Source: Verrucomicrobiota bacterium (GTDB lineage: Bacteria > Verrucomicrobiota > Verrucomicrobiia > Limisphaerales > Palsa-1400). From it: a DNA stretch of 64,000 nt. Below the pieces are notes generated by a model, which was given only the letters and a program-made list of their open reading frames with translations, made no database searches and was not told the DNA's origin. Below, in pieces: positions 1 to 64,000 of the stretch (positions are counted from its first letter, which is position 1; each line of letters begins with the position of its first letter). The position numbers were made by a program, and so were the translations under genes. The DNA lies in NCBI GenBank assembly GCA_049510745.1, contig JBEKYR010000010.1:32001-96000 (forward strand), read 5' to 3'.

Positions 1-3000
1 CGGCCGGGCCACGATGTCGATGCCGCATTCCAGCACATCGCCCTCGTCGGAGAGGATCAAATCGGCTCGCCCGCCGCCGAAAATCTCGACAAACAGGGCG
101 CGGAAATTGTCGCGGATTTGCTCGAACGTTTCGATGAACATCTGCCGCGTTTGGCTGTTGATGCGGTTGATGACTTCGAGCAACTGCGCTTTCGCCTGCA
201 CCAGGTCGTCGTTTTGCTTCGTCAAGAATTGATACCGCTGCTCGGTTTCCTCGTACTCGGCTATGGCCACCAGGTTGACCGGCCCCATCTCGTCCAGGCG
301 CGTCTGCAAGGCCGTCACCTGCCGCCCCGCTTCCTCCCAGTCGGTGGCGGCGCCGCTTTGCGCCATTTCTTCGGGCGTCAGGGTGTGGACCTTGGCCGGC
401 CCTTCCTCGGCCAGGGTGATCGTGATGCACTCGCTGAGAATGTCGTCCAGGTTGCGCTGGTACTTCTCGCGGATGCGGTCGCGCAGGTTCTGCACCGCCA
501 TGTTTTTCTGCGCCAACTCGACTTCAATCGAACCGCGCTGCTCCTGCCGCTCGTTCAAGCAGCGCCGTTGCTCGCGCAACCCCTCGTCGGCGGCGCCGAT
601 TTGCGCTTCCAGCGCCTCCTGCTGCGCCAGCAGTTGCGTGGCTTGAAGGTTGACCTGTTCGCGCTCGTGCTGGAGGGCGTCGATTTTTTGTCGTGACTCG
701 GCGATCTCGGTGTCGGCCTGGTGCTTGCGCTCCAAAAAGGTATGAATCTCCGCCCGGCGCTGCGCGGCCAGATTGGCCAATTCGGCGACACGCTGTTCGA
801 GGGGCCGCTTCTGGCTGGCGTAGGAATTGCACAACTGGTCCTCGGTGGCCAGCGCCACCTTGGTTTCCGTCAGGGTGGCGTTGGCGGCGTCGCGCTGCTG
901 GCGCAATCCGTCCAGGGCGGCGGTCAGCCGGGCGACGGCGGCCTGCGATTCCTGCTCGCGGGATTCGAGCGCGACGGCCTGGGCGGCCAACGCCTGGCGT
1001 TTGCGCGCGCCTTCCGCCTCCTGCGCCGCCAGGCTGTTGATCTCATAAACGACGGTCTCGATTTTCTGGGCCAGCACGCGGGCGGAATTCTCCAGCGCCT
1101 TGAACTCGCCCTGGCGTGTGGCGATGGCCACCTCCTGGGTGCGCAGTTCGGTTTGCGCCTCCTGCAATCCGGCCTGAAGCTGCGTCTGCTCGCTCAAGAG
1201 CGCGCCCTTTTGCCGGCTGATTTCGCCGACGCTCTCCTGCAACGCGGCCGACGCCCCGCGCAAATCGGCGATCTGGTTCTGCCGTCCGAGAATCGACGCG
1301 GCCGCCTGGCCGGAGCCATTCCCGTTCAAATAGCCGCCCGTAAAAACTCCGTGCCGGTTGAGCAGATCGCCCGCGGGTGTAACGAAGTCAAAAGCCCCGT
1401 TGGCCGCCCGCCAGGCCTCCGTCGCGGCGGCCAGGTCGGGCGCGATCAACGTCTGGCCCAGCAGCCGGTTCAAAAGCGGCCCCATCGACGGCTCCGCCGT
1501 GATGACACTGACCGCGCTCACGGCGTCGGCAGGGGCGGGTGAAGAATTATGCTCGACAGCCGCCAGACGCAGCGACGCCACGCTGGCCCGTCCGGTCTTG
1601 TTGGCCCGCAAATCCTCGACGATCTGCCGGGCCGTTTCCGGTTCTTCGGTCAGGACCAGTTGCAAATTGTGGCCCAGCGCGGTTTCGATGGCCACGACGT
1701 AGGGGTCAGGGACGCGGATTTTGTCCGCCAGCGAGCCGAGAACGTTGCCGGCGGTTTTGAGCGCGGTCAAGGCGCCCGCGCCAAAGCCTTCGTGCCCGGC
1801 CTGCAATTGTTCGAGCACGTTGAGGCGCGAGCGTTGCTCGGCCTGGCGCCGCAGCAGTTCGTCGAGTTGCTGGGTGGTTTCGTTCAACTGCGACTGAATG
1901 GCGCGCAAACGCTGCTGCCGGTCCTCCACCGTGCCGCGATGCGTCTGCGCGCTTATCAGTCCAGCCTCGACTGTGGCTGAAAATTGGCCCAACCGCGTCT
2001 CCAAGCCCGCCCGCTCCTCCTCAAGCTGGATTTTTTCCGCCGAAAGTTTCTCCAGCCGGACGGCATTGCCCTCCTTCTGCAAATCCAGCGCCGTGATTTC
2101 ATTGCGGGCGCGGCTCAGTTGCTGGGCGGCCTCAAAGGCCCCGGCCTGCGCCTGGCGCAACGCCTCCTGGCTGCCGCGCAGTTCATTCTCCACGTTTTGC
2201 AGGGCCTGGCGCTTGCTTTCCAAAGCTTGCTGCTGTTCCCGCAACGCCGCCGCCGAGGCCTGGAGCCGTCCCAGCACGTTGGCCAGTTCCTGCTCCGCCG
2301 CCAGCTTGCGTTCCTCCGCTTGGGCGATGTCGCTGGTGGCGCGGGCGTTCTGCGCTTCGAGATCGCGCAACTTGTCTTCGTTGAAATGAATCCGGCCGTC
2401 GTGGCCGTCGATTTGTCCCTTCAATTCGAGGCCCTGCTGCTGCCACTGGTTGATCTGCGCCCCTTGCTCGGAAAGCTGTTCGCGCAACAGGCTGATTTCG
2501 CTTTCCACGCGCGAAACGGTGCCCGAAATCGTTTCAATTTCGGCCCGCGATTTTTCCAATTGCTCCGCGCGGGCCTGGATGTCCGTTTGCAACACGTCAA
2601 ACTGGTGGCGGGCCAGTTGGGTGTCCAAGTGCTGGAGTTCGGCGCTCAACTGTTTGTAACGCCGCGCTTTGCCGGCCTGGCGCTGCAGCGAGCCGATCTG
2701 CCGCTTGACTTCGCGGATCAAGTCGGCCACGCGCAACAGATTCTGCTCGGTCGCCTCGAGTTTGCGCAGCGCCTCCTTCTTCTGCGTCTTGAACTTGGTG
2801 ATGCCGGCCGCTTCCTCAAAAACCATCCGCCGGTCTTCCGGTTTGCTCGACAGGATTTGCGTGATGTTCCCCTGCGCCAGGATGCTGTAACTGGTCCGGC
2901 CCACTCCCGTTCCCATGAACAACTGCTGAATGTCCTTGAGCCGGCAGGGAGTTTTGTTGAGAAAGTATTCGCTCGACCCGTCTCGAAACACCCGCCGCGT

Positions 3001-3318
3001 CAACGTCACTTCGTTGTAAGCGATCTCGACCCCCGCCGCCGTCAGATGCTCGCCATCGACGCCGCCGATGGTCAGCGACACCTCGGCCATGCTCAAGGGT
3101 TTGCGGGAATCGGTGCCGTTGAAAATCACGTCCGCCATCTCGCCGCCGCGCAGCGCCTTGGCCGATTGCTCCCCCAGAACCCACCGGATGGCGTCGGAAA
3201 CATTGGACTTGCCGCAGCCATTCGGCCCGACAATCGCCGTCACACCCGGCTGAAAGTTGAGGGACATCTTGTCTGCGAACGACTTAAATCCCAGAACCGT
3301 TATGTTCTTCAGATACAT
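1..3318 (-). CDS. smc: Chromosome segregation protein SMC (3' end beyond the left edge)
   Basis: Read by hand from ATG at 3318: [68 protein letters not shown] (SMC Walker A), followed by long coiled coil. Missing from the ORF track because no stop falls in the window. Confidence 0.97.
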
Positions 3319-3632
3319 TCTGGAGTCGAAGAAAACCAAAAAACAGGGGGGATGTAAAGAAAAAAACCACCATATAATGGGGTTCCCGCCAAAAAAAGCC
3401 CCTCTAATGGGGTTTTCCACGGTTTTTCCGGCAGTTTTCGGGCAATTTCGCCCCCGGAAGCCATTACAAACACCCGACTTGCGTCCGAATCGAGGCGCCA
3501 TGCATGGCCTGAACAGGCATCCCAGAAGCCCAGAATTGGCGATCCAATCCAACCCCCAGTCCTGAGCCACCGCAATTCTGAGCGACGTCTCATCCTGTTG
3601 CCCGCCCAACGAATGATACTGTCATATGACAG

Positions 3633-4087
3633 TATGAAAACCGGTCCACCATCATGACCAGCAACCGGCCATTGGAGGAGTGGGGCAGACTCTTGGGCGA
3701 CGTGCCCACAGCCGGCGCGATTTTGGATCGTTTCCTGCACCACGCCCAGACCACTGCCGTTGCCGGGAGGATTTATCCTAAATCCGGCAGTTGGATTTTA
3801 AGAAAAAAAAGGAAACCACAGATGGACACGGATAAACACAGATTTTTTTTGAAAAGAGCCGTCCCTCGTTGGGTGACTCCTGTTTTTTCGCAACTCCTTC
3901 TGATCTGTGTCTATCTGTGTTCATCTGTGGCTGTAACTGCTTTTTTAAGGGTTATCGGCTTAAAGACCACGCCACCATCGCCGGAAAAGAGGACAAAACC
4001 AGAAAGATCGAATCCAAGCCCAACGACCCAGGCTGTGCCGGAGGCTTCGCCGAGGCGAGACCTTCGACCGCAGAACCGGCGAGCTGA
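3633..4087 (+). pseudogene. istB: IS21-family helper ATPase IstB, C-terminal remnant, split by an insertion
   Basis: YENRSTIMTSNRPLEEWGRLLGDVPTAGAILDRFLHHAQ...AGR, then after 3950 YRLKDHA. Rejoining gives the IstB G-x-SYRL ending. Confidence 0.88.
3777..3950. mobile_element. 174-bp MITE-like insertion
   Basis: Imperfect terminal inverted repeats (cctaaatccggcagtt / aactgcttttttaagg), flanked by tttat/gttat. Internal inverted 10-mer tandem arms ccacagatggacacggataaacacagat / atctgtgtctatctgtgttcatctgtgg. Interrupts istB. Confidence 0.78.
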
Positions 4088-4293
4088 ACGGCTCGCTTTC
4101 CGGTTCTGCTCGTTTTGACTCGTTGCGTACGATTATGGAAAATGCTCGATCTTCGCCGCGAATCGGCTATACTGGCCGCCTCGTGTCAGGGTGGTGTGAA
4201 TATGCAGATGGATTGGACCGCTTGGAGGGGCTGGCTTTTGCATTTCAATATATGAACCGACCGTCGTATAATAAAGGTTCAAGAAGGTAGAGA

Positions 4294-4764
4294 ATGAGGT
4301 TTGGACTGATAGACCTTTTGTTTGAGATCTTTTCGATGGCAATTGGCGTTGCAATTGTCAGATGGGCATTCCCGTCGTGCCCTTTGTTTATCGCCGCGGT
4401 AATCGGTGGAACCTTTGTGTTTCTGGCAGTCTTCCCACCAATTTATCGTAGGTTTCGGCTTTTCCCAATGATCCTGCCCCGATGTCCGTGCTGCATGAAG
4501 TTCCAGAACGGATTTCATTTCACTCATAGTTGGCCCCGTGTGACCTACCGATGTCCTACGTGCAATGGTGAGTTCGTGATTTGGTGCAACGGAAAAGTCG
4601 GTCATACGGAAATATGGGACAGGCCAGTCCTGGTTTTGAAATGGCCGTATGCATTTGGACCTTACAAGAGGGTGGAAACGCCCGAACCAAGTGCTACACC
4701 GAATGCCGGCCCCCCGACAGCAAGTGGCCACTCAGGAGTCAAGGGGCCGCCATCGGTAAGCTGA
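4294..4764 (+). CDS. Hypothetical membrane protein with two CxxC motifs (cassette-like ORF)
   Basis: Two hydrophobic segments, CPCC and CPTC, lower GC than the flanks. The C-terminus runs into an attC-like hairpin. Confidence 0.65.
   Translation: MRFGLIDLLFEIFSMAIGVAIVRWAFPSCPLFIAAVIGGTFVFLAVFPPIYRRFRLFPMILPRCPCCMKFQNGFHFTHSWPRVTYRCPTCNGEFVIWCNGKVGHTEIWDRPVLVLKWPYAFGPYKRVETPEPSATPNAGPPTASGHSGVKGPPSVS
4681..4761 (+). other. Degenerate attC-like imperfect palindrome
   Basis: cccgAAC-caagt-gctacaccga-atgccggcccc ... ggggccgccat-cggtaagc. The arms pair with an extra-helical base; the final GTT box is absent. Confidence 0.55.
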
Positions 4765-4837
4765 AAAGCTCGACGTATGAAATAATTGAAACGTCCCTTG
4801 CGTGCATCAAGAAACCCGGTATGAATAAAGCACCTCA

Positions 4838-4891
4838 GAGTGGCCGATTTGAAGTGCCCGCGAGTGGCTGGTTTTCAACCGCCCGGTGACA
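4838..4891 (+). mobile_element. IS21-family right end
   Basis: Two 24-bp-spaced repeats gagtggc(c/t)g.ttt...gcccg ending in TGACA, downstream of the istB remnant. This matches the multi-repeat, ...CA end of IS21 elements. Confidence 0.7.
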
Positions 4892-4955
4892 ACGATTTAG
4901 GATCCGTGATCGACAAAGACTTGCGAACAACAAGAGCCGCTGGGGATCCGGGTTC

Positions 4956-5226
4956 CAATCCCAAAGGGATTGCCTCATCATCCCAACGGGATGAAATCTC
5001 TCAGCCCAGGGTTGGCCGATTCCGAGAGGCCTACCCTGGGTGGTTGCATTCGAGTGACACAACCCTGAAAGGGTTGAATATCAAAGGCTTGGGAAACAGA
5101 GTCAACCCTTGCAGGGTTGTGATTCTTCTCTGATCTTACCCAGGGTAGCTCGTGCCCCCGCCTTCGCTGCGCTACGGCGCGGCAACTCGCAACCCTGGGC
5201 TGCAACATTCAATCCCGTTGGGATTG
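4956..5226. repeat. REP/BIME-like palindromic cluster, 3' side of the transposase
   Basis: Hairpins aatcccaaagggatt, catcccaacgggatg, caaccctgaaagggttg, caacccttgcagggttg and cccagggt...accctggg, in two oppositely oriented units. Confidence 0.85.
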
Positions 5227-5319
5227 GCAAAACCAATCATGACCCTCCAAACGTCGCTGTTCATTCCACTGGAATCGTCGAGGAACCGAAAGGGTTGAAT
5301 CAAATGGCCAAACATTCGC

Positions 5320-5775
5320 TCAGTCCCAAACATACCGTTCGTCGAATTCGATCTCATAGCGTTTCAATAGTTGCCGGAACTCCTCCTGGAATGAAACCTT
5401 CCGATGATGATTCTCTTGTTCCGCGATATACCTCCGGACAGCCTCGATTTGCGAGAAGCCGATGGAGAAAATCCCGTAGCCGTTCTGCCACGCGAAATCC
5501 CGCAAGTCCGCGCTCTTGGTTTTAATCCACAGTGACGAGCCGCGCTTCACCTCTTTGACCATCCCCGCCGCTTGGCAGGTGCGCGACAGAGCGGAGAGAA
5601 TGTGAACGTGGTCTTCCACACCGCCGACGATGATGGGCTGGCAGTCCTGGTTGGCCAGAATACCGCCCAGGTAACGATGCAATTCGGCGCGAATTGATGG
5701 GTCGCGCAGAAGGGGGCGGCGATCTTTGGTTGAGAAAACGGTGTGAACCAGAATTTTGGCGAGCGACTGTGACAT
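5320..5775 (-). CDS. tnpA: IS200/IS605-family Y1 HUH transposase (REP-associated, RAYT-like)
   Basis: HTVFSTKDRRP, EDHVHIL (HUH), FAWQNGYG, RYIAEQENHH (catalytic Tyr). No tnpB; REP-like repeats on both sides. Confidence 0.92.
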   Translation of the reverse strand: MSQSLAKILVHTVFSTKDRRPLLRDPSIRAELHRYLGGILANQDCQPIIVGGVEDHVHILSALSRTCQAAGMVKEVKRGSSLWIKTKSADLRDFAWQNGYGIFSIGFSQIEAVRRYIAEQENHHRKVSFQEEFRQLLKRYEIEFDERYVWD

Positions 5776-5804
5776 GAGGTTCAGAATGTCCGATTACCCG
5801 ATTT

Positions 5805-5932
5805 GATTCAACCCTTTCAGGGTTGATGGGTTCGTCCCAGTGACCCAGGGTAGCTCGTGTCCCCGCCTTCGCTGCGCTACGGCGCGGCAACTCGCAACCC
5901 TGGGCTGAGAGATTTCATCCCGTTGGGATGAA
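5805..5932. repeat. REP-like unit, 5' side of the transposase
   Basis: 5843-5907 matches 5138-5202 at 64/65 nt; same flanking hairpins. Confidence 0.88.
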
Positions 5933-6077
5933 CTGAACCCTGCTTCTCTGTCAAATCCGGGGGTAAAGCATCGCGCAGGCCCATCCCCCCTCTGAGGGCA
6001 AGTGGGCGATAACGATTGTTTCGGACGGGTTTGCCCCCCTTTGCCGCGCGTCTCCGTCCGTCTTCCTTTTCAAAAGC

Positions 6078-6133
6078 TAAAAAATGAAAAAAGTAACAAA
6101 AATGCTTGCACATACATAAATCCGTGTCATATT
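6078..6133 (+). promoter_or_regulatory. Putative sigma70 promoter with A-tract UP element
   Basis: A-tracts 6080-6102, TTGCAC 6106-6111, 16 bp, CATATT 6128-6133. Confidence 0.5.
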
Positions 6134-6464
6134 CACGACCTGTGAGCACTTGCTCCTTTGACATAAAGTGGAGTCGCCGGGGAATAAACCTGCCCGCCCG
6201 CCGCGGGACGGACCGCACGGCGAAGCGGTCATCCCGGCAATTTGTTCTGGTCTGCAGGCCGCCAGCAATGGCGTCAGGCTCCCGCGGGCCAACCAATGAC
6301 GTTGACGACCACCCCGCCACGGGGGGCAGCCTATCCGCATGGAAGCTTGACGCAAAAACTCAAACGTGCCCCGGTCCAGACGCAGACGCCATGCATCGCC
6401 AGCACCGGGAACTACCCCTGGAGGCGGCAAAAAATGCCGGATTCAAACCGGAAAACGAATCCAA

Positions 6465-6524
6465 AAACCCGGACAAATCCGGAAAAATCCGGAAAAATCC
6501 GGGTGAATCCGGCTAAATCGGGCC
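6465..6524 (+). repeat. Six tandem 10-mers, consensus AAATCCGGnn
   Basis: aaacccggac aaatccggaa aaatccggaa aaatccgggt gaatccggct aaatcgggcc. Confidence 0.85.
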
Positions 6525-6639
6525 AAAAAATGAAAAATCAAAAAATACCCGGATCCGGCGACAGCGACCGGTGACGAAAAACCTCACAATTCATCCTTTC
6601 AAACCGGCGGGAAGCCCGGTATTGCTCTGTTTTGCCCGC

Positions 6640-8172
6640 ATGTTGAAGCAGACTATTCTTTCGCCAGCCATCGGGTGCGCGTGCGCCTGGCTGGGGGTGG
6701 GCGCCGCTTTGCCCGCTTCGTCGGCTGCGGCGCCCGACGCCGAATCCCCGCCGCCAGTCCAACGCGAATTTCGCGGTCTCTGGGTCGCCACCGTCGATAA
6801 CATCGACTGGCCCTCCAAACGCGGCTTGTCCACCCGCCAGCAGCAGGACGAATTGATCGCCTTGCTCGACTGCGCCGCCGCCCTGCATCTCAACGCCATC
6901 ATTCTCCAGGTGCGCCCCAGTTGCGATGCCTTTTACGACTCGAAAATCGAGCCTTGGTCCGAATACCTCACGGGCAAGATGGGTCAGGCGCCCTCGCCCT
7001 ATTATGATCCTCTGGAATTCGCCGTCACCGAAGCCCACAAGCGCGCCTTGGAGTTGCACGCCTGGTTCAATCCGTATCGCGTCCGTATTCGCGGCCTCAA
7101 CACCCCGGCCGCCAGCCGGCACGTCAGCGTCCGGCGCCCGGAATTGGTCCGCGCCTACGGCAAGTATCTCTGGCTCGACCCGGCCGAGGAAGGAACACGC
7201 CAGTATTCATTGGACGTCATTCTCGACGTGGTGCGGCGCTATGACATCGACGGGGTTCACTTTGACGATTACTTCTATCCCTACCCGGAAAAAGCGGACA
7301 AAAGCGAGGAGAGCAAGGAGATGGAATTTCCGGACGACGCTTCCTGGCAGCGCTACCAGGGGGAAGGGGGAAAGTTGTCGCGGGGGGATTGGCGGCGGGA
7401 AAACGTCAACCAATTTGTCGAGTCGGTTTACCGGGCCATCAAAAGAGAAAAGCCGTGGGTCAAATTTGGCATCAGCCCTTTTGGCATCTGGCGCCCGGGC
7501 AATCCGCCGCAAATCAGCGGCTTCGACGCCTACGACAAACTCTTCGCCGATTCGCGCAAATGGCTGGCCGAAGGCTGGGTCGATTATCTGGCGCCGCAAC
7601 TTTACTGGCCGATCAGCCCGAAGGCGCAAAGCTTCCCGGCGCTGTTGCAGTGGTGGGCCGCGCAGAACACGCGGGGCCGGAACCTTTGGCCCGGCATGAA
7701 GGTCAACGGCTGGAAGGGAGTCGAGGACGCCGCGAAGGAGGCCGCGGAAGAAATAGAATTGACACGCGGACAGGCGGGAGCGCCGGGACAATGCCTGTGG
7801 CACGCCAAGCCGCTGCAGCGCGGCCAGGATGGCGTGGCGGACGCGCTGCGCGGCGGGGTCTATGGCGCCCCGGCGCTCGTGCCGGCCTGTCCGTGGTTGA
7901 GCGCGGACCACCCCGCCCCGCCCTCCTTGCGGGCCAGCCAGAGCCGCGGCCAACTGCAATTGAATTGGGAACCCGTCAACGGCCCGGTCTGGCAATGGGT
8001 CTTGCAGAAAAAGGAGGGCGGCCAATGGACGACTGAAATCCTCCCCGCGCAGACAACCTCCGAAAGCCTCAAAGCCGCCGCCGCCACGAACCTCCCCTCC
8101 ATGATCGCCCTCTCTGCCGTCAACCGCTACGGGAGTCTCAGCCCCGCCACGATGATCAATTGCCGGCCCTGA
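6640..8172 (+). CDS. GHL10 family (YddW/DigH-like) glycoside hydrolase, secreted
   Basis: Signal peptide, then EFRGLWVATVDNIDWPS, QVRPSCDAFY, LHAWFNPYR, YDIDGVHFDDYFYPY, VDYLAPQLYW. Confidence 0.9.
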   Translation: MLKQTILSPAIGCACAWLGVGAALPASSAAAPDAESPPPVQREFRGLWVATVDNIDWPSKRGLSTRQQQDELIALLDCAAALHLNAIILQVRPSCDAFYDSKIEPWSEYLTGKMGQAPSPYYDPLEFAVTEAHKRALELHAWFNPYRVRIRGLNTPAASRHVSVRRPELVRAYGKYLWLDPAEEGTRQYSLDVILDVVRRYDIDGVHFDDYFYPYPEKADKSEESKEMEFPDDASWQRYQGEGGKLSRGDWRRENVNQFVESVYRAIKREKPWVKFGISPFGIWRPGNPPQISGFDAYDKLFADSRKWLAEGWVDYLAPQLYWPISPKAQSFPALLQWWAAQNTRGRNLWPGMKVNGWKGVEDAAKEAAEEIELTRGQAGAPGQCLWHAKPLQRGQDGVADALRGGVYGAPALVPACPWLSADHPAPPSLRASQSRGQLQLNWEPVNGPVWQWVLQKKEGGQWTTEILPAQTTSESLKAAAATNLPSMIALSAVNRYGSLSPATMINCRP

Positions 8173-8266
8173 GTTGGACAGGTCAAATCAAGCAATTGCG
8201 CATGAAGCCGCTCCGGCGCCCACGATTTTTCTTTCCTCGCGCCGCCTCTCCATTTACTAACAATCC

Positions 8267-8365
8267 ATGCCGAGCGTGAATCTCAAGCCACTGCGGAAGG
8301 TCGAGTGCGCCTATTATGATTCGCCCGGCGAATTCGCCGAATTCGGCCTCAACCACGAACTTTAA
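8267..8365 (+). CDS. 32-aa small ORF, possibly a truncated gene start
   Basis: MPSVNLKPLRKVECAYYDSPGEFAEFGLNHEL*, with host-like codons and TACTAA 6 nt before the ATG. Confidence 0.3.
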   Translation: MPSVNLKPLRKVECAYYDSPGEFAEFGLNHEL

Positions 8366-8386
8366 GCGAAGGCATGGAATTGGCGC

Positions 8387-9760
8387 ATGGCTTTAGTTAC
8401 GAAATACCCAGAACCGAGGGAAGACGACGGCGTGCTCCGGCGACTGCGTGAGGATTACGAGCAAGCTGTCCTCGACTTGTTCGACGCAGACGCCGGTGCG
8501 GGTGAAGTCCGGCCACAACTTGAGGTTGTCGGCCACACGTCCAACTTTCTCAACAACATGCGGCTGCCGGTTCACCGGTGGTTTCGTTACAGCGCGGGCT
8601 TTTCCGCGGAGTGGGTGAAATGGTTGCTGGCCGAAAGAGATGGCAGCGACCTCCGGGTGCTGGACCCGTTTGTCGGCTCAGGAACGACTTGTCTGGCGTG
8701 CGATGAAATGGGCATCCCTTCCTACGGCATCGAAGCGCATCCCTTCGTGTACCGGGTGGCTCAGGCCAAGTTGAGTTACGCCACCGAGCCGGGACGGTTC
8801 ATTTCCAAGGCGGAGAGAGCATTCAGGTTCGCCCGGAACGCGGCGGCGCAGACAGAGCGGTACCCGGAGATCATCGGAAGGTGTTACGGGCTTGAAACGC
8901 TGAATTATCTGGACCGTTTCCGTCAAGCCGTCGAGGTCGAGCAGGACGCTTCACCCGAGGCTGGACTCCTCTGGATGGCGCTGGTGTCATCGCTGCGCGC
9001 TGTTTCCGAAGCCGGCACAGCGCCGTGGCAATATGTGTTGCCGGGCCGGCGCAAGACGGTGCCGCCGTCACCCGAAGTGACGTTGCGCAAAGCGGTGCAG
9101 ATGATTGCCGCCGACATTCATTTCATGGCGCGGAGAGCCAAACCGCTGGCGAAGCTGCGCGTGGATGACGCGCGCAAGTGTGTGACTGTGCCGGACGCCT
9201 GGGCCACCCTCGTTATTACATCGCCGCCTTACGCAAACAATTACGATTACGCCGACGCCACGCGCTTGGAGATGGCATTCATGGGCGAGATTCGCGGCTG
9301 GGGCGACCTTCAGGAAACGGTCAGGCGTCATTTGGTTCGCGCCTGCTCCCAACACGTCCCGCCCAATTCCGTGAAGCTTGAAGAAATTCTGGCGGCGCCG
9401 GAACTGGCTCCCATCCGTGACGCGATTGTGCCGGTGTGCCGGGAGCTTTCGTCTGTCCGGCTGGAACGTGGCGGCAAGAAGACTTACAACAACATGATCG
9501 CTTGCTACTTCCTCGACATGGCGCAGACGTGGCAGGCGCTGCGGAGAGTTTGCGCATCGCCGTCGGAGGTCTGCTTTGTCATAGGCGATTCCGCGCCGTA
9601 TGGCGTTTATGTGCCGGTCATCGAATGGCTTGGGAAACTGGCGCTGGCGGCTGGTTTTGAATCCCGGAGGTTCGAGAAACTCCGCGACCGAAATATCAAA
9701 TGGAAAAACAGAAAACACCGCGTTCCCCTGTGTGAAGGTCATCTCTGGGTCCGTGGGTAA
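8387..9760 (+). CDS. Amino-DNA methyltransferase, probably N4-cytosine, alpha motif order
   Basis: Motif I VLDPFVGSGTT precedes motif IV ITSPPY; also HRWFRYSAGFS and VIGDS. Confidence 0.92.
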   Translation: MALVTKYPEPREDDGVLRRLREDYEQAVLDLFDADAGAGEVRPQLEVVGHTSNFLNNMRLPVHRWFRYSAGFSAEWVKWLLAERDGSDLRVLDPFVGSGTTCLACDEMGIPSYGIEAHPFVYRVAQAKLSYATEPGRFISKAERAFRFARNAAAQTERYPEIIGRCYGLETLNYLDRFRQAVEVEQDASPEAGLLWMALVSSLRAVSEAGTAPWQYVLPGRRKTVPPSPEVTLRKAVQMIAADIHFMARRAKPLAKLRVDDARKCVTVPDAWATLVITSPPYANNYDYADATRLEMAFMGEIRGWGDLQETVRRHLVRACSQHVPPNSVKLEEILAAPELAPIRDAIVPVCRELSSVRLERGGKKTYNNMIACYFLDMAQTWQALRRVCASPSEVCFVIGDSAPYGVYVPVIEWLGKLALAAGFESRRFEKLRDRNIKWKNRKHRVPLCEGHLWVRG

Positions 9761-9774
9761 GGTGAGGAACTGTC

Positions 9775-10662
9775 ATGGCTGAATCGCTCGCGCATCGCTG
9801 GGGACAAATCATCGGGGATGGTTTCGAGATGTTCGTACGCAACATTCTGGGCGAAGTTGCGCGGCGGCATGGACTCTACCTCGATTTCAAGCGACCGCGC
9901 GGGGCGCGAGGCGGCCAGGGCAAAGTGACGTGGCAGGATGGCTACGGCAACAAACACGACCTCGACTATGTTTTGGAGCGCGGCGGAACGGAGGAGACGC
10001 TTGGCGTGCCAATCGCTTTCGTCGAGTCGGCGTGGCGGCGCTACACCAAGCACTCGAAGAACAAGGTGCAGGAGATCGAAGCGGCAGTGATGCCGATTGC
10101 CTTGACGTTTTCGCGTCATCAACCGTTCTGCGGCGCCGTGCTTGCGGGTGAATTTACGCGGAATGCGCTGCATCAGTTGGAGTCGAAAGGCTTCGCCGTC
10201 CTGCACATTTCTTACGACTCCATTCTGGCTGCTTTCAGGGAACTCGGCATTGACGCCTCATCGGAAGACGGCGTAGGTGGCACAACCGAGGAGCAATTTC
10301 GGCAGAAGATTGCGCAATGGGAATCCCTGCCACAGCCGCAAGGGACTGACCGTCTGCTGGCGAAACTTCACGCGCTTCACCAGCGCGAGATCGCGGATTT
10401 CAAGCAGCGTCTTGAGGCCGCGCTCACCCGCCAGGTGGCTTCGGTTCGGCTGACGGTGCTTCGCGGCCATTCTGTCGAGTGTTCAGACGTTGACAGCGCG
10501 ATTGCCTATTTGATTGAGGAAGAGCGGAGCTACCGATTGCGCGAAGGCGGCGAACAGCGCGAGGCATTTGAGGTTCAGATTCGATTCAACACCGGTGCGA
10601 AAATCGAAGCAACCTTCCCAAAGCGCGCCGAGGCCATTGCGTTTCTCCGCACTTTCGCCTGA
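9775..10662 (+). CDS. Putative type II restriction endonuclease
   Basis: Starts 14 bp after the methyltransferase. Acidic core HDLDYVLE...AFVESAWRRYTKHSKNKVQEI is compatible with a divergent PD-(D/E)xK fold. Confidence 0.7.
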   Translation: MAESLAHRWGQIIGDGFEMFVRNILGEVARRHGLYLDFKRPRGARGGQGKVTWQDGYGNKHDLDYVLERGGTEETLGVPIAFVESAWRRYTKHSKNKVQEIEAAVMPIALTFSRHQPFCGAVLAGEFTRNALHQLESKGFAVLHISYDSILAAFRELGIDASSEDGVGGTTEEQFRQKIAQWESLPQPQGTDRLLAKLHALHQREIADFKQRLEAALTRQVASVRLTVLRGHSVECSDVDSAIAYLIEEERSYRLREGGEQREAFEVQIRFNTGAKIEATFPKRAEAIAFLRTFA

Positions 10663-10701
10663 GACATTCACGACACCAAGCCCAACCACCGCCCCAAATC
10701 T

Positions 10702-12225
10702 TCATCGGGTACGCCTCGCCGCGGGCAGGCGGCCGATCCATACGTCGCCGGTCGCGTGCTTCCATTCCAATGGGGCCAGGACCGGCTCAGCCGGCGCTTC
10801 CACTGCCAGCCGGTCCTCTGGACGCATCTTCTTGACCCAAGGCTCGAAGGCTTCGACGGCGCCGCCGTTGCGCTGGATGTCGCGATAGATCTTCAAGTCG
10901 TCTGCGGGCATCAGGGCGGGTTCGAAGCCCACGATGTAGCGCCAGCCGGCTTGCGGGTTTTTGAAAAATGTGTTGTAGAAAAATCGCATGTTGCCGGCGT
11001 AGAAAATGCCGTTCTTGCCCGGCATCCAGCCTTGCAGTTTCGGGTCGGCGCCGTTGACGAATGGTTCCATCAGGCAGGAAGTGTAGCGGCGTCCAAAATC
11101 GTTGGTTGCGTCCAGGTAAAGCGGGAGAATAATCAGGCCGCAGACGATGACTCGCGTGACCGCCACACCCTCCCATAATGCGCGCAGGCTGTCCGCACAT
11201 TCCGTCGTTCTTCCTTCTTCCTTCATCCTTCTGCCTTCCCACAACGCGGGCAGGCTGTCGTCAAATTGCGCCGCCATCCAGACGAGCGCCGAGGGCAGCC
11301 CCCAATCGGCCCAAAAGCGGTCCGCCATAAAGCCCAGAATCCAGTTCAGCAAAATCATCCAGAAAACCGGCTGCGAGGCCAGGGGCGGGGAACGTCTGCC
11401 TTGCTGGCGGCACCAGACATAGACGACGGCCAGGAGAACGAGCGTGGCGAATTCGCCGGCGCTGGGTTGAAATTCTCCGACCAGCATCCACTTGGGCAGA
11501 TGTTCCTGATAGACGCACCCCGCCATGAACAGCGCTCCTTTGAGAAAGGCCCACGGCTGGCCCGTGAGGAGCGCGCCGGCGACGGTTCCCACCAGCCAGC
11601 AGCCTGCCAGCCACAACGCGGCGCGCCATCGTTGCGCCAAAAAAAAGGCCGCCACCACCAGGAGCCAGAGATACCACGCCCCGTGCATCCAGACGGAAAG
11701 AGTGAATCCAACGCACGTCGCCGCCACTTTCCACCAGGGCGGATTCCGCTCCGGCTCCTTTGACCACGAAAAGAGCAACCCAATCAGGATGGCCTCGGAC
11801 AACAGATAGGGACGGCCTTGCGTCCAGCGGGTCATCAATTCCGGGATGGCGATCATTTGGGCCAGCACAGCCGCCAGCCAGGCCTCGGGATGCCGCAGCC
11901 AGATCAAGGGAAAGCACAGAACCGCCAGGAGCATGCTCATGACCGAAAAGCTGGCCAAGGCGTCCTCATCCCACCCGCAAACGCGGTTCAGCCGGTCCAG
12001 CAACCATTCCCAGCCGGGGCTGTGATCGACCACGTATTCCGGGCGCATCACGACAATCTCGGAATACGGCTTGTGCGCGAAGGGCTTGGCGACATGCCGG
12101 CGGGCGTCTCCGGCCGGCAGGAAGCCGTAGCCGAGGATTTTCAGGCAGATGAAAAGAGCCGTCAGCACCGCGGCCATCCAGCAGACCAGAGGCACATAAC
12201 GCTCAACTGCGGCGCCATTCTTCAT
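10702..12225 (-). CDS. Polytopic membrane protein, possibly a GT-C-type glycosyltransferase
   Basis: About 10 hydrophobic segments, an acidic GD motif in the first loop, and a soluble C-terminal domain. Confidence 0.7.
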   Translation of the reverse strand: MKNGAAVERYVPLVCWMAAVLTALFICLKILGYGFLPAGDARRHVAKPFAHKPYSEIVVMRPEYVVDHSPGWEWLLDRLNRVCGWDEDALASFSVMSMLLAVLCFPLIWLRHPEAWLAAVLAQMIAIPELMTRWTQGRPYLLSEAILIGLLFSWSKEPERNPPWWKVAATCVGFTLSVWMHGAWYLWLLVVAAFFLAQRWRAALWLAGCWLVGTVAGALLTGQPWAFLKGALFMAGCVYQEHLPKWMLVGEFQPSAGEFATLVLLAVVYVWCRQQGRRSPPLASQPVFWMILLNWILGFMADRFWADWGLPSALVWMAAQFDDSLPALWEGRRMKEEGRTTECADSLRALWEGVAVTRVIVCGLIILPLYLDATNDFGRRYTSCLMEPFVNGADPKLQGWMPGKNGIFYAGNMRFFYNTFFKNPQAGWRYIVGFEPALMPADDLKIYRDIQRNGGAVEAFEPWVKKMRPEDRLAVEAPAEPVLAPLEWKHATGDVWIGRLPAARRTR

Positions 12226-12304
12226 GAATTGGTGCCGGCAATGACGCCGGAAGAGGGCCAGGTTGGCAAGCTATTTCTCCGCGGCGGCAAACGGCCTGCG
12301 CCGC

Positions 12305-14266
12305 TCAAGGAACGGAATTGTTCATGGCGCTTGCGGGGCGCGAAATGTCGTTGATTTTCCAATACACCGCATAACGCTCATGATGCAGTTGGTAGAATGG
12401 AACCAGTCGAATTTCCCGGCCCTCCGCAGTTTTCAATTGAAACGTGAGAGGCTTGCCTTTCACTGCCTTGGCACGGGCCAGCGCCGCATCCGGTGTGCCG
12501 GACAAAACCGGCGCTTCGGGCAGCGGCAATCTGGCGAAGTCCAATTGATCCCGCGCCTGTTGTCCCTGCGGCGGAAGGCCCTCGACGCCCAACTCGCCCG
12601 CCAGCACCACCGGGCCGTAGAGAAAGGCGATGTGTCTCGCGTCGCCGGGCAACGTTTCCAGACGCAAACGCATGGGCAGGCGCACCTCGACTTTGTCATG
12701 CTGGCCCCAAACGCGCTCGATGGTGAGATACGACTCCGGCCCGCTGGCGAGCTTTTGTTTCCGGCCATTGACCCGCACCATTATTTCCCCGGCCCACGCG
12801 GGGCGGCGGATGTGGAGCGCAAACTTCGCGGGCGAAGCGCAGTCAAAGGTCAGCGTTGTCATTTCCTGTTCGGGAAATCTCGTTTCCTGCCGGACCGTCA
12901 CCCCTTTTTCAGCCCAATGAAGTTCGGACGGGATGAACAGGTTTACGTAAAGCGCGTCCGCGCCGTGAAAATAAATGGTGTCGCCGTACTTGGCGTGGTT
13001 CTCCATGCCGGTGCCGACGCAGCACCAGAACGATTGCAGGGGGGTCGAGTAAGTTTTGAAACGTCCCGTTTGCAGCGGCACGAAATAAGTCATCATGCCG
13101 CTCTCCGGGTCTTGCGAGGCGAGGATCTGGTTGTAAAGCCCGCGTTCGTAGAAATCCATCAGCGTGGCGGACGATTCCCACTCAAACAAATGCCGCGTCA
13201 GCTTGAGCATGTTGTAGGTATTGCACGTCTCCGCGGTTGCCGGTGAAAGGTGTCTGGAGAAATCGTTGGTGGGGAAGAAATGCTCCCGGTCGCTGTCCCC
13301 GCCGATGACGTAAGAGCGGCTCGAGGCGACGCGTTGCCAGAAGAATTCGGCGATGTCATGAAACCGTTTGTCGCCGGTCAGCTCATATTGGCGCGCGGCG
13401 CCGGTGATCTTCGGGATCTGGGTGTTGGCGTGCAGTCCGTCCAGCTTGTCCTCGCCGGCGGCCAGCGGGGCGAACACCTTCTCGTGGTTGAAGGCCTGGG
13501 CCAGCTTGAGATGATCGGGATTGCCGGTGACCGCGTATAGGTTGGCGAGCACTTCGTTCATGCCGCCGTGTTCGTTGCCCAGGGCGCGCTGCATCTCTTC
13601 GGCGGAGAGCCGGTCAACGCGGAACTTGAGCCAGTCCGCCATGCGCGTGAGCACGTCGAGCGCCTGCGAGTTGCCGCAGTACTGATGCGTGTCCAGCAGG
13701 CCCGCCATGATTTTGTGCAGCGTATAATAGGGCGCCCAGACCCTTTGCGCTCGGTCCACCCGGTCAAAGAGAGATTCCGGATAGGCGGAAAGGAAACCTT
13801 TGTTAAAACCTTGCGCGGGCATGGCTTCCTGGCATTTGGCCAGTTCGGCGACGATATAGCCGGTCCGCTTTTTCAACTCCGCGTCGCCGGTGCTGGCGTA
13901 CATGAGGGCGCAGGCCGAAAGATAATGGCCCACGCTATGCCCGCGCAGTTCACAATTCGTTTGCTCCCAGCCGCCGAGCGGCTCGGCGGACGAGGGCAGG
14001 CCGGCCGTGACGCGAAAATTGTGCAGCAACCGGTCCGCATCCAGGCTCAACAAATAAGTCTTGTCGCTCAGCATGGCGTCGCGGAACGGGCCGTCGAGCA
14101 AGCGCACGTCTGCCAACGGGAACGGTTCCGCCTTCAACGCGATGACCGGAGAAATTTTTTCAATCGGCGCGGCGGCGGACGCCCTCTCGGGCGAACCCGC
14201 GAAAAGAACGAGGGCGGTGGAAACCAGAAAGGGCGAGGGAGGAAAAGGAAAACAGAATCGCTTCAT
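12305..14266 (-). CDS. GH127/GH146 (DUF1680) beta-L-arabinofuranosidase-like, secreted
   Basis: ELRGHSVGHYLSA, WAPYYTLHKI, EHGGMNE, HANTQIPK, ETCNTYNMLKL, FWCCVGTGME. Confidence 0.92.
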   Translation of the reverse strand: MKRFCFPFPPSPFLVSTALVLFAGSPERASAAAPIEKISPVIALKAEPFPLADVRLLDGPFRDAMLSDKTYLLSLDADRLLHNFRVTAGLPSSAEPLGGWEQTNCELRGHSVGHYLSACALMYASTGDAELKKRTGYIVAELAKCQEAMPAQGFNKGFLSAYPESLFDRVDRAQRVWAPYYTLHKIMAGLLDTHQYCGNSQALDVLTRMADWLKFRVDRLSAEEMQRALGNEHGGMNEVLANLYAVTGNPDHLKLAQAFNHEKVFAPLAAGEDKLDGLHANTQIPKITGAARQYELTGDKRFHDIAEFFWQRVASSRSYVIGGDSDREHFFPTNDFSRHLSPATAETCNTYNMLKLTRHLFEWESSATLMDFYERGLYNQILASQDPESGMMTYFVPLQTGRFKTYSTPLQSFWCCVGTGMENHAKYGDTIYFHGADALYVNLFIPSELHWAEKGVTVRQETRFPEQEMTTLTFDCASPAKFALHIRRPAWAGEIMVRVNGRKQKLASGPESYLTIERVWGQHDKVEVRLPMRLRLETLPGDARHIAFLYGPVVLAGELGVEGLPPQGQQARDQLDFARLPLPEAPVLSGTPDAALARAKAVKGKPLTFQLKTAEGREIRLVPFYQLHHERYAVYWKINDISRPASAMNNSVP

Positions 14267-14357
14267 GGCGGCAGCATAATCCCCGGCCAAAACGCCGTCA
14301 ACGCCCGCGCAACCTGATCGCGAAAAGCATGGCTGCCTTCTGCCGCGTCGCAGACTG

Positions 14358-15500
14358 TCAGCGGCGGGCGGCGGCGACGACGGCGTCGAAGGCGGGCTTG
14401 GGCTGGCATTGCCGGTCGAAGAGCAGCGGGTAACTGGTCCGCCCGCGGACGGGCCAATTGTTGAGCCAGGAATGCGCGTCGCTCACTCCCCAGAATGTCA
14501 CCCGCGAAATCTGGGCGCGATGCCGGATGAATTCGCTGAAGAGATCGGCGTAGCGGGCGGCCAAAGCTTGTTGCACGGAATCGGGCAGGCCGTTGGTGTA
14601 AGGGTTCAGTTCCGCGCGCAATTGAAAACTCTCGGCCACGTCGGCGGCGACCGAGCGCGAGGCCGCCGGCAGCACGTCCACGTCCAATTCCGTGATCATG
14701 ACCTTGATGCCCAACTGCGAGAAGGCATCGATGGTCTCGCCCAGCGTCTGGCGGGTCGGCCAGTCCATTCTGTAATGACCCTGGATTCCAGCCGCCGCAA
14801 TCGGAATGCTGGCGGCTTGGAGCCGTTTGATCAGCGCAATCGCCCCGGCGCGTTTGGGGGCGAACTCAATCGAGTATTCGTTGTAATACAACTGGGCGTC
14901 CGGATCGGCTTCGCGGGCGAATTGATAGGCCTTGACCAGGTAATCGTCGCCGATGATTTTCAGCCAGCGGCTTTGGCGCAACGAACCGTCGTCGTCCACC
15001 GCTTCGTTGACCACGTCCCAGCCGTTGATCTTTCCTTTGTAGCGGCCGACGACGGTGAGAATATGCTCGCGCATGCGTTGGAGCAGCGTGTCCCGGTCCA
15101 CCTCTTTGCCATTCTCATCTTCAAAGACCCAGCGCGGCGTCTGATTGTGCCAGACCAGAGTGTGGCCGATGATAAACATGTGGTTCCGCCGGCCAAGGGC
15201 GACATAGCGGTCGGCCGGCTCGAAGTCGTAGCGGTTTGGTTCCGGGTGGATGTCACCCCATTTCAACGCGTTTTCGGGCGTGATGCTGTTGAAATGCTTT
15301 TGGATCAGCTTCCCCTCGCAATTTTCGTTGTCGGAGGCGGACAACTGTGTCGAGCCAAGGGCCGCGCCGATGAGGAAATCTCCCTTGAAGACCTCTTTCA
15401 AAGCGGGTTCATCGGTCGCGTTTGTCATGGGCAAATGGCAGCCTGTCACGAGGACGGTCAAAACGGGGGCAAGGTATTGCCTCAAAAGGCTTCGGGTCAC
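14358..15500 (-). CDS. GH10 endo-1,4-beta-xylanase (lipoprotein signal)
   Basis: ENALKW, GHTLVWHNQ, WDVVNEA (acid/base), ITELDV (nucleophile), TFWGVSD; lipobox LVTGC. Confidence 0.95.
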   Translation of the reverse strand: MTRSLLRQYLAPVLTVLVTGCHLPMTNATDEPALKEVFKGDFLIGAALGSTQLSASDNENCEGKLIQKHFNSITPENALKWGDIHPEPNRYDFEPADRYVALGRRNHMFIIGHTLVWHNQTPRWVFEDENGKEVDRDTLLQRMREHILTVVGRYKGKINGWDVVNEAVDDDGSLRQSRWLKIIGDDYLVKAYQFAREADPDAQLYYNEYSIEFAPKRAGAIALIKRLQAASIPIAAAGIQGHYRMDWPTRQTLGETIDAFSQLGIKVMITELDVDVLPAASRSVAADVAESFQLRAELNPYTNGLPDSVQQALAARYADLFSEFIRHRAQISRVTFWGVSDAHSWLNNWPVRGRTSYPLLFDRQCQPKPAFDAVVAAARR

Positions 15501-16993
15501 GGGGTCTGCGGCGCGAATTTTTTCCTTCGTTCGACCAGTTCATCCTGGATTTGCAGATTGAGCTTTTTGTCAATTCCGTAAAAGAACGCCAAGGCGACGA
15601 CGCCGACAAAAAATGTGATTGCCGGAACGACGCTGGCCGTGATGCGAATGCCGAGCAGCGAGTGGCCGGTTTGAACCGCGTTGGGCACGTAACCGAAACA
15701 GCCGATCAGCCAGCCGCAGATCGCGCCGCCCAGGCCCAGGCCGGCTTTCAGCGCGAACACGATGCCGGAGAACACCACCCCGGTGGCCCGGCGGCTGGTT
15801 TTCCATTCGGCGTAGTCCGCCACGTCCCCCATCATCGCCCACAGCAGCGGAATGGTGGGCGCATAAGACAGCGCGAGCAAAATGTTGAGCAAAAACATGA
15901 GCTTGACCGCGCCGGGCGGCAGGACGATGAACAGCGCGGCAAAAACGGAAGTTAAAAACAGGCCGGTGACGTACACGCCTTTTTTGCCGAAACGCGACGA
16001 GAGCATTGTGGAACACAGCACGCCGATGATGGTCAGCACTTGGGCGGACATGTTGAAAAACCCGAAGCCGACGGAAACGACATTTTTCTGATCGTCCGTT
16101 GCGATCAGTCCAAACGCATTGAGAATTCCGTGCCACCAACCGCCGGTGTTCAAAGCGGTCGTCACCATCCCGCACGATCGCAGCAGGTCAAACAGCCGCG
16201 TTTTGTCCACGTAATAGGTGAAATAATAAAACAGCGCCGTGCCGCGCAGCGCCAGTGTGGTGAACAAAAACAGCGTCAGCACGAACATCGCCTTCCACGG
16301 GCCGTTTTTCAGAAGATCGGCGAAGTCCTGCTTGAAGGACGGTTTTTGGGCCGGATCGGGATGAACGCGTTCCCGGGCGCTGAGAAATGTGATGACGAAA
16401 AAAACAATCGCGAGAATTGAAAATAATCCAATCGTCAGCGACCAGCCTTTGGCGTTGTCGCCGTGTCCGAATTTGTTGACGAGCGACAACGTCAATCCCT
16501 GCACGACGAACGTCGCGGCCATCGCAAAGAAAAAGCGGTAGGAAGACAGCCTGGTGCGTTCGTTCACGTCGCTCGTCATCACGCCGTTGAGCGCCGAATA
16601 CGGCAGATTGTTGACCGAATAAATGGTCATCAGCAGAAAATAAGTGACGTAGGCGTAAATGAGTTTTCCCGTCGCGCCACAATGCGGCGTCGTGAAAGTC
16701 AGCGTGAATAAAATGGCAAACGGCACCGCCGACCACAAAACCCACGGACGAAATTTCCCCCATCTCGTGTTGGTGCGGTCCGCCACCACCCCCATGAACG
16801 GATCGAAAAAGGCGTCCCAAAACCGCCCGAGCAGCAAAAGTGTTCCGGCGGCCGCGGCGCTGATTCCGAAGGTGTCGGTGTAAAAACCCAGTTGAAACAT
16901 CAGCATCGTTTGGAAAACAAAGTTGGCGCCGGCGTCTCCGAAGCTGTAGCCCACTTTCTCCCAAAACGAAATTTTTTGTCGCGGATCAATCAT
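15497..16993 (-). CDS. Glycoside-pentoside-hexuronide:cation symporter (MFS_2)
   Basis: EKVGYSFGD, DAFFDPFMG, DRTNTRWGKFRPW, DVADYAEWK. Confidence 0.95.
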   Translation of the reverse strand: MIDPRQKISFWEKVGYSFGDAGANFVFQTMLMFQLGFYTDTFGISAAAAGTLLLLGRFWDAFFDPFMGVVADRTNTRWGKFRPWVLWSAVPFAILFTLTFTTPHCGATGKLIYAYVTYFLLMTIYSVNNLPYSALNGVMTSDVNERTRLSSYRFFFAMAATFVVQGLTLSLVNKFGHGDNAKGWSLTIGLFSILAIVFFVITFLSARERVHPDPAQKPSFKQDFADLLKNGPWKAMFVLTLFLFTTLALRGTALFYYFTYYVDKTRLFDLLRSCGMVTTALNTGGWWHGILNAFGLIATDDQKNVVSVGFGFFNMSAQVLTIIGVLCSTMLSSRFGKKGVYVTGLFLTSVFAALFIVLPPGAVKLMFLLNILLALSYAPTIPLLWAMMGDVADYAEWKTSRRATGVVFSGIVFALKAGLGLGGAICGWLIGCFGYVPNAVQTGHSLLGIRITASVVPAITFFVGVVALAFFYGIDKKLNLQIQDELVERRKKFAPQTP

Positions 16994-17037
16994 AAGTTTA
17001 TAATGATATTGTGTTATAGTGTGCGCGGGACGCGCCG

Positions 17038-17925
17038 CTACGAGGAATGCTTTTCCTTCAATCTCTTGGCGACATCCTCCATCGTTCCCTTGAAAGGTCC
17101 GGGTGTTTCCATCTTTATCGAAACCAGCGCGGCCGCGAATTTCAAGGATTCTTCCGCGTCATGATCCAGCCGGCGGGACAGGTAGGCCGCGAAGGTCGTA
17201 TCCCCGCGGCCGGTCCGGCCCGCCATGCTGTTGTTGGAGAACTTCTCATAGAGCGTCCGGCCGTTGACCCGCGCCAGCACGCCCTGGGCGTGCGTGATCA
17301 TGATTTCCGGGCAGCCCCAGGATTCGACAATGATTGCGGCCTTTTCCAGGTCCTCCGTTCCGGTCAGAATACGGGCTTCCACCACGTCCAGCTTGAGTTT
17401 GTCCATCATGCCCGCAATGTCTTTTTTATTTGAGACGTCGCTGAACTCTATGTCATGGGTCACCAGGGTGACGTGGCGGACGAAGCTCTGCATGTCGGCC
17501 GACAGGCTGTACCCCCGGGCCTTCAAACCCTTCATCAGAACCATGTCGAACTCGGTGTCGGAAATCCCGGCCAGATGAACGCACGTGGAGTTGAGCTTCG
17601 GCACGTCGCCAATCGCTATCAAGCCGGCGGTTTTGACCAGGGTCAACTTGCGCTCGTCCACGTTCGCGGATTCGTGCAGCACCCTCGAATAGGTCGTCTC
17701 CGCGCTCGGGATGACGTAGGTGTCCACACCCGCGTCCTTCATGGGCTGAAGGATGTTTTCATCCTTCTTCGCCATTTTGACGACGGCGGCAACTTTTTTC
17801 CCCACTCGCGCCGCCACCATGGCGCCGCACAGAACGGCGCTCCCCGGGGCGACGACCGGTCTGCCGCCGAAGGGAATGATCTCGTCGTAGCACATGTGCC
17901 CGACGAAGGTGATGTCGTAATTCAT
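17038..17925 (-). CDS. PfkB-family carbohydrate kinase
   Basis: FVGHMCYDEI at the N-terminus; GRTGRGDTTFAAY anion-hole motif. Confidence 0.88.
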   Translation of the reverse strand: MNYDITFVGHMCYDEIIPFGGRPVVAPGSAVLCGAMVAARVGKKVAAVVKMAKKDENILQPMKDAGVDTYVIPSAETTYSRVLHESANVDERKLTLVKTAGLIAIGDVPKLNSTCVHLAGISDTEFDMVLMKGLKARGYSLSADMQSFVRHVTLVTHDIEFSDVSNKKDIAGMMDKLKLDVVEARILTGTEDLEKAAIIVESWGCPEIMITHAQGVLARVNGRTLYEKFSNNSMAGRTGRGDTTFAAYLSRRLDHDAEESLKFAAALVSIKMETPGPFKGTMEDVAKRLKEKHSS

Positions 17926-17932
17926 AAACGCG

Positions 17933-20473
17933 TCAATCCTCTTTTATCAGCCCGGACAGGAATGACATCAAGGACTCTGAAACAATGATGGTCGCGCCCT
18001 TTTGCGCTTGCCTCTCTTTGATATGCTGCAGGACCAGGTGCGTCCAGACGGCGCCTGGCCGGGGATAGGCGGCGACGATGTAATGGGGTCCGGGGGCGGA
18101 TTCTCCCGCTTCCTTTTCCAACTCAGCCCGGAGGTTGTCCGGGGTGATCATGGAATTGCCGTAATCGAACACCACCCTGTCCATGTGCTTATAGACGTCC
18201 TTACTCTCTTTTACCATGCCGTAGTAATCCAAAAGCTGGGCGAAGACGTAATTGGAAGTGGTGTAAACGTCCTTGCCCTGGTCCGATTCCACCGGCTGGC
18301 CGTCCTCCGTGCGGGCCATGGCCCAGCCCATGAAGGTGCGGTTGTTCTGGTAGATCGTCTTCAGAATCTTCCTGGCACGATCCTCCGGAATGAAGGACTC
18401 TTCGCCGATGGCAATCAAGTACCAGAGGGCGTCCAGTTGGTTGGTCCACACATCCGTGTTGGTTTTCCCCGTGGCCGGATCGAAACAGGTGACGTAATAC
18501 TGGAGCGGGTCGCCCTTTTTATTTTTTCCGTCCCGCCATAGCTTCTCGAAGCTCGCCCGGGCCTTGTCGAACGCAGTCTGAATCCGCGCCCTGGCGGGTT
18601 GGTCGTTCAACATTTCCGCCATGGTAACCATGGCCTGGCACCCGGCCAGGAAGGTCGTGGCGTCATAGGCGTCCGCTCCGAAGAGCACCAGGTTGTCGAA
18701 GGTGTTCTTCACCTCGTCTGGATAGCCCTCGGGCACCCCGTCGCCGTCATAGTCCTGCTTGAGCAGGAATTCCAGCCCGAATTTGAGCGTCTCCCAATTC
18801 TTCTTGAGAAACTCGGTGTCTCCCGTGAACTTCACATTGCGCAGCACGCGCATCGCCAGCTTGGGGAAAAGGTCCACCCAGTAGTTGTTGTTGTACCAGG
18901 CATAATCGCTGACGTTGCGCAGGGCATGGCCCTTGGGCAGGGCGCCGACGTCGTGCGCCACGCTGCCCTTGACCTTGAAGGCGTCCCGGATTTGGGTCAT
19001 CGACGTGCCCTCGTATTCCTCCGGATGCTCTTGGAAATGCTTTCTGGCTTCCACGAACGAGGAGTGGAAGTGGTAGAAGCGCGGGGTGGGGTCCTCGGCC
19101 TGAATGGAGTCGATGAATCTCTGGCAAAGCTCCTTTTCCACGCGCGGGAACAGGATCAGAAGCACCATGGAATACCAATCCACATCCGATGGATTGATGT
19201 ACGCGTAGTCGAAGCATTCAAGGAACCGTGCCCGCTCATTGCCCTGGTCGTCTTCAACCCAGACGGCGCCGTTTGACAATGGGAAATGGAACTCGTTGAG
19301 CATCAGGCGGGTCAGGCGCAGGGCGCCGGCCCTGTCCTCCTTGTAGGAGGGGCTTGCCTGGATGAAATCCAAAATCCGTTTCTGAAATTTCACCGTCCGG
19401 TCCCACCAGTGCGGATATCTCTCCAGGGCCAGCTTCGCCATGTCGATGACCCGCTCCTCCTTGTCCGCGAAGCTCCTGACGTATTTGCGCTCGAACTTCG
19501 CCCCGTCAACGAAGACCTGTTCCGGGAAGTCCAGGACAACGGCCACGGGAATTCTTTTCGTCGCGCCCGGCTCCAGCGTGAAGGTCAGGCTGAGCGCCGC
19601 TCCGTAATCGCTCTTGGGAAGCGGCTGCCGTTTTTCGTAGAAGCTGCCGTCCGCATTCAAAAGGAGATCCTGGCTGCACCGGTTCAGGCAGAAATAGGGC
19701 TGGATGTCCACCGCAACGCCGGGCGTTTCGGCGACTGCCAGCGCCATCCGGTTCAGGCTTTCCGTGCTTGCCATCACTACTCCCCGCGCATTCGCGGACC
19801 GAAACTCTTTATGCGCATGGCCGTGGACAGGGGCCGAACAGATATAGACGCTGTCCTGGTCAGTCGGTTTAAGCTCCTTTTCCTGGAGGTTGACCAGGGA
19901 CGGCCTGGGCACCACGAGCGTGATCTCCTGGGCCTTGTCCGCGGCGTTTTCCACCTCGAACTCTTCAACGCCCAGTGGCATCGACGTCTCGGCTCCACCC
20001 GACAGGAAGGGGGAAACCAGTCTTCTGGTTACTTTCACCTTCCCCAGCTTATAGGCAATCTCCAGCGATGGCGTGGCGATGGTGAGGGAAACGTTTCTTT
20101 CCGCAATCGGGGGATGGTAGTAGTTCTCAATGGCCGGGATGTCGTCGGGAGCCTCGGGGCTTTGCGGCTTTCTTTGCGTGAGCATGGTGAACTTGCCGCC
20201 GATGCGCACGAAGGGCGCGGAGGCGAATTGGATCGCCTTTTGGTTCAGCAGGATGAGCCGGCCCGCGTCGTTCAGGCGGTTGTACAGACCGTAGGGGGAA
20301 ATGCCGACCGAGCAGGTGGGCGCCCCTTGCAGGGCCACCGTTTGCGGGAACTGCAGGGTCTTGGACATGCCCTGGAAGTGGACCGTCATTTTGTTTTGTT
20401 CGTAAATGGCGGCGATTCTGGCTCCCGCGATGGTGTAAATATCGCGCACGTCGAATGCAGCGGATTTCGGCAT
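17933..20473 (-). CDS. GH116-family glycoside hydrolase (divergent)
   Basis: FLECFDYAYINPSDV, AHDVG, WVDLFPK, DYDGDGVPEG...NTFDN, NQL: (alpha/alpha)6 GH116-like motifs. Confidence 0.8.
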   Translation of the reverse strand: MPKSAAFDVRDIYTIAGARIAAIYEQNKMTVHFQGMSKTLQFPQTVALQGAPTCSVGISPYGLYNRLNDAGRLILLNQKAIQFASAPFVRIGGKFTMLTQRKPQSPEAPDDIPAIENYYHPPIAERNVSLTIATPSLEIAYKLGKVKVTRRLVSPFLSGGAETSMPLGVEEFEVENAADKAQEITLVVPRPSLVNLQEKELKPTDQDSVYICSAPVHGHAHKEFRSANARGVVMASTESLNRMALAVAETPGVAVDIQPYFCLNRCSQDLLLNADGSFYEKRQPLPKSDYGAALSLTFTLEPGATKRIPVAVVLDFPEQVFVDGAKFERKYVRSFADKEERVIDMAKLALERYPHWWDRTVKFQKRILDFIQASPSYKEDRAGALRLTRLMLNEFHFPLSNGAVWVEDDQGNERARFLECFDYAYINPSDVDWYSMVLLILFPRVEKELCQRFIDSIQAEDPTPRFYHFHSSFVEARKHFQEHPEEYEGTSMTQIRDAFKVKGSVAHDVGALPKGHALRNVSDYAWYNNNYWVDLFPKLAMRVLRNVKFTGDTEFLKKNWETLKFGLEFLLKQDYDGDGVPEGYPDEVKNTFDNLVLFGADAYDATTFLAGCQAMVTMAEMLNDQPARARIQTAFDKARASFEKLWRDGKNKKGDPLQYYVTCFDPATGKTNTDVWTNQLDALWYLIAIGEESFIPEDRARKILKTIYQNNRTFMGWAMARTEDGQPVESDQGKDVYTTSNYVFAQLLDYYGMVKESKDVYKHMDRVVFDYGNSMITPDNLRAELEKEAGESAPGPHYIVAAYPRPGAVWTHLVLQHIKERQAQKGATIIVSESLMSFLSGLIKED

Positions 20474-20506
20474 CTTTTCCCCCTCTCGGTTATCAGGCCT
20501 GATCGT

Positions 20507-22354
20507 TCAGCACTTGCCTCCGAAGGCGAAGCCTTTTTTCCGCGCCGGTTTTTCCGCGGTCTTCTTCGCGGGCGCCGCGGTTTCAGCGCCGGCCAGTGCC
20601 TTTTCCTTGCTCAGGTCGATCGGCATCTTCGTTGACGGATAAGCCTTGACAGCCCCGAAGAGCAGGTCCGCGGCGACCCGGATCGAATCGGGGGAGCCTG
20701 AGAAATTGCAGACCACCGCATCGGCCTCTAGGGTCGTGCCTTTGAGATAAGGGAAGTTCGTCACCACAACCACGGTGTGTCCGGCGTCTTTCAACGCCTT
20801 CACCAAGCCTTGGTTGTTGCCTCTCTTTTCGATGCGGGCGTAGTAGTTGGTCATGACGACCATCTCCGCTTCCTTCGCCAGCTCGAGTGCTTGTGCCACG
20901 TCCTCGTCGCTGGCGTGGAACCCCGTGTCGGCCAGGATGAGGTTGATGGAGTGTTTGGCCATCTGTTCGCAGAACATGTGGGGATGACTGTAGAGGTCCT
21001 TTCCCAGGAAGGGATACGGAATGAGCTGCTCGATGACCAGGATCTTCTTGTCCTTGCTCAACGGCAGCAGTTTCTTGTCGTCGCGCACCACCAGAAGGGC
21101 TTTATGGGCCACTTCCCGGGAGAAATCCATCACTTCCTTGCTCCTGACGATGGCCTTGGTCTTCTCCGGATCCATTTTCCCGGCTTTTTTGAACAGACCC
21201 TGGTCGTACTTCATGCACAGAAGCCGCCGGACCGCGTCGTTGAGCCGCTCTTCGGAAAGCTCTCCGCGCTCGATGGCGCTCTTGATGCCGAAGAGGCACT
21301 GCGAGCGGGATTCGTCGTCCGCCTTGAGCAGGATGGTGTCCACGCCCGCCTTGATCGCCAGGGCGCACGCCTGGGGGAGCGGCCACTTTTTCAGGATGGC
21401 CGCCATGCCGATGGCGTCCGAGACGATAACGCCTTTGAACCCCATTTCTCCCCTGAGAAGATCAGTGAGGATTTTGGATGACAGGGTGGCGGGGAACTCT
21501 TTGTCGAAGGGCGGGAAGATCGTATGGGCCGTCATGAGGGCCTTCGCGCCCGCGTTGATGCCGGCCTGGAAGGTCACCAGCTCCACTTCGCGCATGCGCT
21601 TGAGATCCGCCCGGCAGACGTCCAGCACGTCGTGCGCGTCGGTCGCCGAATCGCCGCGGCCCGCGAAGTGTTTGACCGTGGCGACAATGCCGGCATCCTG
21701 ATACCCGCGCACCGTCGCCTCCACGTACTTCGCGCAGACCTTCGGATCATCGCCGAAGGAGCGCACGCCGATTTCGGGGTTCAACGGGTTGATATTGACG
21801 TCGCAGACCGGGTGATAGAACTGCGTTACTCCGATGGCGGCCATCTGCCGGCCCAGCGTATTGGCCACTTTATAGGCAAGATCGACGTCTCCAATGGCGG
21901 TCATTCCCATGGGCGGCGGGAACTGTATGACGTGACCGGAGGTGTAGTCGTTTTTGAAATCGCCTTCCATGTCGATGGTGATGTGCAGGGGGATGCCGGA
22001 GGGCCGGCTCATGGCGATTTCCTGCAGCTTGTTGAGGGCGGCCGTCAACTCTTCCGGAGACACGCTCACGCCGTAGTTATGATCGTCGAAATAGGTGTGC
22101 GCGATGTCGAAATAGTCCTTGGGCTTCTTGAAGTTGGGGTCCACCTGCGAACGCCCCCAATACAGGTTCTTGCATGTTTCCAGCGCGTACGGCTCCAGGC
22201 AAAGGCCGCCGGCGTGCAGTTTGGTGACCTGTTCGACCCCCGAGGGCGTCAGGTAAGCCCCGCGCCAGGTGAAGGTCAAAACCTGGCCGCATTTTTCCGC
22301 CAGGGTCATTTTCGCCACCTTCGCTGAAACAAAATCGTCTCTTTCCTTCGACAT
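20507..22354 (-). CDS. GH3 beta-N-acetylhexosaminidase-like hydrolase
   Basis: IDMEG, PVCDVNINPLNPEIGVRSFG, KHFAGRGDSATDAH (NagZ-type), GFKGVIVSD. Confidence 0.92.
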   Translation of the reverse strand: MSKERDDFVSAKVAKMTLAEKCGQVLTFTWRGAYLTPSGVEQVTKLHAGGLCLEPYALETCKNLYWGRSQVDPNFKKPKDYFDIAHTYFDDHNYGVSVSPEELTAALNKLQEIAMSRPSGIPLHITIDMEGDFKNDYTSGHVIQFPPPMGMTAIGDVDLAYKVANTLGRQMAAIGVTQFYHPVCDVNINPLNPEIGVRSFGDDPKVCAKYVEATVRGYQDAGIVATVKHFAGRGDSATDAHDVLDVCRADLKRMREVELVTFQAGINAGAKALMTAHTIFPPFDKEFPATLSSKILTDLLRGEMGFKGVIVSDAIGMAAILKKWPLPQACALAIKAGVDTILLKADDESRSQCLFGIKSAIERGELSEERLNDAVRRLLCMKYDQGLFKKAGKMDPEKTKAIVRSKEVMDFSREVAHKALLVVRDDKKLLPLSKDKKILVIEQLIPYPFLGKDLYSHPHMFCEQMAKHSINLILADTGFHASDEDVAQALELAKEAEMVVMTNYYARIEKRGNNQGLVKALKDAGHTVVVVTNFPYLKGTTLEADAVVCNFSGSPDSIRVAADLLFGAVKAYPSTKMPIDLSKEKALAGAETAAPAKKTAEKPARKKGFAFGGKC

Positions 22355-22581
22355 AATGTATCAATTCAATAATTGTTTTATGACTTTGCCCTGTTCGCAC
22401 CGATCGCGGTCGCCAGGTCCGACGCGGAGCTTGCGCAAAACGACATGGGCCTTGACGACTCCCGCGCCTCGAAAGTCTCCGATTCGGTTCTTATTCCCGC
22501 AACTTTGGGGTTTGGAATGTCGGCACGTCAAGCGATATTATTGAGCCAACAGCGACGCGCCGCCGGGCAGTTTTAGACCGC

Positions 22582-23631
22582 TCATTTTGCCGGCGAATTA
22601 AACGCCGCCAGCGCTTCCAACATGGCCAGGATGTTCTGCCGCGGCATGCCCGGACTGACGCCCCCGCCGAGCGACAGGATGAGGCCTTGGCCCCCGCTTT
22701 TTTCCAGGACATCGAGCGTGGCCCGGCGCACTTCCTGGGGCGTGCCACGGACGCCCACCTCCAGCGGGTTGACGTTGCCCATGAGGCACATTCGATGACC
22801 GACCCGCGCCTTGACTTCCGCGATGTCCGTTTGCTTGCCCCAGTTCAGCACGTTAAACCCGCAGTCCGGAAGATGCTCCAGGCACACGGCGATGGAAGCG
22901 TCGTTATGATAAATCTTGACCCAATCCTTCGGAAACGCGTCGCAGATTCTTTTCAGGAACGGGTGGGCGAATTCCTGGTAATGCTCCTCGCTGATAAAGC
23001 CGACAATATCGTCGAGGATGAAAATGCCCTCGACGGTGGGGCCGATGATTTTCGCCTGCGCCTTCAGCCAGTCAATAACAAGACGCGCGCAAAGGTCGAT
23101 CAATTTGCGCGCCCACTCCGGCTCCTCCACCAGGTCCATCATGAAATCGGTCGTGCCGCGGACGAACGCGGCCGTGCAAAGCGGCCCGCGGGAGGTGACC
23201 AGCGGCAGAATCTCCCCCTGGTCGAGGATGCGCTGTTTCTGCATCTTAATGCGGTGCAGCGTCAGCCCCATAAAGGCGTCGCTCTCCACCTCATATGGGG
23301 GGAACTTCTCCAGGTCTTCGATGCGGCAGAGGGTGTGGTCGGCGCCGGGGGTGTTGTTCGGCCAGAATTTGATCCTGGCCCCCAGCGCCGAAGGCTCGGC
23401 CGCCATGCCGTATTCCATCCACCACGAGGGAACGAAGATGATCCCGGGAAACTCCCGATGAATCTTCAGGTTCGACTGGAACCAAAGCTCCGGGTCCAGA
23501 TAATAATCCAGGTGGTTCAACCCGAGGTAACCGGGAATCCACGGGCTGTCAATAATCAGCGCCAGGGGGATTTTCTCCAGCTTTTCCAGGCGGGCCGCTT
23601 TCTTGAATATCTCCCACTGTTCAGGTCTCAT
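22582..23631 (-). CDS. Uroporphyrinogen decarboxylase / MtaA-CmuA superfamily protein
   Basis: GPLCTAAFVRG, FMMDLVEEPE, CLMGNVNP, GTPQEV, ILSLGGG, NILAM. Confidence 0.85.
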   Translation of the reverse strand: MRPEQWEIFKKAARLEKLEKIPLALIIDSPWIPGYLGLNHLDYYLDPELWFQSNLKIHREFPGIIFVPSWWMEYGMAAEPSALGARIKFWPNNTPGADHTLCRIEDLEKFPPYEVESDAFMGLTLHRIKMQKQRILDQGEILPLVTSRGPLCTAAFVRGTTDFMMDLVEEPEWARKLIDLCARLVIDWLKAQAKIIGPTVEGIFILDDIVGFISEEHYQEFAHPFLKRICDAFPKDWVKIYHNDASIAVCLEHLPDCGFNVLNWGKQTDIAEVKARVGHRMCLMGNVNPLEVGVRGTPQEVRRATLDVLEKSGGQGLILSLGGGVSPGMPRQNILAMLEALAAFNSPAK

Positions 23632-23732
23632 GTGTTGGGGCGGGGCGGCGGAAGTGGCGTTTGAGGTTCATGGTTCGGCTCTTTAGAGGGCTGATTTTCC
23701 CTTCCAGTTTGGAGATTGCAAGTGGAAAAAGC

Positions 23733-23914
23733 GCCGGCAGGTAATGCCTCAGTGACGGCGGGAAGAAGCGGAGCCTAAAAAAACTCTCATTTCGCCGTCT
23801 GCACATCTTCCTTGACAAATAGAGAGAATCGACCCTAGCATACCCGCATTGCGGCTTTCAATGCGGGTATGCTCAATTTCGCATTTCCCCCCATCACTGA
23901 GGCATTACGCTGGC
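23733..23914. promoter_or_regulatory. Promoter-containing segment bounded by inverted repeats
   Basis: gtaatgcctcagtga (23741-23755) / tcactgaggcattac (23894-23908). Inside: TTGACA 23812-23817, TAGCAT 23836-23841, and a 15-bp perfect stem at 23837-23873. Confidence 0.7.
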
Positions 23915-24081
23915 AGACGAGGCTCCGAGGCTCCGGGAAATCGAGAAAATCCATTGACACACGGCGGGGTCTGCGGCGATACAATTCGAGACATGAACAA
24001 TTCCCCTTCTGGCCCATCCGCCTGTCGCAACCGTTGGGCCGGTTGCCGGCGGGAGACTGCGGCGGGAGAGGCCGCCGGGAA

Positions 24082-26955
24082 ATGAAAAGTCTTTCTGCCG
24101 CCGTTTGGCTGACGCTTCCGCTCTGCCTGGGCCTGCGCCCGGCCCTGGCAATCGGAGAAGCCCCGTACGTCTCCACCCATTCCAGCGCCGGTTCCTTTGC
24201 CCTGGCCGCCGGCGGTTCTGTTCCCTCCATTTATGTTGACACAAATGAGTTCTGGGGCGTGGCCCGCGCCGCGGGGGATTTGCAGGCGGACCTTCAGCGT
24301 GTCACCGGCGTCACACCGGCCCTGACCCACGACGAAAAACTCGCGGGCGCCAACGTCATCCTCATCGGCGCCCTTGGCCAAAGCCGCCTGATCGATCAAT
24401 TGGCGCGCGAGGGCGCCATTGATTCAGCCCGGATTGCCGGCAAATGGGAATCGTTTCTCGTCCAAGTCGTGCCGCATCCGCTGCCGGGCGTGAAGAAGGC
24501 GCTGGTCATTGCCGGGAGCGACAAACGCGGAACCATTTACGGCATTTACGATCTGTCACAGCAGATGGGCGTCTCCCCGTGGTCGTGGTGGACGGATGTT
24601 CCGGTCCGGCATCACGACGCCCTGTTTGTCAAGGCCGGGGCGTTCGTTCAAGGCCCCCCGGCGGTCAAGTATCGCGGCATCTTCTTGAATGACGAAGCGC
24701 CCGACCTCACCGGGTGGGCGCATGAAAAATTCGGCGGTTACAACCATGCCTTCTACACCAACATCTTCCAACTGCTGCTGCGCCTGAAGGCCAATTACCT
24801 TTGGCCCGCCATGTGGGACAATTGCTTCAGCGAGGACGATCCGTTGAATCCCAAGCTGGCCAACGACTACGGCATCGTCATGGGCACTTCCCACGTCGAA
24901 CCGATGATGCGGGCGGACAAAGAATGGAACCGGAAAGGGTACACGGCGGCGCAATGGAATTACGACAAAAACCCCTCGGAACTGCGCGCCTTTTGGAGGG
25001 AGGGCATCCAACGGAACAAGCCTTACGAAAACATCATCACCATTGCCATGCGCGGCAAGATCGACACCCCGATGAGTCAGAGCGCCAACATCGCCTTGCT
25101 GGAAAAAATCGTCGGCGTCGAGCGGGACATCATCCGCGATGTCCTGGAAACCAACGCGGCGTCCGTGCCCCAGCTTTGGGCGCTCTACAAGGAGGTGCAG
25201 GAGTATTACGAGAAAGGGATGCGGGTGCCCGACGACGTGACGCTGCTGTGGTGCGATGACAATTGGGGCAATATCCGCCGGCTGCCCACCCCGGAGGAGC
25301 GCGGCCGCGCCGGCGGCGCCGGCATTTACTACCACTTGGACTACGTCGGCGGGCCGCGAAATTACAAATGGCTCAACTCGACACCGATTACAAAAGTGTG
25401 GGAGCAGATGAACCTGGCCCTCAATTACGGCGCGGACCGCATCTGGATCGTCAACGTCGGCCACCTTCACCATGTCACCTTTCCGGCGGAATTCTTTCTG
25501 ACCCTGGCCTGGGACCCGGCGCGATGGCCCAAGGAACGGATTTCCGAATTCACCCGGCTCTGGGCGGAACGAGAATTTGGCCCCGCCCACGCCCCGGAAA
25601 TTGCGCAAATCATGGCCCAATACACCAGATTTAACGGCCGCCGCAAACCGGAACTGCTGGACCAATCCACCTTCAGCCTCATCGATTACCAGGAGGCTGA
25701 CAGTGTGCTGGCGGACTGGAAATCCCTCGCCACGCAAGCCGAAGGCCTTGAGCGCGAACTGCCGCAAGAGGCCCGCGACGCCTTCTACGAGCTGGTGCTG
25801 CACCCCGTCAAGGCCTGCGCCGTGGTCAATGAACTTTACATCGCGGCGGCCAAAAGCCGTTTGTATGCCAGCCAGGGCCGCGCCAGCGCCAACGACTGCG
25901 CCGCGCAGGCCCGCGCGCTGTTCCAGGCCGACGCCGATTTGTCCTCCTATTTCAATCACACCCTCGCCCACGGCAAATGGGACCACATGATGGACCAGAC
26001 GCACATCGGTTACACCTATTGGCAGGAGCCGCCGTCGAATTCGATGCCGAAGGTTGCCGAGATCAAAATTCCGCGCGAGGCCGCGCTGGGGGTGGCGGTG
26101 GAAGGTTCCACCAATGCCTGGCCCGGCTCGCCGGAGCCGGCGGCGCTGCCGCCCTTCGATGCGTTCAGCCGGGGGCGGCATTACCTGGATGTTTTCAACC
26201 GCGGCCAGACGCCCTTTGCGTTCACGGCCAGCGCCGGCGCTCCGTGGATCCGCCTGAGCGCGACCCACGGCACGGTCGCGCGCGAGCAACGCATTTGGGT
26301 GGACATCGATTGGAGCCGCGCGCCCAAGGGCCGGGCTGAGGGCGGCGTTGAGATTCAGAGCGCGGGCGCGGGGCCTGTGACTGTCCACATCTATGCCTTC
26401 CAGCCCCGCGAGCCGTCGCGCGGCTCGCTGCGGGGGTTTGTCGAAGCCGGCGGTTGCGTGTCGATCGAAGCCGGGCACTACACCCGCAAGGTGGACACGG
26501 CGGGGGCGCGCTGGGAAGAAATTGACGAGTACGGCCGCACCCTTTCCGCGATGGCCATTTTCCCGCCCACGGCTGCGAGCCTTCTGCCGCCCGCCGGCGC
26601 GCCGTGCCTGGAATATCGCATGTACCTTTTTGACACCGGCAAGGTCAAGGTCGAGTCGATCCTTGCGCCGACGTTGAGTTTTGTTCCGGGCCGCGGCCTG
26701 CGTTATGCCATCTCGTTCGACGACCAGCCGCCCCAGGTGGTGGACGCCCTGGCGCACAACACGCTCAGAGACTGGGAAACGAGCGTCAAAGACAGCGTCC
26801 GGAAAGTGGCCTCCGATCACACCATCAGCCAGCCCGGCTACCATACCTTGAAGTTCCGGATGATCGATCCGGGAATTGTCCTGGAAAAGCTGGTGGTGGA
26901 TTTTGGGGGAGCCAGGCCGAGTTATCTGGGGCCGCCTGAAACTTACCATCGGTAA
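24082..26955 (+). CDS. GH115 alpha-(4-O-methyl)glucuronidase, secreted
   Basis: [77 protein letters not shown]. Confidence 0.95.
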
Positions 26956-26972
26956 AATCGGCGCAAAAACGG

Positions 26973-27001
26973 TTGACATGCCGCTCTCGGGGGGATATTG
27001 T
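26973..27001 (+). promoter_or_regulatory. Sigma70 promoter, leaderless arrangement
   Basis: TTGACA-17 bp-TATTGT, then 7 nt to the ATG at 27009. Confidence 0.7.
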
Positions 27002-27008
27002 TCAAGGC

Positions 27009-27821
27009 ATGAACAAAGCCCGCTACAACCAATCGGCTTTTACCCTTATTGAGTTGCTCGTCGTCATTGCCATCATCGCGATTCTGGCGGCGATGCTGTT
27101 GCCGGCGCTGGCCGCCGCCAAGGAACGCTCCCAGCGCGCCAAGTGCATGAACAATTTGCGCCAACTTGGCGTCGGCATGACGATGTACGCGGGAGACAAC
27201 ATGGATACGCTGGCGCCCGCCAAGCCCACCAGCGACGACAATCCACCCACTGCGCCGTTCGTGCAATTCGCCATCTGGGCGCTGAACACCAACGCGATCA
27301 AAGGGGCTGGGATCCCGCTCACGACCAATCTGAACAGTGTTTGGTCCTGTCCCAACATTCTAGGGCTGCCGTGCCCTGACCCGGGCAACGTGCAATGGGT
27401 CATCGGCTATCAGTACTTCGGCGGCTTCTCAAGCTGGACGCCTCCCTCCGTCACAATCCCGGGGACACACAGTCCGGTCAAGCTCACCAAGTCCATGCCG
27501 TTTTGGTGCATGGCGGCGGATCTGATTATGAAAGTCGATGGTGCTTGGGGCAATCCCGACACGGATCTTCCTCTGCCCGCCCAGGCCGCCTGCAAGTTCA
27601 TACCGCAGCATCGCGAAGGGAGTCATCCGTATCCCGAGGGAGGCGAAGAAGTGTTCGTGGATTGTTCGACAAGGTTTTGCAAGGTCGAATCCATGTACCA
27701 GTTCACGACTTGGAGTCCAGGGACTCGCGAGCTTTGGTTTTATCAAAACCTGGCCGACATTACGGACCCGGCCGTGCTGCAGAGGATCAGTACTCTGAAA
27801 TGGAAAATTACTGATCGCTGA
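27009..27821 (+). CDS. Prepilin-type N-terminal cleavage/methylation domain protein (DUF1559-like)
   Basis: [28 protein letters not shown]...C.NNLRQLG; degenerate C-terminal H...D motif. Confidence 0.92.
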
Positions 27822-27923
27822 GAGCCGCTGTCCTGAGGCTTTTGGTCTTGCCGGGCATCGGTTTCGTCCTGCCCGCGGGAAAGTTCCCGCTCCGCCCAAG
27901 AGATTCCGCCGAGCCGCGGCGGG

Positions 27924-28766
27924 TCAGTAGAAGGTTCCGGTGATCACCACCGTGCTTTGGGAACAGAGCCACGGATAGTCCGGGTAGTGCGCAGTCGGCG
28001 TAGGGCCTGTGCCGGTGCTTGGGTTTTCAGTATTATTGTTCAGGACCAAGGGGTCGGTCCACTTGTGAATGACGGCGTGGCCATCGCAATAGAGAATGCC
28101 ATTGGCCTTATTGTGGTAGGTGGCGGGCCAATCGATCCATTCGTTCACGGTCGGATTGCACTCAAAAAACCCGTCATTAATGCTATAAGGATTCTCATCC
28201 AGCAAGAGCCAGAGATTGGCGGCGCCGCCGTGGTTCAAATCCGTTTCTTTGAAATACATGCGGCAATGAGTGGCGTTCAGTATGTCCCCCTGGCTGGGCG
28301 GCGCGGGACTCATCCAGCAGTTCATGGACATGCTGCGGGTCTTGGGCGTATGCGACTGATAGACCATGGTATGATCGGCCGGACATACATAGACAGCGAC
28401 ATTCTTGACATACGGGTAAAGAAGTCCCGCCATGATAAAAACATTGCTGGAAAGCAACACTTCGTCTTCCCGGCCCGGACACCACTGCGGATTAACATTG
28501 GGGGCGGAAATACTCGACGGTTGAAAGGATTCATCGCCGTTGGGCATCATATAGCCCCTGTTGTCAGCAGTGTACATGCCAATGGCTCCGGTGCCCAATT
28601 GCCTGAGGTTGCTGCGGCACTGGGTTCCCGTGGCCTGTTCCTTGGACTTGGCCAGCGCGGGCAGCAACATCGCCGCCAGGATCGCAATAATGGCGATGAC
28701 CACCAGCAGTTCAATTAGGGTAAATGCGTTTCGGACGGCGCGTTTGGGATGACAAACCGTGTTCAT
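27924..28766 (-). CDS. Prepilin-type protein with H-X9-DG motif
   Basis: [50 protein letters not shown]. Confidence 0.93.
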
Positions 28767-28771
28767 GGATG

Positions 28772-28838
28772 TTTTGTTTTCGACTTGAACTATATCACAC
28801 CGGAACCATATGTCCAGAGGTTTTTTTAAAAAAATTTA
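28772..28838 (-). promoter_or_regulatory. Promoter with overlapping candidate ROK operator
   Basis: Minus strand TGGACA-16 bp-TATAGT with a TGn extension and A/T tracts; near-identical layout at 32308-32372. Confidence 0.7.
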
Positions 28839-28895
28839 CCCCCCCCCAAACTGGCCGACGAGAACTTCGCGCTCTGGTTTAATGGACCCGGCCCC

Positions 28896-28927
28896 AAAAA
28901 AGAAGGCGCCGGCTTCCCGGCGCCTTC
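28896..28927 (-). terminator. Intrinsic terminator
   Basis: gaaggcgccgg-gaag-ccggcgccttc followed by T6 on the minus strand. Confidence 0.8.
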
Positions 28928-28944
28928 CTGAAACCCTTCAGCCC

Positions 28945-29151
28945 GAAGATCGCGTTGAGCAGTTCCCGGTAGCTGTGCTCTCGAGGTCGCCGGGTCTTGC
29001 AAGGCTCGGGAAAACAGTAGTCGATGAGTTGCCATTCGGCGTCCGTCAGATCAGAAGTGTATCGCATCCGCAGGGTACTGCGGGAATATGTTCACATTGT
29101 ACATACAAAAATGCGGTTTCATTGAGGTTTCCGCAGTTTTCAAACACGCTC
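28945..29151 (-). mobile_element. IS5-family (IS427/IS1031-like) left end and truncated transposase
   Basis: End GAGCGTGTTTGAAAA, then MRYTSDLTDAEWQLIDYCFP...RPREHSYRELLNAIF (DUF4096-type N-terminus); homology lost after about 41 codons. Confidence 0.85.
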
Positions 29152-29349
29152 TAAGCGAGAATTGATGCCCCGCAAAAGTTGCGACCACTGCCCGCACGGC
29201 CTCGCGGACTCCGCGCAACTGAGGGGCCGCAACCGGCGCGGCGTCGCCAGCCAGGAAATTGTCCAGAGCCTCCATGCGGTTGGCCCTTTTGCCGCTCACT
29301 CATACAATCTGTAGGCGTGTCGGGACATCTGCAACTTTTTGTCCCGGTC

Positions 29350-29484
29350 GGCAGTTTTTTTGTCTTTAGCACAGTATTCGGGCAAGTACCACGGACCATT
29401 CAGGCGGCTCGCAGTCTCCAGCGCAAATCCGGAGTCCCCCAGGGTGTTCCACTTGACCCAGTAATGGGCATTGGTGGGCACCAA
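29350..29484 (-). pseudogene. Fragment resembling the C-terminus of the adjacent secreted protein
   Basis: VPTNAHYWVKWNTLGDSGFALETASRLNGPWYLPEY vs TNDTPGGWWIEWSQPAANFTLASSTNLMSANWINPGW. Confidence 0.45.
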
Positions 29485-29532
29485 GATGCTTCACGTGCAG
29501 GGTGGGATCAATTCCGTCTGTGATTTTTCCAT

Positions 29533-29562
29533 AAAAAACGGCGCCGGTTGCCCGGCGCCGTT
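29533..29562 (-). terminator. Intrinsic terminator of the secreted-protein gene
   Basis: aacggcgccgg-gcaa-ccggcgccgtt followed by a T-run. Confidence 0.85.
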
Positions 29563-29598
29563 GTGAGATTTCAAGCCGTTATCCCCGGCGCATGATGG

Positions 29599-31983
29599 TT
29601 ACGGGGACACCACGTTGGTAGAGAGCAGGAAGAACGCCGTGGGCGCCGGCGGACCGGCGGCTGGCGGAGCCGGGTTCTGCAGCCCATTCGCCGTCGGCAC
29701 ATCGTCCTTGGGCAACAAGACCCAGAAATTCTGGCCGAAAGGTGTCGCGAGGGGCATGATCCTGGGCGCATTGGTGTCACTGTAGCCACTGTACCACCCC
29801 GGATTGATCCAATTTGCCGACATCAAATTGGTGCTCGAGGCCAGGGTGAAATTGGCCGCCGGCTGCGACCACTCGATCCACCAGCCACCAGGGGTATCGT
29901 TGGTCGTTACAATGATCGTACTGGCGGTCATCGCGGAGGCACTGTTGTTGAACTCGCCCGAAGGGGTTAAGTTTGCGCTAATGTCGCTGCCTTCCGCGGT
30001 GAAGTCTTCGAACTCATTGACGCCGGCGACACCAGTGACCTTGATCATCCCGTAATCTATATACGCTCCTTCCCCCGCCACCGAGTTGGGCTGGTGCCCG
30101 AAAACGCAGTACATAGGATCGGCGAAGTCGGCCATCAGATTCGTGTCGGTGATCGTAAAGTTCGTCGGGCCAAGGATGACTTGGCCTGGCGGGATGACGT
30201 AGCCGGTGTTGGTACTGGTGAACACCAGCGTCCACGTGCCAACGGCAGTGGAGTTGGTGAAGGACAACGCGTTACCGTACGGATTCCCCGTACCGCCCGG
30301 ATTCGAACCCGACGCATTGGTCTTCCACTGGACGTTGCACACGACCTGGCCGGCGGCCGGCCCCGGATTCAGTTGCATCCAAAGCATGTTAAGCGCATTC
30401 CAATCGGAATATTGACTGCCCGAACTGCCGGGTATCAGTTCGAGGTGTATTTGTCCGATGTTGGAGTTGTAATTCTGGAGCGAGTATGAGTATTCGACTG
30501 GGTAAGTCACACTCGGGTCCACCCAGGACTGCGATGAGTCAGTGGTGTACAACTCCTCGCGATCATAAGTATTGGCGGTCGATCCGGCGAAAATCCGCAA
30601 CCCCGGTTTTGCCGGCTGCGGAACCGCCAGCGTCGGCGGGGGTATTATCTGAGTAGCCAGCGGTCCGGTGAATTTGACGTTATCCACGTACAGAATCTGA
30701 TTGCCGGTTAGACCACCGCCACCAACGTAGGCGGTCACGTCTTCGCCAATTAACACACCGCCAATATCGGTGAAGGCGGCGTTGTTGTTGGGAAACTGCG
30801 CGGTTATATGGTGCCAGTTGGTGTCGCTGATGGTCGTGTAGCTGGAGTTTATCCAGTCCTGACCTCCGGAGACGGGCCGGATGCCCAGCCGTATGACGCC
30901 GAGAACGCCGTTGGCGTTCGTTGTCCCGGCCGAGCTGGGGTCAAACATCACGTCGCACTCCAGATTCGTGTACTGTGGGTAGCCGATGCCGACCGTTCCC
31001 CCCGGGACATACAGTGTTCCGAACCCCTGTTGATAGACGACAAACTGCTGATATCCATCGCTGGCCGCGTCCCAAGTCATGTTGATTGCCATCGCTCCGT
31101 TTGCATTCGTATCGCCGCTGACGTTCACATTGGGATCAAAGGAAACAGTGACTCTGGTGCCAAACCACTCGCCCCAGACGCTTGTAATATTTCCAGCGGC
31201 GTAGCTTTCGGCGGAGGGATAATAATCGTAATTGGTCGGGTTGCTAGAATTCACGCCGTTGGTGGAAAAGTCGTCCACAATGTAGTCGATCTCCGTTGGC
31301 GGCGTGCCCAAGGTGACGTTGTTCATGTAAATATTGGTTAATTCGCCACCGCTGCTTTGGAAGACCCAAACAAATTGCGCGTAGGTAGCGCCTGCAAAAT
31401 TCACACCCGCAGTCTTATAATTCCAAGTAACCACCTGCTGACGCGCCGGAGAGGTCGTACTATAGTAGAAAATAGGCTGTCCGTTCGAGTCATTGTTCGT
31501 ATCACCGGTTTCTGACCAACCATGTGCCGTTGCCGGAGTGCCATTATGCCACCCGCTAGGGTCGGAATTATATTGGAAATCAACCTGCTGAAGGTATCCG
31601 CTGGGAGTGCCGGCGTCACCAGGAGGTACTGATAATGTGAAGCTCAGTTGGGAACTGTTGGTGAGCGCGGCGATCTGGGCAGGCGTAAGACTGATATAAA
31701 GCCGAACGTTGCCGTATCCAGTTTCGTGGATAACAAGGCTTTGGGCGTAGCCGGCTGCCACACCTGCATACACATCGAATGCGCTCGGGGAGTTTGCGGC
31801 GGAAAAAATTGAACCATTTGGTCCGAATCCGCCCTGACCACGGTCCCACCCCTCATCATTTGCCGGGGTGGGGGGAATTGAGGCGCTTAACCAACTCCCG
31901 ATCCGCAGCCCTTGTGCTTGTGCCGCGAAGGCCAAGCCGCTCAGTAAACCCACAACTGCCGCTATTTTATGCAATGTTTTCAT
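29599..31983 (-). CDS. Large secreted Thr/Asn/Gly-rich beta-sandwich protein, unknown function
   Basis: Signal peptide MKTLHKIAAVVGLLSGLAFAAQA; domain ends IYMNNVTL and LYVDNVKF resemble CBM/jelly-roll modules. The frame is also open back to ATG 32103. Confidence 0.85.
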   Translation of the reverse strand: MKTLHKIAAVVGLLSGLAFAAQAQGLRIGSWLSASIPPTPANDEGWDRGQGGFGPNGSIFSAANSPSAFDVYAGVAAGYAQSLVIHETGYGNVRLYISLTPAQIAALTNSSQLSFTLSVPPGDAGTPSGYLQQVDFQYNSDPSGWHNGTPATAHGWSETGDTNNDSNGQPIFYYSTTSPARQQVVTWNYKTAGVNFAGATYAQFVWVFQSSGGELTNIYMNNVTLGTPPTEIDYIVDDFSTNGVNSSNPTNYDYYPSAESYAAGNITSVWGEWFGTRVTVSFDPNVNVSGDTNANGAMAINMTWDAASDGYQQFVVYQQGFGTLYVPGGTVGIGYPQYTNLECDVMFDPSSAGTTNANGVLGVIRLGIRPVSGGQDWINSSYTTISDTNWHHITAQFPNNNAAFTDIGGVLIGEDVTAYVGGGGLTGNQILYVDNVKFTGPLATQIIPPPTLAVPQPAKPGLRIFAGSTANTYDREELYTTDSSQSWVDPSVTYPVEYSYSLQNYNSNIGQIHLELIPGSSGSQYSDWNALNMLWMQLNPGPAAGQVVCNVQWKTNASGSNPGGTGNPYGNALSFTNSTAVGTWTLVFTSTNTGYVIPPGQVILGPTNFTITDTNLMADFADPMYCVFGHQPNSVAGEGAYIDYGMIKVTGVAGVNEFEDFTAEGSDISANLTPSGEFNNSASAMTASTIIVTTNDTPGGWWIEWSQPAANFTLASSTNLMSANWINPGWYSGYSDTNAPRIMPLATPFGQNFWVLLPKDDVPTANGLQNPAPPAAGPPAPTAFFLLSTNVVSP

Positions 31984-32307
31984 GATTGATTTTGGCTGAA
32001 TTTTAATATTTTGGCGTTCACGCCGATTCGCCGATCCGCATAATGCCACGAGGACCAAGGCTGCCAGGCTTTGATACGTCCGATTCTTAACGTGTCTTTT
32101 CATAGGGATTTTATGTGTTGTTTTCGGTTGATTCGTTTGCGGTTAACTCATTTGCAGTCGAGAACTTCTTGATGCTGTCCAAGGAGGAAAAATAACAACT
32201 TGTTCCGCCGGGGCGACGGCTTCCGCAGTCAGCACCGGCCTTTTTGACGGGTTGGCGACGCCGCTTCAATTCGCATGACGAAAAGACGAATGCGGACATG
32301 GGTTGTA

Positions 32308-32372
32308 GTTTGTTTTCGGCGCGAATTATATCATGCCGAAAGGGGATGTCCAGAGTTTTTTTTAAGAATTTA
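32308..32372 (-). promoter_or_regulatory. Promoter with overlapping candidate ROK operator
   Basis: Minus strand TGGACA-16 bp-TATAAT with a TGn extension; site gtttgTTttcggcgcgAAttata. Confidence 0.72.
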
Positions 32373-33593
32373 AACGCCAAACGGGGCGTCGAAATGCTTC
32401 TGCAAGACCAGGGCGATTGTCCCCTGCAAGCGCGGCTGGGCTTCGGGGTCCGTGGGCAGAATGCGGGTATTGGCGTGGGTGAAACAGCGCGCCTGCACCA
32501 CGCCGGTGACAATGGGGCCGACTCGGTTCCACGCCCGCGTGACTTCGCCCGCCACCAGCAGCACATCCGGTGCCAGCCCGGTGACAAGCATCGCAATGCC
32601 GGCTCCCAAGTGACGGGCCATTTGGTCCAGCGCCCGCCCCGCCGTTTCATCGCCCTGTTCCGCCAGGCGCAAAACATCGCCAAACCGCGCACGGGCGGTG
32701 TCGCTCTGGGAGCCGACTTCCCCTTTGCGAGCCGACGAGAATTCGGCGTAATAGCGCACGGCGGCGGCGTTGGAGGCCAGCACTTCCCAACACCCATAAT
32801 TGCCGCAACGGCATCGCGGCCCCTCGCCTGTGAGCGAAACGTGTCCGAACTCGCCGGCGGCGCCGCTGGAGCCGCGCGCAAGCTGGCCGTTGACGATCAT
32901 CCCGACCCCGATGCCATCCGAAACGGTGACCGTGACCAGGTTGGCAATCCCCTCGCCGTAACGCCCGGACCAGGCCTCGGCCAGGGCGCAGGCATTGGCG
33001 GCGTTTTCCAATTCCACGGCCAATCCCGTGGCCTGTTCCAGCGGGGTTTTCAAATCCACATCGTTCCAGCCCAGGTTGGGGGCGAAAATGAGCCGATGCG
33101 AGGAAGACTCAATGCGGCCGGGCAGACTGACGCCAATGCCCTCATACGATTTCTTCGGATAAGCGCGCATGAGGCCGATGACGCGGCGGCCCAGCCGGGC
33201 GATAAACTCGGCCGGATCGGCGTCGGTGGAAATCTGTTCCTGCGCCAGGAAACGGTTGTCCATGCTCGACACGGCCAGGGTCGTGATTTGAGGTTGGATA
33301 TCCACCCCGATGATGCCGGCCCGTTCGGAATTGAGATGCAGGAAGGTCGGTTTGCGGCCGCGCGGCAATTGGCCGACGGCGCCTTCCCTGACCCATTGCT
33401 GGGCAATCAACTGCTCGGTAATGGCGGAGACGGTGCTGCGTTGCATGCCCGAGCGCCGGGCCACGGCGGCGCGCGAGATGGGCTGGTGCCGGCGCACCAG
33501 ATTGAGCACAATGCGGCGGTTGATATCGCGGGCCGTTTCACTCCGGGCGACCCTGATATTGTTTAAATCTATTCTTCGCAGCTTGCTTTTCAC
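32370..33593 (-). CDS. ROK-family transcriptional repressor (NagC/XylR-like)
   Basis: wHTH ISRAAVAR..GMQRSTVS, GRKP, GIGVSLPG, ENAANACALAE, GEFGH, CRCGNYGCWE. Confidence 0.95.
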   Translation of the reverse strand: MKSKLRRIDLNNIRVARSETARDINRRIVLNLVRRHQPISRAAVARRSGMQRSTVSAITEQLIAQQWVREGAVGQLPRGRKPTFLHLNSERAGIIGVDIQPQITTLAVSSMDNRFLAQEQISTDADPAEFIARLGRRVIGLMRAYPKKSYEGIGVSLPGRIESSSHRLIFAPNLGWNDVDLKTPLEQATGLAVELENAANACALAEAWSGRYGEGIANLVTVTVSDGIGVGMIVNGQLARGSSGAAGEFGHVSLTGEGPRCRCGNYGCWEVLASNAAAVRYYAEFSSARKGEVGSQSDTARARFGDVLRLAEQGDETAGRALDQMARHLGAGIAMLVTGLAPDVLLVAGEVTRAWNRVGPIVTGVVQARCFTHANTRILPTDPEAQPRLQGTIALVLQKHFDAPFGV

Positions 33594-33601
33594 ACCATTT
33601 G

Positions 33602-33618
33602 TTAGTTATATTAACTAA
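33602..33618. promoter_or_regulatory. Perfect 7-3-7 palindrome, candidate autoregulatory operator
   Basis: ttagtta-tat-taactaa, 8 bp upstream of the ROK start codon. Confidence 0.6.
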
Positions 33619-33724
33619 TCCATTTGTTCCCTTTCGTCCAGCACAAACTGGCAATTACTTCATCTCTGCCGGCTCCCATTCGCTGCACCACTTGTCAAGT
33701 GTTTTGTTCCTTCGGAGAAGCGAC

Positions 33725-34162
33725 CTACTCAATCTTGCGATTGTAGGTCACGAGATAGAGCTGCGTGCCCGCAATGCTCTTGAACTCCGTGGGGCGTTTC
33801 GCGCCGGAAAGGTCGTAGCAGATGCGGAGCGTGTCGCCTTCGAGTTCGTAGATCGCAGGGAAAGTCTTGCCGCTGTTCGGTCCAGCCGTGCCGGTAATGG
33901 TCATACTCTTGGGCTTGGTGGCGGAATCGAGCGTGTAGGTGCCCCTGTCGGGATTTCCTCCGACGAAAACTTCATATTTTCCGTTGTTCAGCTTGAGGCT
34001 GATGCTCTTCAAGACAGCGTCAGTCATGGGCTGTCCGGCCAACTCGGCCTTGGCGGGTTTCCAATTTCCCTGAACTGCTTTGGCGTCGTCGTCGGGCGAG
34101 CCGGCAGCGAACGCGTTCAGTGAAGCGCCAACAGCGAGGCAGACGCAGAGAAGGTATTTCAT
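33725..34162 (-). CDS. TIGR03067-type secreted small beta-barrel protein
   Basis: Signal peptide, VQGNWK, GTYTLD...PK, AIYELEGDTLRICY, RPTEF. Confidence 0.88.
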   Translation of the reverse strand: MKYLLCVCLAVGASLNAFAAGSPDDDAKAVQGNWKPAKAELAGQPMTDAVLKSISLKLNNGKYEVFVGGNPDRGTYTLDSATKPKSMTITGTAGPNSGKTFPAIYELEGDTLRICYDLSGAKRPTEFKSIAGTQLYLVTYNRKIE

Positions 34163-34522
34163 AATGTCTGGAGTTGTGAATTATGGGACGCACACAAACG
34201 CCTGACGACTAATATACGAACCGCGGTTCATTTATTGAAACACAAAAAAACAGCCGCATCCATCCGATCCATCCGCATTTTCAAATCGGCTCTGACACCG
34301 TGCGGTCAATATGGCCGATCTGCGGCGAAAATCGAGCGTCTTCCATAATCGGTCAACAGCAGAGTAAAACGAGCAGAACCGGAAAGCGTCAAGGCTGGCC
34401 GAGGCCAGTGGATGCCCGCCACAAGGTGCGGAACTTCATCCTTCTGCCTTCTTCCTTCCTCCTTGCCCGTCACCGCTCCCCTCTTGCCTTCGCCTCAAGG
34501 CTCTCTACACTCGCCTGCGCTC

Positions 34523-36544
<2,022 letters not shown>

Positions 36545-36553
36545 GGCGCCGGG

Positions 36554-37288
36554 CTATCTACCTTCGCCGTTTTTGTTCAGGAGAAAATCGGGCGTCAGAT
36601 CGGCGGGTTTGGCCAGGTAGCGGAGATCGCCTTCGAACACGACCCGCTTTTTCTTGACTGTGAACTTGGTTTTCCCCGCCAGGGCCACAGCCCGGAGCGC
36701 GTCCCAGCCGTTCAAATCGAAGGCCGCCAGGCTGTGCCGGAAAAAGTGATAGGACTCATGCGTGCGCAGGCCCGGCGAAATATGGGTGTCCAGATCGAAG
36801 GCCAGGATCGGCTGCACAAAATCCCAGTCGCAATCGTTGAAGACGGCGTGTTTCTCGAACTTCTTTTTCTTGATCCGGTCCGCCGTGCGCTGGTCTTCCA
36901 CCGCCGCCTGCGGCTCCAGCGGGTCTTCCGCCGTGTGCAGGATCAGGAACGGCGGCCGCAGCGTGGCCTGGATGTGCGTCTGGTTGGTCAGGGCCGAGAC
37001 GGCGTCGAGCAGGGTCGGCGAGGCGTTGGTCAGCGCCGCGCGGGCGCGCCGGAAGAAATAGAACTCATCCGTCGCCCCCGGCATGAAGATGAGCGCCTGC
37101 ACCGCCGGGTTGCGCCGGAAGGAATCGAGCATGAGGCGCACGCAATTGTGCCGGTTCAATTCCGGGGCCTTCTCCGTCAGCGGCATTTTGGCGAATTCCT
37201 CCTGCCACGCCGGCTGCGCCGGCAGCGGCGCCGCCGCCAGGAGCAACGAGGCAACGGCCAGGCCGGAATGGAATCGCGGCGGCATCAT
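36554..37288 (-). CDS. Secreted hypothetical protein
   Basis: MMPPRFHSGLAVASLLLAAAPLPAQ signal peptide 2 bp after the hscB-like stop; host codon usage. Confidence 0.75.
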   Translation of the reverse strand: MMPPRFHSGLAVASLLLAAAPLPAQPAWQEEFAKMPLTEKAPELNRHNCVRLMLDSFRRNPAVQALIFMPGATDEFYFFRRARAALTNASPTLLDAVSALTNQTHIQATLRPPFLILHTAEDPLEPQAAVEDQRTADRIKKKKFEKHAVFNDCDWDFVQPILAFDLDTHISPGLRTHESYHFFRHSLAAFDLNGWDALRAVALAGKTKFTVKKKRVVFEGDLRYLAKPADLTPDFLLNKNGEGR

Positions 37289-37290
37289 TA

Positions 37291-37908
37291 TCAAAACGAA
37301 AGTTGCGTGATCCGTTCCTGGAGTTGTTCGCTCCAGCGCGCCAGGTAGCTCAAGTCGCGCGCCATCTCCTCCAGCCGCCGCAAGGGCAGGGCGGAGGCGC
37401 GGGCGGGCGAGCCGGGGGGCGGCGCGGAGTTCCAGGCGGCGTTCATCTCCTTTAATTCTGCCAAAAGTTTCCCCTGCCGCAAATGGATTTCCTGTTGCAG
37501 CGCGCCCAGCTTTTCGGCCCAGGCCATCGCCGGCTCGAACCATTGCGCCTGCAACAGCGGTGACGGCGCTTTGGCCCTGGCCGCGACAATGCCGTCGGCT
37601 CCGCGGCAGAGAAGGCCGATTTCGACGAACAAATCCATCGTGTCGGGCGGGATGTCCTTGAGGTTGGCCGGCGGCGCGCCCAGTTCCAATTCCAGCAAAT
37701 GCAGCACGCGCGATTTGGCTTCGCGCAGGCAGTTGTAGGCGGCGTTCAACTCCGCGTAATGCCGCGTCGCCGCCGCCCGCTCCTCCCCGGTCGCGGTGTG
37801 GACGCGGTCGGGATGCGCCTGCGCGGAAAGTTCGAGGAAGCGGGCCTTGAGCGCGTCCAGATCGATCCACGGCTGGCGCGGCTGATCGAGCGCGGCGAAA
37901 GGGTCCAT
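37291..37908 (-). CDS. hscB: HscB-like J-domain co-chaperone
   Basis: DPFAAL, AHPD, LNAAYNCL, RVLHLLEL; directly downstream of an A-type Fe-S carrier. Confidence 0.75.
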   Translation of the reverse strand: MDPFAALDQPRQPWIDLDALKARFLELSAQAHPDRVHTATGEERAAATRHYAELNAAYNCLREAKSRVLHLLELELGAPPANLKDIPPDTMDLFVEIGLLCRGADGIVAARAKAPSPLLQAQWFEPAMAWAEKLGALQQEIHLRQGKLLAELKEMNAAWNSAPPPGSPARASALPLRRLEEMARDLSYLARWSEQLQERITQLSF

Positions 37909-37926
37909 GAAGGAGAGGCCGGGCGC

Positions 37927-38319
37927 TCAGGCGCTGAAACTTTCCCCGCACGAGCAACTGCTGGCCGCGTTGGGGTTCTTGACTTTGAAACCGCCGTCCT
38001 GCAAGGCATCCACGAAATCCAGTTCGCTCCCGGTGACATAGAGCGCGCTTTTCGGGTCCACCACCACCCGCACCCCGCTGCTCTCCACCAGAATGTCCCG
38101 GTTGGCCGGCTGGTCCTGCAAATCCATTTTATATTGCAGCCCGGAGCAGCCGCCCCCGACGACCGCCACGCGCAACACCCCGTTGGGCCGGCCCTGCCGT
38201 TGCAGGAGCGACGCCACCTTTTGCGCGGCGGCGGAAGTCACTTTGATGAGCCGCTCGTCTCCGACGCGAAAATTGGCGGGCGCGGGCGTCTCCGAAGCGG
38301 TTTGTCTGGCAGCAATCAT
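37927..38319 (-). CDS. A-type iron-sulfur carrier (HesB/IscA/ErpA family)
   Basis: GGGCSGLQY, NPNAASSCSCGESFS. Confidence 0.95.
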   Translation of the reverse strand: MIAARQTASETPAPANFRVGDERLIKVTSAAAQKVASLLQRQGRPNGVLRVAVVGGGCSGLQYKMDLQDQPANRDILVESSGVRVVVDPKSALYVTGSELDFVDALQDGGFKVKNPNAASSCSCGESFSA

Positions 38320-38447
38320 GGCGACTTCACAGTAGCCGCGGCGGCCGGAATCGGCAACGAGATTCGCTTGAATAAATCCGCCTGCCCGATAAAACTGGCC
38401 GGGCGTCATCCTGCGGCAAAAACAGCGGCGCGCCGCCGGCGAAGACC

Positions 38448-39776
38448 ATGAAAATCAACCAGCAAATCCGGCCAGCCGATTTGACGGGCAAAATCCGCCG
38501 GCTATGGGAGTTGTCCGCCGTCAAAATTCGCGCGCTGGACGCCGGCTACGATGTTGCCAAGGGTTCGCCGGTTTTCACCGTGCGCGGCCGTTACACGGCG
38601 CGCGGCTGGACGGAATGGACGCAAGGCTTTCAGGTGGGGGCGGCTCTTCTGCAATTCGATGCGACGGGCGAGGGGGAGTTTCTGGAAATGGGGCGAAGCC
38701 AGACGGTGCGCTGGATGGCGCCGCATGTCAGCCATTTTGGCGTGCATGATCACGGCTTCAACAACGTCAGCACCTATGGCAACCTCCTGCGCCTGATGAG
38801 CGAGGGCCGCCTGGCTGAGAATCCGTGGGAACGCGATTTCTACCGACTGGCCCTCAAGTTGAGCGGCGCGATCCAGGCGCGGCGCTGGACGGCGCTGCCG
38901 GAGGGCGGCGGCTTCATCTACTCGTTCAACGGGCCGCATTCGCTCTTTGTGGACACCCTTCGTTCGTTGCGCGCGCTGGCCCTGGGGCATCAACTGGGCC
39001 ACGTGTTGATGGAGGAGAACGACCGGCGGATATCGTTGCTTGACAGGCTTAAAGCCCACGCCACCGCCACCGCCGCTTATTGCGTCTGCTACGGCGAGGG
39101 GCGCGACGCCTACGACGTGCGCGGGCGCACGGCGCACGAGGCGATTTTCAACGCCAACGACGGCCATTTCCGCTGCCTCAATTCGCAGCAGGGTTATTCG
39201 CCCTTCAGCACCTGGACGCGCGGGCTGGCCTGGGCCATGTGCGGCTTCGCCGAGCAATTGGAATTCATGCGGGCCATCGGCGACGCCTCCCTCACGCCGT
39301 TGCTGCTCAAGGCGGCGCAAGCGACGTGCGACTTTTACCTCACGCACGCGGCCGCCGCCGACGGCATTCCATATTGGGACACCGGTGCGCCGCAGCTTTA
39401 CCGGCTGGGCGACTGGCAATCGCGCCCCGCCGATCCGTTCAACGCGCACGAACCGGTGGACAGCTCGGCGGCGGCCATCGCCGCGCAGGGGTTGCTGCGC
39501 CTGGGCCATTACCTCAAAAACAAACGCTATTGGCAGGCCGGCCTGACGCTGTTGGACGCGCTCTTCGACGAACCCTACCTCAGCACGGACCCAAAGCACC
39601 AGGGCCTGATTCTCCACAGCGTCTATCACCGTCCCAACAGCTGGGATTACATCCCCCGCGGCCAAAAAGTGCCGTGCGGCGAGTCCAGCATGTGGGGCGA
39701 TTACCACGCCCGCGAGGCCGCCCTTTATGTGCAGCGCATCGTCACTGCGGGCCGTTACCTGGCCTTTTTCTTATGA
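38448..39776 (+). CDS. GH88-like unsaturated glucuronyl hydrolase
   Basis: WTQGF, HDHGF, QGYS..STWTRGLAWA, IPYWD, DSSAAAIAA, WGDY. Confidence 0.85.
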   Translation: MKINQQIRPADLTGKIRRLWELSAVKIRALDAGYDVAKGSPVFTVRGRYTARGWTEWTQGFQVGAALLQFDATGEGEFLEMGRSQTVRWMAPHVSHFGVHDHGFNNVSTYGNLLRLMSEGRLAENPWERDFYRLALKLSGAIQARRWTALPEGGGFIYSFNGPHSLFVDTLRSLRALALGHQLGHVLMEENDRRISLLDRLKAHATATAAYCVCYGEGRDAYDVRGRTAHEAIFNANDGHFRCLNSQQGYSPFSTWTRGLAWAMCGFAEQLEFMRAIGDASLTPLLLKAAQATCDFYLTHAAAADGIPYWDTGAPQLYRLGDWQSRPADPFNAHEPVDSSAAAIAAQGLLRLGHYLKNKRYWQAGLTLLDALFDEPYLSTDPKHQGLILHSVYHRPNSWDYIPRGQKVPCGESSMWGDYHAREAALYVQRIVTAGRYLAFFL

Positions 39777-40570
39777 CCGCCGACCGCGCAAACGATCCGA
39801 AAAAACGCGTCGCGCTGGTGACGGGCGGCGCCCGCGGCATCGGCTTCGGCATCGCGCGGGCGCTGGCGCGGGAGGGTTTCGATTTGACTGTTTGCGGCGT
39901 GCGCGAAGGCGCGGCCGCCGAACCGGCCCTGGCCGTCTTGCGCCAATTGGGCGCCGCCGTGCTTTACGTCCAGGCGGACATCAGTGACAGCGCCGCGCGG
40001 CAACGGCTGGTGGAAGCGGCGCGGGAGAGATTTGGCCGCCTGCACCTGCTGGTCAACAACGCCGGTGTGGCGCCCAAAGTTCGGGCCGATATTCTGGAAG
40101 CGACCGAGGAGAGTTTCGAGTGGGTGCTGCGGGTCAATCTGCAAGGCCCTTACTTCCTGACGCAACGTTGCGCGCAATGGATGATCGCGCAGAAGAAGGC
40201 CGACCCAGCCTGGCAGGGCTGCATCGTTAACGTCTCGTCCATTTCCGCGACCGTCGCTTCCACCAACCGCGGGGACTATTGCGTCTCCAAAGCCGGGGTC
40301 GCGATGGCCACGCAATTGTGGGCGGCGCGCCTGGGCGAATTTGGCCTGCCCGTCTATGAAATCCGCCCCGGCCTCATTCAGACCGACATGACGGCCGCGA
40401 CGCAGGCCAAGTACGACAAACTGATAGCGGAGGGGTTGCTGGTGGAGCCGCGTTGGGGCGCGGCCGAAGACATCGGCAAAGCCGTGGCGATGCTGGCGCG
40501 CGGCGACCTGCCTTACGCCACCGGCCAGGTGCTCAACCTGGACGGCGGCCTGACCCTTCGCCGCCTGTAA
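39773..40570 (+). CDS. SDR-family oxidoreductase
   Basis: TGGARGIG, NNAG, YCVSK; ATGA overlap with the GH88 gene. Confidence 0.93.
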   Translation: MTADRANDPKKRVALVTGGARGIGFGIARALAREGFDLTVCGVREGAAAEPALAVLRQLGAAVLYVQADISDSAARQRLVEAARERFGRLHLLVNNAGVAPKVRADILEATEESFEWVLRVNLQGPYFLTQRCAQWMIAQKKADPAWQGCIVNVSSISATVASTNRGDYCVSKAGVAMATQLWAARLGEFGLPVYEIRPGLIQTDMTAATQAKYDKLIAEGLLVEPRWGAAEDIGKAVAMLARGDLPYATGQVLNLDGGLTLRRL

Positions 40571-40761
40571 ACGGCGGAAATCCCGGGTCATTTTCCCCGG
40601 TCAATTGGGGCCTGCTCGCCGGCGGCCCCGACGTCAGGGCGAATTTTGCCAAAAAAAGGCCCTGAAAAAATTCCACTTTTTTTCCTTCCGTAGGTTTTTC
40701 GACTTTACCGGGTTGTGCTCAAATTGCGTCCGCGATGAAACGCAACGCAGACATGATAAAT

Positions 40762-40983
40762 ATGAAAACGAGCCGAATCCTTCCGGTTGCCGCCGCCGCC
40801 TTGCTCGCGGCCGGCTGCAAAAACCCCGTCAACCTCTCCGGCTCCTACGCCACCCCGGCGCAGGACATCACCGGGTCCGTCAGCGTCACGACCAACAGCG
40901 TGACGGTGGGGGGCACTTGCGCGAAGACCAATGAAACCGTCGGCGGCAGTGTCACCGTCGGGAAGGAAGAAGGAAGAAGGTAG
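40762..40983 (+). CDS. Small lipoprotein
   Basis: MKTSRILPVAAAALLAAGC lipobox, followed by short beta-strand repeats. Confidence 0.75.
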   Translation: MKTSRILPVAAAALLAAGCKNPVNLSGSYATPAQDITGSVSVTTNSVTVGGTCAKTNETVGGSVTVGKEEGRR

Positions 40984-40987
40984 AATT

Positions 40988-41350
40988 ATGAAACTCACCT
41001 CCATCCTGGCCTTTCTCCTTCTGACTTCAGCCTTCGTCCTTTCTCCCGGTTGCGCTTGTCCGCGGCGCAAGGCGGAAACGACGCGCTCGGTGGAATGGTT
41101 CACGGGCCGCGATGACGGCTTGGTGCGGCGCGAGACCTGGCGCGACGCGGAGGGCGGCGGGGGACTGTTCCTGTTCACCGATCCGGCGGTGCAACAAATG
41201 TTCGCGCTGCACACCAACCAGACGGCGTTGGGAGGCGGAAGCCTCTTCAGCGCCGGCACGGCCACAATCACAGTCGATACCAACACCGCCGCCGTGGTCG
41301 GCGCCACGGGGACGGCCGCCGGCAACGTCATCGGCGCGGCGATGAAATAA
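40988..41350 (+). CDS. Small lipoprotein with Gly/Ala-rich C-terminal helix
   Basis: MKLTSILAFLLLTSAFVLSPGC ... VVGATGTAAGNVIGAAMK (glycine-zipper-like). Confidence 0.7.
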   Translation: MKLTSILAFLLLTSAFVLSPGCACPRRKAETTRSVEWFTGRDDGLVRRETWRDAEGGGGLFLFTDPAVQQMFALHTNQTALGGGSLFSAGTATITVDTNTAAVVGATGTAAGNVIGAAMK

Positions 41351-41435
41351 AGCATGAAGGAAGAAGGAAAAAATCAATCAGCGGCCTCGCGGCCGGAACA
41401 CTCATGATTCTTGTTTCATCCATCTTGCTTTTCCC

Positions 41436-42287
41436 ATGAATCCGCCCGTGCCAAACATATTCGATCCCGCCAACGCCGCCCTGCTGGCGCGGATCAGCGC
41501 CGCGACGTACCAGGCCCAGTTCGAGAGGGAACGGTGGAACGCGGAAGTGGTCGAAGCACCCGACACCGAAACGCGCGTCATTATCCTGAGCGATGAGGCC
41601 GATGAGATCGTCGCTTTCCGGGGCACACGGAACATCCACAACTGGCTCATGGACCTGGAGTGCGAGTTGGCGGACGATCCGCCGGGCCGAATCCATCACG
41701 GCTTCCAAAGGGCGCTCGACTCGATTGAAGGCGAATTAGTCCGCGCGCTTGAGAACTTGAAATCGCGCCGGGTCTGGATGGCGGGCCACAGCCTGGGGGG
41801 CGCGCTGGCTGTGCTCTGCGCCCGCCGGCTGTTGCCCTTGAATTTGGCGGGTGTTTACACGTTCGGCCAACCTCGCGTTGGCGACTCCCCGTTCGCTCAA
41901 TTCTACAATTCACAACTCAAACCGCTGACTTGGCGAGTGGTTTACGCCGATGACATTGTGCCGCGCATCCCTTGGATGCCGGGTGGCTACCGTCACGCCG
42001 GCCACGAAGTTTTCTACCCGGCAGGGCGGCGCTCCCGCGGAGCCGGCCCGGCCGGAGCCGCACCCTACCAGATTGACCCGCCGTTGTGGCAAAAGCTCCC
42101 CAGCGATTTGCGCGGCCTGGCCCGCGAAGCCTGGCGCGGCAAACTGGCCCTGCTCAACGACCACCACATCGACAACTACGTCAAACTTTTTCCTAATCTT
42201 AATCCTTCTCCCAATCTTAATCTCCCCCCGGACGATTCTGAGGGCGGGAGGGGGATTAAGATCAGGATTACGATGAGGAGCCGATAA
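41436..42287 (+). CDS. Class 3 lipase (alpha/beta hydrolase)
   Basis: VAFRGT, IHHGF, GHSLGG, YTFGQPRVG, DDIVPRIP, DHHIDNY; no signal peptide. Confidence 0.93.
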   Translation: MNPPVPNIFDPANAALLARISAATYQAQFERERWNAEVVEAPDTETRVIILSDEADEIVAFRGTRNIHNWLMDLECELADDPPGRIHHGFQRALDSIEGELVRALENLKSRRVWMAGHSLGGALAVLCARRLLPLNLAGVYTFGQPRVGDSPFAQFYNSQLKPLTWRVVYADDIVPRIPWMPGGYRHAGHEVFYPAGRRSRGAGPAGAAPYQIDPPLWQKLPSDLRGLAREAWRGKLALLNDHHIDNYVKLFPNLNPSPNLNLPPDDSEGGRGIKIRITMRSR

Positions 42288-42302
42288 AAACCCTTTCTTG
42301 AT

Positions 42303-42734
42303 ATGATGCTCAGCGAGATTTCCTCCGCCGATTTGGGCACCTGGATGTACGCCCTTGGCTCTGTCATCCAGATCGCCGCCACCGTCACCATCCTGGTCAC
42401 TATCAACTCCAAGCAAAAGCGCGAGGTTTCGTTCGCGGGCCAGGCGGTGGACCAGAAGGAATTCGACCGGCTGGTGGCGGAAAACGCGGCGGTCCACGAC
42501 CAGTTGTTCGCCAAGATCGGAGGGGTGGAAAGGGGCGTGGACAGCCGCCTGGCGGTGCGCCTGGACAAGTTCGAGGCCGAAGCCCATGAGTCGCGCCGCC
42601 TCATGCACCAAAACATCAGCGCCATCGGCAACGACGTGGCGGCGTTGAAGAAGGAAGCCGAGCTGGCCAACCAGCGGGCCTTCCAGATGGACGCAAAAAT
42701 CGACCGCCTGATTGAACGAGAAAGACTAGCATGA
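42303..42734 (+). CDS. Single-TM coiled-coil protein, positional equivalent of Mu gp25
   Basis: N-terminal TM helix, coiled coil ending KIDRLIER; lies just before gp26/27/28-like genes. Confidence 0.7.
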   Translation: MMLSEISSADLGTWMYALGSVIQIAATVTILVTINSKQKREVSFAGQAVDQKEFDRLVAENAAVHDQLFAKIGGVERGVDSRLAVRLDKFEAEAHESRRLMHQNISAIGNDVAALKKEAELANQRAFQMDAKIDRLIERERLA

Positions 42735-43003
42735 TAACCGAGAACCAACTCGAGCTGTTTCGCGACGCGCTCTTGCGCGCCCTCAAAGCCGCCGGCTCGA
42801 CCGGCTTAAGTGTATCCACCCTGGAAATCGCGCTGCGCGCCTCCGGCTTCCGCCATTTCAACACGCAGGAACTGGAGGGGCAACTGCAATACTTTGGGGA
42901 CAAAGACTTCGCCGCCGAAGTGCCGAAATCGCACAGCGTGTCAAACAAACGCTGGCGGATCACCGCCGCTGGCATCGACGACCTGGAAGGGAGGGGGATG
43001 TGA
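42731..43003 (+). CDS. Small winged-helix protein, Mu gp26-like
   Basis: RDALLRALK...ELEGQLQYFGDKDF...WRITAAGIDDLEG; ATGA coupling. Confidence 0.75.
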   Translation: MITENQLELFRDALLRALKAAGSTGLSVSTLEIALRASGFRHFNTQELEGQLQYFGDKDFAAEVPKSHSVSNKRWRITAAGIDDLEGRGM

Positions 43004-43578
43004 ACAAGGACAAGACAGGGGCGCCAAGCCCGGCGCGCAAGCCTCTCAGCAATTCGTATTGGGACACGCTGAGCGAAGAGGAAAAGGAGTTGGTGCAATC
43101 GGTGTTGCGCAAGCCGGGGGTTTCCCTGCGCGAGGCGAGGGGGCTGGTCCCGCCGATGCGGGACGGTGAGGGGAAGGAGATAGGCCCGCCCGCCGTCGGG
43201 ACGCTCTCCAGGATTTCGCAGGAACTGCGGACGGAGGAAATGCTCTTGGAGATCGAGGCTGACACGGAGCTGGCGAAAGTCATTTGCGGGAAACTCCGGT
43301 CCGGCGCGCTCAGGTCACAGGTGCAGGAGCGGTTGTTGGATGAAATCATGGAAGTAATTGGCGAGGAGGTCAGGCACAAGAGCCTGCGCCGAATGGACCC
43401 CGCCATCCGGACGGCCTCCGCCCGCCTGTTGCTCAAGCGGGCCGACCAACGGCGGGCGGACCGGCGGCAGAAATTCCTCGAGGCGCGAGCCAGGAGAATT
43501 GAAGCCGGACCGACCCGGCCCCACTTGACCGAAGAAGACAAGCAACGGCGTCTAAAGGAACTCCTGGAAATTGCCTGA
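43000..43578 (+). CDS. Helical protein, Mu gp27/DUF3486-like (candidate small terminase)
   Basis: WDTLSEEEKELV, HTH-like SLREAR..VGTLSR, and C-terminal LTEEDKQRRLKELL; stop overlaps the terL start. Confidence 0.6.
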   Translation: MNKDKTGAPSPARKPLSNSYWDTLSEEEKELVQSVLRKPGVSLREARGLVPPMRDGEGKEIGPPAVGTLSRISQELRTEEMLLEIEADTELAKVICGKLRSGALRSQVQERLLDEIMEVIGEEVRHKSLRRMDPAIRTASARLLLKRADQRRADRRQKFLEARARRIEAGPTRPHLTEEDKQRRLKELLEIA

Positions 43579-45119
43579 TGCCGAAAAAATCCAGATCTGT
43601 TTGGCCAGAGCCGCCCAGCGGCCCCAAAGGCCGTCTCCGCGACCGGCTGCTGAAATACCAGCAGCGGTGGGTGGACGATGAATCGCGCTGGAAATTCGGC
43701 CTGATGTCGCGCCAGGTGGGAAAAGATTTTGCCTCCGGGTACGAAGGCGTTTTCGATTGCATGCGCGCCGACGCGGTCGGGAAAAGAACCGATTGGCTGA
43801 TCGTAGCGCCGTCCGAGCGGCAATCGTTGGAATCGCTGGAGAAGTGGAAGTTCTGGGCCAAAGCATTCAAAGGCGTCCTCGAAGACTATGTGGAAAAGCG
43901 CGAAGGCGGCAAAGAAAGCCTGCTCAAATCCGCCACGATCACCTTCCCGTTCGGCAGCCGCGTGATTGCGGTGCCGGGCAAGCCGGACACGGTGCGCGGG
44001 TTCAGCGCGAACGTATTATTGACGGAGTTCGCCTACTTCGAGCAGCCCGACGCCACCTGGCGGGCGATCCTGCCCAGCATCACCAACCCGATTCGCGGCG
44101 GCGTCAAAAAGGTCCGCCTCATCACCACGCCCAACGGCATCGGCAACAAGACGCATGACATCTGGGTCAAGAACCACAAGCCAATCAGCGGACAATTAGT
44201 GAATGGAGGAATCAGTGAATCAGTGAATGCCGAATTCAACAATTCACTCATTCAAACCTCAACTATTGCCGGCGCGTCCGCGCCGGTCTGGTCGTGCCAT
44301 TTCGTCCCGATCCAGGCCGCGGTCGGTGACGGCCTGCCCGTCAACCTCGACGAACTGCGCCAGGCGCTGGACGACCCGGAAGGCTGGGCCCAGGAATTTG
44401 AGTGCCAGTTCATCGACGTTCAGACGGTCCTGCTTCCCTACGAATTGATCGCCGCTTGCGAGAGCAGCGAGGCGACGGCCGCCGCGCCGCCGGATTTCTG
44501 GCTGGGCGGCGGCGCGGGGTCCCCGCCGCTGGTCATGGGCATTGACTTCGGGCGTCGCCGCGACCTGACGGTCGCCTGGAGCAACGCGCAACTGGGAGAC
44601 GTCGCGCGCACGGTGGAGGTGCTGGAATTGGATAAGATGAGCACGCCCGAGCAAGTCGAGTTGTTGCGCCCGCGCCTGCGGCAGGCCCGGCGCGTCTGCC
44701 TGGATTACACCGGGCCGGGCATCGGGCTGGGCGATTACCTGGCGAAGGAGTATGGCGAATGGAATCCGAGTCAACACAAATTCGGGAAGATCGAACTCTG
44801 CGCCTTCACGCCGGGGTTGAAAGTGGAGATTTTCTCCAAGCTGCGCATGGCCTTTGAGAAACGTTCCGTGCGCGTGCCGGTCAGCCGGGCGATTCGGGAA
44901 GACCTGCACAGCGTCAACCGCGTGAGCGGGGCGGCCGGGCAGGTCAGTTACCGCGCGCCGCACAACGCCGACGGCCACGCCGACCGTTGCACGGCCCTGG
45001 CCCTGGCCTGGCGCGCCGCCGGCGCCTCCACCGCCCCGGCCGCCAGCGCCCCCGTGAAAGTCCCGCCCCGTGGCGGCAACCTGGGCCTGGGCAAGGCCGG
45101 CGGGGAGATGTGGCCGTGA
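43578..45119 (+). CDS. terL: Phage large terminase, Mu gp28-like
   Basis: LLKYQQRWV, SRQVGKD, SERQS, PDTVRGFSANVLLTEFA, TTPNG, WAQEFECQF; nuclease GIDFGRRRD, LDYTGPG, GHADR. Confidence 0.92.
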   Translation: MPKKSRSVWPEPPSGPKGRLRDRLLKYQQRWVDDESRWKFGLMSRQVGKDFASGYEGVFDCMRADAVGKRTDWLIVAPSERQSLESLEKWKFWAKAFKGVLEDYVEKREGGKESLLKSATITFPFGSRVIAVPGKPDTVRGFSANVLLTEFAYFEQPDATWRAILPSITNPIRGGVKKVRLITTPNGIGNKTHDIWVKNHKPISGQLVNGGISESVNAEFNNSLIQTSTIAGASAPVWSCHFVPIQAAVGDGLPVNLDELRQALDDPEGWAQEFECQFIDVQTVLLPYELIAACESSEATAAAPPDFWLGGGAGSPPLVMGIDFGRRRDLTVAWSNAQLGDVARTVEVLELDKMSTPEQVELLRPRLRQARRVCLDYTGPGIGLGDYLAKEYGEWNPSQHKFGKIELCAFTPGLKVEIFSKLRMAFEKRSVRVPVSRAIREDLHSVNRVSGAAGQVSYRAPHNADGHADRCTALALAWRAAGASTAPAASAPVKVPPRGGNLGLGKAGGEMWP

Positions 45120-45298
45120 TGGAAGGGCAAGACCTGAGCGGCTCTACCAATTTTTGTCGCGCGCAAGACAAAGTTTGGCAAGGGCCTGATTGGAATTGTG
45201 GCTGGCGGGTTTTGGGGATTGATTTGTAGGATTTTCCCGGACAGGAAAACCGGTTGACTTGCGGGCCGGGTTGGCGATAATCGTCCTGCGCCCAAAAT

Positions 45299-45802
45299 AT
45301 GGCACGACTTGTAATTCTCAGTGAAGGGCTGACAGGAAAGGCTCACGAACTGGCGGTGGAGAAGACCACCATCGGACGCGTTGACGACAACATGTTCCCT
45401 ATCCCCGAAGGCTCGGTTTCCAGCCATCATTGCGAGGTGTTGTTGCGCGGGTCGGAGGTGGTGATCCACGACCTCCATTCGACCAACGGAACTTTTATCA
45501 ACGGCCATCAGATCACGGGTGAGGCTCCGATCAAGCCCGGGCAGATTTTGCGCCTGGGCCAGGTGGAAATGCGGCTGGAGGAGAGCGGCGCGCAAAAGGC
45601 CCCGCCCAAGAAACTGCCCGATCAAACCATGGTCATTCCGCAGGGCGTCAAGCTGGGTCAGGAACCGCCCACCGCAGCCGTGGCGTTCGATAAGACCGCC
45701 TTCACCAAGAAGAGCAACACCGGGACCAAAGTTTTCCTCGGGGTCGTCATCGCGCTGGCGATTGGAATTGGGATCATGCTCCTGTTCCTGTTCGTCAAGT
45801 AA
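45299..45802 (+). CDS. FHA-domain protein with C-terminal TM helix
   Basis: IGR, VSSHH, DLHSTNGTFING; upstream TTGACT...GATAAT promoter. Confidence 0.93.
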   Translation: MARLVILSEGLTGKAHELAVEKTTIGRVDDNMFPIPEGSVSSHHCEVLLRGSEVVIHDLHSTNGTFINGHQITGEAPIKPGQILRLGQVEMRLEESGAQKAPPKKLPDQTMVIPQGVKLGQEPPTAAVAFDKTAFTKKSNTGTKVFLGVVIALAIGIGIMLLFLFVK

Positions 45803-45803
45803 T

Positions 45804-47729
45804 TCACCAGTCTTTGATCCTGCCGGTTCGGTTTTTAACGGGCTGGTTTTCCGGCGCGAAGATCAACACTTTTTCGTCGTCCTTCTGCGCCTCGAGCAGT
45901 TGGCGGGCTTCTTGCGGGGTCATGCGCGCCTCGGCCACTGCCGCCGGTTCGCCGTTTTCCTGGCCTTTGTCGTTCTGATCGCCCTGCCGGGCTTGTTGCT
46001 GTGGCTTCTCCTGGTCTTTCCCGGCTTGTTCCTGGCGGGCCTTCTCCTCGTCCTTCTTTTGCTGGCCGGATTTGTTCTCCTGCGGCTGGTCCTTCTTTTG
46101 GTCCTGCTGGGATGATGGCTGTTGCTGGTTTTGATCCTTCTTTTTGTCCTGGTTTTGCTGCTGTTGCCGGTCTTTCTGGTCCTGGTCCTTTTGATCCTGG
46201 TTTTGGTCCTTTTTCTGTTGTTGCTGTTGCTGCTTTAGCTCCTCCAACTTATGTTTGACGTAGGCGAGGTTGTTTTTGGCGTCGAGATCGTTGGTGTCGA
46301 GGCGGAGGGCGCGGATAAAGCTCTCCACCGATTGCTGCCAGCATTGTTTCTTCTTTTCCGGGTCGGGCAGCGGCTCGCCCAGGCGGAAGAGGGTGTTGCC
46401 GAGGTTGAAATAGGCGTGCTGCTGCGATTGCGGGTCGGCAACGATGTCCGCGGAATTGAGCGCGGCGTTGAATTGGTCGAGGGCGCTGTCCAGCTTTTTT
46501 GCCTTGTAGGCGGCCGCGCCCGCGTCGTAATGCAGGCGGTAATCGTTGGTTTTTTGTTGCGAGAGCCGGTTGTATTCGTCGAACGAATCCTCAAAGTTTC
46601 CGGATTGAAAATCGCGAAAGGCGCGGGAGGGCGAGCCGTGGGCCGCCGGCGCCGCCAGGAGCAGAACCAGGAGGGCGGCGGTTTGCGGCAGCGCGGCCCC
46701 GGCGGGGGCGACGTCGGTCCGGCGCGAGCGCGGGCTTTCGGGCAGCAGCACCTCGATCACCAGGCAGAGGACGGCGAAGCCCAGCGGCCAATGATAGCGT
46801 TCGCGATAGACGCGCGCCAGGCGGGTTGTCTCCTCGGTTTTGGGCAGCGGCGCCAGGCCGCGCGCATAGAGTGTTTCCATCGGATTGGCTCCTTGCAGCG
46901 GCAGGTAAAACCCGCCGGCCTCGGTGGCGATTTGTTGCAGCAAGGTTTGGTTCAAGCGCGATTTGACCGCGTTGTCGTCGTCGTCCTTGACGAAAACCGG
47001 GTTGCCCTGCTCGTCCGGGACGCGGAGCAGTTCGCCCTCCGGCGTGCCGACGCCGATGGTGAAGATGCGCAGGCCGGCCTGGGCGGCTTCCTTGGCCGCG
47101 GCCATCGTTTCCGCCTCCGCATCGTGGTCTTCGCCGTCGGTGAAGAGGACCAAAACCTTATGATTGTCGTTGCCCTTCTCGAAGGCGGCGAGAGCGGTCC
47201 TGATCGCTTCGGCCAGCGCGGTGCCGCCTTGGGGAATGATGCCGACGGAGACGGCATCGACCGCCTCCTGGAAGGCGGCCTCGTCGAGCGTCAGCGGCGC
47301 CTGCAAGAAAGCCGAGCCGGCGAAAGCGACCAGGCCGAGGCGGTCGGTTTTGGCCAGGCGCATGAGGTCGATAATGGCGAGCTTGGCCTTGTTCAGCCGG
47401 TTGGGCGCCACGTCCTGGGCCAGCATGCTGCGCGAGGTGTCGATGGCGACGATAATGTCCAGGCCTTGCTGTTTGGCTTCCTCCCAGGCGAAGCCCCATT
47501 GCGGCCGGGCCAGCGCCAGCAGCACGCCGGCGACGGCCGCCACCAACAAGGCCAGCCGTACTTTCTGCCGCGCCGCCGAAACGCCGGCCGTCAGGCTGGG
47601 GAGCAAACGGGCGCGGACGAACTGCAGGACCAACTTTTGTTTGACGCGCCACGACCAGCAGAGAAATCCAATGAGCGCCGGGAGGACGGCGAGCAGGACC
47701 CAAAGCACTTGTGGTTGCGCGAATTTCAT
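45804..47729 (-). CDS. batB: BatB-BatC fusion (VWA plus TPR plus Q/D/K-rich tail)
   Basis: DTSRSMLAQDVAPNRL, PLTLD, TDGE, TPR YFNLGN, poly-Q, C-terminal KDW. Confidence 0.88.
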   Translation of the reverse strand: MKFAQPQVLWVLLAVLPALIGFLCWSWRVKQKLVLQFVRARLLPSLTAGVSAARQKVRLALLVAAVAGVLLALARPQWGFAWEEAKQQGLDIIVAIDTSRSMLAQDVAPNRLNKAKLAIIDLMRLAKTDRLGLVAFAGSAFLQAPLTLDEAAFQEAVDAVSVGIIPQGGTALAEAIRTALAAFEKGNDNHKVLVLFTDGEDHDAEAETMAAAKEAAQAGLRIFTIGVGTPEGELLRVPDEQGNPVFVKDDDDNAVKSRLNQTLLQQIATEAGGFYLPLQGANPMETLYARGLAPLPKTEETTRLARVYRERYHWPLGFAVLCLVIEVLLPESPRSRRTDVAPAGAALPQTAALLVLLLAAPAAHGSPSRAFRDFQSGNFEDSFDEYNRLSQQKTNDYRLHYDAGAAAYKAKKLDSALDQFNAALNSADIVADPQSQQHAYFNLGNTLFRLGEPLPDPEKKKQCWQQSVESFIRALRLDTNDLDAKNNLAYVKHKLEELKQQQQQQKKDQNQDQKDQDQKDRQQQQNQDKKKDQNQQQPSSQQDQKKDQPQENKSGQQKKDEEKARQEQAGKDQEKPQQQARQGDQNDKGQENGEPAAVAEARMTPQEARQLLEAQKDDEKVLIFAPENQPVKNRTGRIKDW

Positions 47730-47733
47730 GCGG

Positions 47734-48723
47734 TCAGGGCAGTTTTCTCCAGACGGTCTGGGCCAGGATCATTTCCAGGAGGAACACCGACAGCCCGGCG
47801 ATGGCCAGATGCCCGAACAACTCATCGTAATGCTGGTACTTTTTGACTTCCACTTCCGATTTTTCCAGCCGGTCGATCTCCGCGTAGATTTTTCGTAGGG
47901 TGTCCGCGCTGTCGGCGCGGTAATATTTTCCATTGGTCTTCTGCGCGATCTTCGTCAGCGTGTCCTCGTCCACATCCACATCAATGTACTGATAGCGCTT
48001 CTGTCCCATCGGATCAATGTACGGATACGGCGCCTTGCCCCGGATGCCGATGCCGATGGTATAGACTTTGACCGCGAGCGCCTGGGCGGCCTCCGCCGCA
48101 GTCAGGGGCTGGATTTTTCCCGAATTGTTCTGCCCATCGGTCATGAGAATGACGATCTTGCTTTTGTCCTTGAGGTCTTTGAGGCGGTTGAGGGCGGCCA
48201 TCAAGGCCGAGCCGATGGCGGTGCTGTTTTCATCGATCTTGCCGATGTCCAGGCGGTCGAGATTGCGCTGCAAAAAATCATGATCCAGCGTCAGGGGCGA
48301 GGCGATGTAGGCGTCCTTGGCGAAGGCGACCAGGCCGATGCGGTCATTGGGCCGGTTGTCGATGAATTTGCCCAGGACTTCCTTGGCCAGCTTGATGCGG
48401 CTGAGGCCCTCGCCGAAATCCTCCGAGCGCATGCTGCCGGAGAGGTCGATGGCGACGACGATGTCAATGCCGCTGGCCTTGATGTGGGATTCCCCGCGCA
48501 CCAGGCGGGGCTGGGCCAGGGCGACAATAAACAACGCCAGCGCCAGCCAGCGCAAATTGGCCAGGATGGCGCCGGCGCGGGATCGGCGCAGCCCGGATAT
48601 GGGGCGCACCAAATCGATCGACGAATAAACAAAGGAGGCGCTTTGGCCCAGCTTCCCCTTCAGCCACTCCAGCGCCGGCAGCAGAAGCAGCCCTGACAAA
48701 ACATAAGGATGGGCGAAGGTCAT
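47734..48723 (-). CDS. batA: BatA VWA-domain protein
   Basis: MTFAHP, ALAQP, DLSGSM, DRIGLVAF, TAIGSAL, TDGQNNSG. Confidence 0.9.
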   Translation of the reverse strand: MTFAHPYVLSGLLLLPALEWLKGKLGQSASFVYSSIDLVRPISGLRRSRAGAILANLRWLALALFIVALAQPRLVRGESHIKASGIDIVVAIDLSGSMRSEDFGEGLSRIKLAKEVLGKFIDNRPNDRIGLVAFAKDAYIASPLTLDHDFLQRNLDRLDIGKIDENSTAIGSALMAALNRLKDLKDKSKIVILMTDGQNNSGKIQPLTAAEAAQALAVKVYTIGIGIRGKAPYPYIDPMGQKRYQYIDVDVDEDTLTKIAQKTNGKYYRADSADTLRKIYAEIDRLEKSEVEVKKYQHYDELFGHLAIAGLSVFLLEMILAQTVWRKLP

Positions 48724-49322
48724 GGGGCGGTGGCGGCCGGCATGGCGGCGGCGGGTTGGGTTGGCTGGGGCGTCCAGACAGGTTCGGTTTCGTTGACCAG
48801 GCGCAGGGCGGCGTCGTGCAAGGCGCGCAGTCCGATCTCCGCCGGCTCGTATTTGGCGAACTTGATGAGATCGCAACCTTCCAGGAAATCGCCCAGGCTT
48901 TGTTTTTGAGCGGCTGTCAATAAATCGGTGCTTTGCAATTCGTAAAGAAACTCCTCCGTCGTGCGTTCGGGCGCGTGGAAATTGAACCGCTCCTCGAGAT
49001 AGGCCCGGACGGCGTCGGAAACGGCGATGGAAAACGGCTTGGGCTGGCTCAACAGGGAGAGCGCCTGATCGAGGCGGCGGCGCGCCCGCACGTGCGGCGG
49101 GACGGGCGGAACGAGCGGGACGGCGGCGGCCTTTTTGCGCCGGTAACGCCACACCAGCCAGGCCGCGGCCAGCGCCGCCAGGAGGGCGGCGATGCAGAAG
49201 AACCAAAGCCAGCCGTTGGGAATCTGGATGAGCGGTTTGAGGACGTCGTGAAAGACCAGCGGAGGCGCGTTGGTGGCGGCGGGCGATTGGGCGGGAATGA
49301 TGAGAGCGAAATTCGTGTTCAT
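48720..49322 (-). CDS. Bat-operon membrane protein (DUF4381-like)
   Basis: One TM helix, RAYLEERF, ERTTEEF, DLIKFAKY. Confidence 0.85.
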   Translation of the reverse strand: MNTNFALIIPAQSPAATNAPPLVFHDVLKPLIQIPNGWLWFFCIAALLAALAAAWLVWRYRRKKAAAVPLVPPVPPHVRARRRLDQALSLLSQPKPFSIAVSDAVRAYLEERFNFHAPERTTEEFLYELQSTDLLTAAQKQSLGDFLEGCDLIKFAKYEPAEIGLRALHDAALRLVNETEPVWTPQPTQPAAAMPAATAP

Positions 49323-50278
49323 GCTCGGCCGTGGCGCCGCCGCTTTTCGCGCGTTTCGAAGAACCGCCCCAGGGCCGCCGCATACGGTTCGCTGGCCCGC
49401 GCCTCGATGGTGTCGATCTTGGCCGAGCGCAACTGGCGGAACAGCTCGGACTGATGTTTGGCCCGGCGGAGGGCAAAGGCGCGGCGCTTGCGCGCGTCGT
49501 GCGTGTTGATCTCGATGGTTTCGCCGGTTTCGGCGTCGCTCAACTGCAACCGGCCCAGGGCGGGCAGTTCCAATTCAAAACGATCCACCACCTGGATGGC
49601 GATGACATCGTGGCGGCGGTTGGCCTGGCGAAGGGCCGGCAAGGTGCGCGGACCCAGCGTCGGCGAAACCAGATAGGCCGAGGCGCGGTTGGGATCATTG
49701 CGGGCGGCGGCGCCATGCTCGAAGAGGAAATCGGAAATAATCACGGCAATGGCGTGGCGGCGGGCCAAACGATTGAGCGCGTCGAGCGCCACGTTGAAAT
49801 TGGTGCCGCGCCGGCGGGGCTGGAAACAGAGGATTTCGCGAATCACGCGCAAGACGTGGCGCCGGCCTTTCCTGGGCGGGATGTATTTTTCCACTTCCTC
49901 GGTGAACAGGATCAGGCCGACCTTGTCGTTGTTGCGGATGGCGGAGAAGGCCAGGACCGAGCCGATCTCGGCCGCCAGCTCGCGTTTGGATTGGTCGCCG
50001 GAACCGAAGAGGCCCGACCCGCTCAGATCGACCACGAGCATGAGGGTCAGTTCGCGTTCCTCGACAAACTTCTTGACGAAGGGATGGTTCATGCGGGCGG
50101 TCACGTTCCAGTCGATGGAGCGGACCTCGTCGCCCGGCTGGTATTCGCGCACCTCCTCGAAATTCATGCCCTGGCCCTTGAAGACGCTGTGGTACTGCCC
50201 GCCCATCGTCTCGCTGACCAGGCGGGTGGTGCGCAGCTCGATCTGCCGGATTTTCTTGAGGATTTCGCGCGGGATCAT
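49319..50278 (-). CDS. DUF58-domain protein
   Basis: SVFKGQGMNFEEVREYQPGDEVRSIDWNVTAR, DLSGS, ISDF. Confidence 0.95.
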   Translation of the reverse strand: MIPREILKKIRQIELRTTRLVSETMGGQYHSVFKGQGMNFEEVREYQPGDEVRSIDWNVTARMNHPFVKKFVEERELTLMLVVDLSGSGLFGSGDQSKRELAAEIGSVLAFSAIRNNDKVGLILFTEEVEKYIPPRKGRRHVLRVIREILCFQPRRRGTNFNVALDALNRLARRHAIAVIISDFLFEHGAAARNDPNRASAYLVSPTLGPRTLPALRQANRRHDVIAIQVVDRFELELPALGRLQLSDAETGETIEINTHDARKRRAFALRRAKHQSELFRQLRSAKIDTIEARASEPYAAALGRFFETREKRRRHGRA

Positions 50279-50338
50279 GGGGGGAATTGCATGGCTGCAA
50301 ACTTGCCATCCGTCCGGGTATCAGGTAAAGTTCCTTGC

Positions 50339-50572
50339 ATGAGTGCGTCGGAAATTCTCGAAGCGGCGAAAGCTCTTCCGCAAGAAGAGCGGATCAAACT
50401 TGCGCAAGACTTTTGGGAAATTATCACGGAAGACGGATACGACCCCGATCTGACGCCGGAACAGGCGGCGGAACTTGATCGCCGTCTCGCTGACTTCGAA
50501 GCCAATCCGCACGAAGGAATTCCTTGGGAGCAAGTTAAGGCTGAACTCAGCCAGCGTTTCGGTTGGAAATGA
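50339..50572 (+). CDS. Addiction-module antitoxin (TIGR02574-like)
   Basis: MSASEILEAAKALPQEERIKLAQDFWE...ELDRRL...IPWEQVK; TTGCCA-17-TAAAGT promoter 7 nt before the ATG. Confidence 0.9.
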   Translation: MSASEILEAAKALPQEERIKLAQDFWEIITEDGYDPDLTPEQAAELDRRLADFEANPHEGIPWEQVKAELSQRFGWK

Positions 50573-50871
50573 GCCGCCGGGACATTTTCAAACGGGCGGC
50601 GCGCCTCGAATTCGTTGAGGCTACAGTTTGGTATGAAAAACAGCGCCCAGGATTGGGGCGGGAGTTCGTCTTGGAGGTCGAGCGCGCGCTGCAACGTGCG
50701 CAAGCCAATCCGGAACGTTTCCCAATGGTTCGGCGACAGGCCCGGAAGATTCGTTTGCGGCGATTTTCTCGTTACAGCATTTATTTCGCCGTCAAAGACG
50801 GAGCATTCTCCATTTTGGCGGTTTTTCACGGTTCGCGTGACCCGGAGGAACTCTGGCGGCGGCTGGGATGA
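50569..50871 (+). CDS. RelE/ParE-family toxin
   Basis: WYEKQRPGLGREF, NPERFP, RFSRYSIYF, ILAVFHGSRDP; ATGA overlap with the antitoxin. Confidence 0.9.
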   Translation: MSRRDIFKRAARLEFVEATVWYEKQRPGLGREFVLEVERALQRAQANPERFPMVRRQARKIRLRRFSRYSIYFAVKDGAFSILAVFHGSRDPEELWRRLG

Positions 50872-50879
50872 AAACTTCG

Positions 50880-50955
50880 CGAGCGCTTCGGCCACAACGT
50901 GGTTCGTGTGAATCTCGATCTGCCGGACGTTGTTGGTAATCTCTTGAGGAATCAT
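50880..50955 (-). pseudogene. Diverged duplicate of the DUF58 5' end
   Basis: MIPQEITNNVRQIEIHTNHVVAE vs MIPREILKKIRQIELRTTRLVSE; identical 14-mer at the same offset (50914-50927 and 50237-50250). Confidence 0.8.
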
Positions 50956-51021
50956 GGCTTGGAGAATGCACCTATTGGGTCGTTTCCAAATCGTAGAAAT
51001 GCCTCACGCATGGACTCCATC

Positions 51022-52014
51022 TCACGGCACGGGCAGTTCGTTGAAAATCTTGGTGATGATGGTCTCGCTGCTTTTTTCCTCGGCCTCCGCCTCGTAGGTC
51101 ACCGTCACCCGGTGGCGCAAGACATCCATCCCGATGCTCTTGACATCCTGCGGCGTGACGTAGCCGCGCCCGCGCAGAAAGGCATAGGCCTTGGCCGCGA
51201 GAGTCAAGGCAATGGTGGCGCGGGGCGAGGCGCCGAGTTGAATCAACCCTTGCAGGCCCGCGATTTTGTAGGCGGCCGGGTCGCGCGTGCAGCAGACCAG
51301 ATCGACGATGTAATCCTTGACCTTGTCGTCAATATAAATGTCGTTGAGCACCTGCCGGGCTTCGAGGACTTGCTGGGGAGAGACCACCCGGCCGGGGAAG
51401 GCCACGGCGCTGGTGCGGGCCATCAAATCCAGAATCTGCCGCTCCTCCTGGCGGGACGGGTAAACGATTTTGAGCTTCAACATGAAGCGGTCCACCTGCG
51501 CTTCGGGCAGCGGATAGGTGCCCTCCTGTTCGATTGGGTTCTGCGTCGCCAGGACCAGGAAGGGCTCCTCCAGTTTGAACGTCTGGTCGCCGATGGTGAC
51601 CTGCTTTTCCTGCATCGCTTCCAGCAACGCGCTTTGCACCTTGGCGGGCGAGCGGTTGATTTCGTCGGCCAGGATGAGGTTGGCGAAAATGGGGCCGCGC
51701 CGGGTGGTAAAAGCGCCGGTCTGCGGATTGTAGATTTGCGTGCCGATCAAGTCGGCGGGCAGGAGGTCCGGGGTGAATTGGAGCCGGGAAAACTTGACGT
51801 CGATGGCGGCGGCCAGAGCCTTGACGGAAAGGGTTTTGGCCAGGCCGGGAACGCCCTCCAAGAGGACGTGGCCGTTGGCCAGCAAGCCGATGACCAGGCG
51901 TTCGACGAGGTAAGTCTGGCCGACGACCACTTTGCCGATTTCGTTAAAGAGCGGGCGCGCAAAAGCGCTGGCCCGCTGCACTTGCTCGTTCAGGGCGCTG
52001 ATTCCGGTATTCAT
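51022..52014 (-). CDS. moxR: MoxR-family AAA+ ATPase
   Basis: EGVPGLAKT, QFTPDLLPAD, LADEINR, ATQNPIEQEGTYPLPEAQVDRF. Confidence 0.96.
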   Translation of the reverse strand: MNTGISALNEQVQRASAFARPLFNEIGKVVVGQTYLVERLVIGLLANGHVLLEGVPGLAKTLSVKALAAAIDVKFSRLQFTPDLLPADLIGTQIYNPQTGAFTTRRGPIFANLILADEINRSPAKVQSALLEAMQEKQVTIGDQTFKLEEPFLVLATQNPIEQEGTYPLPEAQVDRFMLKLKIVYPSRQEERQILDLMARTSAVAFPGRVVSPQQVLEARQVLNDIYIDDKVKDYIVDLVCCTRDPAAYKIAGLQGLIQLGASPRATIALTLAAKAYAFLRGRGYVTPQDVKSIGMDVLRHRVTVTYEAEAEEKSSETIITKIFNELPVP

Positions 52015-52083
52015 AGTCAAAAATTACGTATGCCAAAAAGACAACCCAAACCCAATTTTGTTCAGAAAAACCAAGGGTTTCGC

Positions 52084-52218
52084 TCAGGCGCACGTAAAAA
52101 CAGGAACCGTGATGGCAAGCTGGAATCGTTTCCTGGCCCAAAGCGCGAAACAGCGGCGGGACTCACCCGGCCAGAAAATGGCGGAAATGACGACGTTGGT
52201 GTCAACGACGACGTTCAT
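52084..52218 (-). pseudogene. Truncated PIN-domain toxin
   Basis: MNVVVDTNVVISAIFWPG... stops after 44 codons; ATGA overlap with the AbrB-like gene. Confidence 0.8.
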
Positions 52219-52490
52219 CCCCGCTTCCGCCGTTTTTCGTCGCGATATTCGGCGACAACCTCTCGCACCATTTCTTCGTCTTCAGCCGTTTGATAGCGAG
52301 TGAGCGATCCGGCGGTGGCGATGACGGCCCGCAGTTCCCGTTCCGTTGGCTCGGTCAGGGGTGTGACATACAATCCATCTCCGACCTCCGTCACGCGCAG
52401 GGTGGCGCCCGGCTTGATTTTCTTTCGTCGGCGGAATTCTTCCGGCAACTCCACTTGCCCTGTTTGCGAAACACTCACTGTCGTTGTCAT
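52215..52490 (-). CDS. AbrB/MazE-family antitoxin
   Basis: VSQTGQVELPEEFRRRKKIKPG. Confidence 0.88.
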   Translation of the reverse strand: MTTTVSVSQTGQVELPEEFRRRKKIKPGATLRVTEVGDGLYVTPLTEPTERELRAVIATAGSLTRYQTAEDEEMVREVVAEYRDEKRRKRG

Positions 52491-52520
52491 GGGCAAAGCT
52501 TACCTCATGGCTCGCCGGCT

Positions 52521-52871
52521 TTACAGTTCCAAAGTGTGTTTCAACGCCGCATCCACGGCTTTCATCCCCGGGAAGTTGCCCAGCACGGAATCAATTTCAG
52601 AATCCAGCACCGTCGCCAGATTGTCCGATATGATAACGGAGTCCAACCGCAGGCCGGTGGTTTTACCGTCCGCAGAATTGACGCCGACAAAAATCCGGCT
52701 TGAATGACCGCGCCGGGCAAGGTTGCTCGAAATCATGGCGACGATGGTTTGTGTCAAACCGCTGTCGAGGTTGTTCCGCTGAATGACCAACGCGGGACGA
52801 CGCTTAGCCGCGCGCAGATCGGAATTTGGGAAAAGCACCAGGACAACATCACCGCGCCGGGTCTTTGTCAT
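52521..52871 (-). CDS. MazF/PemK-family toxin
   Basis: RGDVVLVLFP, KRRPALVIQ, VAMISS, GLRLDS. Confidence 0.92.
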   Translation of the reverse strand: MTKTRRGDVVLVLFPNSDLRAAKRRPALVIQRNNLDSGLTQTIVAMISSNLARRGHSSRIFVGVNSADGKTTGLRLDSVIISDNLATVLDSEIDSVLGNFPGMKAVDAALKHTLEL

Positions 52872-53082
52872 AAATGTCGGCTTCAGGTCGTTCCCAATCG
52901 TTGGCGAACGTCTTCAATCGCGCGCGCAGTTCGGCGGCTTGAGCCTCGTCAATTCCCCGCGCCCGCAAGTCAACGCCGCTGGTTTCAAGGAAGGTCACCA
53001 GCACGCGTGATTGGTTCACTTGCGGAGGTGTCTCGACGAGTTCCACTTTGCCGTTTCTATATGTGCCTTCGACAGTCAGCAT
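52849..53082 (-). CDS. Putative antitoxin of the MazF-like toxin
   Basis: TVEGTYRNGKVEL N-terminus and acidic DWERPEADIYD tail; overlaps the toxin. Confidence 0.75.
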   Translation of the reverse strand: MLTVEGTYRNGKVELVETPPQVNQSRVLVTFLETSGVDLRARGIDEAQAAELRARLKTFANDWERPEADIYDKDPAR

Positions 53083-53126
53083 AACTACGATAAAAATAGC
53101 ATGCGTGGCCGGCTTTGTGAAGCCGA

Positions 53127-54056
53127 TTATGCCGTGGTAAAATCTCGCGCTTGGGCCGCGTCTTGGGCGATTTGCGCGCGGAGGGCGGCGGCGGACGGGA
53201 ATTTTTGTTCGTCGCGCAGTTTTTTCAGGAAGGTCAGTTCCAATTCCTGACCGTATATGTCCCGGTCGAAATCCAACAGGTGCGCTTCGACTTGAAGCGG
53301 CGGGGCGGCGGATGACACGGTGGGACGATGGCCGATGTTGACGGCCGCGCGCCAGCGGTTCGCGCCGACTTGCGCCTCCGCGACATAGACTCCCGAGGGC
53401 GGAACAACGATGCCTGTGACGTCCAGGTTGGCGGTGGGGAATCCCAGTTTGCGGCCGAAGCGTCCGCCTTGAATGACGGGGCCGCGGAGCGAGTAGGGAC
53501 GGCCCAGCATCCGGGCGGCGGCGTCGAAATCCCCGGCGCGGACCGCCTCGCGAATGCGCGTGCTGCTGACCGGCTGTCCGTCCCAGGTCACGTCGGGCAA
53601 GGCGTGGACCTGGAAGCGCAACTCAGCGCCCAATTGCCGGAGCAGGGCCACGTTGCCCGATCGTTTCCAGCCGAACAGGAAGGTGTCGCCCACGCAAATA
53701 GTTTCGATTTGACGGAAGTCGCGCGCCAGGGAGCGGATAAACTGTCCGCCGGGAATCTGGCTGAACGGCTTGTCAAAACGAATGACGCAGGCGGCTTCGA
53801 GGCCAAACGCGGCCAGGACCTCCAGTTTTTTGGAAAGCGGATAGATCAAGGGCGGCACACTGGCGGGCGCGACGATGGCGTTGGGATGACGGTCGAAGGT
53901 GACCGCCACCGTCACCGCCCGATGCCGCGCGGCGTCGGAAAGGGTCTGGCGGAGGACCTGTTGGTGGCCGAGGTGAACGCCGTCGAAGACGCCGATGGCC
54001 GCGCAGACGGGGCGCGAGCCGGCGGGGAGATCGGTGGCGGCGGCGAGGACCTTCAT
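53127..54056 (-). CDS. ribF: Riboflavin kinase / FAD synthetase
   Basis: GVFDGVHLGH, VSSTRIR, GFPTAN, EAHLLDF, LRDEQKF. Confidence 0.97.
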   Translation of the reverse strand: MKVLAAATDLPAGSRPVCAAIGVFDGVHLGHQQVLRQTLSDAARHRAVTVAVTFDRHPNAIVAPASVPPLIYPLSKKLEVLAAFGLEAACVIRFDKPFSQIPGGQFIRSLARDFRQIETICVGDTFLFGWKRSGNVALLRQLGAELRFQVHALPDVTWDGQPVSSTRIREAVRAGDFDAAARMLGRPYSLRGPVIQGGRFGRKLGFPTANLDVTGIVVPPSGVYVAEAQVGANRWRAAVNIGHRPTVSSAAPPLQVEAHLLDFDRDIYGQELELTFLKKLRDEQKFPSAAALRAQIAQDAAQARDFTTA

Positions 54057-54781
54057 CCGGGGGACATGTTTGACTGGGCCAGTTGCAAAAAGGGGATGAC
54101 GCGCTTTTGCAAATCGGCGGACGAAAGCTTGAGCGCCTCCTCGAAGGGGAGGGCGTTTTGGACGTCGAATTTGCCTGAGGCCACGCGGCGCAGAGTGGCC
54201 AGGTGCGCGCCGCACCCCATCTTGCGGCCCAGTTCGTCGGCCAGGGCGCGGACGTAGGTTCCCTTGGTGCAGGCGACGCGGAAACGGCCCAGCGGTTCGG
54301 CGTAGCCGGAAAAGCGGAAGCTGTAAACATGGATCAAACGGGCCTTGCGTTCGACCTCGATTCCCTTGCGCGCCATTTTGTAAAGGGGAACGCCTTTGAT
54401 CTTGACAGCCGAGACCATCGGCGGCGTTTGCATCAGGTCGCCCTGAAACGCGGCGGCGGCTTCGTTGAGTTCTTCCAGCGTCATGGGAGGCACCGGCAAT
54501 GACGACACCAGTTCGCCGTCGGCGTCAAAACTGTCCGTCGATTCCCCGAATTTGATCGTGCCTTCATAGACTTTGTCGTCGGACATGAGCTTTTCCGAGA
54601 GCTTGGTGCCTTTGCCCAGGACGATGATGAGCAGGCCGGTGGCGTTGGGGTCGAGCGTGCCGCAATGGCCCGCCTTTTCCAGGCGAAAGGCGCGGCGCAG
54701 GGCATCGACCACGTCGTGCGAGGTCGGCCCGGCGGGCTTGTCAATAAGAACCGCGCCGTCGAATGGATCGAATTCGCGCAT
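54053..54781 (-). CDS. truB: tRNA pseudouridine(55) synthase
   Basis: DKPAGPTSHDVV, GHCGTLDPNATG, PPMVSAVK, KGTYVR. Confidence 0.97.
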   Translation of the reverse strand: MREFDPFDGAVLIDKPAGPTSHDVVDALRRAFRLEKAGHCGTLDPNATGLLIIVLGKGTKLSEKLMSDDKVYEGTIKFGESTDSFDADGELVSSLPVPPMTLEELNEAAAAFQGDLMQTPPMVSAVKIKGVPLYKMARKGIEVERKARLIHVYSFRFSGYAEPLGRFRVACTKGTYVRALADELGRKMGCGAHLATLRRVASGKFDVQNALPFEEALKLSSADLQKRVIPFLQLAQSNMSPG

Positions 54782-54783
54782 GG

Positions 54784-55767
54784 TCAGCGGGCGGCGTCGA
54801 GGGCTTTTCTGACGGCGGCGATGACGCGGCGCTGGACGGAGAGCGGCTTGCCGGGGATGCGCGCCCCGGCCGCGGCGAGATGGCCGCCCCCGCCGAACTG
54901 GGCGGCGATTTCGTTGACATCGACGCGGGGGGACTTCGAGCGCAGGCTGATGCGCGTCAACTCCGGCTCGATTTCCTCAAAGACGCACGCCACCACGACC
55001 GGTTCGATGGCGCGGATGTGGTCGATGAGTCCCTCGGTGTCGCTGCGGTCGGCGCCGGTGCGGGCGAAGTCGCTTTTCTTGAGCCAGAGATAGGCAATCT
55101 GGTCGCGGTGGGTCAGGTGAAAATGATTATAGACGTGCTTGAGCAGGCGGACGCGGGAGAGGGAGAAGGACTGATAGACCTCGTGGCAGATCGTGTCCAC
55201 GTGCGCCCCCAGTTTCACCAACTGGCCGGCGGTGTGATAGGTCACCGGTTTGGTGGTCGGATACTGGAACGAGCCTGTGTCGGTGGAAACGGCGGTGAAG
55301 AGGCAGTCGGCAATGGCCGGCGTGATGGGCCAGCGGGCGGCTTGGAGGAGGCGGAAGATCAACTCGCCCGTCGAGGCCTCGCGGGCCGAAATCCAGTTCA
55401 AATCGCCGTAGCGCGTATTGCTCGGGTGATGATCGATGTTGATGAGGAACTTCCGCCGGCCGACGGCCGGCCCGACGTTGCCCAAGCGCTCGAAGGAGGC
55501 GCAATCGGCGGCGATGACCAGGTCGAATTCGCGCCCGTCGGCGGGCTTTTGCAGCAATTTGTCCGGGTCCAGGAAGGTGTATTTTTGCGGGGTGACGTCT
55601 TCGTTCCAGCAGGCGACCTCCTTGCCTTGCTTGCGCAGCGCCAGGGTCAGTCCGAGTTGGGAGCCGATGCAATCGCCATCCGGGCGGAGATGGCCGCCGA
55701 CGCAAATGGATTGGCTGTCGCCGATTTTTTCCAGGATGCGATCAATGATCTTCAAAGTGGGTTTCAT
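54784..55767 (-). CDS. nrnA: DHH/DHHA1 phosphoesterase (NrnA)
   Basis: HLRPDGDCIGS, IDHH, TDTGSF, SLRS, GGGH. Confidence 0.93.
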   Translation of the reverse strand: MKPTLKIIDRILEKIGDSQSICVGGHLRPDGDCIGSQLGLTLALRKQGKEVACWNEDVTPQKYTFLDPDKLLQKPADGREFDLVIAADCASFERLGNVGPAVGRRKFLINIDHHPSNTRYGDLNWISAREASTGELIFRLLQAARWPITPAIADCLFTAVSTDTGSFQYPTTKPVTYHTAGQLVKLGAHVDTICHEVYQSFSLSRVRLLKHVYNHFHLTHRDQIAYLWLKKSDFARTGADRSDTEGLIDHIRAIEPVVVACVFEEIEPELTRISLRSKSPRVDVNEIAAQFGGGGHLAAAGARIPGKPLSVQRRVIAAVRKALDAAR

Positions 55768-56117
55768 TCGGAGGACGGCGGAGGCTCCAGTTCATCGAGG
55801 ATGCGGAGGATGCGGTTGCCGCGCTCGACGGATTCGTCCAGAACAAAGCGCAGTTGGGGGGTGTATTTGAGGACAATGGCCCGGGCGAGCAGGCCCTGAA
55901 TGCGCTTGCGGTGGGTGTCGAGAGCTTCCATGGCCTTCTTTTTTTGGTCCGTGCCGCCCAGCACGCCGATAAAAACGGTGGCGTTGTGCAAATTGGGGGC
56001 GACGTCCACGTCGTTGACGTTGATCAAGCCGACTTGATCGACGGGCAGTTCCCGGCGGACGACCTCGCCGATCTGGCGCTTCAACAACTCGCGCACCCGT
56101 TCCAGTCTCAGGGACAT
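55764..56117 (-). CDS. rbfA: Ribosome-binding factor A
   Basis: RLERV, KYTPQLRFVLDESVE; follows infB. Confidence 0.96.
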   Translation of the reverse strand: MSLRLERVRELLKRQIGEVVRRELPVDQVGLINVNDVDVAPNLHNATVFIGVLGGTDQKKKAMEALDTHRKRIQGLLARAIVLKYTPQLRFVLDESVERGNRILRILDELEPPPSSE

Positions 56118-56133
56118 AGTTCCGTGCTCCTTC

Positions 56134-58689
56134 TCAGGTCAGTTTGGGGGCGACTTTTTCGGTGCTATAGCACTCGATGAGGTCGCCGGTTTGCATTTCG
56201 TTAAAGCCTTCGATGCGGATGCCGCACTCCATGCCGGCGCGCACTTCGTTGACGTCATCCTGGAAGCGGCGCAAGGTCTGGATGATGCCTTCGTAAATGA
56301 GGCCCTTGCGGCGCAGGACGCGGGCTTTGCCGCGCACCATGCGGCCGGAGTTGACGAGGCAGCCGGCGACGTTGCCGCCCTTGGACAACTCGAAAATCTT
56401 CCGCACCTCCGCCGAGCCGATGATGATTTCCTTGATGACCGGTTCGAGGAGTCCGGCCATGGCTTCCTTGACCTGGTCGATCAGCTCGTAAATGATCGAG
56501 TAAAGTTTGATCTGCACCCCTTCGCGCTTGGCCAGGTCGGCCACGTCCACGTCGATCCGCGTGTGGAATCCCAGGATGATGGCCGAGGAGGCCGAGGCCA
56601 GCAGCACATCCGATTCGGTGATCGTGCCGACCGCGCTGTGAATGACCTCCAGAGAAACCTGGCCCGCCTCGATCTTTTTGAGCGCTTCGACAATGGCCTC
56701 GACCGACCCCTGGGTATCGGCCTTGACGACGACCTTGAGGATTTTCGCCTGGGTCGCGTCGAGGGTGGCGAATAAATTTTCCAGGGTGACCTTGGCGCGC
56801 GTTTCGTTCGATTGGGTGCGGGCCAATTCGGCGCGTTGCTCGGCCAGGTCGCGCGCGTTTTTTTCGTCCTCCAGGACGCTGAACTCCAGGCCGGCTTCGG
56901 GCACGCCGTTGAGGCCGAGAATTCTGACGGCGACCGACGGACCGGCATCTTTTTGGCGGTCTCCCTCCTCGCTGATCAAGGCGCGGACTTTGCCCCAGAA
57001 AGGGCCGCAAATGACGACGTCGCCGACGCGCAAGGTGCCTTTGCGGACCAGGACGGTGGCGGTGGGGCCGCCGGGTTCGAGGCCGGATTCGATGACGTTG
57101 CCTTTGGCGCGGCGGTTGGGGTTGGCCTTCAGTTCCAGGAGGTCGGCCTGGAGCAGGATCATTTCCAGCAATTTGTCCACTCCCTGCTTGGTCAGGGCGG
57201 AAACATCGACGAAGATGGTTTCGCCGCCCCAATCGTCCGGCGCCAGCCCTTTTTCCTGGAGTTGCTGGCGGACTTTCATAGGGTTGGCGTTCGGGTGGTC
57301 GCACTTGTTGACAGCTACGATGATCGGGGCCTTGGCCGCCTGGGCGTGGCTCAGGGCCTCCAACGTCTGCGGCATGACGCCGTCGTTGGCCGCCACCACC
57401 AGCACGACAATATCCGTCACCGTCGCGCCCCGCGCGCGCATGGCGCTGAAGGCGGCGTGGCCGGGCGTGTCGAGAAAGGTGATTTGTTGGAGCTCGTTTT
57501 TGCGCTCGGGATGCGGAAAGGAAATTGTGTAGGCCCCAATGTGCTGGGTGATGCCGCCGGCCTCGCCCGCCGCGACGTTGGACTTGCGGATCACGTCCAG
57601 CAGCGTCGTTTTGCCGTGGTCCACGTGCCCCATGATCGTGACGACGGGCGCCCGCGGTTTCATGTCTTCGGGCTTGTCTTCGACATCCAGCTCCACCTTC
57701 CTGACCGGGGTGTGGGCGCCGGCGCCGCGCTCGCGTTTTTCCACCTCGAAGCGGAAGCCGTATTTGGCGCAAATCCGCTGCGCCACATCCTCGTCAATCG
57801 ATTGATTGACGTTGGCGAAAACCCCCACTTCCATCAGATCGGCGATGATCTGGAATGGCTTGCGCTTTAATTGGTCGGCCATATCCCGCACGATGATGGG
57901 CGGCTTGAGGGTGATGAGTTGCCCGGTGGCCGGCGGGACAAATTTCTCCGGGGCCTTGGCGGATACGGGCGCGGGCGCCGCCGTTCTTTGGGGTGCCCTT
58001 TGTGCCGGCCTCTGACCGGACTGCGCTGGCGCGGCGGGAGCCGCAACGCCTGGCCCCCGGCGAATATCGCCGCGGCCAATAACGCCGGTTCGCCCGCCGG
58101 CGGACGCGCCTCGTCCGGCGCTTTTGTCCGCCGGCTGCCGCGGCGCGGGCTTGGGCGGCAGTTGCACCCAACCGACCTTTTCCCCGATCTTCGGCGTGGG
58201 GGGAGGCGGCGGCGGGGCGGGCGCTTTCGGGACTTCAACCGGGGCCGCTGGCGCCGGCGCTTCGGCTGCCGGGGTCTCAGAAATGGCTGGCGCAGAGGGT
58301 GTTTCGACGGCTGGCGTGACCGTTTCGGGAGCCGGCACGACAACGCTCACCGCCGGGGGAGCCGCAGTTTCGAGCGGAGGCGGCGCGGGCGGCGCGGGCG
58401 GGGTGATCGCTTCAACGGCCGGGGCCGCTTCGGTAATCAGGGTGATCGGAGGATGCGTTTCGACGGCGGCCGGAGCTGGGGCGGGAGGTTCAGGCGGCGG
58501 CGCGGCCGGGGCCGCGGCTGGCGGCGGAAGCAATTTGGCCAACTCGATTTCGAGGAATTCAGCGGTAATTTTGTCCAGGGAACTGGACGGCACTTTGGCC
58601 TGGGCAATGCCCAGGTCCCTGGCCTTGGCAAGGACTTCCTTGCTTTCGATGCCAAGCTTCTTTGCTAAATCGTAAATGCGAACAGGCAT
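56134..58689 (-). CDS. infB: Translation initiation factor IF-2
   Basis: [32 protein letters not shown]; Pro/Ala-rich linker. Confidence 0.98.
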
Positions 58690-58767
58690 ATTCTTCTGTC
58701 TGCCAACTGGCCCGCGGAGTTTTCATGCGGTCAACATGTCAACAGGGCGGCCCTTCAAATCATCTGA

Positions 58768-60048
58768 TCAAGAGGCTTCCGGCTTCTCGCCAGCCTCGCC
58801 GCCGTTGCGCCGGGCAGCCTCGGACTTGATCGCTTCCATGATGGCGGGCACCTGGTCCTTGATCTGTTCGATCTGTTCCAAATCGCTCAATTCCGCCTGT
58901 AGCAAGGCGTCCACCGTCGAAAATCCCGCATGCACCAGGACACTGGCCACTTCGGGCGTCAAACCGATGGCCACGAAGCTCTGCACCGCCTGGGCCACTT
59001 TCTGCTCGAAGCCGACCGTCACCACCGCTTCCGGTTCGATGTCGATCTGCCAGCCGGTCAGTTTGGAGGTCAGGCGGGCGTTTTGCCCCCGCTTGCCGAT
59101 GGCGAGGGAAAGCTGGTCCTCCGCCACCATGATCTTGACCCGGCGCCGGGCCTCATCGACCGTAAAAGACTTCAATTGCGCCGGGGCCAGGGCGTTGGCG
59201 ATGTAGGTCTTGATGTTGGGGTCCCACTTGATGATATCGACCTTCTCGTTGTTCAACTCGCGCACGATATTCTTGACCCGCTGGCCTCGCAGCCCGACGC
59301 AGGCGCCGACCGGATCGACCTTGGGATCGCGGGTATGGACGGCCAGCTTGGTGCGGAAACCCGGCTCGCGCGCAATCCCCTTGATCTCGATGGTGCCGTC
59401 GTTGATCTCGGACACTTCCAACTGGAAAAGTTTGATGACAAATTGCGGATCGGCCCGGGACAGGATGATTTCCGGCCCGTGCGTCCCGGTTTCCACCGCC
59501 TTGACGTAGCAGCGGATGCGCTCGCCGATCTGGTATTCCTCGGTGGGAACGCGCTCGCGGTTGGGCAACAGCGCCTCGTATTTGCCCAGGTCGATCGTCA
59601 CGTCCGAGCGCTCGAAGCGGCGCACCACCCCGCTCATGATGTCGCCGATCCGGTCCTTGAACTCGGTGAAAATAAGTTGTTTCTCCGCCCGGCGGATGTG
59701 CTGCATGAGGGCCTGTTTGGCGTACTGTGAGGCGATGCGTCCGAACCCGGCGGGGGTCACCTCCACCTCCAACTCCTCGCCCAATTGCGCATCCGCCTTG
59801 AGGCGGCGGGCGTCGAAGACGGAAATCTGATCGTGTTTGGAGGCGACCTTCTCGGAGACGACCAGCCGGGCAAAAGCCTTGATATCGCCGGTTTTGGTGT
59901 CAATAGCGCAGCGCAATTCGCGGGCGGGGCCGACGGCCTTTTTAGCGGCGGACAGCAACGCCTCTTCCACCGCCTGAACCAGGACGTCACGGCTGATTCC
60001 CTTCTCGCGCTCCCAGAATTCCAACACTGCTAAAAAATCGGCGTTCAT
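58768..60048 (-). CDS. nusA: Transcription factor NusA
   Basis: FGRIASQ, AREPGFRTK, DPVGACVG, AIGKRGQNARL. Confidence 0.98.
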   Translation of the reverse strand: MNADFLAVLEFWEREKGISRDVLVQAVEEALLSAAKKAVGPARELRCAIDTKTGDIKAFARLVVSEKVASKHDQISVFDARRLKADAQLGEELEVEVTPAGFGRIASQYAKQALMQHIRRAEKQLIFTEFKDRIGDIMSGVVRRFERSDVTIDLGKYEALLPNRERVPTEEYQIGERIRCYVKAVETGTHGPEIILSRADPQFVIKLFQLEVSEINDGTIEIKGIAREPGFRTKLAVHTRDPKVDPVGACVGLRGQRVKNIVRELNNEKVDIIKWDPNIKTYIANALAPAQLKSFTVDEARRRVKIMVAEDQLSLAIGKRGQNARLTSKLTGWQIDIEPEAVVTVGFEQKVAQAVQSFVAIGLTPEVASVLVHAGFSTVDALLQAELSDLEQIEQIKDQVPAIMEAIKSEAARRNGGEAGEKPEAS

Positions 60049-60071
60049 AATCAAAATTTCCCCACACAGGG

Positions 60072-60106
60072 AATAAAAAAGTCGGCAGAACCTGGGTCTC
60101 CGACTT
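60072..60106 (-). terminator. Terminator-like hairpin in the nusA leader
   Basis: aagtcgg-agacccaggttctg-ccgactt-ttttatt, ending about 25 nt before the nusA ATG. Confidence 0.65.
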
Positions 60107-60300
60107 GCGCGCTGAAACGAGTCCAGCAAAACAAATTGTGCGACCCATATAATAGCCAGCCGCGCCCAATCGTCAACCGGAAAAATTTGCCGCCCAAAGG
60201 CCTGTCCAGCGCCGGTTTTGGGGTTGGCTGAAAGAGGCTGTGACCTGAGGTTTTAGCGAATCTGCATGGCCAAATCGCCGCGCCGGGCTAAACTGGCGGC

Positions 60301-61557
60301 ATGGAAATCTACGATCACCCGACGTTTCGCATGGCGTGCCGGCAATTCGATCTGGTCGCCGATCGGCTGCAAATGCCCGACGATGAACGCGGCCGCTTGA
60401 AGTTTCCCAAACGCTCCATGACCGTCGCCCTGCCCATTCACATGGATGATGGCAGCATCCGCGTTTTCACCGGCCATCGCGTCCAGCATCATTTGACCCT
60501 CGGCCCGACCAAAGGCGGGTTGCGCTATCACCCCGATGTCGCGCTGGGCGAGGTCGCCGCCCTGGCCATGTGGATGAGTTGGAAGTGCGCGCTGGCCGGG
60601 TTGCCCTACGGCGGCGCCAAAGGCGGCATTGCCTGCGATCCCCGCACGCTTTCCCCGTTGGAGTTGGAACGCCTGACCCGCCGCTACACCCAGGAAATGA
60701 TTCCCTTCATCGGCGACAAAGTCGATGTCATGGCGCCCGACATGGGCACCGACGAACAGACCATGGCCTGGATGATGGACACTTACTCCGTCCATACCGG
60801 CTATGCCGTGCCGTCCATTGTCACGGGCAAACCGGTCAGCATCGGCGGTTCGCTCGGACGCCGCGAAGCCACCGGGCGCGGCGTCGGCTACCTGATTAAC
60901 CGCGTCATGGATACCATCGGCCTCGAACCGACCGACTCCCGCGCCGTGGTGCAGGGCTTCGGCAATGTCGGCTCGGTCGCGGCGTTTTCCCTGGCCAAGT
61001 ACGGCGTGAAAATCGTCGGCATCAGCGATGTCAGCGGCGGCCTTTACAACGCGAAGGGAATTGACCTGTGGAAATTGGAGCAATACGCCGCCGCAAGACG
61101 CTCGGTGGCGGGCTTCCCGGGCGCGGAGCCAATCGCCAACGAGCAATTGCTGGTTTTGCCGTGCGAAATTCTGGTGCCCGCCGCGCTCGAGCGCCAAATC
61201 ACCGGCGACAACGCCGCCAGAATCCAGTGCCGCATCCTCGCCGAGGCCGCCAACGGCCCGACTACCCCGGAAGCGGACGTTATATTGGATCAACGTCCGG
61301 AGATCTTCCTCATCCCCGACATTTTGTGCAACGCGGGCGGGGTGATCGTCTCCTACTTTGAGTGGGTGCAGGATTTGCAGAGCTTTTTCTGGACGGAAAC
61401 CGAAGTGATGGACAAGCTCTTCCGCATCTTGGAGGGCGCGTTCATCCAGACGCTGACGTTGAGCCGGAAGCAGAAACTGTCGATGCGCGCGGCCGCGTTG
61501 GCCCTGGGGATCCAGCGCGTGCGGGAGGCCAAACGGATCCGCGGTTTGTTTCCGTAA
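60301..61557 (+). CDS. gdhA: Glu/Leu/Phe/Val dehydrogenase (glutamate dehydrogenase)
   Basis: GPTKGGLRY, GGAKGG, APDMGT, VTGKP, QGFGNVG, EAANGP, NAGGVIVSYFEW. Confidence 0.93.
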   Translation: MEIYDHPTFRMACRQFDLVADRLQMPDDERGRLKFPKRSMTVALPIHMDDGSIRVFTGHRVQHHLTLGPTKGGLRYHPDVALGEVAALAMWMSWKCALAGLPYGGAKGGIACDPRTLSPLELERLTRRYTQEMIPFIGDKVDVMAPDMGTDEQTMAWMMDTYSVHTGYAVPSIVTGKPVSIGGSLGRREATGRGVGYLINRVMDTIGLEPTDSRAVVQGFGNVGSVAAFSLAKYGVKIVGISDVSGGLYNAKGIDLWKLEQYAAARRSVAGFPGAEPIANEQLLVLPCEILVPAALERQITGDNAARIQCRILAEAANGPTTPEADVILDQRPEIFLIPDILCNAGGVIVSYFEWVQDLQSFFWTETEVMDKLFRILEGAFIQTLTLSRKQKLSMRAAALALGIQRVREAKRIRGLFP

Positions 61558-61721
61558 CCCAGGGCGGCGCGGCACCCGACCCGCCCCGCGAATTTTCAGT
61601 CCGGGACACCGCCGCAGCACGCAGGCGGGAGCGGTCCCTCCCGCCAGCCTCTCACCGGCGGAAATCAGGGCGCGGCGACAGGCACCATTTGGTGAACAGA
61701 GCGAGGGCATCGCCATGGATT

Positions 61722-61860
61722 TAGAGCGGTTTAAGAAATAGTGTAGCCGGTGTTCGACGGAAAATGTGTTCGGCGAGGCGCCGAACACGGCGGGCGAGGG
61801 CGCCCGCGCTCCCCAAAACCTCTACGCCTCAGCGGCTACAGTTTTCATGAAATTGCTCTA
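61722..61860. mobile_element. 139-bp MITE with internal REP-like hairpins
   Basis: 28-bp imperfect TIRs tagagcggtttaagaaatagtgtagccg / cggctacagttttcatgaaattgctcta; internal tgttcggcgaggcgccgaaca. Confidence 0.72.
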
Positions 61861-61876
61861 GGCGAATTCAGAAATG

Positions 61877-61912
61877 AGACTCCCCGCATTGAACCGGGAA
61901 TGCGGGGAGTCT
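61877..61912. terminator. 14-bp perfect stem-loop (terminator or REP)
   Basis: agactccccgcatt-gaaccggg-aatgcggggagtct. Confidence 0.55.
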
Positions 61913-62125
61913 AAATTCAAATTTCCCCTCTGTCGAGAAAAATGTGGAATCCGGGCGGGCCGACGGGCGTCTGTCGGTTTTTGGACCTCCTGCGACCCTG
62001 TCCGATCCCTGCCAAAAACTGAGAGGCGCGCGGCGTGAATTAATTCTCAATTTTTCACTTGCGCTCCGCGATGATTGCGTTATGATATCATCAAGATAGC
62101 AGTCAACCGTCAAATGAAAGGACCT

Positions 62126-63088
62126 ATGAATACCGAAAGAACAAACGCCAGCCGCGAGTCCGAAAGGTGCGTCAGCAGTGGCTGGATCATGCTTGGGGCT
62201 GACATCGTCTTGATCGTGGGCTCCGCAGCCTTGATGATTTACTCTGCGGTTCACGGCATCCGAACGCTGGGACATCCGATGTGGAAGTTTCTCATCATTG
62301 GGTTGCTGGCGGAAATTGTGAGCTGGATCCTGCTCAATGGCTTTTTCACATTGCAGCCCAATGAGGCGCGGGTCCTGCTTTTGTTCGGCGCTTACAAAGG
62401 AACGGTGCGAAAGAGTGGATTCCATTGGGGTAACCCATTCTATTCCAAAGACTTGAAAGCGGGCCGGCCTGAGCAGCCGGTTGCGATAACAACCGGGAGG
62501 GATAAAGTGTCCCTTCGGGCGCGCACCCTCAATGTGGTGAAACTCAAGGTCAACGACAAACGAGGCAACCCCATCGAAATTGCTGCCGTCGTCGTCTGGC
62601 GCGTGGCCGACACCGCCCAGGCGGTCTTCGATGTGGACGATTACGAGGGCTACGTTCACCTCCAAAGCGAAAGCGCCCTGCGCCATCTGGCCAGCGCCTA
62701 TCGCTACGATGACGGCGAGGAAAACGAAGCGACCCTGCGCGGCAACGTGGATGAAATTTCGCAGGCCTTGCGCCGGGAATTGCAGGAGCGGCTGGCCAAG
62801 GCGGGCGTCGTCGTTGATGAGGCCCGGCTGACCAACCTGTCCTACGCGCCCGAGATCGCCCAGGTGATGCTGCGCCGCCAACAAGCCGAAGCCGTCATCG
62901 CCGCCCGGCAAAAGATTGTCCAGGGGGCCGTCAGCATGGTGGACATGGCGCTGAAGGATTTGGCGCAGAAAGAGGTGGTGGCGTTGGACGACGAGCGCAA
63001 AGCGGCCATGGTGAGCAACCTGATGGTGGTGCTTTGCAGCGAATCGGAAGTCCACCCGGTCGTCAACACCGGCACGCTCTATACTTGA
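62126..63088 (+). CDS. SPFH/band 7 membrane protein
   Basis: [52 protein letters not shown]; aaagga RBS. Confidence 0.93.
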
Positions 63089-63091
63089 CGG

Positions 63092-63274
63092 ATGGCCTCG
63101 AGAAAACCCTTCCTGTTGCGGATGGACCCGGCGCTCTGGGCCGAATTGGAGGCCTGGGCGCAGGCCGAATTGCGCAGCGTCAACGGCCAGATCGAATATC
63201 TGCTCAGACAAGCCGTCGCCAAACGCAAAGGCCCCTCGTCCGTTCGCAAGGCGGACGATCAAAAGAGGGGTTGA
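63092..63274 (+). CDS. Arc/ribbon-helix-helix DNA-binding protein
   Basis: [13 protein letters not shown]...[17 protein letters not shown]. Confidence 0.88.
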
Positions 63275-63584
63275 TTTTCAGGGCGCAATTGAAAGTTTCC
63301 CGGCCCGGGACACCTTGGATTTCGTCGAAGCAGTTCTGTCTTTCGTGCAAGGACAGCCTTAGTAAACGTGTCCTCTGTTCAAGGACAAATGTGGAGTGTT
63401 GTGAACTCGCCACTGTTCGCAACGCTGACCCAACGAGCAGGACTTCCTGTTTGACACGGGCACCATCGCCTGTCATAGTGAGGCTGTGCGAACGGTACAA
63501 GACCAACTGTCCGTCAGCACGCTGCCCGCGAACGGCTGGCGGCGCGGAAGAAATCAGCTTCTTGTCGGGCAACGACTTTGCTCC

Positions 63585-64000
63585 TTGAGAACCCAGGGCC
63601 GCTGGAGGCATGGGCGCGCGTTCACTCTCATCGAACTTTTGGTGGTCATTGCGATTATCACCATCCTCGCGGGTATATTATTGCCGGCTCTGAGTCGGGC
63701 CAAGGAGCAGGGTTACACGACCGCTTGTAAGAGCAACCTGCGGCAACTGGGCATCGCCCTCGGGAACTACGCATCTGATTATAAAGCGTATCCATACGAA
63801 TCCTTGGGTCGGGCCGTGCCTGGAGCAACCAATTACTATTGGCAAGAGCTATTGCAACCCTATTCCGGCGCAACGTGGGATTTAAACACCTTTGAAGGCC
63901 AGGCGACTTCAACCGGACTGCTCTACTTGTGCCCAAGCTATGCTCACCTGACACTTTGGAATCCGGGCGGCGTGCAGCAATGGGACTTTGCGCACGTTTG
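63585..64000 (+). CDS. Prepilin-type N-terminal cleavage/methylation protein (runs off the right edge)
   Basis: Hand translation [33 protein letters not shown]...CKSNLRQLG...YLCPS, open to the edge. Start (TTG) uncertain; TTGACA-17-CATAGT promoter at 63451. Confidence 0.88.

Follow-up and report, generated by a model that had tools for sequence, protein, structure and literature searches.

A Mu-like packaging and probable lysis operon in a Verrucomicrobiota genome, one part of a dispersed phage-derived system that may be a gene transfer agent

Introduction

In the accessible part of PMC9662315, gene transfer agents (GTAs) and viriforms are recognised by tailed-phage proteins, by full endogenisation, often at several loci, and by mostly vertical descent; further criteria are that mostly random host DNA is packaged, that the head is too small for the agent's own genes and that DNA is delivered. 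Few GTAs have known genes, and most of these are alphaproteobacterial (PMC12946183, accessible part). The system described here resembles RcGTA, BaGTA and BhGTA, as far as the same part of PMC9662315 covers them, in having tailed-phage head and tail genes, several loci, mostly vertical descent and no replication gene found. It differs from them in its Mu-like ancestor (Portal_Mu, Mu-like_Pro, Gp36, Gam and a MuB remnant), in its Verrucomicrobiota host, and in having terL together with lysis-slot genes and away from the portal gene. With FpGTA of Faecalibacterium, as presented in the accessible part of PMC12946183, it shares two separate operons, one of them with lysis genes, and near-ubiquity in the host group. 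However, FpGTA keeps terS, terL, portal and capsid together, is podovirus-like and has been shown as particles, whereas the Verrucomicrobiota system is split between terL and portal, has a siphophage-type tube and, unlike all of these agents, is known from genes alone.

The order of genes is that of Mu (lysis slot, membrane protein, winged helix, terS slot, terL, portal, protease, capsid, gp36), Gam and MuB are present, and the spacing of a dyad ahead of the late genes resembles that of Mu C sites centred at -43.5 (PMC2582627, accessible part). Unlike Mu, the genome has no detected MuA, a truncated MuB, dispersed operons and no Mor/C-family gene found; its tube is non-contractile, a lipase stands in place of a recognisable endolysin and the Walker motifs of TerL are swapped. 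Among titles and the opening parts of abstracts, in literature that included few subscription papers and no supplements, there was no account of a split Mu-like system.

On balance we favour the reading that the block is an operon for packaging, and likely for lysis, from a Mu-like transposable phage that appears to have been split over at least four sites and is likely GTA-like, an interpretation that is largely supported, though not proven, by the comparisons below. If true, a GTA would have arisen independently, from a phage of the transposable kind, among the Verrucomicrobia of peat and soil. The successive stages survive in relatives, namely an intact prophage, a joined copy that has no MuA, a doubled promoter and operons that are split, and the prophage-to-GTA transition is therefore testable by comparison. 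The system would also provide a named candidate activator (HTH_17), a lipase-based lysis slot, a swapped terminase site and possibly a class of transposable satellites.

Results and discussion

The packaging operon is intact and joined to host DNA

The window, by which we mean the whole 64,000-nt stretch analysed, lies on contig C10 of the genome under study, G000 (G001-G043 are relatives, g-numbers genera, C-numbers contigs and L-numbers, e.g. L162, L238, L243 and L244, the viral contigs compared). Its relevant features are:

39773-40570, SDR gene, 5' flank (Pfam)
40680..40738, plus strand, promoter-like motif (upstream comparison of both operons)
40762..40983, plus strand, lipoprotein 1, 73 aa, with a lipobox Cys (homologues in relatives and intact prophages)
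40988..41350, plus strand, lipoprotein 2, 120 aa (40-72% identity, 15 copies from relatives)
41436..42287, plus strand, class 3 lipase (Lipase_3 PF01764, E 3e-29)
42303..42734 (start 42303/6), plus strand, protein with N-terminal hydrophobic segment and coiled coil (no Pfam family match), in the Mu gp25 position
42731..43003, plus strand, winged-helix protein, 90 aa (ESM Atlas fold comparison; phrog_436, E 0.001), in the Mu gp26 position
43000..43578, plus strand, candidate small terminase (position; alignment of 12)
43578..45119, plus strand, large terminase TerL (phrog_2, E 1e-32; three nuclease Asp motifs)
45299-45802, FHA gene, 3' flank (Pfam)

The sequence-only reading of this DNA had described seven intact co-oriented genes, the last four translationally coupled, and the ORF calls bear this out: there are seven plus-strand ORFs without internal stops over 40762-45119, with overlaps of 4, 4 and 1 nt among the last four. 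The SDR and FHA flanks that it named both have Pfam support, and its host-like GC was also seen (0.60-0.64, similar to the flanks). The in-frame repeat insertions it reported are real, as 12-mers of the inserts number 35, 5 and 16 across the genome where <1 would be expected; a host-repeat insert lies in frame in terL near 44190-44270, and the C-terminal tail of lipoprotein 1 derives from a host repeat. The terL-FHA junction was spanned by contigs from three of four independent peat metagenome runs (44379-45525, 44221-46049 and 44960-45295), in agreement with the absence of an assembly break at 45.1 kb, and among the pieces listed one metagenome contig (40298-41061) spanned the SDR-lipoprotein 1 junction. 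An assembly artefact at the operon ends was thus ruled out by independent contigs across both junctions.

The 42 other window proteins scanned gave no match at E<=1e-5 to PHROG families for head, tail, portal, repressor or lysis functions. The claims that the module is isolated and that other phage parts are absent therefore stand for these families in the window; however, the window does hold a transposase match, and genome-wide the missing parts are found on other contigs. The transposase match (phrog_2577, at 5320-5775) is unrelated.

The seven-gene block is likely a Mu-like packaging operon, with a likely role in lysis. Lipoprotein 1 matched no PHROG or Pfam family above the cut-off, and is likely an envelope or lysis accessory. 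The lipase has Ser/Asp/His motifs and is found in the same slot in viral contigs L238, L243 and L244 and in the prophages of G010 and G012; it is likely a lysis enzyme, by analogy, because its slot holds an amidase in a related phage (Amidase_3 in the corresponding region of L162). The hydrophobic/coiled-coil protein is 71-77% identical in six relatives (dN/dS 0.15). Predicted structures in the ESM Atlas suggest that the 90-aa protein is a winged helix (TM 0.74-0.88 to winged-helix and viral clusters), and by position the product of 43000..43578 is likely the small terminase.

All three nuclease Asp motifs of TerL are present, as reported, and in its nuclease half the terminase is intact; the ATPase motifs, which had been overlooked, are non-canonical. 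There is a reciprocal Walker swap, in which S/T of Walker A is replaced by D (so that the motif ends GKD) and D of Walker B by T/S (LLTE).

The remaining phage-derived genes lie on other contigs

Phage-derived genes were found at four sites in G000, on contigs C3, C9, C10 and C23, each piece flanked by host genes; together they amount to about 24.6 kb, whereas related phage contigs reach up to 42 kb. The cluster of portal, protease, capsid and tail genes without MuA that the sequence-only reading had proposed to seek elsewhere in the genome is one head-tail operon of 16.4 kb, with the portal gene first (C23:47607-63991). It encodes a portal (PF06074, single copy in G000), a protease (PF10123), an adaptor (PF07030) and a tube that matches T5-type siphophage tube proteins (E 3e-8). 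The capsid profile gave 0 matches to PDB sequences; a structural model of low confidence (pLDDT 55) matched the HK97-fold 3BJQ (E 2.5e-8), and the putative identity of the capsid rests on this model plus position. An early remnant at C3:208678-211105 has a repressor, a MuB shortened to 165 aa and Gam (PF07352), without MuA, and a divergent repressor/HTH_17 pair is located at C9:127471-128871.

Mu-type head genes and Gam are thus present (PF06074, PF10123, PF07030 and PF07352), as in a functional Mu prophage, but MuA and a full-length MuB were not found linked to the late genes, and the phage genes do not form one contiguous genome. No match was found in G000 to the MuA of three prophages/phages or of mini-Mu elements, nor to the Mor/C family (PF08765). 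G000 is 94% complete, so MuA might be unassembled. Matches to phrog_310 comprise a fragment on C15 and a weak match on C6; this profile is unspecific, matching 27 of 31 family genomes, and so is unfit to show the absence of MuA family-wide.

The system is kept under selection in one family

The module recurs in 16 relatives, all of one Limisphaerales family (G022 had no match to terL, portal, capsid, tube or HTH_17). Its closest homologues are cellular copies (62-75% identity; viral contigs reach <=61%) and not genes of complete transposable prophages, while capsids from 10 relatives in four genera show 84-92% identity, against 63-65% in seven viral loci. Each of those 10 relatives also has just one close HTH_17 orthologue, which adjoins the repressor and in seven of them lies next to ilvE-mcsA. 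Median dN/dS against G000 was 0.08 for capsid, 0.10 for tube, 0.20 for portal and 0.22 for TerL, with 0.15-0.26 for packaging-module genes, which is not near 1 and indicates purifying selection; dS is close to saturation in this set, and the ratios are therefore rough and in part reflect old selection. The candidate small terminase stands apart as fast-evolving (26-43% identity, dN/dS 0.3-0.8). Capsid dS (0.88) is close to that of rpoB (0.89).

The rpoB, capsid and quick portal trees came from the careful run, and faster trees were used instead for the rest. Genera g3 and g8 both emerge from the concatenated head tree, g8 with the two sub-pairs seen for rpoB, and so does the pairing of G000 with G002. 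Descent with the host was seen within g1, g3, g5 and g8, and for tail genes across five genera, with correlations to rpoB of rho 0.23-0.85 after non-orthologous copies were left out; with G001 included, the capsid correlation was not significant (rho 0.23, p 0.14). The exceptions are G001, a divergent joined copy (capsid 68%), and the heads of g7 (portal and capsid HK97-type) and g10 (capsid of another family, phrog_1005). Head genes differ by lineage and were therefore captured or replaced more than once. The host flanks of both structural operons vary between genera.

These exceptions would also fit ordinary decay, in which Mu-like prophages were captured repeatedly, lost MuA, rearranged and are slowly eroding. 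So would the split or frameshifted genes in several relatives, the degenerate copies in G011, G021 and G005, the hub gene of G000 in three pieces, and the loss of the small-terminase gene from G002 and of the lipase from G004 (it is truncated in G002). However, one head-tail operon copy persists in 10 relatives at host-like dS, dN/dS is low even between close relatives whose copies share a site (G025/G028 tube 0.03/0.22; G015/G020 capsid 0.03/0.55), the upstream motifs change in concert, and the regulator pair occupies one host locus in three genera. We consider decay very improbable.

Particles that transfer nothing (PBSX-like killers, decoys, or programmed lysis with release of DNA or vesicles) are an unlikely alternative. 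They would be consistent with a tape measure that is short (249 aa in G000 and 190-300 aa in the family, where phage and mini-Mu versions have 430-555 aa) and weakly constrained (dN/dS 0.33-0.78; missing in G016), with variable fibre genes, retained lysis-slot genes and the non-canonical ATPase motifs of TerL. Yet tailocins have tail genes without head or packaging genes, and have no need of the portal, protease, capsid and TerL that are present here under purifying selection; moreover, the Walker A/B swap covaries in 72/72 sequences and is also present in two viral contigs. The suggestion that relatives have no tape measure was ruled out, as an HMM found short ORFs in five clusters and four more have same-slot ORFs. 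Phage gpF-like and gpG-like head genes had no match in the family clusters fetched.

The operons share a promoter-like motif

The motif at 40680..40738 comprises an A/T tract, a CC-N7-GG dyad (40684-40694), a T run, TGTGnTnAAnT (40714-40724) and ATGA (40735-40738), and is likely an activator-dependent late promoter. A 29-nt part of it is identical upstream of the C23 portal gene. In 7/7 split genomes tested, genome-specific versions precede both the packaging and the head-tail operons, with upstream alignment scores of 45-145 against maxima of 27-33 for shuffles that preserved base content only. The joined G001 copy has a duplicated element ahead of both gene sets. A strict promoter pattern matches only 9/27 upstream regions, and the shared motif does not precede the tape measure genes that stand alone in G004 and G017 (scores within those of shuffles). 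G000 holds 25 motif sites; a mobile repeat could have delivered the motif, because 17 of them head a dispersed repeat.

Members of this ~520-bp repeat family include the 3' end of a KIARLP gene, and one partial copy lies in the window:

6301..6513 (C10:38301-38513), plus strand, partial copy of the dispersed ~520-bp repeat (tblastn)

Its link with the particle system is uncertain. The idea that the dispersed repeats are transposon ends or pac sites was unsupported (about 12 nt of inverted end similarity by eye, no target duplication seen).

Terminase genes and KIARLP genes are multiplied

G000 has four full-length terL genes (the three further copies at 61-67% identity) plus one fragment, and seven KIARLP matches. 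The C-terminal motif of the candidate small terminase is common to genes that precede terL in phages and to the dispersed KIARLP proteins. KIARLP matches occur in 29/31 family genomes, up to 40 in one, several with the same upstream motif. As a lead only, this small-terminase-related protein matches a cluster with 17% PF11985; PF11985 and PF10124 had no match in G000, and the PF11985 control matched nowhere either.

This multiplication, and the fact that related transposable phages infect the family, could point to anti-phage interference, in which the operons and terL/KIARLP cassettes poison the packaging or tails of incoming Mu-like phage and the repressors give immunity. The sequence-only reading had offered a packaging-interference defence unit; as a stand-alone unit this is weakened, since 0/10 proteins matched PADLOC 2.0 defence models at E<=0.01 (2023 library) and selection maintains the head-tail operon that matches it. 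Interference would not require a head-tail operon so nearly complete, with so constrained a capsid, and the system comes with a conserved regulator pair of its own; we give this explanation little credence.

The sequence-only reading's other proposal, that a Mu-like module was domesticated and split, agrees with its recurrence in relatives, the dN/dS values, the homologues, the bridged junction and the C23 cluster. On this preferred GTA-like reading, the HTH_17 protein, once repression is relieved, would switch on the dyad promoters common to the operons, and HK97-fold heads with short non-contractile tails would assemble on the 249-aa tape measure. TerL, steered by small terminases that evolve fast or by alternative ones, would then load chromosomal DNA into the heads, since the element is capable of neither transposition nor replication. 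The producer cell would be opened by the lipase together with the membrane protein and the lipoproteins, and the particles would deliver host DNA to kin.

Relatives carry intact prophages and mini-Mu elements

Intact Mu-like prophages are present in three relatives (G010:C115, G012:C4 and G043:C65). In two intact transposable prophages of relatives the slot holds this lipase cassette too, again with no endolysin recognised by Pfam; on this comparison the cassette was already part of the transposable phages from which the system derives. Neither the lipase nor the lack of an endolysin is therefore a sign of domestication.

Mini-Mu elements were found in 11 relatives, with MuA-like genes of 758-907 aa that have three acidic motifs as in prophage MuA. 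In 8/11, MuB-like and tape measure genes are adjacent to MuA, and in three there are capsid genes; no terminase, portal or tube was found in the stretches fetched. Their MuA does not track rpoB (rho 0.00, 7 taxa). The fixed operons might be helpers of a transposable satellite, mainly building virions for a mini-Mu that spreads horizontally and brings MuA, MuB, a long tape measure and in some cases a capsid, with host DNA as flanking cargo. However, mini-Mu was not found in G000, G001, G002 or G016, which keep the structural genes, the intact prophages of G010 and G012 might serve as helpers in place of the operons, neither ends of the element nor target duplications were seen, and a satellite alone leaves the host's keeping of the genes unexplained. 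We regard this as unlikely. A two-party system is possible, if doubtful: an inherited, co-regulated particle factory would pack host DNA via interchangeable small terminases, and a spreading MuA/MuB satellite would supply a long tape measure and sometimes a capsid.

Capsid-forming phage satellites use an integrase. The mini-Mu elements of relatives resemble such satellites and laboratory mini-Mu in that terminase, portal and tube are missing from the stretches seen and that some elements have a capsid of their own; they differ from the satellites in having MuA/MuB rather than an integrase, a tape measure and possibly a host-fixed helper.

The packaging module in the window

The window corresponds to C10:32001-96000 of the source genome (G000). 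The seven co-oriented genes that the sequence-only reading had placed between an SDR and an FHA gene were borne out, with all ORFs intact. The last four are coupled by overlaps of 4, 4 and 1 nt, and the assignments of the class 3 lipase (Lipase_3, E 3e-29), the winged-helix gene (a 90-aa protein) and, as last gene, the large terminase (phrog_2, E 1e-32) all held, as did the intact nuclease Asp motifs of terL. Contigs of independent peat metagenomes bridge both module ends, so there is no assembly break. The claim that portal, head, tail, transposase, repressor and endolysin genes are absent from the window stood for virion, repressor and lysis functions (0/42 other proteins match) but not for transposases, as one unrelated to the module is present. 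An in-frame host hairpin repeat lies inside terL (window 44190-44270), and likewise inside the portal gene. The names gp25, gp26, gpF and gpG are phage gene names.

40762..45119, plus strand: lipoprotein 1, lipoprotein 2, lipase, membrane protein/coiled coil, winged helix, terS-slot gene, terL
5320-5775, minus strand: small transposase (phrog_2577, E 7e-16)

Among the TerL sequences compared, 17 of the 22 cellular ones and 2 of the 50 viral ones (loci L158 and L159) combine a Walker A motif ending in GKD with a Walker B T/S-E; in the remaining 53, Walker B has its canonical Asp and Walker A has none, and the two changes were never found apart among the 72. This would fit a compensatory swap predating domestication, probably a single event.

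Intact transposable prophages in two relatives (G010, G012) hold the same lipoprotein-lipoprotein-lipase cassette, and no Pfam endolysin was found in their lysis slot (52 proteins scanned); the lipase is thus ancestral. Class 3 lipases also occupy the lysis slot of related Mu-like phages L238, L243, L244, L274 and L088, and Amidase_3, DUF1353 or an unassigned gene that of L162, L160 and L241. The lipase may have a role like that of mycobacteriophage LysB.

Structural and early genes elsewhere in the genome

When the remaining genome was searched for a portal, protease, capsid and tail cluster, one was found, a 16.4-kb operon on contig C23 whose first gene is the single Mu-type portal of the source genome. 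Its codon scores are host-like, host genes flank it on both sides, and the host hairpin repeat occupies most intergenic gaps and interrupts the hub gene. As predicted, it stands without MuA/MuB: in this 94% complete genome there were no matches to MuA of the G010 and G043 prophages, of phage contig L160 or of the relatives' mini-Mu elements, none lies between the genes of the early remnant, and MuB is a 165-aa fragment.

C23:47607-63991: portal; protease (PF10123); capsid (HK97 fold; a predicted model of pLDDT 55 matches 3BJQ best, at E 2.5e-8); gp36-like adaptor; tube (T5-type siphophage fold); fibre; hub (three pieces, host repeats between); tape-measure homologue of 249 aa (E about 1e-11 and 25% to an intact prophage's copy, which has 508 aa)
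C3:208678-211105: early remnant (repressor, 76-aa gene, 165-aa MuB fragment, Gam)
C9:127471-128871: HTH_17-like gene (under the Pfam cut-off) and a divergently oriented repressor-like gene (phrog_8, E 0.001)

It can be seen that 29 nt are identical upstream of lipoprotein 1 and of the portal, although this motif is not confined to the two operons, having 25 such sites in the genome. In all seven split genomes (module apart from the portal operon) with both regions, the two have a genome-specific version in common (alignment scores 45-145, against maxima of 27-33 from 200 base-shuffles); in G001, where the gene sets are joined, another element stands in duplicate ahead of both. Nine of 27 regions have a CC-N7-GG dyad whose centre is 42-46 nt upstream of a conserved RTGA; the dyad to which Mu C binds has its centre at -43.5 (PMC2582627). 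No Mor/C gene was found in the source genome, so a role of HTH_17 as activator is inferred from co-occurrence.

Conservation, selection and descent

TerL matches occur in 25/30 family genomes versus 5/30 of other families, Portal_Mu in 19/31 family genomes (16/18 high-quality ones) and the tube in 21/31. The module gene order was found again in 16 relatives; the lipase is missing in G004 and the terS-slot gene in G002, which still has the FHA gene downstream. Module and portal lie apart in G002, G004, G006, G010, G012, G017, G020, G024 and G026, and are joined in G001, G008, G011, G014, G016, G021, G025 and G028. Ten relatives of four genera have capsids of 84-92% identity, and the same ten have the regulator pair, adjoining ilvE-mcsA in seven. 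The closest homologues are cellular copies, viral contigs being more distant: TerL reaches at most 61% among 86 viral contigs, and capsid 63-65% in seven.

Median Nei-Gojobori dN/dS values against the source genome, for which several dS values were saturated, were 0.22 for TerL (n=9), 0.15 for the membrane protein (7), 0.26 for lipoprotein 2 (7) and 0.26 for the lipase (6), alongside 0.20 for portal (11), 0.08 for capsid (11), 0.10 for tube (9) and 0.04 for rpoB (10); dS was 0.88 for capsid versus 0.89 for rpoB. The terS-slot gene and short tape measure evolve fast (0.3-0.8). Slow decay is the least probable of the readings weighed.

In the head and tail trees the host genera reappear, as do the sub-pairs of genus g8. 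Once six of eight genes had been cleared of one to four non-orthologous copies, distances for the eight correlate with rpoB (rho 0.23-0.85, p 0.0005-0.04); capsid with all copies kept gives a rho of 0.23 and a p of 0.14. Different head genes in genera g10 and g7 and the divergent, joined copy of G001 speak against a single clean origin.

Domestication and splitting, which the sequence-only reading had suggested, are supported: it is highly probable that the block belongs, as one operon, to a split system of Mu origin that is inherited with the host and kept under selection. As the best single mechanism, the block may act as a gene transfer agent (GTA), with somewhat better than even chances; of the six GTA criteria in PMC9662315, three apply at genome level. 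A particle that transfers nothing is improbable, and interference defence, also raised by the sequence-only reading, slightly more so. No description of this system was found in the literature searched; PMC13626063 treats provirus domestication in general, its main text mentioning neither Verrucomicrobia nor Mu-like elements.

A 94-aa helix-turn-helix-like ORF lies inside the g3 tail operon (L048:9641-9925, L043, L045, L050) and a 76-aa one in the g10 early block (L062:11181-11411); neither has a match in the source genome. In single-contig G005, L272 (C1:5240000-5251000) has terL followed by HK97-type portal and capsid-like genes; G005 has seven terL matches genome-wide and no tube match. Genes that by eye look like cas9, cas1 and cas2 lie directly 5' of a portal-protease remnant in G021 (C6; L057:14591-18932).

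Mini-Mu elements in relatives

Eleven relatives have a separate mini-Mu block, at differing host sites, with a MuA-like gene of 758-907 aa that shares three acidic motifs with that of the G010 prophage; MuB-like (phrog_296) and 430-555-aa tape-measure genes adjoin it in 8/11, a capsid gene is present in 3/11, and the G024 block is truncated. None was found in G000, G001, G002 or G016. Its MuA does not track the host (dN 0.67 and 0.87 within genera versus 0.21 across genera; rho 0.00 to rpoB). These loci are candidate transposable phage satellites, comparable to mini-Mu and capsid-forming satellites; that the block serves as a satellite helper is unlikely, less so than the other alternatives to a GTA.

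Mini-Mu-like loci: L309 (G004:C79), L310 (G017:C3), L311, L312, L314, L316, L317

Additional terL genes and dispersed repeats

Three further full terL genes in the source genome are linked to KIARLP genes, whose C-terminal motif is common with the gene preceding terL. KIARLP was found in 29/31 family genomes, with up to 40 matches in one.

C8:64421-69971, C22:40492-42780, C70:13119-15384: extra terL-KIARLP cassettes
6301-6513 of the window: partial copy of the dispersed ~520-bp repeat

Of the 25 intergenic sites of the late-promoter-like motif, 17 head this repeat (17 close copies), at whose start the motif lies and which includes a KIARLP gene's 3' end; the repeat may be mobile, specify an RNA or serve as pac-like sites. 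The KIARLP domain also occurs as a C-terminal fusion on ~700-aa DDE-type proteins (G020:C22 and G022:C390).
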